The notes below the pieces were generated by a model. The model did not search any database. It was given only the letters and a program-made list of their open reading frames with translations, and was not told the origin of the DNA. The position numbers and the translations under genes were made by a program. DNA of 34,768 nt from a virus (Duplodnaviria; Caudoviricetes). Numbering within the stretch: the first letter of the stretch is position 1; each line of letters opens with the position of its first letter. The stretch is from the IMG/VR virus record IMGVR_UViG_3300025600_000039, positions 1 to 34,768 of that record. One strand, 5' to 3'. Positions 1-34,768 of this stretch are shown here, one piece after another.

Positions 1-471
1 TGAATCTAAATATGCTATTCTAGTCGATGCTTTATATTCTACAATTCTGCGTGTACGAACTGGGGCAGTGCCATATTCAATCCAATATCCAACATAAAAA
101 TTATCTGGCTTTGTATTTACTGCAAGGGTTATATTATCTGGTGTAACCGTATTAATTGCTGTTGCTGTGCCTGTTGCAATACTATTATTGGAATAGACAT
201 TTAAGAATAATTTATAGTCTTGTCCGTTCACCATAGTAGTAGTAACATTATAAGGCAATGTAAAAGTTAGAATTGCACCATTTGATAGTGCAGGGGATAA
301 AGTTTGTTTACCAGAATCATACATTAAATTATTGTTTGAGTTATCATAGATTTGATATTTATAGGAAATTGCAGTTCCACGAATTGTTGCAGTTACTTTA
401 TTTGTAGATAGAGTTGTATCAATTGCTTGATTTTCAAGACTGATATATACTGGAGTGTAAATTGAAGCCAT
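1..471 (-). CDS. Partial tail/baseplate-region protein downstream of the tape measure gene (runs off the window edge; not in the ORF track)
   Basis: ATG at 471 preceded by AAGAGGTG RBS; frame open to position 1 (MASIYTPVYISLENQAIDTTLSTNKV...); beta-strand-rich; directly follows the tape measure gene. Confidence 0.7.
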   Translation of the reverse strand, partial: MASIYTPVYISLENQAIDTTLSTNKVTATIRGTAISYKYQIYDNSNNNLMYDSGKQTLSPALSNGAILTFTLPYNVTTTMVNGQDYKLFLNVYSNNSIATGTATAINTVTPDNITLAVNTKPDNFYVGYWIEYGTAPVRTRRIVEYKASTRIAYLDS

Positions 472-527
472 TTATTTTTGTTCACCTCTTTAATTTATAA
501 TGGGAAAATAGGGAACGAGTGATAGAA

Positions 528-2712
528 TTAACTACCACTCGTTTGTGCTATTTGTTGAAGTTGTTGCATCCATCCTGTTGGATTATCGCTAATCATTTTG
601 CCAATATTAATTACAAAAGTTTGACCTTTATTATTTGTAACTGTTGATTGATTATTAGTCATAGCAGGGGATAGTGTGTTCATACTTGGCATATTATTTA
701 AGTCATAGGTAGGGTTGTTTAAAATCCAATCACCTATACCAGTTTGAGCCGATTGTATTTTCTTTTGATCTGCTACTTGAACCCATTTACCATGCTCATA
801 TGATAGACCTGATTTTGTGGATTGTGCATTTACGAGGTCTTGTTCAAGGGCAAGTAAAGATTTAGATTGATTGTATTGTGCTTGAATCTCGTCAGTTTGT
901 TGTTTTTTGAGGGTATAGATTTTTTCCTCTATGGATTGACGTTCTGCAAGGAGTAGATTACCTGATAATTCTTTGGTATAATATTCTATTTGTTGTTGGA
1001 TAGACTCTGCTGTTTGCTCTTGCATTGCTACTAGATGTGATTCTGCTTGGTCGGCTGCTGTGCGTGTGTCAGTATCTATTTGTTTACGTAGACTATATAT
1101 GCGTTCTTCATAATCCCATTGTTCTTTTTCAGATATAAAATTAGCTTTACCATTTCTTATGCGGTCAAGTTCTTGTTGTGTAGTGAGTTGTCCAATTTTT
1201 TTGAGATGTTCTATTTGAGCAAGGAGGGCATCTAGGGCAGGGTTGGAAGAAGTTGTACCACCATCAGGAATAAAGTCAGTAGTAGCACCACTATCATAAT
1301 CTCCAGTTTTTGCATTTGGGTCTATTACGGAAGTTGGGTCTGATAATAATCTTTTTTGAAAATCTCCAATATCTGCTTTTGCTTTGCCCATTGTTTCTGT
1401 TGCTAATTTCCTGCTATTTATCAATTTTTGAAGATTCCGATCAATTTTAGAAGCTTCGTTGTTCATATCTAAAAAAGCATCACCACTTGCTCCAGCAGGA
1501 TTTGATTTTACATATGATGCCATTTTTGCCTTTTGTGCATCTAATTGTTTCTGCGTTTCAGTTATCTTAGAAGTTGTATCATCTATAATTTGACTTTGAT
1601 CTAAAATAGTTCCTCCAGCCGTAGCTGCTTTATCACCAGAAGCCTTAGTAATATAATATTGTTCAAGTGCCGTAATATTTTTATAAATTTCTTCTCTATT
1701 TTTACTAAGTTTTCCAGTTTCTGTATCATATTGTAGATTTAAGTTGGGCATTAATTTATTTAATTCACCAACTAATGTTAACATTTGTGTCCTTTTAGTA
1801 TTACTTTTATCCATTTCAGTTGAAAGTTTAAATATATTTTCAATTAAACTTTTAGATACTTCTGTTTCTCCCATAGATGATGTTTTTTGTTTGTCTATTG
1901 CATCAGCATTTTGTTTGTATTCATCTGTAAGAGCCTTTTCTTTAGCAATTAGATCATCAACTGTTTTTTGATAAGTTCCTGTTTTATCATTTAACATTCC
2001 AAAACCATTAGTTGCTATACTTAGTCCAGTAACAATTAATCCTATAACTATAGGTAGTCCACCCATTACAATATTCATTGTACTAAGTGCGCTAGTTGCT
2101 TCTATAATTCCAATAATCATCTTTGGTAATGCCATTGCAACTGATAAAATTGCTGTTGTTAATAATCCTGATATAACTCCTGATAAGGCAGAAATAATCA
2201 ATCTAACTCCAGTTGCACTTCCTGATAATTTTAAAAATCCTGATGCTAAATCTAATAGACCTTTCATAGCATTTGAATCTATCAATTTCATCCACATTTG
2301 TTGTGCAGCATTTTTTACATCATTCATTTTCGCTTCTATTGATGTTCCATAAGTGCCGTATCTCCGCATAGCATTTCCAGCAGAAGTTGCTTGTGTTTCT
2401 TGTTGTTGAAGGGCAACATTCATATTATTTAATAATGCGAGTAGCTGATTGCGCTGGCGTGTACCTCCAATTGCTGTTATCGCTGCATTTTGTTGTACTT
2501 GATCGAGATTTTTCCAACTTCCTGCTAATTTATTTAATACAATATTGAAGTTTTTAAATTCTCCAGATGTAGAACGAATAGCAATAGCAGCACTATTTCC
2601 ATTTTTATCTACAAGATTGTTTAATACCTTTTCTACATTATTAACTGATTCACCATTGGCATCATTTTGTGCGCCAGCTTTTACGTTTTCATATCTCGAA
2701 AATATAGAGTTA
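528..2712 (-). CDS. Tail tape measure protein, exon 2
   Basis: The frame of the 631-aa ORF stays open for 96 more codons upstream of its ATG (NSIFSRYENVKAG...IRSTSGEFKNFNIVLNKLAGSWKNL...IGGTRQRNQLLALLNN), matching the TP901-type tape measure core; hydrophobic stretch and coiled coils follow. Confidence 0.9.
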
Positions 2713-2963
2713 CCAATCTGTTACTTTTTGTGACCTATATAAATATAGGCGGTCAGAGTTCTTCGACTCTAACTCTCTCCCTTGCTAAAAATAATTATAG
2801 GAGAGTGCAGACTATCATATTATCATTATAAATGACATTCTCTTGTTTAGTCGTTCAGGCTGTATTTAAACTTGCCCCCTGTCACCCTTCTCAGAGTTTC
2901 CAAGTCAATTAAAGAGAATTTTCTTAATAGATTATTTATTATGCTATTAAGCCCCCAACATTA
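2713..2963 (-). ncRNA. ORF-less group I self-splicing intron (251 nt) in the tape measure gene
   Basis: 5' exon ends CCCU, pairing with the intron G-run via a U-G wobble (P1). Other pairings: P2 CUUAAUAG/CUAUUAAG, P3 AUUCUCUU/AAGAGAAU, P7 GACUA/UAGUC, P9.0 UCUG/CAGA, P10 GUUG with 3' exon UAAC. Terminal omega-G at 2713. Removal gives the in-frame junction ESIGTSL-NSIFSRY. Confidence 0.92.
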
Positions 2964-4597
2964 AGGGAAGTACCTATACTTTCTGGATTTTGACGAGTTA
3001 TAGAACTTATTGTTCCTATATATGAAATTAATTGTGATAGATTAACGCCAGCAGCTTGGGCAGATGAAGATGTCTTATTTAATGCCTTACTTAGTTCAGA
3101 AGTGCTAGTAGCACTTGTATTATCCACTGCAACCATTTTATCAACGACACCCATCATTTCATTTGCATTCATATGAAAGGCATTCATAATAGCTATAAGT
3201 GATTGTGCAGAATCTTGTTGGGATTGTCCAGCAATTTTACTCATTACTGTACTTGCTTGTAATAATGATGTTGTATCTTTTGAATTATTTCCAGCTCTTA
3301 AAAATTCTTCAGATGCAGTCATTATTGCAGAAGTTGTTTCATGTAATTGACTTGCTAAATTTGAATATTCTTTTGTTAGTGATACAACTTCATCTCTTGA
3401 TTTGCCTGTGATCATTTGTATATTAGTCATGGATTTATCAAGATCAGCAACAAAACTAAATGCTTGAGAAATTTGTCGAATTGTGCCGAACAAAATACCG
3501 CCTATAACCGCCCACTGAAGCATTTTTTTTCCTGCATCAAACCATGATTGTCCCATTCTTGCTGTACCAGCAGTTGTATTTTCAATCATAGGATTTAAAG
3601 TTCTTGTTTGATTTTCAATAGCTGATAGTCCCTGTGTTGCTACACTAGTTCTATTAAATAAATTTTCAAAAACAGATGCACTTTCTCTAGCAGAAGAATT
3701 TAAAGTAGAAAAATTAGCATTAGTTGCATCTAAAATACTTCTTTGTGAGTAAATTGAACTGCTATTTCCCATATATCCACTGGAATTAGGGTTGGATACG
3801 CTATTCATTTGAGCTTTATATTTTAACCACATTTCGTTTTGTAACATATCTTGTTTATTTATAGCTGATATTATTTTATTTTCGTCTTGCATCCATTTTT
3901 GGTAAGATTCTTGTTGTTGTTGTATTTGTCTGTTATACATTCTATCTACAACAAGTTCATATTTTTCTAAATATGCTGTTTTAGATTTTTCATCTTTGAT
4001 ATACTCATCATAAGTTTTTTGTTGTGCATTTTGAATCTGCTGTTCTGCTTTAATCCCTGCATTGGCTCTTGCGCCAATATTATTAGTCGTGTTATCTGTC
4101 GTTAATCCATTTGGAATAGTAGTAACTGCTTTAGTTACAAAATCATCTTGATAAGTATTAGTTTGACTACCAATCACGCCATTAGTTGATTTTATATTTT
4201 CTTTAATTAGAGTCATTTGTTGTAATGCAAGTTCTTTATTTACAGCAATTTGTCTTTGTTTGGCTTGAGTATTTTTATCAGTTTTTGTAGTATCAGTAAC
4301 TACTACTTCACCATTCCGTCTGATATCTTCAACAACCGTTTTGATACTTCCATCTAATTCTTTTGTAACTGTAATATTTTTTCTAATTGTTTCATTTTGC
4401 TGAATTAACATATTATTCATTTTATCAATTGCTTCTGAAAAATTAGTTAATTCTTTTAAAACTTTTGGATCAATATCAATTTTAAGATTAAGATGACTAA
4501 GTTTACTTGAAAGAATTTTAATCTGCTCATCTATTTGACTTTTACTTCCAACAGTATCTAATCCAGCTTTAAGTAGCATACTAAGATTACCTGCCAT
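2964..4597 (-). CDS. Tail tape measure protein, exon 1 (spliced product 1272 aa)
   Basis: TP901-family tape measure core (LDKSMTNIQMITG...EEFLRAG...VVDKMVAVDN...ELSKAL...ITRQNPESIGTSL). The stop of the called 552-aa ORF lies inside the intron. Confidence 0.92.
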
Positions 4598-4644
4598 TTA
4601 TTTTATCAGTCCTTTCGTTTAGGATTTTGAATTTGGGTATAGAA

Positions 4645-4670
4645 ATAAGAGGATATTTCTATTCTCTTAT
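4645..4670. terminator. Stem-loop upstream of the tape measure gene, possible terminator
   Basis: ATAAGAG...CTCTTAT inverted repeat; weak U-tail on the minus strand. Confidence 0.4.
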
Positions 4671-4728
4671 GCATATAATAATATTAAGATTTATTATATT
4701 TTATTGTTATTATGATTTTGTTTATGTC

Positions 4729-4757
4729 TTGACTTTTTGCCAAATTATGTTTATAAT
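4729..4757 (+). promoter_or_regulatory. SigA-type promoter for the lipoprotein gene
   Basis: TTGACT-N17-TATAAT. Confidence 0.75.
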
Positions 4758-4778
4758 ATTTTATGGAGAGTGATTATT

Positions 4779-5396
4779 ATTAAAAGAAAAATTAGTTTAA
4801 AAACAGTTCTAATTGTTTTATGCTTTATAGTGGTGATATCAATGTTTAATTCATGCACTAAACAAATGCCAGTAAATACATTATTATCTTCATCCACATC
4901 ATCTTTATCCGAAAATCAATCATTTCCCTTTACAATTCCCAACTGGTTAATATTTGGAATGAAAGAGGGAGATATTAGAAGCCATTATTCTAAAGAACCA
5001 TACTCATTTAAAACTACAATATATTACGATTCAGCTAATTATAATGGGAATATGGAATATACCCCTTATTACGGAATGTCAGATGATAATAAATTAATAT
5101 TATTGCAATATGTTATTGAATATTATACTGGTACAACTGACAAAAATAAAACCTATATTTCAACCTATAATTCAATCAAAACTGAAATATCTAAAATCTA
5201 TGGTAATCCACAATCTTCGACAGATAAATGGGTTAATGATAAATATAAAAATGATTCATTGATGGAAAATACTGCAATATCAACTGGTGATTATACTATT
5301 CAATCTCTTTGGGAAAAGAATGGACTTTATATTTCTTTAACATTAAATAAGAATTTTACAATCAATTATACTAAAGATAAAACAGAATGGCATTAA
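4779..5396 (+). CDS. Putative lipoprotein/exported protein (moron, opposite strand); start uncertain (GTG 4770 or ATT 4779)
   Basis: Basic N-terminus KRK, hydrophobic core, lipobox-like MFNSC and Ser-rich linker. The called TTG at 4737 lies inside the promoter; RBS-like GGAGAGTGA at 4765-4773. Confidence 0.7.
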   Translation: MKRKISLKTVLIVLCFIVVISMFNSCTKQMPVNTLLSSSTSSLSENQSFPFTIPNWLIFGMKEGDIRSHYSKEPYSFKTTIYYDSANYNGNMEYTPYYGMSDDNKLILLQYVIEYYTGTTDKNKTYISTYNSIKTEISKIYGNPQSSTDKWVNDKYKNDSLMENTAISTGDYTIQSLWEKNGLYISLTLNKNFTINYTKDKTEWH

Positions 5397-5415
5397 TATT
5401 AAATTAAATAATAGT

Positions 5416-5447
5416 AAAGACCGCTTAAATTAACAGGCGGTCTTTTT
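5416..5447. terminator. Bidirectional intrinsic terminator between converging genes
   Basis: AAAGACCGC...GCGGTCTTTTT inverted repeat, overlapping the last codons of the endonuclease gene. Confidence 0.75.
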
Positions 5448-7238
5448 AACATCTACTTTCTTAAATCCAAATTCCTTTCGATATTTAAGTCTACATTCTT
5501 GACTGCAAAATACCCAATTGTCCCTTTTTAATTTACTAGGAATTATTTCAACTTCACTATTACAACAATCGCAATTAGTTAATACTTTTTTATTTTGCAT
5601 AATTGCAGAACATTTTATGCTACAATAATGATGTTCATGTCGATTATAGTGAGATATTAATTCTTCTTTCTCATTACCACAACACTCACAATTAAAAGTT
5701 ATCCATTTATCCAATTGTTTTCTACTCATTTTTTCTTTAACGGTAGTATTAATAATTATTTTTAAATCTTCAATATCCCATTCCATATATGGTTTTATTA
5801 AATTTTCGTTTGATATAAGACTATTAGTATATGTATAATTAAAAGAATGATAATTTTTTAGAATACCTTTATTTAAAATATATTCTAAAACTAATTGACT
5901 ACAAAGTTCTGGATTATTTAATATATCATATTCCCATAAATATAAGATTTCTATATTATGATCTTTCTTAATGTTGATATGTTTTATTTTATCCATTCTA
6001 ATCCTATTAACTTGCATTGAATAGTTTATAGTTGAATAAAATCTATTATCTGTGTGCCAATATGTTCCCTGACACTCCACAATTAAATTATGTTCAGGTA
6101 AATAATTATCAACAGCACAATAATTAAATGCCTTTTCATTTATATATTTTACATTTATTTTATCAAGTATGCTATTTAATTCTCTTTGTGCTTCTGTATC
6201 AGTTCTGCCAAACGTTCCATTTTCTAACATATTTACTGCTCTTATTTGAGCAGTCTTTCTCCATTCATCTGTTTGTGATATAACTTCTGCATACCATTTT
6301 TGTCTACACTCATTTGAACAACATTTTGCACTTTCAATTTTAAATGGATTGACTAAAAATTCTTTACCACAACATATACATATTAAAGTTCTTTGTTCTA
6401 TGGATATATTTTTATTATATCCATTAGCATTTTCACCTATTAAATTTTGAGATTGCCACTTACCTTGACATTGAATTGAACACATTTTTTGAGTACAAGA
6501 TTTTAAACATTCAAATTCTTTGCCACATATTTCACATTTTCTGATCTCATGTGCTTGTTCGCTTCTAAATGTATCTGCACATTTAACACTGCAAAAATGA
6601 TTTTTCGTTTGTTTAATCTTTGATGGATTTGTAATAAATTCTTTACCACATAAATCACAATTATATTTAATTTCTCTTTTCTGTGATAATTGACTACATT
6701 TTGCTGAACAAAATTTATCTTTACCTTTATTAACCCTACTTAAACTAACATAAAAAATTTTACCGCAATACTGACAAATTTTCTCAAATTCCTTTTTATT
6801 TTGGGTTTTAATTTTTCCATTATAAGTTCCATTACATTTGTGACTACAAAAATTATTTCCATTTGTGAAATATTGATATAATTTAACATAAAAAATATTT
6901 CCACATTCTGAACAGATTTTCTCAATTTTTATAGGAATTTTACCACCAATTTTTAAATTATCTTTTAATAATCTACATAAATTATCTAAAGTTTTATTAT
7001 CTAATAATTTTTTAATTTCATTTAATGTTTTTACTTTTTTATTTAATAATTTATCTAAAATAATTCTATATTCAAAAATAGTCCAATTATTAATTATCAA
7101 TGGTTTATTACGTTTGAGATAATCACAAACTTTACATCTTAAATAAGAATATGCTCCATGACTTTTTGCTTTATTAAATTCACTAATCGGCTTTTCCTCG
7201 CCACAATCTTTACAGATTCTACTTTTAATTTCTTCCAT
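5430..7238 (-). CDS. Free-standing putative homing endonuclease: Vsr/DUF559-like PD-(D/E)XK domain flanked by many CxxC...(F)CSxxC zinc-binding repeats
   Basis: Repeated CxxCGKEF...FCSxxC units; nuclease motif VDNYLPEHNLIVECQGTYWH...DKIK...ILYLWEYDI. Confidence 0.75.
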   Translation of the reverse strand: MEEIKSRICKDCGEEKPISEFNKAKSHGAYSYLRCKVCDYLKRNKPLIINNWTIFEYRIILDKLLNKKVKTLNEIKKLLDNKTLDNLCRLLKDNLKIGGKIPIKIEKICSECGNIFYVKLYQYFTNGNNFCSHKCNGTYNGKIKTQNKKEFEKICQYCGKIFYVSLSRVNKGKDKFCSAKCSQLSQKREIKYNCDLCGKEFITNPSKIKQTKNHFCSVKCADTFRSEQAHEIRKCEICGKEFECLKSCTQKMCSIQCQGKWQSQNLIGENANGYNKNISIEQRTLICICCGKEFLVNPFKIESAKCCSNECRQKWYAEVISQTDEWRKTAQIRAVNMLENGTFGRTDTEAQRELNSILDKINVKYINEKAFNYCAVDNYLPEHNLIVECQGTYWHTDNRFYSTINYSMQVNRIRMDKIKHINIKKDHNIEILYLWEYDILNNPELCSQLVLEYILNKGILKNYHSFNYTYTNSLISNENLIKPYMEWDIEDLKIIINTTVKEKMSRKQLDKWITFNCECCGNEKEELISHYNRHEHHYCSIKCSAIMQNKKVLTNCDCCNSEVEIIPSKLKRDNWVFCSQECRLKYRKEFGFKKVDVKKTAC

Positions 7239-7299
7239 ATCTTTTCATCTCTCATTCCTTTAATTTTATTTTATCTGTTTGCTCTCAAAAAATATATAT

Positions 7300-7375
7300 A
7301 AGCAGGAAAATAGTGAATGAGAGAAATTCACTACTTATCAATCAAGTCAGCTAAACTTAATCTATCCCCACTATC
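7300..7375 (-). promoter_or_regulatory. Structured 5' leader (three-stem) of the endonuclease gene
   Basis: Stems GAUUAAGU/ACUUGAUU and UAGUGAAU/AUUCACUA, enclosed by GUGGGGA/UUCCUGC; loop-region UCUCUCA is complementary to UGAGAGA in the ribosome-binding region. Confidence 0.5.
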
Positions 7376-7410
7376 AAAAGAGCGCACTATACTTCTGCAT
7401 AGCACACCCT
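7376..7410 (-). terminator. Intrinsic terminator after the 104-aa gene
   Basis: GUGUGCUAUGC-AGAA-GUAUAGUGCGC hairpin followed by UCUUUU. Confidence 0.55.
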
Positions 7411-7423
7411 ATCAACCAATTAT

Positions 7424-7738
7424 CTAACAGCCCAACCATATCTGCAAATCAGCCTTATACCCATCACTAAATCCATCAGTACTATTCCCAGCACTTCGAG
7501 TATATATCCAAATGCAATCATCTTCCACAATCTCAATATCAACAATATCGCACTTATTAATAATCAGCAGGGAATTTTCTGCTTCACTATCACCAAGAGC
7601 AAAAGAAGTATCATTCTCCAGAATCTCGAAATGGTCAATATGTAATGGTAGACTCACTGTGCTAAACATCTCTACAAATATGTATTCCCCTTGTTTGCTG
7701 CCTAGTATCTCTTTTAACATCCTGTATTTTTCCGTCAT
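7424..7738 (-). CDS. Acidic hypothetical protein (104 aa)
   Basis: ORF with AAAGGA RBS, its own promoter and terminator; no recognised motif. Confidence 0.7.
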   Translation of the reverse strand: MTEKYRMLKEILGSKQGEYIFVEMFSTVSLPLHIDHFEILENDTSFALGDSEAENSLLIINKCDIVDIEIVEDDCIWIYTRSAGNSTDGFSDGYKADLQIWLGC

Positions 7739-7789
7739 AATTTAAAACATCCTTTATAAAATAAATTTGGTAATCTTTACCTCTTTTAC

Positions 7790-7842
7790 ATTATAAAGGA
7801 TATTTACTTAAAAGTCAACACTTTTATTTACTAATAGGTAAA
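7790..7842 (-). promoter_or_regulatory. SigA promoter with two overlapping/adjacent palindromic operator candidates
   Basis: TTGACT-N17-TATAAT (7818..7790); TTTAC-N6-GTCAA at 7803-7818 and TTTAC-N6-GTAAA at 7827-7842. Confidence 0.65.
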
Positions 7843-7851
7843 TAATTCTAA

Positions 7852-8079
7852 TTACCTATTATCTATGACTTCACATTCAAACAATGACTCAATATCAGTT
7901 TTTAAGAAATATGCAATTTTAAAAGCTAAATCTAACATTATATTATCAGCTTTGCATATCGAATGTAATCTTTGCTTGGTTATTCCAAGTTGTTTGCATA
8001 TCCAAATTTTTGTAGTGCCTGTATTTGCTTGATATTCTTCAATTCTATCTGCAATTTTATTAGTCAATTTAATTTGCAT
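7852..8079 (-). CDS. XRE/Cro-type helix-turn-helix regulator
   Basis: KIWICKQLGITKQRLHSIC...LDLAFKIAYFLKTDIESLF pattern typical of HTH_3/HTH_26. Confidence 0.85.
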   Translation of the reverse strand: MQIKLTNKIADRIEEYQANTGTTKIWICKQLGITKQRLHSICKADNIMLDLAFKIAYFLKTDIESLFECEVIDNR

Positions 8080-8119
8080 AATTTCATCTCCAATATCATA
8101 TTTAATACCTTAGTAGTTA

Positions 8120-8148
8120 AGTATATAATATTATTGACCTTTTGTCAA
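8120..8148 (-). promoter_or_regulatory. SigA promoter of the HTH gene with a palindrome over the -35
   Basis: TTGACA-N17-TATACT; TTGAC-N5-GTCAA at 8134-8148. Confidence 0.7.
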
Positions 8149-8191
8149 GTACAGCAATACTTTTATGTGAAAATATTGAATGTGAGGTATA

Positions 8192-8228
8192 AAATAAAAC
8201 ACCCCTGAAATTAATCAGAGGTGTATTT
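8192..8228 (-). terminator. Intrinsic terminator after the PemK/MazF-like gene
   Basis: ACACCUCUGA-loop-UCAGGGGUGU followed by UUUAUUUU. Confidence 0.75.
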
Positions 8229-8246
8229 GGTTATAATATGTAATTT

Positions 8247-8846
8247 TTATTTATTAGGTTTTATGTAATTTTCCTTGATTTCATTAATCAAAGTGTCTAA
8301 TACATCAAATATTTCGTTAAGCAATCCATAATCGTTTACTTTAGAAACTATTTTTCTAATTTTTTCTTTAATATTTTTATCAATAAATGTAATTACATTT
8401 AAAAATTCATACTCTAAGGATTCGGAAACTTCCTTTTTAATAAGTTTGTCCAACTCATAGGTAATTACAATTTTATAATCTAATTCGATTAAATCCAAAT
8501 CATTAAGAGTTGCATTTATTTTAATTTTAGATGTGCCTTTATAAAAATCTTGTAGTTCATTTAAATCAACTGGTATAATCATATCAAGATTAATATAACT
8601 ATCAACATCAAGAAACATCGGATAGTCATCTTTTTTTAATGAAACATAATTTGGTGGAATACTTCCTTTAGTAGACAACGAACTTGCCTTTGTAATTGGG
8701 GCAACTAATACTACATCATAAGGAGTCGGTCTCTGATGTAAAACAACCACTCTATGAAATTCACATAAAACTTTTGAATCTTTTATAATCGCTGTTTTTC
8801 TCTTTGGAAAATCATAAGTGAGTAGCTGTCCTTTTTTATAACCCAA
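8247..8846 (-). CDS. PemK/MazF-like toxin-family protein with a C-terminal helical extension
   Basis: N-terminal YKKGQLLTYDFP, HRVVVL...VVLVAPIT and DSYINLDMIIPVD fit the PemK fold; about 65 extra helical residues at the C-terminus. Confidence 0.7.
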   Translation of the reverse strand: MGYKKGQLLTYDFPKRKTAIIKDSKVLCEFHRVVVLHQRPTPYDVVLVAPITKASSLSTKGSIPPNYVSLKKDDYPMFLDVDSYINLDMIIPVDLNELQDFYKGTSKIKINATLNDLDLIELDYKIVITYELDKLIKKEVSESLEYEFLNVITFIDKNIKEKIRKIVSKVNDYGLLNEIFDVLDTLINEIKENYIKPNK

Positions 8847-8868
8847 TTATTTCACCGACCTATTGTTA

Positions 8869-9042
8869 TTATTTGTCATCTAAATGTTTTGAAATTATTT
8901 TTTGCGATTGAGGTTTAATAAATTTTTTGAAAAATTTTCTTTGTGAATCAACCAATTCTTTTGGAATTTGAGATATGTCGTAATTGCATGAATATCTTTC
9001 TGTTCTTTTATTGTGTTCTCTAATTTCTAGTAAAGTATTCAT
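8869..9042 (-). CDS. Small basic protein upstream of the PemK-like gene, putative antitoxin/partner (probable start ATG 9042, 57 aa)
   Basis: AAGGAGG RBS precedes the second Met (MNTLLEIR); ends 22 nt before the toxin-like gene. Confidence 0.5.
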   Translation of the reverse strand: MNTLLEIREHNKRTERYSCNYDISQIPKELVDSQRKFFKKFIKPQSQKIISKHLDDK

Positions 9043-9338
9043 TCTCAAATCCTCCTTATTTAACCTCAATTTTTTCTTCTTACACATATTATCTCACTCC
9101 AAATCCAATAATACTTTGTAAAGATTATGGACGTTTGAAATGAGATATACACAATTTAAGAAAATAAACTTCCTTTTAGACTAACAAGCTTGTCCATAAA
9201 ACCAATTACGCAATTGATTAAAATACAGTCAAACCTTAATTTTTATACCTTGACATAATTGTCTGGATATTATAATAACATCAAACATAACTCAATACAA
9301 CACACTTACAAAAAGATTGTTAAAAATAAACAAATATA

Positions 9339-9376
9339 TTGTATAGCTTTGTATAGCTTTGTATAGCTTTGTATAG
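9339..9376. repeat. 10-bp tandem repeat (TTGTATAGCT)x3.8
   Basis: Read directly: TTGTATAGCT three times plus TTGTATAG. Confidence 0.9.
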
Positions 9377-9552
9377 GAAAAAGCTAAGAATAAATATAGA
9401 TTTTTGACGGTGAAAATATTATACCATAAATCTATCAAAATATCTTGCACTAAATTTGAACTTTTTCTACATTCTAATTGTAACATAAAAATTACAACAT
9501 TGGGTTGTGAATTATTTTCACAAATTAAGAGATTTATGCAGATAATTAGAAT

Positions 9553-10539
9553 TTATGAAAAAGCATCATCTATATCATCATCCGTATTTCTTATGACATA
9601 TATTTGTGTAGTTTCAGAACTATTATGTCCAAGTAATTTTTGAGCAGATTTTATATTTTTGCCTTCTACTACAACCATGTCAGTTGCTCTTTTTTCTCTT
9701 ATCTGATGTGGATGTACTCTTCGCCCTATGAGTTCTTCAACTTCACCCATCCAATTATTAAATACATTCTCACTAACTTGATTTATTTTACCTGCGTACT
9801 TAGCTACAAACATAAATGGACAATCATCTTCTCCACGAACTTCTAACCATTTCTTCATAGCATCCATAGCTTCTGTGCTGAATTGTAGTTTCCTGACCTT
9901 CCCAGCCTTTCCAGAACCTTTACAACGTGTGTCATGTGTTTGATAATATAGAACGTCTTTCCCATCTTTGACCTTTGTTATCAATACACTATTTACATCT
10001 TCTTTCCATAATTGTCTTGATTCTTCACGCCTACATCCAGAAGAATATGTAAAATGGAGATAAGCTAATTTTTGCCATTCTTTACGTTCTGTTAGAGTTT
10101 TAATGACTAATTCCCATTCATCTTTGTCCATAGGTTGTTTTTCATGAACAAAAGCAGGAGGTGGAGCAGAAATCTTTTTCGTAATAAAGTTTTTAAAAGT
10201 AGGGTATAAATCTTCATAATATAAAATTATATATCCATTCAAAGAACTAATTGCTGCTCTTTTAAATCTTACTCCTGATGGTGACATTCCACGCCTTGTA
10301 AGCCAATTCTGAAACTTTAAAAAATCTCTGCCTTTAATTTCTAACAAGGATATATTATTAAGATTTTCATATACCCAATAAAAAAATATTCCAAGTGCTG
10401 ATTTATAACCTTCTAAAGTTTTATTACTTAATTGAGTTGATTCTAATAGAAATTCTTCTGTTGTGTCCTTGTTAAATTTATTAAATAATTCCCATTGTTC
10501 TATTTTTACAGCAGGAATTTTGTCTGCTACTTTTGCCAT
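9553..10539 (-). CDS. Tyrosine recombinase (XerC/D-like)
   Basis: SAM-like N-domain; catalytic set SSGCRREE (R), K, HPHQIRE (HxxR), LLGH, TQIY (Y). Confidence 0.92.
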   Translation of the reverse strand: MAKVADKIPAVKIEQWELFNKFNKDTTEEFLLESTQLSNKTLEGYKSALGIFFYWVYENLNNISLLEIKGRDFLKFQNWLTRRGMSPSGVRFKRAAISSLNGYIILYYEDLYPTFKNFITKKISAPPPAFVHEKQPMDKDEWELVIKTLTERKEWQKLAYLHFTYSSGCRREESRQLWKEDVNSVLITKVKDGKDVLYYQTHDTRCKGSGKAGKVRKLQFSTEAMDAMKKWLEVRGEDDCPFMFVAKYAGKINQVSENVFNNWMGEVEELIGRRVHPHQIREKRATDMVVVEGKNIKSAQKLLGHNSSETTQIYVIRNTDDDIDDAFS

Positions 10540-10608
10540 TCCGTCACCCCTTATTTTGTATTATCCTTTGTGATGTGATAATTACTTTTATATTACTTTT
10601 GTTTACAT

Positions 10609-11124
10609 CTAAACTATATCTAATCCTCTATTTCTCAATTCTTCCTTTATCCATTTAAGTGCTAACCCATCATCAATCAATTCTTTTACTGTAATATCAA
10701 AGTAAGGCTCTCTATTCTGATACCATGCATTACCATTACCACCAAACAAATTTCCACTTAGGTTTTCATTCAGAATCTCTGGAAGCCATTGTCTAACATC
10801 ATTCACAATCCAATTATTACTACCATGCATATACTTATCAGCATTAAAACTCATTCTATCAGTATCACTAAATATCTCCGCTGTAACCTCATTGCCATTT
10901 GCTGATACAATATTAGTAGGTGTGTTTAAAAACTCTTTAGATGGACTCCCAGAACCGTCCAGATAGTTAGTTCTTTGCCCATCGCCATAATCATAAATAT
11001 ACTTTTGAATATTGGATTTTAAGTGATTCATTGCTTTTTTGCCAACCACTTTCATCACTTCTAAGAGGATTTTATTAATGTATTTATTGAGATCATTGAG
11101 GTTATTGAAGTCCAAAAATTTCAC
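10609..11124 (-). CDS. Putative tail completion / HK97 gp10-like morphogenesis protein
   Basis: Helical N-terminus and C-terminal REPYFDITVKEL resembling the gp10-like R-P-F/Y motif; position in the tail module. Start may be TTG at 11115. Confidence 0.45.
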   Translation of the reverse strand: MKFLDFNNLNDLNKYINKILLEVMKVVGKKAMNHLKSNIQKYIYDYGDGQRTNYLDGSGSPSKEFLNTPTNIVSANGNEVTAEIFSDTDRMSFNADKYMHGSNNWIVNDVRQWLPEILNENLSGNLFGGNGNAWYQNREPYFDITVKELIDDGLALKWIKEELRNRGLDIV

Positions 11125-11246
11125 ACCCTTTCACATATATCAATCTACTTTGTGTTGTTTTATCACATTTTTATTACTTTGATGCACATATCACGCACGA
11201 AGTATGCATGGTTGGCACATTAAATATTAAAATCTACCGTTTCACA

Positions 11247-11804
11247 TTATCCTTCTTCTTCATCTTCACCATCAATTTCAGTATCTTCACTTACAATATC
11301 TTCAACAACTTCCAATCCCTTATTACCTATTTTGTTTTCAATTTCTGCAATCAAATTTGCATATTGCTTTACTGCTTCTGGATTTTTCTGCATCTCGTCC
11401 ATATTAGACTTAGCTCTTGCCATGAACTCATTTATTCTCTCTAACTGTGCAGGATCAAATGCTTTGAGAATCTTTTCTGCAATACCTAAATCAAACAGCA
11501 TTGTGAATAGTGCAATATCTTCTTCAAAACTTTTTGTTTCTACATTTATATCCGAGAAGTATTTTATACAAAGAAGCAAATATAGGTTTGGCACACTTAA
11601 TAAATCTTTGTAGTCAACTAAATATTGCATTTTATCTGTCAACTCATTTATAAGTTCTTGCATGGCTGTGGCTTTAAATACTGTTGAAATATTCACTACA
11701 TAATTTTCACCATTCACATCTACAGTGATTTGAGTTTGTGTAAATGTTTTTGCGTATGCTTTTTTTATTGTTGCTGGAGTTAGTTTCTTTATGGTTTGTT
11801 TCAT
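11247..11804 (-). CDS. Hypothetical protein, possible tail assembly chaperone
   Basis: Acidic helical protein with GAGGA RBS between the tail tube and tape measure genes. Confidence 0.45.
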   Translation of the reverse strand: MKQTIKKLTPATIKKAYAKTFTQTQITVDVNGENYVVNISTVFKATAMQELINELTDKMQYLVDYKDLLSVPNLYLLLCIKYFSDINVETKSFEEDIALFTMLFDLGIAEKILKAFDPAQLERINEFMARAKSNMDEMQKNPEAVKQYANLIAEIENKIGNKGLEVVEDIVSEDTEIDGEDEEEG

Positions 11805-11862
11805 ATTGTGTGTTCCTCTTTCTTTTATTTTATTTGTATTATATTTTATACTTGTTTCTACA

Positions 11863-12297
11863 CTACTTTATATCGATATAAATATCTGTTCTTACATGTT
11901 TCTTGTCATAACCACATTTGAGTGTTAAACTTTCAATATGTAAAGAATCATCATCTATTACTAATCCGCTTTCAGACATTCCGTCAAGAATGAATTTAGG
12001 AACTGTATTGTCACAGTCCTTACGAATTTTGGTTTTGAAGTAAGATATAAAAGTCATTTCACACTTGTCTATCTTTTTATTGCTTAAACCACAATCTTCT
12101 ACAAACCATACTATAAACTCTTTCCATGTCTGTTTTAACCCATTCATCATAGGTCTTTTCATTATCATCCATTTGTTAATGCTTGGATGGGTAGGTGTTT
12201 CAATAGGTATTTTTTTACGTCTTGGATTTTTCTTAAAATAGTATTTATTATACTTTTCTAAAACTGCATAATCTATTGTCAATTTTATTTGTTCCAC
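11863..12297 (-). CDS. rusA: RusA-family Holliday junction resolvase (probable start GTG 12297)
   Basis: PSIN and RKDCDNTVPKFILDGMSESGLVIDDD motifs (DxDN...K...D...DD); AAGGAGG RBS before GTG. Confidence 0.85.
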   Translation of the reverse strand: MEQIKLTIDYAVLEKYNKYYFKKNPRRKKIPIETPTHPSINKWMIMKRPMMNGLKQTWKEFIVWFVEDCGLSNKKIDKCEMTFISYFKTKIRKDCDNTVPKFILDGMSESGLVIDDDSLHIESLTLKCGYDKKHVRTDIYIDIK

Positions 12298-12374
12298 TTT
12301 TTTCCTCCTTAAATTTTTTAAACTTGTCCACACAATGCTTGTCCCACAAAATCTATGTAAATATTTCTATATAT

Positions 12375-12410
12375 TAAAAAGAACGATACATAGTTAAAAT
12401 GTATCGAACT
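12375..12410 (-). terminator. Probable terminator closing the ATPase/microprotein operon
   Basis: CGATACA/TGTATCG inverted repeat followed by UUCUUUUU on the minus strand. Confidence 0.55.
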
Positions 12411-12450
12411 TTATTGTTTTCGCTTTTAAATTGTATTGTCTAATCTATCT

Positions 12451-12603
12451 CTAATTATTTATCTGAACAAACTTTCTATTTCTGTAAGTTCTGATCCTAT
12501 CTTCCTTATCCATTAATTTCTTGTTTCTCTTAATTTTTCTTATGGCTTCGGCTGTAAAATGTATTGTGCAAATTCCAATAATATAAGTAGATATGCCTAT
12601 CAT
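12451..12603 (-). CDS. Uncalled 50-aa microprotein, hydrophobic N-terminus plus basic tail
   Basis: GAAAGAGGT RBS 7 nt before ATG; MIGISTYIIGICTIHFTAEAIRKIKRNKKLMDKEDRIRTYRNRKFVQINN. Confidence 0.65.
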   Translation of the reverse strand: MIGISTYIIGICTIHFTAEAIRKIKRNKKLMDKEDRIRTYRNRKFVQINN

Positions 12604-12646
12604 GGTTATAACCTCTTTCGTGTTTTTATTTTGGATTGATTGAATG

Positions 12647-12769
12647 TTATATAATTCTAAACCTTATATGCTTGTTTCTAAATTGTGATATATAATAACT
12701 AATAAGACCTGCTGAAGCAATCAAAATTGTTATAAGAGCAATTAAATACATTAAATCTGTTATTGTCAT
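12647..12769 (-). CDS. Uncalled 40-aa single-TM microprotein
   Basis: AGAAGG RBS; MTITDLMYLIALITILIASAGLISYYISQFRNKHIRFRII. Confidence 0.6.
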   Translation of the reverse strand: MTITDLMYLIALITILIASAGLISYYISQFRNKHIRFRII

Positions 12770-12828
12770 GTGTTTATGCCTTCTTTTTTTTGTTGGATTT
12801 TTGAATGGATGCTAAATAATTGTAAATC

Positions 12829-12933
12829 TTATAATTTTCTCTTTTTTAAATTTTTAAATATAAAACCTAACGTTACTACTTCTGTTGTGATAATAAGTAA
12901 ATTGTAAATAATTAATGCAGTTCCTGTTAACAT
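12829..12933 (-). CDS. Uncalled 34-aa single-TM microprotein
   Basis: GAAAGAGGT RBS; MLTGTALIIYNLLIITTEVVTLGFIFKNLKKRKL. Confidence 0.65.
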   Translation of the reverse strand: MLTGTALIIYNLLIITTEVVTLGFIFKNLKKRKL

Positions 12934-12977
12934 AATCAAAAACCTCTTTCAAAATAAATTTAAGAATAAACTATTTA

Positions 12978-15287
12978 CTAATCCTTTTTATAAGGTAATT
13001 TAGTTATAAATTTAGCAATTCCTCCCTCGTAATTAATCAAATTCAAGCTACTGTATTGTGGTAATACTTGCATATCTTCTAATGTATATGGATAAATCTC
13101 GTCTTTGAACTCATCAAATGAAGTCCTTGAACTTCCCTTCATCAACATGTATGACGAACCGCTGGCTTTTAACATAGGATTTATAATTCCAATTTGCTTT
13201 AAAAATTGACAACTAAATACAAATTTACAACCAAATTTTCTTGTTTGAGGTGGTATCTGTTCTTCATTTAATAATTTCATTGAAGTTGGGGCTTGGAAGA
13301 TTTCATCAACAATTATATGCATTCTTTTTGGTTGTTCATGCATATCACCTCTTGCGATAGCCACGCTCCATATTTTCGTAAGTAGATAGGTTACCAAAAT
13401 ATTTTTAGCATAAGGTGATGGAAATTCAGACTGTGGAATTTTAAATAATACAATTTTCCCATCTTCCATTGCTTTGACTAAATTAATATTATTCTCCGTT
13501 GATTTATTAAACATAACCTTCAATTTTAAATCCTTTTTAAGCAAATTAACTCTATGCTCAATGTGTTCAATTTTACTGAATTTAGTTCCAATAACTTCAC
13601 CTGCATTTTCACCTTTACCTGATCTTTCATCAAGTTCTAATAAAGCAGCTATTTCATCTTCTAAAATTTCCCTATATTCATTTGGAATTGCATCAATATA
13701 TTTATGTCTTACTTCTGGACGTTCAAGACACCTTATTACATCTCTTAGACTGGCATTAGCATCCAACATTGTTATATTACTAGCTGCTGACAAATATCTA
13801 TCCATTTGAGTTGATAAAGGTTCACCATCAACATTGATAGAATTTATTAAACTTGAAATATAAATTGCTTTCAGATTTGCAACTTCTAATAATCCACGTT
13901 TTTTATTTGGTTTTAATTCATTATATCCAATTCCTTGAGCGTCTTTTATTTGAGAAATGTCTATTTCAATTATTTTATCTGACGGCATAATTTTACGAAC
14001 TGAATCAGCTAATTCACATCCTTTGATAAAATCTATCAATATTATACCTTCATTACGTTTTTCAGCACATCTACAATAATTCTTAATAAATGTTGTTTTT
14101 CCACTTCCTTGTTCACCAATTAATACAAGAGGGAAATTACCTTGATCATAATTATCACGCAAAAATGCTTCTGTTTCAGTTCCTTTACACATGCTTTTAC
14201 CTAAACTAATATATCCTGTTTGTAATTCTTTTGGTACTTCAGTTTCGATGGTGTTTGTAGAAGAAATAAAATGATATTCTTCAAGGAGTTCTCTGGCGGG
14301 CAAACTCAATAAATTACCTGCCTCTTCACAGCAAAGTCTTAGTTTTTCCACCCCATCTATTTTATATTTTGTAAAATCAGTAACACCTTTCTTTAATTTT
14401 TTTCCCTCTAAATCATTATCAGCGGTTATACTCTTAAATGCTTCACAAGCTGAAAGTGCATTATTTGTTTGCCTTGATTTATTAGGACTTTCTGATAATA
14501 CAAGAATTTGTGTATCAATTATAATACTTTCTCTTTTTTGTTTTGTAGCAGTACATAAAGGTTTTTCATCTAAAGCAGATGTGAGTCTAAAAATGTTTGT
14601 TTCCTTTTTCATATTTTGACCTATTAGAGCAAATCCTGTATCTAATACTATATTACTAATATCTACTATAAATGTAACCATCATCTTTGCACAATACCAA
14701 AAAGACATCTTTTCAAAATCGATTGGATGATTTTCATTTAATTTTACAATAGTACCATCATAATCTTTTCTCCAATAACGTTGATTAACTGGAATAAAGT
14801 TGTAGAATATACCAACCTTTTCTCCCTCTTCAATAATATTTAAAGTGTTTAAGATACTTGCAAGAAGTGTATTTGACCTCTTGTCGGTTGCAAGGGACAT
14901 AGCATCTTCTTTACTATACACACATTTTTTTCTTGTCGCATTAATACTAAAATTTGGTAATTCATCAACTTTTTCGATTGTAATGCCCTTCCAACTGTCC
15001 AAAATTTTATCTCTGAGTAATCCCTCATAGACTTTCGGAATGATAAAATAAAAACTAACATCATTTTTCTCCATATATATATAGTAAGAAACTTTCATAG
15101 GTGCTTCAAAAAATAGTTTCCAATTATGAAATTTAACTGTTTGAAATAGATTTTTGTAAATAATAGCCATTGCTTTTGCAATTTTATCACTATTATAATT
15201 ACGAATTGACTTCATTGGCTTTAGCTTCAGATATATATATTCTGGACGAACATATTCAAAATAACTAGATAATTTCATAGCTTTCAT
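12978..15287 (-). CDS. HerA/FtsK-superfamily pumping ATPase (VirB4/VirD4/TrwB-like)
   Basis: Walker A GEQGSGKT, ILIDFIKG strand, helical insert, Walker B IIVDEIFQA, TRKFG arginine finger and FSCQ sensor; about 350-aa N-terminal region. Confidence 0.8.
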   Translation of the reverse strand: MKAMKLSSYFEYVRPEYIYLKLKPMKSIRNYNSDKIAKAMAIIYKNLFQTVKFHNWKLFFEAPMKVSYYIYMEKNDVSFYFIIPKVYEGLLRDKILDSWKGITIEKVDELPNFSINATRKKCVYSKEDAMSLATDKRSNTLLASILNTLNIIEEGEKVGIFYNFIPVNQRYWRKDYDGTIVKLNENHPIDFEKMSFWYCAKMMVTFIVDISNIVLDTGFALIGQNMKKETNIFRLTSALDEKPLCTATKQKRESIIIDTQILVLSESPNKSRQTNNALSACEAFKSITADNDLEGKKLKKGVTDFTKYKIDGVEKLRLCCEEAGNLLSLPARELLEEYHFISSTNTIETEVPKELQTGYISLGKSMCKGTETEAFLRDNYDQGNFPLVLIGEQGSGKTTFIKNYCRCAEKRNEGIILIDFIKGCELADSVRKIMPSDKIIEIDISQIKDAQGIGYNELKPNKKRGLLEVANLKAIYISSLINSINVDGEPLSTQMDRYLSAASNITMLDANASLRDVIRCLERPEVRHKYIDAIPNEYREILEDEIAALLELDERSGKGENAGEVIGTKFSKIEHIEHRVNLLKKDLKLKVMFNKSTENNINLVKAMEDGKIVLFKIPQSEFPSPYAKNILVTYLLTKIWSVAIARGDMHEQPKRMHIIVDEIFQAPTSMKLLNEEQIPPQTRKFGCKFVFSCQFLKQIGIINPMLKASGSSYMLMKGSSRTSFDEFKDEIYPYTLEDMQVLPQYSSLNLINYEGGIAKFITKLPYKKD

Positions 15288-15291
15288 ATTA

Positions 15292-15600
15292 TCACGCTTT
15301 CAAAGTAAAATTAAATACTTCAATTAACATATAGGTTAAGGAAGTAAAACCAACCCATTGGACACATCTCTTATCCTTCATAAAAGCGTAATAAATTAAT
15401 AATATTACACAAGCAAGACAAGAAACCCAAAACGCACTTTGAACTGTGCATTGCCACGCATTACTTAAAAAACCAAGTATAGCATGACCCAACTGATCCC
15501 ATATAGTAAATGTTGGAAGCTCCTTCACATTTTTTGGATCAACCCACGGAGCATAATTTTGGTTTAAAATTGTAGGTATAAAATTTCCAAAATTTAACAT
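15292..15600 (-). CDS. Small membrane protein (2 predicted TM)
   Basis: Hydrophobic segments FWVSCLACVILLIYYAF and WVGFTSLTYMLI; tightly coupled to neighbours (1-4 nt gaps). Confidence 0.7.
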   Translation of the reverse strand: MLNFGNFIPTILNQNYAPWVDPKNVKELPTFTIWDQLGHAILGFLSNAWQCTVQSAFWVSCLACVILLIYYAFMKDKRCVQWVGFTSLTYMLIEVFNFTLKA

Positions 15601-15601
15601 A

Positions 15602-16006
15602 TTATAACCCCCTAAAAATGTCGGCTATCATACGAAGCATAATTGGAACTCCAAATATTGCTGCAACAACTAATACATAAAAGAATACTTTTTTACCTAG
15701 ACTATGAGTGTCAGCATCCTTTATACTGGCTAATACATCAATTACTGCTTTTATGGAAATAATTCCAACTGAAAGACCTTGAATTGTTCCTAAAATTGTA
15801 TTACACTGTTTATTAAACCCTGATAAATTAGCTGCCACAGATATTACATCTGGATTATTTAATTGAGTTAGTTCTGTTATACCACAAGCAATTAAAATAG
15901 CTATTCCTATGGATGCAGATGTTGAAATTGGTTGTTTAACAACTGAATTTTTAAAATTTTCCCATATTTTTCCTATCCTTAAATCAATGCAAGCTGAATT
16001 TGACAT
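15602..16006 (-). CDS. TrbC/VirB2 pilin-like membrane protein
   Basis: Signal-like N-terminal hydrophobic segment, then a helical hairpin ILGTIQGLSVGIISIKAVIDVL-charged loop-VFFYVLVVAAIFGVPIML; GGAGG RBS. Confidence 0.55.
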   Translation of the reverse strand: MSNSACIDLRIGKIWENFKNSVVKQPISTSASIGIAILIACGITELTQLNNPDVISVAANLSGFNKQCNTILGTIQGLSVGIISIKAVIDVLASIKDADTHSLGKKVFFYVLVVAAIFGVPIMLRMIADIFRGL

Positions 16007-16017
16007 AATTAACCTCC

Positions 16018-16046
16018 GAATAAAATTGAATTTGGTGGGTAAACTA
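16018..16046 (+). promoter_or_regulatory. SigF/SigG-like forespore promoter candidate
   Basis: GAATA-N15-GGTAAACTA; the -10 fits GGHRARHTX and the -35 fits GHATR. Confidence 0.5.
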
Positions 16047-16080
16047 TTGATAGAACTTAAAATTGAAAGGAATGATTCAT

Positions 16081-16146
16081 ATGACAGTTTTAATTGCTTT
16101 GGCTGTATATATTGGTTGTGAAGTAGTAAAAGTATTCTGTTTATAA
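16081..16146 (+). CDS. Uncalled 21-aa hydrophobic peptide, divergent from the pilin-like gene
   Basis: GAAAGGA RBS 9 nt upstream; MTVLIALAVYIGCEVVKVFCL; alternative in-frame ATG at 16072. Confidence 0.55.
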   Translation: MTVLIALAVYIGCEVVKVFCL

Positions 16147-16297
16147 AAATAAATATTTAAAATAATGGATAAAACCTCAAGGACATGCACAAAAGGTATG
16201 TGTCAAATCATAAGCTATTAGTGAAGCGAAATCGCAGTGCAACGCGATGTAGCCACTAAGAGCTGATTGGTCTATGTCCGCCCATTTTATATATACC

Positions 16298-16567
16298 TTA
16301 AAACCCAAGTAAGTCGTTTATTGAACTAACAACATTATCTCCAATAACTTCAATATTGGAGTTATTTTTTTGCCCTTTATTTAATTCTTCCCTTATTAAT
16401 TCTTTAACCATTTCTTTTAGGTCTATATCAACTTTATTTTCCATATCTTTTCTTATGAGGGAAATAATATAGTTACTGGCATTTATTTTTGTCATTAAGA
16501 ATTGGTATACATCAAAATCTTTTTTAGTAAATGAAATAGATTTGTACTTATTATCATTTTTTAGCAT
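16298..16567 (-). CDS. ParR-like ribbon-helix-helix adaptor
   Basis: YKSISFTKKDFDVYQFL...ASNYIISLIRKDM RHH pattern; amphipathic C-terminal INDLLGF; overlaps the end of parM. Confidence 0.75.
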   Translation of the reverse strand: MLKNDNKYKSISFTKKDFDVYQFLMTKINASNYIISLIRKDMENKVDIDLKEMVKELIREELNKGQKNNSNIEVIGDNVVSSINDLLGF

Positions 16568-17477
16568 TTAGTATTTCTCCTATTCTGAGGAAGCCGTTTG
16601 CATTATCAAATATTGCATTATCTGAAATAGAAGCATTTGGTAATTTTGTATGGATTTGGCTTTCAAGCATAATTGAGCCTCCTCCTGTGAAACAAATTTT
16701 TAGATTTTTAACGTCCCAATTATATTTCTTGGCTTCATTTATGATTACATCAATATGAGAACTTAGCACATTATCAACTATATTATTTATTTCCTTATTA
16801 CTTCGATCTTTGATTACATAATCTATTTGATAATCTTGATAATTTGATGAAAAGACATTGTTAAGTTCTCGCTTTACTTTTCCTTGTAATATTGAACCTC
16901 CTTCATTAATTGTAAATGCAGATGAATTGATAATTTTTAAATTCTTTATGAGGCTGGCGTTCGTATTTAAACCGCCTATGTCGATAACTCCAAAAATTTG
17001 ATTTTCATTTTTCTTAATATCATTAAAGACATAACCTAGACTTTCTGGCAGGACTAATATATCGACTATATTAAAACGTCTATTTTCATTATTAACCTTA
17101 ATATTGATTAACTTTTCTTCCATTAAAAATTGTTTGTATTCTTCACGTTTTTCTACATTAAAAAATACAGACAATGGACAACCAGTAATAATTTTTACTT
17201 CTGCAAATCGATCTCCTATGAGATTGCTTATTGCTAAATACATTGCAAGTTTATGTTGCATTGTGGCTTTAGTGGTATCATAGCTACTATAAAAAGCATC
17301 TTCGCCTATTAAATGTCTAATTCCTTTATGTTCTAATACATATGTCTTACTATTAAATAATCCTTCTCCACTACATACTTGTGATTTTGTTTTAAAGATT
17401 AGCTTTTGAATATTCCCATTACTGTCACGCATAGTAGCCTTAGTGGAATCTTTGCCCATATCAACTGCTATTATCAT
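16554..17477 (-). CDS. parM: ParM/StbA actin-like segregation ATPase
   Basis: Actin-fold motifs AVDMGKDSTK, VLPES, IDIGGLNTN, FTGGG, DNANGF. Confidence 0.9.
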   Translation of the reverse strand: MIIAVDMGKDSTKATMRDSNGNIQKLIFKTKSQVCSGEGLFNSKTYVLEHKGIRHLIGEDAFYSSYDTTKATMQHKLAMYLAISNLIGDRFAEVKIITGCPLSVFFNVEKREEYKQFLMEEKLINIKVNNENRRFNIVDILVLPESLGYVFNDIKKNENQIFGVIDIGGLNTNASLIKNLKIINSSAFTINEGGSILQGKVKRELNNVFSSNYQDYQIDYVIKDRSNKEINNIVDNVLSSHIDVIINEAKKYNWDVKNLKICFTGGGSIMLESQIHTKLPNASISDNAIFDNANGFLRIGEILNAKK

Positions 17478-17683
17478 CTAACTCAACCTCTCTTGTTTAC
17501 TTTATATTTCATTATACGAGAATTTGCTGTTTATGTTACATATGTTAGAAAATAAATGATTTATTTGTCATAAATATTTTATTTTCTAATACCGCTTTTA
17601 TTTTCTCTTGAATACCCTCTGCTTTCAAAGGACATTCGACAAAAATTAAAATGAAATCAATGTTTTGTTGTAATATTGCATTA

Positions 17684-17716
17684 AAAATAAACCGACTTGC
17701 ATACACAAATCGGCTA
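17684..17716 (-). terminator. Intrinsic terminator downstream of the lysis cassette
   Basis: GCCGAUUUG-UGUAUG-CAAGUCGGU followed by UUAUUUUU. Confidence 0.65.
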
Positions 17717-17901
17717 TTTCTTTGCTATTCTTTTGCTAATTCTTTGCTATTGTGTAAATAGTTCCCTTAACTGATTTAAATATCCCAAACCTAAGATTTC
17801 TAAACAACCTATAACATTTGAAAAATTTAGATATTCTTTTTTTGAATTGATTTATAATATATCACCAATCTTTGCTATTAATTTGCTATTGTTTTGTCAT
17901 T
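17713..17901. repeat. Two clusters of TTTGCTATT-like direct repeats with 11-bp period (parC-like centromere candidate)
   Basis: Copies at 17721, 17732, 17743 (plus a partial at 17713) and 17871, 17882, 17893; upstream of parM-parR. Confidence 0.7.
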
Positions 17902-17910
17902 CTTTTATCA

Positions 17911-18348
17911 TTAAACCTTATTTGGATCAGATGGATTATTAATTATTCCCAATGCCGACATGGCAATCAAAACAAGATTAATTGCACTATCTTGATATGG
18001 AATTTCAATTTTTAATGAATATTTTAATACTAAACAAATCAATGTAAAAACTGACCCCCATAATATCCAACTTTTAAATCTATTTTGAGTTACTGGAATT
18101 TCTGTTGGTGTAGCATTAGTTACCCCTTGTGCTACTTGATGTAAAACATCTATTACTTGTGGTATTGCTTCCTCAATTACATTCGCTGTTGCCTGTGCAA
18201 CCTGTTCGATTGGTGTTTCTATTGGTGTGTTTGCCTCTACAACTTCTACTGGTGTTGCTACTTCGGTTACTTGATTTGTAGGTGCTATTATTTCTATTGG
18301 TGTTGGTACTTGAACTTCTACTGGTGCGTTTACGTTTTGTTCGTCCAT
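17911..18348 (-). CDS. Holin with a long acidic low-complexity N-terminal extension
   Basis: C-terminal two-TM domain NRFKSWILW...ALGIINNPS typical of phi LC3-like holins; directly follows the endolysin. Confidence 0.75.
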   Translation of the reverse strand: MDEQNVNAPVEVQVPTPIEIIAPTNQVTEVATPVEVVEANTPIETPIEQVAQATANVIEEAIPQVIDVLHQVAQGVTNATPTEIPVTQNRFKSWILWGSVFTLICLVLKYSLKIEIPYQDSAINLVLIAMSALGIINNPSDPNKV

Positions 18349-18434
18349 AATATTATCTTCTTTCTTAAATTATTTTATTTTTAATATTTAATTACTTTAT
18401 AATCTCCACTGTTCATATAATCACCTATTATAGC

Positions 18435-19532
18435 CTATACCTTTTTAGCTTCTTTGATATAAATCCACCCTGTTATTGCTTTACCAACACCTACAAGAAT
18501 ACGGTCGGTTTTAACCTGCAACACATCATATGTGCGTAGTTTCGCCCAAAAAGGAATATTTTCACCTGTTATATATTTCTTGCCTGTCATTTTAATTTTG
18601 CTTCCAACTTTAATTGATGGTACAACTGGTTTTGCTGCTGCTACTGGTTTAACGACTGGTGGTGGAGTAGCAACAGAATTTACAACTGTCACATCACATA
18701 TCTTAACCCAGCTCATAATACCACTCAATAAAACTTTGTCACTTGCAGTCTGACTTACGGTATAAACTGAACCCTTGACAAAACTTGCCATATCCTCACC
18801 AGTTGCATATTTTTGAGCAGTTGGGTTTACTTTGACTTTTGTGCCAACCGCAATTGTAGGAGATGAAGTAGAAACAGGTTGTGGAATAGGTTTAACAACT
18901 ACTGGTTGTACTACAACTGGTTGTATATTTGAATTAATAGTAGTAGTTGAATAATCTTTATATGCTATATCCATATCAACATTACCAATAATACCATCAA
19001 CTTTACCAACATTAGTATATTGCCAAATACCTATATTACCTTTATATGTAGGTGAATTTCCCCATTCGGCAAGCCATAAATCAAACCTACCAAGAATAGA
19101 CATATCAAGTCTATTTTTAATCCAATCAAGACTTGCATACATCATGGTATAATAACCTGCTTTTTCAACTATTCCACAAAATGTTAATGCAATTTGAGTA
19201 AGTTCCGAATTACTAAGATGTTTTTGACTTTCATCCTCAATATCAAACATAACTGGATATTCAAACTTTTTTCCAGTAATATTATCAAGGAAAAATTTTG
19301 CTTCTAATTTTGCATCTTCTACATTTTGAGCATAACTATAATGGTATGTCCCAATCGGCATACCATTTTGTTTAGCTTTAATATAATTATTTTCAAATTG
19401 CTTATCCTTTTGAGAAGTATTCTTTCCATATCCAGAACGGATAATTGCAAATTGTATTCCTGAATTTTTAACTTTATTCCAATCAATTACTCCTTGAAAT
19501 TCTGAAACATCAATACCTTTTAATTGCACCAT
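18435..19532 (-). CDS. Endolysin: GH25 muramidase, Pro/Val linker and two SH3-like wall-binding repeats
   Basis: GIDVSEFQG, FDIE, WQYT, VDMD motifs; two VG(T/S)K(V/I)K...KY.TGE...(S/G)W repeats. Confidence 0.92.
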   Translation of the reverse strand: MVQLKGIDVSEFQGVIDWNKVKNSGIQFAIIRSGYGKNTSQKDKQFENNYIKAKQNGMPIGTYHYSYAQNVEDAKLEAKFFLDNITGKKFEYPVMFDIEDESQKHLSNSELTQIALTFCGIVEKAGYYTMMYASLDWIKNRLDMSILGRFDLWLAEWGNSPTYKGNIGIWQYTNVGKVDGIIGNVDMDIAYKDYSTTTINSNIQPVVVQPVVVKPIPQPVSTSSPTIAVGTKVKVNPTAQKYATGEDMASFVKGSVYTVSQTASDKVLLSGIMSWVKICDVTVVNSVATPPPVVKPVAAAKPVVPSIKVGSKIKMTGKKYITGENIPFWAKLRTYDVLQVKTDRILVGVGKAITGWIYIKEAKKV

Positions 19533-19553
19533 TTTATATTATCTCCTTAAATT

Positions 19554-19691
19554 TTATTTTATCAGTAAACTTAAACCAAAAAAGAACATACCAAGCCAAC
19601 CTAACTGTACTGGGTTTGTTTTAGGTAATGATATAGAAGCAAGAAACCAGCAAATTACTGCAAGTACCATCAAAATTAAAGTAACATTCAT
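19554..19691 (-). CDS. Uncalled 45-aa two-TM membrane protein before the endolysin
   Basis: GAAAGGTAGGG RBS; MNVTLILMVLAVICWFLASISLPKTNPVQLGWLGMFFFGLSLLIK; fills the intergenic gap. Confidence 0.75.
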   Translation of the reverse strand: MNVTLILMVLAVICWFLASISLPKTNPVQLGWLGMFFFGLSLLIK

Positions 19692-19728
19692 AGTAAATAT
19701 CCCTACCTTTCTTTTAATATTTTATAAA

Positions 19729-20283
19729 TCAAAGTTTACCTGTTGTTAGGAATTGTAGAATTAAAAATGTAATGATACCGCCTCCAATTGCATATAACAT
19801 TCCTATGATTGGACTAAAAGTACTCGACCTACCTTTAGCCACATTCTGTGTATTTACTAAATCTGTAACCAAGGCTACTAAATCAGGTGAAGCTACACTT
19901 TTGCCTTGATTTTCCCATTGCGCTTGTTCTAACTTTGCAAATCTTGCATCTTGTTGAGTAGTAATCAGCGAAAGTTGGGTTGCTATTGTAACGGCTGTAC
20001 CCTCAACGGATTTACGAAGAACCTCTGCATTTTCCAACATCTGTGCATTAAGCAACTCTGCTGTTTTTACTGCTTGTACATTGGCAACTCTAACAGCCTC
20101 AATATCGCCTTTTCGCAATTCATTAATGCGGTCACTTTCAGCAATGTTCCTATCGTCAATACGTTTTATTTCCGCTTTAAATAAATCATTAGAATTTTTA
20201 ATTAAAGCTTCAAAATTTTTAACTAAAGTATCAATCATTCGAACTACATTTGCGGATGGGTCATCAACTAATATTTCTGCCAT
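19729..20283 (-). CDS. Coiled-coil protein with a C-terminal TM anchor, probably lysis-associated
   Basis: Heptad-rich body and C-terminal IIGMLYAIGGGIITFLILQFL; topology like XhlA-type phage membrane proteins. Confidence 0.55.
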   Translation of the reverse strand: MAEILVDDPSANVVRMIDTLVKNFEALIKNSNDLFKAEIKRIDDRNIAESDRINELRKGDIEAVRVANVQAVKTAELLNAQMLENAEVLRKSVEGTAVTIATQLSLITTQQDARFAKLEQAQWENQGKSVASPDLVALVTDLVNTQNVAKGRSSTFSPIIGMLYAIGGGIITFLILQFLTTGKL

Positions 20284-20371
20284 TTTATGGTCATCCCCTT
20301 ATTTTGTAATTTTTATGTCATTTGTGATGTGTTTTTGTATAATTCTATTGTGATAAAATGCTGAATTTATA

Positions 20372-20647
20372 CTAAGTTGATATTTCTATCACATCTTCTG
20401 CCTTAACCTCATCTACCTCGATATAATTATCTATACTATCCATTGTGCCTATCGTGATATGATTTGAAAGCACCGCATCATCAGATAAACGCTTAAACAC
20501 TTTGCTGTCATCTGAATAAATATCTATTGTTTCTACTTCAATTGTTTCACCATTTTGCACAAAAGTATTATATGGCATTCCGTTTTCATCTGTTATTGTT
20601 GTCATATCACCTAATTCAACTGTTTGATACGTTTTATCTATTTTCAT
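20372..20647 (-). CDS. Small acidic protein, possible fibre-associated protein/chaperone
   Basis: AAGGAG RBS; follows the LRR gene; LGTMDSIDNYIEV-like ending (IGTMDSIDNYIEV). Confidence 0.55.
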   Translation of the reverse strand: MKIDKTYQTVELGDMTTITDENGMPYNTFVQNGETIEVETIDIYSDDSKVFKRLSDDAVLSNHITIGTMDSIDNYIEVDEVKAEDVIEIST

Positions 20648-20656
20648 ACTTTCTCC

Positions 20657-21589
20657 TTATAATGCATCAAATGCTGTTTTTGTTGTATTCCATGTAACTG
20701 TTAATTGTCCGCTTGAACTGTAATAATTCCAGTAAGTCCCCCATCCTGCAGGTTTTGACGCTACTTCACAATAAATATGTAATCCAGAAGAACATTGATA
20801 AAAGGGAGATGCAGAATACGAGGATGTAGTAATAGTGGCGCAAGTAGAGGATATCCATATTTTAGTAAACCTAGTACAACCATAAAATGCACTGGCACCT
20901 ATCGATGTTAAACCACTTGGTAAAGAAGTTAATACCAAATTAGTACAAATTGAAAATGCATATGTACCTATCGATGTTAACTTACTCGGTAAAGAAGTTA
21001 ATGCTAAAAGAGAACAACCATTAAATGCACTGTTACCTATTGATATTACACCACTTGGTAAAGAAGTTAATGCCAAAATGGTACAACCTTGAAATGCATA
21101 AGCGTCTATTGATGTTAAACCACTTGGTAAAGAAGTTAATGCTAAAAGAGAACAACCCTTAAATGCATATGTACCTATCGATGTTAAACCACTTGGTAAA
21201 GAAGTTAATGATAAAAGGAAACAATTTTGAAATGCATAGGTGCCTATCGATGTTAAACCACTTGGTAAAGAAGTTAATGATAAAAGAGTACAACCATTAA
21301 ATGCCTGATTACCTATCGATATTACACCACTTGGTAGACTTACAGAGGTAAGAGCAGTCTCACTAAAAAATTGGTATCCTGATACAAATGTGCCATAAAT
21401 GGTTGCTGTAACAATATTATTACTTCCGTCTATCATATCAAACGACACTCCTGCAATAATATTTGTAATTTCTGTAATAGCAGTAATAGCAGTAGCCATA
21501 TTATCCAAAGACAATGATCCTGAGGTACCTGTCTTTGCTCGTATCGCGTTAGCAATAGCAGTCATTTTAGTATCTATACTCATTACCAA
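20657..21589 (-). CDS. BspA-type leucine-rich repeat (LRR_5) protein
   Basis: About 7 tandem 23-aa repeats LTSLPSGLTSIGxxAFxxCxxL (69-bp DNA repeats); N-terminal TAIANAIRAKTG...LDNMATAI module. Confidence 0.9.
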   Translation of the reverse strand: MVMSIDTKMTAIANAIRAKTGTSGSLSLDNMATAITAITEITNIIAGVSFDMIDGSNNIVTATIYGTFVSGYQFFSETALTSVSLPSGVISIGNQAFNGCTLLSLTSLPSGLTSIGTYAFQNCFLLSLTSLPSGLTSIGTYAFKGCSLLALTSLPSGLTSIDAYAFQGCTILALTSLPSGVISIGNSAFNGCSLLALTSLPSKLTSIGTYAFSICTNLVLTSLPSGLTSIGASAFYGCTRFTKIWISSTCATITTSSYSASPFYQCSSGLHIYCEVASKPAGWGTYWNYYSSSGQLTVTWNTTKTAFDAL

Positions 21590-21993
21590 CTACCTCCTAA
21601 AATGGCATCATCTACATAACCCTTAATAACTGCAATATCGGCGACAGTCCAATAGTCAATACCTCGTACAGGAGTGTAGCCTTGAATACCTTGACCACCA
21701 GTATCACCTTGTTCTCCTTGTATACCTGTATTACCAGTTGCTCCAGCTGTTCCGTTAACGCCATCGAAGTAATCCACGCCTTTAACTGGAGTAATGCCAT
21801 CTGTGCCATTCGTTCCGTCAGTTCCTGCAATGCCTTGAATACCTTGTTCTCCAGTATCTCCTGTCAATCCTATTTCACCTTGTGCACCTGAACCTATAAT
21901 AGTAGCTGTTATTTTTAATTCTGGAGAAATAATTCCTATAATATTTACTGGAGGTTCTATTTTTCCTATTAAATCATTCATATGTAACCTCAC
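21583..21993 (-). CDS. Collagen-like (Gly-X-Y) phage fibre protein
   Basis: Two Gly-X-Y tracts, each ending in TPVKGVDYF/TPVRGIDYW; probable start ATG 21980-region Met (MNDLIG) overlapping the upstream stop. Confidence 0.8.
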   Translation of the reverse strand: MRLHMNDLIGKIEPPVNIIGIISPELKITATIIGSGAQGEIGLTGDTGEQGIQGIAGTDGTNGTDGITPVKGVDYFDGVNGTAGATGNTGIQGEQGDTGGQGIQGYTPVRGIDYWTVADIAVIKGYVDDAILGGSW

Positions 21994-22315
21994 CGATTAT
22001 TGAAAATTTACTTGGAGGTATAATTGTTGTTACAGTTCCATCTGCTCTTGTTAGTTGGACATCATATTTTAATTCACAAAATCTTAAATCCTTTGTATCA
22101 TCATGGCTAATATCTATGATAGCTGTACCATTAACAAATGCTGTAATAATCTTTTGTAATATTTTTGCCGATGTATTAATATTTGTTTTAATAGTAAAAT
22201 AAATAATATCACCAGTAATAAGAGGAACGTTTATTCCATTGCTATTCATACATGATACGGTAATTATTTCACTATCCCCTCGTACCATACTAATATCAGT
22301 ACCTTTAATTTTCAT
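21974..22315 (-). CDS. BppU N-terminal-like baseplate/fibre attachment protein
   Basis: RGDS...FTIK...DDTKDL...YDVQL...TII pattern; AGGAGG RBS. Confidence 0.65.
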   Translation of the reverse strand: MKIKGTDISMVRGDSEIITVSCMNSNGINVPLITGDIIYFTIKTNINTSAKILQKIITAFVNGTAIIDISHDDTKDLRFCELKYDVQLTRADGTVTTIIPPSKFSIIGEVTYE

Positions 22316-22410
22316 GTGATTTTTCCTCCTTTTATTGTTGATATTGGTTTATTTATTATATTGTTTAGATTTTGGTTTGCATGAAATTTATATTTTGTTA
22401 TGATGTTGCG

Positions 22411-22466
22411 AAAAAAATAACGGAAGGCAATTTCTGCCTTTTAGCATTAATCAACCTTCCGTTATT
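22411..22466 (-). terminator. Terminator after the major tail gene, with alternative nested stems
   Basis: AAUAACGGAAGG...CCUUCCGUUAUU followed by a U-run; inner AAGGCA/UGCCUU hairpin shares the CCUU segment. Confidence 0.65.
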
Positions 22467-22490
22467 AAGATATTTTATTTTAACTATTTA

Positions 22491-23480
22491 TTACGATGCT
22501 GTTACGTTAACATAATCTTTTAATCCAGAAATAATATTGGTCACAGAAATCAGCGAAGTTCCAACAGCGATCCTCGTAAGAAGCCCTCCAGCACTCACAG
22601 TACAAGTTGCAGGAGTCCCACTCACAAATGTACATAATGAAGGATCAAGAGTTACAGGAGCATAGTTACCACCACGTAATCCGTATATTGTAAGAATTTG
22701 GGTAGGAGTTCCAACACTTAAAGCAACAGTTGAAGGAGATGCTACGATATTTGTATACGCAATTGTAGCAGTGGTATAGGCAATATTATAACTACCATAT
22801 GACTTTGTTGCTTGATCTGCAATAGCCTTACCAGCCATTGGTGTAGTTGAATACCCATCGGCTTTTAAAGTTATAGTAAAATTACCGTCTGGTTTAAATT
22901 GCGGTATTACAATATGTACTTCTGCCGACTGCCCATTCTTATCAAACATTTTAGCAATAAGAGTAAGTTCATAAGTTTTAGTAAATAGACTTGCATTCAA
23001 ATCAATAGTATCAACACTAACGCTATATTTATATACTGCCTCTACTGTTTGATTTGCAAAACCTACATATGTAACAGACATTGTGCTTGGAACTACTGTT
23101 GCAATTACACCAGTAGTACTTTGTAAATAAACATTACCAACTGGAGCTGTAGTTATTGTTCCTATACCACTACCATTAAGTGTAATAAATTCTCTTTTAA
23201 AAATATTTTTAGCACCATTAGTAATTAATGTACCACTATTTATCGCTAAAAATCCTTCCTCGAATTTTGCATCAGAAATTGTAATATCAAGCATTTTACT
23301 ATGTTGATAGGTATAAAGTACTTGATTGCCATAACCACCCTGAATATCCGCAGAAGTTACCTTTTGTGCAATAGTTGAATCAATTTCGGTTTTACCATAA
23401 ACCATTATCTGGTCGGCTTGCACGTCACGAACAATTACGTCTGCTGTAGAAATTAAAAACTGATTATAATTAGTTGACAT
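22491..23480 (-). CDS. Major tail tube protein with a C-terminal Ig-like (Big_2) domain
   Basis: Thr/Val-rich beta protein, strong AGGAGG RBS, followed by a terminator; C-terminal VASPSTVALSVG...TVSAGGLLTRIAVGTSLISVT Ig-like pattern. Confidence 0.75.
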   Translation of the reverse strand: MSTNYNQFLISTADVIVRDVQADQIMVYGKTEIDSTIAQKVTSADIQGGYGNQVLYTYQHSKMLDITISDAKFEEGFLAINSGTLITNGAKNIFKREFITLNGSGIGTITTAPVGNVYLQSTTGVIATVVPSTMSVTYVGFANQTVEAVYKYSVSVDTIDLNASLFTKTYELTLIAKMFDKNGQSAEVHIVIPQFKPDGNFTITLKADGYSTTPMAGKAIADQATKSYGSYNIAYTTATIAYTNIVASPSTVALSVGTPTQILTIYGLRGGNYAPVTLDPSLCTFVSGTPATCTVSAGGLLTRIAVGTSLISVTNIISGLKDYVNVTAS

Positions 23481-23507
23481 ATATTTATTCCTCCTTGATT
23501 ATTCTTT

Positions 23508-24278
23508 TTATTTCAAACTCTCTTTAAGAGTATTGATTGTTTTATCTGCATCTTTAACAACAAGTCCATCAAATGCACCTCTTGGTTCAATATGTGAAAA
23601 TGGATGTTTTATTTCTTCTTTAAATGTCACTGTTCCAGCCAATTCTGCACCTTTGAGAAGTTTATAATCTTCTTTTCTAAATAAAATTTGTAATCCTTTT
23701 GTAAATTTTCTAATTGTTAAATCATAAATTTTTTCATAATCCAAACCAGTATAAAGATGATATAAAATTGTTTGTTCTTCAAAATCCGCAAATTCAAAAG
23801 ATTTTTTTTTGTTAAATTCAGCAGTTTCAGCTAATGCTTTTTTTATTTTTTCATCAAGTATCCATTCTTCATATTCCATACAATGTTGTAATAATATTAT
23901 TTTTCTAATTTCATCAAAATCTTGTGATAAAAATTCAACACCATCTACTATAAAAAAGATAGTGTTGTTATTTGTATCTTTACGAAATTCTATTGAATGT
24001 TCATTTGAATCTAATGGGAATCTTAGAACTAAACATAATAAATGAAATAATTTAATATACGCTTGTACATCTGGTTGTATTGTGTCAAGAAAAAGCAAAT
24101 AATCTAAATATGACATTTGTAAAATTTTAATGTCATTTGTTTCATTTTTATTATAATTCAGACAATCAATACAGCTTGAAAACTCGCAGTAATCTTTTAC
24201 TAAAACAGGATATATTAACAAACCTTTATAGGGATGAGGCTTGTCATAAATATCATAATAATTTATTCCTTCACTCAC
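23508..24278 (-). CDS. Hypothetical tail-region protein (possible chaperone)
   Basis: ORF in the co-directional operon; IYDLTIRKF motif reminiscent of tail chaperones. Confidence 0.5.
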   Translation of the reverse strand: MSEGINYYDIYDKPHPYKGLLIYPVLVKDYCEFSSCIDCLNYNKNETNDIKILQMSYLDYLLFLDTIQPDVQAYIKLFHLLCLVLRFPLDSNEHSIEFRKDTNNNTIFFIVDGVEFLSQDFDEIRKIILLQHCMEYEEWILDEKIKKALAETAEFNKKKSFEFADFEEQTILYHLYTGLDYEKIYDLTIRKFTKGLQILFRKEDYKLLKGAELAGTVTFKEEIKHPFSHIEPRGAFDGLVVKDADKTINTLKESLK

Positions 24279-24281
24279 TCA

Positions 24282-24836
24282 CTACACCGCCCTATTAGAC
24301 ATAATTAATGTATATCCACAATAATTTCTATTATTAAATAGATTTAATTTTGCAGAGTTGTCATAACTTGCACTTTTGTCAAAAAACAATTGTCCAATTC
24401 CATTAATATAAGTACCATTTAGAGTAGAAATTACCTCTTGTAACAATGTCAATATTCTTGTTTGATAATTATTAAGTTGATTAATTTTGACATGAGATAA
24501 AATTTCTATACCAAAACTAATAATTCCTAAAGTTCTATTTGTAGGAATTATTACAATAGGGAACACCCTTATTTGAGAACACATTGTAGTAAAAGCATCA
24601 TCGGTAACTGGTTGCATAAAAACTCTATAATCTTCTGAATCTTCTTGACCATTCCAAATCAATTTCGCTTTTTGTTCTTGTGTTAAATTTGGTAATTGTA
24701 AAGCATCAGGAGAATTGTAATTAATTAATTTCCATACATTTTCATTATTTTGAATCAAAGATGTAATTATGTTATATGGCATTTGGGGCAATTGTTCAAA
24801 CTTATTATAAGCTTCTTGATTTATATTCATAATCAA
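24282..24836 (-). CDS. Putative tail terminator/completion protein
   Basis: Size and position between head-tail joining genes and the tail tube; overlaps the upstream stop. Confidence 0.45.
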   Translation of the reverse strand: MIMNINQEAYNKFEQLPQMPYNIITSLIQNNENVWKLINYNSPDALQLPNLTQEQKAKLIWNGQEDSEDYRVFMQPVTDDAFTTMCSQIRVFPIVIIPTNRTLGIISFGIEILSHVKINQLNNYQTRILTLLQEVISTLNGTYINGIGQLFFDKSASYDNSAKLNLFNNRNYCGYTLIMSNRAV

Positions 24837-25789
24837 AATGCCCCCTTTAGGATTACATCAATACTTACACTTGTTGCATCAGTATTATTTACACAATTAA
24901 TATGTAATTTTGATGTACTTCTTATATTATTTGTTATTGTAAAGTTATTTCCGTCAATAATAGTTAAGGTGTAATTAGCATTTGGCACACCACTTGAAGT
25001 AATAGTAAATGTATTAGTATTAGCAACTGAATTTATATATTTGTATACTGAAAATGCTTGTTGCTTTGTTTCAAGAATACTATCAATATTTGGCAATATC
25101 TTATTTGAGTTTATTATAGGCGCAACATAGTTTAATCCGTTTGCAATATTATTCACTAAATCATCGTCTGGTGAAATTTGGTCTTTAGACATAGTTAAAT
25201 ATAATAAAGGACAACTATTGACTCCTAATATATTTTTTAATAAGAAATTATTTATGGCATTAATTTTAAAAGCCTGTCCGTTAAATATAAATCTGTCATC
25301 AATTGTAAATGTGCTAGTATTAGCATTGTTTTGACAAGTAACCATTATTGTACCTTGAGTTGTATTGATTATTGGGTTATAATCAATTTTATCATAAGTC
25401 ATTTTTTGATCTATAATACATGGAATTGCGAGATGAATGTAGTTTTTATACACATTAAGGGAATTATTAGAAAGTTGTATTTTTCCTTTTGTGTAAATCT
25501 GATCATTCATATCAATATCTACTACAATCCACTTATTATTTTCCCAATCAATAATATCACCCATATTAAATATTTCATTTGGTTTAGATAGAATTGTTTT
25601 TACATCTAATAAATTTGTAGATATTATAGTGACACCTTGCTCAATATCTTTTGTTATGTTAATAATTTTTTCATAATTTGTAGTAGATTCAAACCCATCT
25701 AAAACTCGTTCTTGTGTTTCTAATATCAAAACTTCTTTATCAGAAAGTGAAGAACATGTTCGTTTTTTGTATAAATCATAAAATCCCAT
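24833..25789 (-). CDS. Putative head-closure/adaptor protein with a C-terminal Ig-like region
   Basis: Two beta-barrel-like repeats (GDIIDWENNKWIV; DDRFIFNGQAFKI); position in the neck module. Confidence 0.55.
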   Translation of the reverse strand: MGFYDLYKKRTCSSLSDKEVLILETQERVLDGFESTTNYEKIINITKDIEQGVTIISTNLLDVKTILSKPNEIFNMGDIIDWENNKWIVVDIDMNDQIYTKGKIQLSNNSLNVYKNYIHLAIPCIIDQKMTYDKIDYNPIINTTQGTIMVTCQNNANTSTFTIDDRFIFNGQAFKINAINNFLLKNILGVNSCPLLYLTMSKDQISPDDDLVNNIANGLNYVAPIINSNKILPNIDSILETKQQAFSVYKYINSVANTNTFTITSSGVPNANYTLTIIDGNNFTITNNIRSTSKLHINCVNNTDATSVSIDVILKGAF

Positions 25790-25805
25790 ATCTTCACATC
25801 CTTAT

Positions 25806-26447
25806 TTAATTAAATCCTTTGAAGTCAGAATCGAAACTATATGAAACAATTAAGTTTCTCATTTCTATTAATGAGTTTTTTCTTAATTCTCCTAATTCCT
25901 TCAGTAGGTTCGCAGGGCTAAACATGTTGAAGTCTTTCGTTGTAAGTCTGTTTTTTAAGTTCTCCATATTGTTTAAATATTGACTATTCCATGAAATAAT
26001 CATTCCATGTGCCAATATCCAACATTCTTCATCATTCAAATCATCATTAAATTGACCTATAAAATTATATCCACATTCAATATTTACATTATCTTGTGGT
26101 AATTCTGTTAAAGTGAAAGTTAGTGTTATTGGATCAAAAACGAAAGGAGTTTCAAAATCTTCAACATTAACGAAATATTCTATTGCTTCTGAATTTGCAT
26201 CGTCTGGATATTTACCTATGACATATGCTTTATCTACGCCATTTGCAACAAAACTTTGACTATAAAAATCTGATTTTGCAATAAGTTTCAAATTCTTTTT
26301 ACAAGTCTTAAATCTAATAGATGAAGATTCATTTAAAAACAAATTGAGTAAAAATGTCATTTCTTCATCTGTAATTAAGTTGCTTAAACTTTTGTCTTTA
26401 ATTAATGATAGAAATTTATCAAAAATCCTATTATTTGGAGTTGACAC
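25806..26447 (-). CDS. Putative head-tail connector (adaptor) protein
   Basis: Helical N- and C-terminal parts (FNDDLNDEECWILA...TKDFNMFSPANLL); position after the capsid genes. Confidence 0.55.
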   Translation of the reverse strand: MSTPNNRIFDKFLSLIKDKSLSNLITDEEMTFLLNLFLNESSSIRFKTCKKNLKLIAKSDFYSQSFVANGVDKAYVIGKYPDDANSEAIEYFVNVEDFETPFVFDPITLTFTLTELPQDNVNIECGYNFIGQFNDDLNDEECWILAHGMIISWNSQYLNNMENLKNRLTTKDFNMFSPANLLKELGELRKNSLIEMRNLIVSYSFDSDFKGFN

Positions 26448-26460
26448 TTACATCACTCCT

Positions 26461-27096
26461 TTAATGTGTGAATAATTGTGGTTGTGCAGAGGTTTGTCTT
26501 AAATAGTTCATCTTTGAGTTATCTGTAAACACACCTTGCTTATATAAAATGTATCCAACTTCAAGTATTGTTTCTACAATTTCCGTTGAATTTTTCACTT
26601 TGTTTTCAAATTCATTTAATTTAACTTTTGAAGTAAATAAATTTTCAACATCAATTGGACTTATTTTGTTTGTATCAAGATATATACTATTCAAACTTAA
26701 ATTCCTAATTACATCATCAATAGTTACATCTGCATTATCAGATAAAACCTCAATTGGTACAACTTTACCAGTTTTCATAATTGAAGAATTTCTACCATGA
26801 AAGCTCTTTAAATCTTTAAATGATATTGTATTCGTGTCACCATATCCATTAAGTTCTACAAAGAAATTTTGTCCTCTATCATCACCGATAATGAATTTTC
26901 CATCTCCATTGGCTTTAATAACTATAATTGCACTATCAGGAACAAATTTATATTTATTACTACTTTTTGATGTTTGTTCTTTTTCAGCTAAAACTTCAGC
27001 AACTCTTAGTGCAACAATTTCATCAATAGATAAAGTTTCTTTTATTACATCATTGTTTTGTAAATCTTCTTCTTCAGAATTTATTTTTTTTGCCAT
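26461..27096 (-). CDS. Hypothetical head-region protein
   Basis: ORF with GAGGA RBS directly after the major capsid gene. Confidence 0.6.
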   Translation of the reverse strand: MAKKINSEEEDLQNNDVIKETLSIDEIVALRVAEVLAEKEQTSKSSNKYKFVPDSAIIVIKANGDGKFIIGDDRGQNFFVELNGYGDTNTISFKDLKSFHGRNSSIMKTGKVVPIEVLSDNADVTIDDVIRNLSLNSIYLDTNKISPIDVENLFTSKVKLNEFENKVKNSTEIVETILEVGYILYKQGVFTDNSKMNYLRQTSAQPQLFTH

Positions 27097-27121
27097 TGTA
27101 AATCCTCACTTCTATTTTTCT

Positions 27122-27153
27122 AAATAATAAGGGGAGATATTTCACTCCCCTTT
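27122..27153 (-). terminator. Terminator after the major capsid gene
   Basis: AAGGGGAG-loop-CUCCCCUU followed by AUUAUUU. Confidence 0.7.
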
Positions 27154-27168
27154 ATATGTATCCGTTTA

Positions 27169-28164
27169 TTAGCTAAATCTGTATAGTCCGAATTGACCTT
27201 CAACAGCAGTAATAGCAGCAGCACCGACTTTTCTTGAAAAGAAGATTTCTGGTTGCATATCATTTCTGTTTGTGCCGTCATTCATGTTTACAAAAGCATC
27301 GCCCTCAAGAATAACCTTGATGATTTTTTCGTCAGCAGGAACTATTGTAAGACCATTAGCACCAACTGCAAGAGTTTGTGTACCAACTCTATAACCTTGT
27401 GGCAATGAAATAAGATCAGTACCTCTAAATGTACCATAATAGCCCAAGCTATTTACAGAATCTTTGGCTTTATCAGAATATCCAAAACTGTCAACTACTT
27501 TGGAAAGTGCAGTCGTGTTACCCAAAATTTGAACTCTTTCTGCACCTGAAGCAGCCTTAACATTTTCAATGATACCTGTTAAAGTAGTGGCATCAAACAC
27601 ACCTGTAGCTTTAAAAGGAGTTCCTACTGAACTATATGAACCATAGATAGTGTCAGAAATTAATTCACCCATATAAGCAGCCATTGAAACTGAAGCCTTT
27701 TCAGTCAAACGAGCCATATCCATTCTACCAGTGATAAAGTTGTCAAGTTCCTCATAGAATTTGATAGCCTTAGTGATCGTAGGAATAGAGAAATTCTTGT
27801 CTACAATCTTGAGTCTTTCAATGTCACCATTGCCTCTTGAAACTGTGCAAGTTTGATATACTGTATTATCTTCGATTGTAAAGTAGTTCTTGTCACCAAG
27901 AGCAGTATCTTTGAAATCTGCGAAGCCGTCAAACTTACCAGCCAAAGATGTGTTCATTGCAACAGGCATAATTTCTGCCATAATAGCAAATACCTTATAT
28001 CTGTTCTCCATAAACTTGTAATAGTTCCACTCGCCACCGCAAGCATCTTTAACTGCATTTCTTACAGCTTCGTTTATTGATTCTTTTGTGTATCCTTCTG
28101 GTGCAAGACCATTAGCAGCATCAAATGCTAATTTTTGAATATCAGTAAAAACCATTGTATTCAT
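27169..28164 (-). CDS. Major capsid protein
   Basis: 331 aa with strong AGGAGG RBS, followed by a terminator; located after the protease/scaffold and small head gene; GYYGTFRGTDLI-type C-terminal motif. Confidence 0.8.
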   Translation of the reverse strand: MNTMVFTDIQKLAFDAANGLAPEGYTKESINEAVRNAVKDACGGEWNYYKFMENRYKVFAIMAEIMPVAMNTSLAGKFDGFADFKDTALGDKNYFTIEDNTVYQTCTVSRGNGDIERLKIVDKNFSIPTITKAIKFYEELDNFITGRMDMARLTEKASVSMAAYMGELISDTIYGSYSSVGTPFKATGVFDATTLTGIIENVKAASGAERVQILGNTTALSKVVDSFGYSDKAKDSVNSLGYYGTFRGTDLISLPQGYRVGTQTLAVGANGLTIVPADEKIIKVILEGDAFVNMNDGTNRNDMQPEIFFSRKVGAAAITAVEGQFGLYRFS

Positions 28165-28200
28165 TTTTGAATCCTCCTAATTATTATTTTGTTTATTTAC

Positions 28201-28674
28201 TTACGCTACTTTAATGCAACGAATTTTAACCATTGGGATACCAGCCTTTGTGTACAGTTCATCAATTACATAACCAACTGATTCTGTTCCACCAAGAGCA
28301 GCAAGACATTCACCTTTTAAAGCACCGGCTTTAGGTACGATGAACTTAGCAACTGCCAAAGCAACTGTTGCGGTAAAGTTTGCAACTGGATATGATTCAA
28401 CATCTCCAAGTTCAGGAGTTCTTGAGCGAACTACTTCACCAGTGGCGATTACATAGTCATTCTCGAATAATTCTGCTTCATAAGGTACACCAATCATACA
28501 TACAATTTGGATACCCTTGTCTGTAACTGCAACTGGAGCAGCAGTAGCATAAGTTTTGTCAGCATTTTGTGCGCCAAGTGATACGAAATTACCATTGGTC
28601 AATCCAGCAGGTGCTACACAGTCTGTATAGTGAGCTGTGCCTTTAATTTTGTTTCCTATAAATAAATTAGCCAT
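28201..28674 (-). CDS. Putative capsid decoration/accessory protein
   Basis: Ala/Val-rich 157-aa protein with strong RBS immediately before the major capsid gene. Confidence 0.6.
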   Translation of the reverse strand: MANLFIGNKIKGTAHYTDCVAPAGLTNGNFVSLGAQNADKTYATAAPVAVTDKGIQIVCMIGVPYEAELFENDYVIATGEVVRSRTPELGDVESYPVANFTATVALAVAKFIVPKAGALKGECLAALGGTESVGYVIDELYTKAGIPMVKIRCIKVA

Positions 28675-28712
28675 TTAAATATTCCTCCTGTTTTAAATTT
28701 GTTTTTGTATAT

Positions 28713-28738
28713 AAAAAATGACAGCCTTTTACTGTCAT
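28713..28738 (-). terminator. Terminator after the protease/scaffold gene
   Basis: AUGACAG-loop-CUGUCAU followed by UUUUU. Confidence 0.7.
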
Positions 28739-28740
28739 GT

Positions 28741-30135
28741 TTATAGTGTTTTCTTTGGGATAAATTTTTCTGCACTTCCATAAGCACTTGGAGTAGTTAC
28801 TTCAATTTCAGGTTCAATACTAACTTTGCTTGTAAAAGTTTGTTTTTTTACAGTTTTAGTGAATTTTGTATGATTTAACATACCTTCAATTGCAAATAAT
28901 TCTTTACGTAAATCTTCATATTCATAATCTAAATATTTTACTTTTAAGAGTTTAAATTCTTCTGAATCTTTTAAAGTAAGTTCAAATTCAGCTAATAATT
29001 CATCTAATTCAGATACTTTATTTTCTAATTCGATTTTAGATTTGAATGATTGAAGTTCAGTAATTGTGACATTATTACTTTCAATAGATAGTTTATAATC
29101 TTCAATTTCTGTAAGCAAATTATGTTTTTCAAGTTGTAATGCTTCAAAATCAGCAGTCATTTTCATTCTATCATCTTGAATTTTTTGATTTTCTTCCATT
29201 GTGAGCCAAGTCATAATCATCATTTCAAATTCAGATGTTAATGTTGCAGTTAAATTAGATAAATCTATTGTATAAGAAAATCTTCCGCAATCACAATTAT
29301 CATCATCCATTGACCAATGATATCTTTCAACAAATACATATTCATCATCAAAATCAGAAACATAATAATTAGTACATTCAATTAGATTATCATTTTCATC
29401 CATAACTCTAATTGGATCAAGTGCATTTTGTAATGCTTCTCTTTTTTGACGATATGTAGCTGAGAAAACTACTGTTTCTGCAATTGGTTCAACAATTGGA
29501 ACTACTGATTCTTCTACAACTGAAAAATTCTTATAAGATTTAAACATTTCATCCATTTCAGTTTTGATTTCATCAAGACTATATGCAACAACTTTTGATC
29601 CTTCAAAACAAGGTTCAACATCTCTTCCTAATAGACATAGAGCTGAGAACTCAAATGAGTTAATATTATAAATACTATCATCTTCTGATTGTTCGCCTTC
29701 AAAAACATTAATTTCCATAGATTGATTTGAAAATTGATTAATTGTAGTTTCTAATTCAGAATATCTACCACTCCATAAAAGTACATCGGCAACTAAATAT
29801 TCTTTATCTTCAACCATTTCCCATCTTGCATTACATGATTCTGGAACTAATCCTAGTGGTTTTGTGGTGCATTCAAAGGTAATACCTTCATCACTAATAA
29901 TTATTTTACCGCCATGAGTTCCAAAATCCTCTTTTTTTTCGATAAATTCTGCAACAATCGGTATATTATATAAAGAAGGTATGGCTTTTTCAACCACCTC
30001 TTTTGACATTGCACTTCCATTCCTATTTTGATCATGATACATAATGTAACATTTTGCTTTTGTAAATTCACTATTCAAAACTTCAAAGGTAGTGTTATCA
30101 ATATTTGCAGTATATTTAATCTTTTTATTATCCAA
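28741..30135 (-). CDS. Prohead protease/scaffold fusion
   Basis: N-domain with NRNGS, GTH, QSMEI, FSALCLLG...PCFEGS; acidic coiled-coil C-terminal half; follows the portal. Confidence 0.75.
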   Translation of the reverse strand: MDNKKIKYTANIDNTTFEVLNSEFTKAKCYIMYHDQNRNGSAMSKEVVEKAIPSLYNIPIVAEFIEKKEDFGTHGGKIIISDEGITFECTTKPLGLVPESCNARWEMVEDKEYLVADVLLWSGRYSELETTINQFSNQSMEINVFEGEQSEDDSIYNINSFEFSALCLLGRDVEPCFEGSKVVAYSLDEIKTEMDEMFKSYKNFSVVEESVVPIVEPIAETVVFSATYRQKREALQNALDPIRVMDENDNLIECTNYYVSDFDDEYVFVERYHWSMDDDNCDCGRFSYTIDLSNLTATLTSEFEMMIMTWLTMEENQKIQDDRMKMTADFEALQLEKHNLLTEIEDYKLSIESNNVTITELQSFKSKIELENKVSELDELLAEFELTLKDSEEFKLLKVKYLDYEYEDLRKELFAIEGMLNHTKFTKTVKKQTFTSKVSIEPEIEVTTPSAYGSAEKFIPKKTL

Positions 30136-30213
30136 TATCTTTTCCTCCTTCCTGAGATTTTTATATAATAAAAAAGACCGTACTATCGATCTTTGATATT
30201 TTGGGAATTGCTA

Positions 30214-30396
30214 TTAGAAAAATAATTTATTAGTCAATAGAATTTGATTTTTTGCATATTGTCCGATAAATACATCTTTACTATTTTCAAAAACATATGC
30301 TGTTTTACCTTCTATAGTGGTTATACTTATATTCTTCATTCCTTTTTGAATTAAAGAATCTGCCACTTCTTTGTCTAAGACATATAGGAATTTCAT
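30214..30396 (-). CDS. Small hypothetical protein between portal and protease
   Basis: AGAAGG RBS; fills the gap; followed by a hairpin plus U-run at about 30169-30194. Confidence 0.7.
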   Translation of the reverse strand: MKFLYVLDKEVADSLIQKGMKNISITTIEGKTAYVFENSKDVFIGQYAKNQILLTNKLFF

Positions 30397-30411
30397 TATT
30401 CTTACCTTCTT

Positions 30412-31938
30412 TTATTTGGTTTTTCCTTTAGAATCATTTACTATATTTGTGCTATCACTAGCTTTCTTTGGATCAACAGGTGGTCTACCATTCGTTGCTA
30501 AATCTCCAACTGCCATTTGTGATCCGTTCATCTTTGGAACGAGCATATCATCAAAACCAAGTAAATCTTCCATCTCTAATAAGTTTAGATATGTATATAA
30601 ATCTATATCAGTAGTAGAAACAAACAAACTCCTAGAACCACCACTAAGTAAATCAGTTCTATATTGTTCATGTTTATCTTTCTTATTAAAAATATTAATA
30701 TGTAGGAAAGATACTTGGCACTTTAAAGATTTAATTTTGTAATTTATATAATTTTGAAAGAAATAAAGTAATTGATACATTTTAGCAGCATCTTTTTCAG
30801 TTGAGTATCCTAATCCATTTGTACTATCAGAATTAAAAATAGTGCTACTAATTCCACTATCTGACATCACATTTTCACTATCTGATTTAACAATATTGAT
30901 TGAATTTTGTTGATTCTTGTCAAGTGATATACCAGTAGTTTTAAATGGAGTTGTGATAACCGATGTGCTACTACCAATATTTTCTTTTGTTGAATTATGA
31001 TAGGCTTGTATGGTATCTCTATCCATTAATGGTTTTCCACTATCTTTATCTAAAGGGACTTCTTGATGTATGGTTTTTACAGCATCATCTTTCACAAAAC
31101 TATTAAAATAAGATTTATCATCAGACAACATCATTAAATCAGTAAACATATTAATAAAATATGGATAATCATGCGCTCTCTTAGTCATATGACAAAACAA
31201 AGCAAATCCACTTTTACTAACTGGATAATATGAATAAGGAACATTTGGAAATTCATCTTCGGGAGGTCTTTTAGCCTTCTTTTTTTCTTTTGGATAATTA
31301 TGATAATCTTTATAAGCAAATTGAATTTCCTCTGGATATTCTAATAAAGTCATTGGCATTATTAAAGTCATATCTACCCAATATCTCCATAATCCATCTT
31401 CATCTATACTTGATAATACACAAATATTTTTTGGAATTTCAACAATAATTGTATTTTGGCTATCTGATAAATCATACCAAAAAGATTCTCCATTAATTAA
31501 AGCTGTTTTAAGAATATGGGGAAATACATTTTGTGGTTGTATTTTATTAATTATTTTTGCAGATGCAATTACTCGTGTTTTTAATGTAGTTTGTTGAACA
31601 TCATTTGACGTAATAGGATATAATACAAAATCAAAAGTTAATAAGTTAGTAAAATATTCAAGTATATTATCATAAACACGATTGATATTTAATATGTAAT
31701 TACTAACATTTTGCAATGTTTTAAAATTTCCTACTGGATTTTGTAATAGTTTTGAAACTTCTTCTACTGTAAATTGTTTGACAGCAATAGATGCACTTGA
31801 TGCCCAAAATGGTTGTAGTTTTGAACGTGCAAAATTAGCTTTATCAATGAAATAATCATTATCTTTTGGTACTATTATTTCTGTTTCAACCAATGGAAGT
31901 ATGGGAGGAGTTATTACTTGCTTTTTTGGTCTACCCAA
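30412..31938 (-). CDS. Portal protein
   Basis: 508 aa directly after the large terminase; AAGGAGG RBS with TTG start; C-terminal GRPP motif. Confidence 0.75.
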   Translation of the reverse strand: MGRPKKQVITPPILPLVETEIIVPKDNDYFIDKANFARSKLQPFWASSASIAVKQFTVEEVSKLLQNPVGNFKTLQNVSNYILNINRVYDNILEYFTNLLTFDFVLYPITSNDVQQTTLKTRVIASAKIINKIQPQNVFPHILKTALINGESFWYDLSDSQNTIIVEIPKNICVLSSIDEDGLWRYWVDMTLIMPMTLLEYPEEIQFAYKDYHNYPKEKKKAKRPPEDEFPNVPYSYYPVSKSGFALFCHMTKRAHDYPYFINMFTDLMMLSDDKSYFNSFVKDDAVKTIHQEVPLDKDSGKPLMDRDTIQAYHNSTKENIGSSTSVITTPFKTTGISLDKNQQNSINIVKSDSENVMSDSGISSTIFNSDSTNGLGYSTEKDAAKMYQLLYFFQNYINYKIKSLKCQVSFLHINIFNKKDKHEQYRTDLLSGGSRSLFVSTTDIDLYTYLNLLEMEDLLGFDDMLVPKMNGSQMAVGDLATNGRPPVDPKKASDSTNIVNDSKGKTK

Positions 31939-31968
31939 TAAAATGACCTCCTTTCTGTGATGAATTTA

Positions 31969-33705
31969 TTAGTTGTAAATACAAAAATCTAACCAATTAA
32001 CGTCTGATTTTTTATTACTCTTATCTTCAAATGTTTTTATATACCATGCACCGTAGGAAACGGCACTAAATCTATCTTTATCTACTCTTTTAGTTAATTG
32101 TTCAACAGTTAATTTTCCACCATTTAAATGTTTTAGTTTTAAATTAGAAACTTCTTCAATAAATAAATCTGTATTAACACATGGCATAAGTGTACTATTA
32201 AAATAATCTTTATCGTTTAAATCATAACCACTATTATTAACTTTTTCTAATAATTGTAATTTTCCACCTTCAACCATATCAATAAAATTAACAATAATAT
32301 CAGAATTAATTCCTTGTGATTGTAAAGCATAAATACATTTCTTTGCACCCTCTACGTCTGGAGTATCATCAGTATTTATTGTATCCATACATTCTAAAAT
32401 TTCACCAGAAATAGTATCAATTTGTTCTTTTAATAATTCATCTCCTAAACCCTTACCAAGACCATTGGCATCATATATCCCAACTTTAGCATTAAATAAT
32501 TTGAATATTTTCTTAAATTCAATAGCTTGTGCTGTAAAATTCAATCCAGTTTGTAAATTCATAATATTAACTAAAGCAATTGTTACTATTCTATCTTCTT
32601 TGTTTCTTTTTGCTTTTAAGACAGCAATAGATGATTGGTTATTACTTGATTTTTGAGAACGTGCTATATCCATTGCAATATAATAATCTGATTTACCGTC
32701 TGATTTAATCTCAGGTTTTGTTAAAACTCTAAGTTTTAATAATTTATTAATATCCACAAGTGCATCATTAGTAGCCCCAACCCATTTGCTTTCATAATTC
32801 ATTGCAAAAAATATTGGAGATAATGAATCTTTTTTTGTCAAAATTTGTGATTTTGTTTCACCTCTGCCATATTCACAAGCAAGTTGCCATGAAGAACCAA
32901 ATATAACCTTACCTTTTAATTCAGCCATATCGTCTAAATGTTGTAGATTTCTTTCAAATTCTGTACTACCTCTAAACCCACTCGTGGTGAAAAAGTTTAT
33001 TTGACCATTTAATTCTTCAGGATTAATCAATGCTTCTTTTCCAATTGTTCTTCTTGGAACATTAGGAATTGGCTCAAGTACGTCCATAAAAAGGTCTGAA
33101 TTTATTAAAAATGCCTCTTCCAAATTTAAACGATGCCTTCTCGCTCCTTTTGAGCTTTGTGCATTGGCTAAATTATCAACTCTTGCACCAGATGCAAAAA
33201 TAATTTCAGCAGTATCTTTAGAAAAATTAGATTTAAATATTTCATTAGCTATTAAAGGATAAAATTTAATAATTTCTCTATGTTTATCTTCTAAAAAATT
33301 TGAAGCACTTTCTTTTGTTTGAGCAGATAATGATTCAGTAAGGTCTGGATGAAATATTGCAGCATGATATAAACCTAATATTTCCAAAAATGTTTTACCA
33401 TATCCTCTTGGAAATACTCCATATGTAGAAACAAATCTCGCAAGAGAACGCAAAAAAACTCTTTGATCTAAATCTAATCTTATTCCACCTGTTTCTGGAG
33501 TTATTAAATCAAAAAATAAATCAGGAAAGAATCTTGCCCAAGATATAAATTCAACCCATTTAGATAAATTTTTATCAAAAGTATCTTCTTCTTTTATACC
33601 TTTTGCTTTTATAGTTGGAGTAAAATCAGGATTAAATATATTAGTTCTACTTTCTTTGTAGTCATATTTTTTATTATCAGATTGAAATTTACTAAATGAT
33701 GCCAT
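31969..33705 (-). CDS. Terminase large subunit (probable start ATG 33705)
   Basis: Walker A PRGYGKT, Walker B GARRHRLNLEEA, TTSG coupling motif; RNase H-like MDIAR, YDANGLG, KDRFSA. Confidence 0.92.
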   Translation of the reverse strand: MASFSKFQSDNKKYDYKESRTNIFNPDFTPTIKAKGIKEEDTFDKNLSKWVEFISWARFFPDLFFDLITPETGGIRLDLDQRVFLRSLARFVSTYGVFPRGYGKTFLEILGLYHAAIFHPDLTESLSAQTKESASNFLEDKHREIIKFYPLIANEIFKSNFSKDTAEIIFASGARVDNLANAQSSKGARRHRLNLEEAFLINSDLFMDVLEPIPNVPRRTIGKEALINPEELNGQINFFTTSGFRGSTEFERNLQHLDDMAELKGKVIFGSSWQLACEYGRGETKSQILTKKDSLSPIFFAMNYESKWVGATNDALVDINKLLKLRVLTKPEIKSDGKSDYYIAMDIARSQKSSNNQSSIAVLKAKRNKEDRIVTIALVNIMNLQTGLNFTAQAIEFKKIFKLFNAKVGIYDANGLGKGLGDELLKEQIDTISGEILECMDTINTDDTPDVEGAKKCIYALQSQGINSDIIVNFIDMVEGGKLQLLEKVNNSGYDLNDKDYFNSTLMPCVNTDLFIEEVSNLKLKHLNGGKLTVEQLTKRVDKDRFSAVSYGAWYIKTFEDKSNKKSDVNWLDFCIYN

Positions 33706-34687
33706 CGTTATCACCACTTACTATATCATCTTCAACTAATGTTCTATTTTCATAATCTTTTCTTTTTTGTTCATAAAAGTTATAAATATCTTTATATTCA
33801 CAACTTCCCAAACCTTTTAATTCTCTTACATAATTAATATAGCATAATAATGTAAAGTCAACTTTATCTTGTGGTTTTTCTCTAAATTTTGGAAGAATAG
33901 ATATTACATCAACGGCTTGTTCTACTGCTCTTGATAATTGTCCAAATCCAGTTAGTCCATCTTGTAAATCTGCTGCCGACAATTGAGAAGGATTTATTTT
34001 AGCAGATGTAGCTGCTGTTTGAGCCATAGCTGCCCAAGATTTTGCAGCACCAACATCATTTTTCGCAGTTGATATTTCTTCTTTGACACTATATCTGATA
34101 TATTTTAATAATGCCTCTGTGTGCATTGATGTTTTTTCAGGATAATTATTTTTTAAAAATTCATATTTTCTTTCAAAAGATACATATTCATCAGCATCAT
34201 ATCCTTCTCCCCACTTTAAAATTGATTCATCTGTTATAACATTCTCATTGGCTTTTAATATTTGTGCTTCTTCTCTTGTGATAGGAGTATCTGAAAAAGC
34301 AAAAGAATCAACACCATTTGTTTTTACAGTTGAGCTTAATTTACTTTTATAATATCCAAATACTTTTTCCGCTTTTATTCCTTTTGCTATTAATGATTCC
34401 ATATGACTTGTAGCAGCAATCATTGCATCTGGACTAAAACAAACATCTAAATCTTTACAAGTTAAATATAACGACTTTTCCATATTATTATGTAGTGAAA
34501 AATAATTATCGTAGATTGAAGTACAACAGTCACGACAAATACTCATAAAATTATTTGAATCTAAATTAGAATTTGTGGCTTCATAAAATTCAGTGGGTGA
34601 TTTAGTTTTCATACACTTACGACAGTAGCATTTATCATCTACTCCATATACTTTTCTAACAACTGGTTTTTTAGTGACTTTAGACAT
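33692..34687 (-). CDS. Zn-finger protein upstream of the large terminase, putative small terminase
   Basis: CRKC...CRDC N-terminus, helical C-terminal part; overlaps the large terminase start. Confidence 0.55.
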   Translation of the reverse strand: MSKVTKKPVVRKVYGVDDKCYCRKCMKTKSPTEFYEATNSNLDSNNFMSICRDCCTSIYDNYFSLHNNMEKSLYLTCKDLDVCFSPDAMIAATSHMESLIAKGIKAEKVFGYYKSKLSSTVKTNGVDSFAFSDTPITREEAQILKANENVITDESILKWGEGYDADEYVSFERKYEFLKNNYPEKTSMHTEALLKYIRYSVKEEISTAKNDVGAAKSWAAMAQTAATSAKINPSQLSAADLQDGLTGFGQLSRAVEQAVDVISILPKFREKPQDKVDFTLLCYINYVRELKGLGSCEYKDIYNFYEQKRKDYENRTLVEDDIVSGDNDGII

Positions 34688-34768
34688 AGCGATTTAATAC
34701 TCCTATCTTAATTTAATGCGTTTATATATTTCCATTTTTCTTTAAATATTCCTTATACTGTTTTAATG

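Follow-up and report, generated by a model that had tools for sequence, protein, structure and literature searches.

A ParMRC-type partition unit joined to a pilin-like/VirB4-like cassette in phages of spore-forming bacteria, and its possible part in delivering phage DNA into the forespore

The window—by which we mean the whole stretch of 34,768 nucleotides of viral DNA analysed here—carries a composite block in which a ParMRC partition unit is joined to a cassette of two pilin-like proteins and a VirB4-like ATPase. The core of this cassette consists of a ribbon-helix-helix (RHH)-type adaptor, a pilin-like protein with a signal-peptide-like leader, a second pilin-like protein and the ATPase, and the window holds a relaxase-less, clostridial-type variant of it with ParMRC. 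The cassette as such is already known from SPP1 and from 0305phi8-36/SPO1, where the passages that describe it (PMC6316719, PMC3357382) present it as nonessential for plaques and assign it no function. What is new here is a host pattern linked to spoIIGA, antisense motifs of sporulation type, a peptide open reading frame (ORF) and a covarying hairpin. Our leading reading, tentative and in our estimate a little short of an even chance, is that the cassette works in sporulation as a conduit carrying phage DNA to the forespore, in which it is afterwards shut off.

The record is a phage late region with terminase, portal, head, tail, endolysin, tyrosine recombinase and tape-measure genes, which we take from the gene order to be of SPbeta-like type, and its sequence was reproduced without differences in contigs of two possible source runs from a peat metagenome. 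The block lies on the minus strand, with endolysin/holin-like genes on one side and a RusA-like gene on the other. As the earlier note had it, terminator-like sites bound the block, and parC-like repeats, parM, parR, a pilin-like gene and the gene for a 769-aa ATPase are all present; the genes lie on the minus strand. The features are as follows.

17708-17751 and 17869-17901, no strand assigned: two direct-repeat arrays with an 11-bp period, seen in the sequence; a candidate parC-like centromere that ParR would bind
17715-17690, minus strand: terminator-like hairpin at the boundary between the lysis genes and parM
17477-16554, minus strand: ParM-type actin, 307 aa (ALP_N, PHROG 691)
16567-16298, minus strand: ParR-like adaptor, 89 aa, with an RHH fold predicted from its sequence pattern
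16339-16361, plus strand: terminator-like site in the 3' end of parR, which would end antisense transcripts
16181-16264, plus strand: sigmaE-like two-box motif (16181-16216), then a hairpin (16213-16264)
16081-16146, plus strand: hydrophobic ORF of 21 aa that diverges from the pilin gene and has a ribosome-binding site; absent from the earlier note
16018-16046, plus strand: sigmaF/G-like promoter, its -35 box 11 nt upstream of the pilin start, facing away
16006-15602, minus strand: major pilin-like protein (VirB2/TrbC-like by indirect family assignment), 134 aa
15600-15292, minus strand: second pilin-like membrane protein, 102 aa (hhalign to the pilin family)
15287-12978, minus strand: VirB4-like ATPase of the HerA/FtsK superfamily, 769 aa (PHROG 5156, 1e-90; fold matches)
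12451-12939, minus strand: three short ORFs of 36, 40 and 50 aa, probably locus-specific passengers
12384-12406, no strand assigned: bidirectional terminator-like hairpin at the end of the block

The ATPase has a Walker A motif at residue 391 and a Walker B motif. An AlphaFold model built from 61 sequences (pLDDT 90) drew full-length TrwK/VirB4 as its top Foldseek matches, and in VIA VirB4 came first (Z 28.8, rmsd 3.2, 338 aligned), with DndH, TrwB and HerA ranked below it. Because TrwB, DndH and HerA also score high, the subfamily call leans on the full-length TrwK alignment, by which the modelled protein is VirB4-like. Searching PDB sequences with profiles of the ATPase, the pilin and the second pilin brought up nothing beyond weak P-loop or chance matches. 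With the ATPase as query, tblastn found 112 phage and 54 plasmid records, including SPP1 gp32, CP-51, PBC1 and Tsamsa, and a search with the SPP1-type protein added SPO1 gp27.4, SP-10, TP-84, Basilisk and 0305phi8-36. The window ATPase is homologous to SPP1 gp32 (21-22% identity over the full length), SPO1 gp27.4 and 0305phi8-36 gp201.

The two membrane genes upstream bear out their earlier descriptions in part. The one called a VirB2/TrbC-like pilin is indeed pilin-like—its product has a leader with a signal-peptide-like end, followed by a helical hairpin—and its family assignment is indirect: the window protein has no Pfam match, a single weak TrbC match occurs among 51 homologues, and the positional equivalents in other loci match TrbC or T4SS_pilin. 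Atlas leads for the window pilin stood at 0.85-0.86. A fold search with its model was uninformative, the best Z being 7.9 with unrelated helical proteins tied with pilins, and the comparison with the R388 pilin (Z 7.3, rmsd 3.1, 69 aligned) was likewise tied with unrelated helical proteins. The gene listed as a "2-TM protein" does encode a membrane protein, whose actual identity is that of a pilin paralogue: hhalign relates it to the pilin family at 62% (E 7e-5) and to the version fused to M23 at 96%. That N-terminal M23 peptidase domain is found in the second pilin of many Bacillus loci and is absent in the window. As for the three ORFs downstream, put forward as single-TM microproteins and as part of the system, two pass a simple hydropathy test and the 50-aa one fails it; we rejected their membership in the system, since the ORFs of 150 loci contain no homologue of any of them and the small hydrophobic ORFs that lie 3' of the ATPase in 21 of 90 loci are unrelated.

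To place the window among its relatives, we gathered loci from viral contigs, GTDB genomes and annotated records; 146 had the ATPase, and 106 were kept as having a distinct ATPase of at least 500 aa and at least 3.2 kb of upstream sequence. The pilin is present in 94 of these, the second pilin in 86, an RHH-type gene in 75 and M23 in 27, and the cassette is thus conserved as a unit. Many carrier loci adjoin an integrase or recombinase. A relaxase is adjacent to the ATPase in 3 of the 106 loci, and a same-strand protein with at least four TM segments lies near it in 6; the order ATPase then relaxase is seen in SPO1, CP-51, Tsamsa and 0305phi8-36. The window, a 35-kb fragment, has no MobC-like relaxase, and the absence of relaxase, VirB6 and VirB8 from the block agrees with a scan of 41 window proteins that gave no match to any of these families. 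No match to TrbL or VirD4 was obtained from five larger genomes of related phages, three of them at least 90% complete.

The actin of the partition unit matches Pfam ALP_N (E 8e-18) and PHROG 691 (3e-46), with NCBIfam PRK13917 below the cut-off; it has the actin phosphate and adenosine motifs, and it stands between an upstream repeat array and a small adaptor gene directly 3' of parM, the arrangement of a ParMRC system. The ParR-like adaptor belongs to the same family as SPP1 gp31. Across the 106 loci, ParM occurs in 44, in 42 of them on the same strand, and 30 of these 42 have the RHH gene immediately after it; tubulin occupies the ParM slot in 4 loci, and in 64 the same-strand upstream slot is without ParM. 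On a FastTree phylogeny of the ATPase, the presence of ParM changes 21 times or more, by gain or loss (shuffled mean 33, minimum 28), and we conclude that a filament joins the cassette time and again but is optional. An obligate coupling to ParM was rejected on the basis of the loci that lack it and of this repeated gain and loss, and the view that ParMRC is integral to the cassette is not supported. Divergence over 36 loci correlates about equally for ATPase and ParM (rho 0.29) and for ATPase and pilin (0.30), a comparison confounded by host kinship. The SPO1 and CP-51 cassettes have ParM and its adaptor placed between pilin and ATPase, with a relaxase after the ATPase.

Several known systems resemble the block in part. 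The gp31/gp31.1/gp31.2/gp32 genes of SPP1 and their GBK2 counterpart share with the window the ATPase homology and the order RHH, membrane, membrane, ATPase, whereas ParM and the parC-like repeats are found only in the window. Passages of Godinho et al. 2018 (PMC6316719) describe gp32 as nonessential and TrwB/VirB4/FtsK-like, possibly forming a translocon with gp31.1 and gp31.2, and place the region within the early PE5 unit; these passages name no pilin, and the word "sporulation" is absent from the paper. The "DNA translocation operon" of 0305phi8-36 (orf200-207) and SPO1 (27.3-29.1), described in passages of Pathria et al. 2012 (PMC3357382) as including a MobC-like relaxase, an ATPase and an actin, groups together, as the window does, an actin, a small adaptor, a gene for a pilin-like protein and an ATPase of the same family, but has a MobC-like relaxase that the window clade lacks. 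According to the same passages its deletion has no plaque phenotype and a role in biofilm transfer was proposed; neither "spore" nor "sporulat" occurs in the paper, and its VirB6 call for orf203 of 0305phi8-36 was not reproduced by Pfam. With these two cassettes in print (PMC6316719, PMC3357382, in the passages just cited), the system, put forward in the earlier note as a candidate undescribed one, is not undescribed. With the VirB2-VirB3-VirB4 core of conjugative T4SS (R388 Trw; Gram-positive MPF), the window shares the VirB4-like fold, the gene order and the pilin-like hairpin; unlike those systems it is without VirB6, VirB8, coupling protein and relaxase, and the VirB3 slot holds the second pilin-like protein. 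The AlfA and TubZ type II/III partition systems have in common with it an actin, a small adaptor and repeats, as well as an interchange of actin and tubulin in one slot; in the phages, by contrast, the adaptor is joined to a membrane cassette and persists without ParM or tubulin in 43 of the 106 loci. Both AlfA and TubZ raise plasmid retention through sporulation, as part of PMC4615649 relates.

The host range points to spore formers. All 112 phage records are named for Bacillus, Geobacillus, Lysinibacillus, Brevibacillus, Clostridium or Terrisporobacter, or are phage D6E, whereas a control search of the same collection with the window endolysin (331 records) returned Lactobacillus 42, Lactococcus 35, Streptococcus 27 and Enterococcus 24 times. 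Among 401 genomes from the class of a Bacillus genome, with two candidates scored per genome and kinship and genome size left uncorrected, the ATPase was present in 24 of 270 spoIIGA-positive and 0 of 131 spoIIGA-negative genomes (Fisher p 1.2e-4 without the seed genome). These two results uphold the expectation that the cassette belongs to phages of spore formers; the restriction may stem in part from kinship and genome size. Where the phylum was resolved, 51 of 52 genome loci were Bacillota and 1 a Cetobacterium MAG, and the SPP1-type search had a single outlier, a record named Microcystis phage.

A second line of evidence comes from the space around the pilin start. The consensus patterns for sigmaF/G and sigmaE were partly checked against passages of PMC3789822 and PMC517825, the sigmaF/G one being broadly in line with the former, and both motif patterns were set after seeing the loci to which the following counts refer. 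Upstream of the pilin and within 90 nt of it, a sigmaF/G-like motif lies antisense in 31 of 107 distinct loci and sense in 1, compared with 13 of 640 control genes, and a hydrophobic ORF of 14-32 aa with a ribosome-binding site is found there in 50 of the 107 loci compared with 11 of the 640. The peptide ORF is present in 29 of the 31 loci with the sigmaF/G motif. With two boxes at consensus spacing and local enrichment, the sigmaF/G-like site is, to judge from its sequence, a promoter, so that the SigF-like promoter of the earlier note stands; its role as a driver of the cassette does not, since it lies on the plus strand and is directed away from the pilin toward the 21-aa ORF. The sigmaE-like motif is antisense in 36 of 107 loci and sense in 2, and motifs of sporulation type are accordingly conserved at the cassette. 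Either motif occurs in 63 of the 107 loci, both in 4 and neither in 44; the window carries both. Over all 45 oriented cases, 39 motifs are antisense and 6 sense.

The sigmaE/sigmaK consensus pairs a CATAnnnT -10 box with ATA (sigmaE) or AC (sigmaK) at -35. The sigmaE-like motif fits in its CATAnnnT -10 box and spacing, and an ATA at -35 is found in a minority of 39 aligned copies, set against the consensus in a passage of PMC3789822. In a blind check, an exact pattern scan with this motif over 2.9 million viral contigs gave 32 matches, of which 24 had the ATPase or pilin within 4 kb, and among the 22 matches at previously unused loci the count was 14. Of the remaining 8 matches, 4 had a ParM or RHH gene and 4 had nothing. 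The -10-like box already contains the start of the adjoining hairpin's stem. Twenty Bacillus-type copies, picked by hand, show 97.5% of cells paired and covariation at 5 of 6 pairs, and across 42 copies the hairpin is strand specific, with 92 extra G.T pairs on the motif strand versus 14 on the opposite one. Over the same 42 copies, the motif strand has 27 CS-6-like words (WAGCG), as against 13 on its complement and 4.4 in shuffled sequence; words of this kind are found in single-strand origins, as noted in part of PMC10378824, which together with parts of PMC4595007 served for comparison with single-strand origins and oriT. The window hairpin, folded as DNA, has a z of -4.2. A transcript from the sigmaE-like promoter would omit the base of the stem, and for this reason we considered that the motif-hairpin may act as single-stranded DNA (sso- or oriT-like) rather than RNA. 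It bears no likeness by eye to the pTA1060 sso, and Rfam gave no match across 11800-18500. Transcription of the hairpin from a sigmaF promoter inside the pilin gene was also considered and rejected, such a promoter being found in 1 of 32 sigmaE-only loci.

In forespore delivery, ParM (tubulin in relatives) would drive the genome, bound by the RHH protein, toward the septum or a cell pole. An ATPase hexamer would use the major pilin, once processed, and the minor pilin to build a short conduit in the septal or engulfing membranes; in Bacillus versions, the M23 domain would open the thin septal wall. The ATPase would then pump phage DNA from the mother cell into the forespore, possibly as a single strand, given that SPO1-type versions have a MobC-like relaxase and that the hairpin is strand specific. 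The copy reaching the forespore would fire the sigmaF/G promoter across the pilin leader, stopping pilin synthesis there, and the membrane peptide of about 20 aa made in the forespore would block back-transfer; the target of the sigmaE-like element would be the copy in the mother cell. This reading is favored by the conserved core, the VirB4-like fold, the host pattern, the motifs, the blind scan, the covarying hairpin and the relaxase-bearing relatives, as well as by the lack of a vegetative plaque phenotype (passages of PMC6316719 and PMC3357382) and the AlfA/TubZ precedent (part of PMC4615649). Against it stand the low counts of channel-like neighbors (6 of 106) and adjacent relaxases (3 of 106), the early expression in SPP1 (passages of PMC6316719), the 44 of 107 loci with neither motif and the optional status of ParM. 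Most motifs face away from the cassette, so its expression in sporulation is not implied, and a prophage integrated in the chromosome would be carried into the spore along with it anyway. A bolder version is doubtful, though not far-fetched: phages of spore formers, SPP1 and SPO1 included, would encode a T4SS-derived injection machine (pilin plus VirB4) that works across the sporulation septum, is steered by the filament, takes its direction from a forespore peptide and a mother-cell hairpin, and makes virospores actively.

It is also conceivable, if unlikely, that the cassette serves vegetative growth, either by anchoring replicating phage DNA to the membrane or by keeping superinfecting DNA out, and that the antisense sporulation promoters do no more than turn it off in sporulation, with ParMRC an independent neighbor in the lysogeny region. 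The antisense orientation of 39 of the 45 oriented motifs, the early expression of the SPP1 region (passages of PMC6316719), the 21 or more gains and losses of ParM and the lack of a channel or relaxase in most loci all fit it. However, it leaves unexplained why the cassette is absent from phages of non-spore formers, why a peptide ORF is conserved behind the sigmaF/G motif, why M23 is fused to the second pilin and why ParM and a relaxase share one operon in SPO1 and CP-51, and the deletion without plaque phenotype (passages of PMC3357382) tells against it. Less probable again is the proposal of Pathria et al., namely, a minimal conjugation-like transfer of phage DNA between neighboring cells, for example in biofilms; VirB2-like, VirB4-like, MobC-like and M23 parts fit it, as does a strand-specific hairpin whose CS-6-like words resemble those of single-strand origins (part of PMC10378824), yet VirB6, VirB8, a coupling protein and an adhesin are missing, and such transfer predicts neither the restriction to spore formers nor compartment-specific promoter motifs. 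Spore addiction, in which the pilin/ATPase machine would damage or arrest forespores and a forespore-made peptide would protect only those that inherit the element, is similarly improbable: the filament partner and the versions with a relaxase suggest DNA handling, the ORF test used finds no peptide in over half of the loci, and lytic phages such as SPP1 and SPO1 carry the cassette.

If forespore delivery is true, this would be a T4SS-derived device acting between two compartments of one cell, with a bearing on the persistence of prophages and plasmids in the spores of bacilli and clostridia. Entrapment of phage genomes in spores has long been known. Part of one report (10.1101/2021.11.12.468384) deals with it together with phage-borne sigF and sigG homologues; the literature searched contained no phage-encoded machine for spore entrapment, and no report of a link between the cassette and sporulation, of the peptide ORF or of the hairpin element. 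The host pattern and the forespore- and mother-cell-type motifs mark sporulation as the setting where a phenotype would be expected. The SPP1-like phages and PBC1 carry the motif-hairpin in sense orientation, upstream of the RHH gene, with a terminator-like hairpin behind it.

In many viral contigs the ATPase stop codon is no more than a few hundred bases from the contig end (loci L010, L018, L020, L030, L055, L060, L067, L076, and others), and in other cases the next gene downstream is often one for a serine or tyrosine recombinase; the cassette thus tends to lie at the prophage edge. Large clostridial plasmids typed as non-mobilizable also carry the cassette, or just its pilin and ATPase (L004, C. 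tetani plasmid; L089, C. botulinum pCLK; L005, C. beijerinckii plasmid), and in SP-10, CP-51, and SPO1 phage sigma-factor genes are found a few kilobases or less from it (within-locus coordinates L091:2816-3683, L086:10965-11609, and L090:10118-10795, respectively).

Composition varies among relatives. The second pilin-like protein bears an M23 peptidase as an N-terminal fusion, with a TM segment, in 26 of the 106 loci retained (for example, L014:9132-9779, L021:9320-10000, and L006:5790-6512, among further loci), and these fusions have no evident signal peptide. The slot held by ParM in the window is taken in L023, L026, L050, and L062 by a tubulin/FtsZ-family gene, ∼2.1 to 2.3 kb upstream of the ATPase. 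In Bacillus phage G, the adjoining ATPases gp155 and gp156 each match the ATPase model and are possibly a VirB4/coupling-protein pair; for the phiCp-D ATPase (L002:6974-9389), two ORFs are annotated, which suggests a frameshift or split gene.

Other genes of the window are as follows:

528-4597 (-), tape-measure-like gene, in two ORFs (2939-4597 and 528-2423) separated by 515 bases
5430-7238 (-), protein of 602 aa in which HNH/zinc-finger-like matches recur
8247-9087 (-), two ORFs of 72 and 199 aa
17911-18348 (-), holin-like gene

The 602-aa protein is probably a homing endonuclease. Neither the 72-aa nor the 199-aa ORF gave family matches; the 199-aa protein, which on visual inspection appears PemK/MazF-like, possibly forms a toxin-antitoxin pair with its 72-aa neighbor. 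In the holin-like protein, a long, low-complexity N terminus rich in Pro, Thr, Val, and Glu precedes the C-terminal holin-like part.
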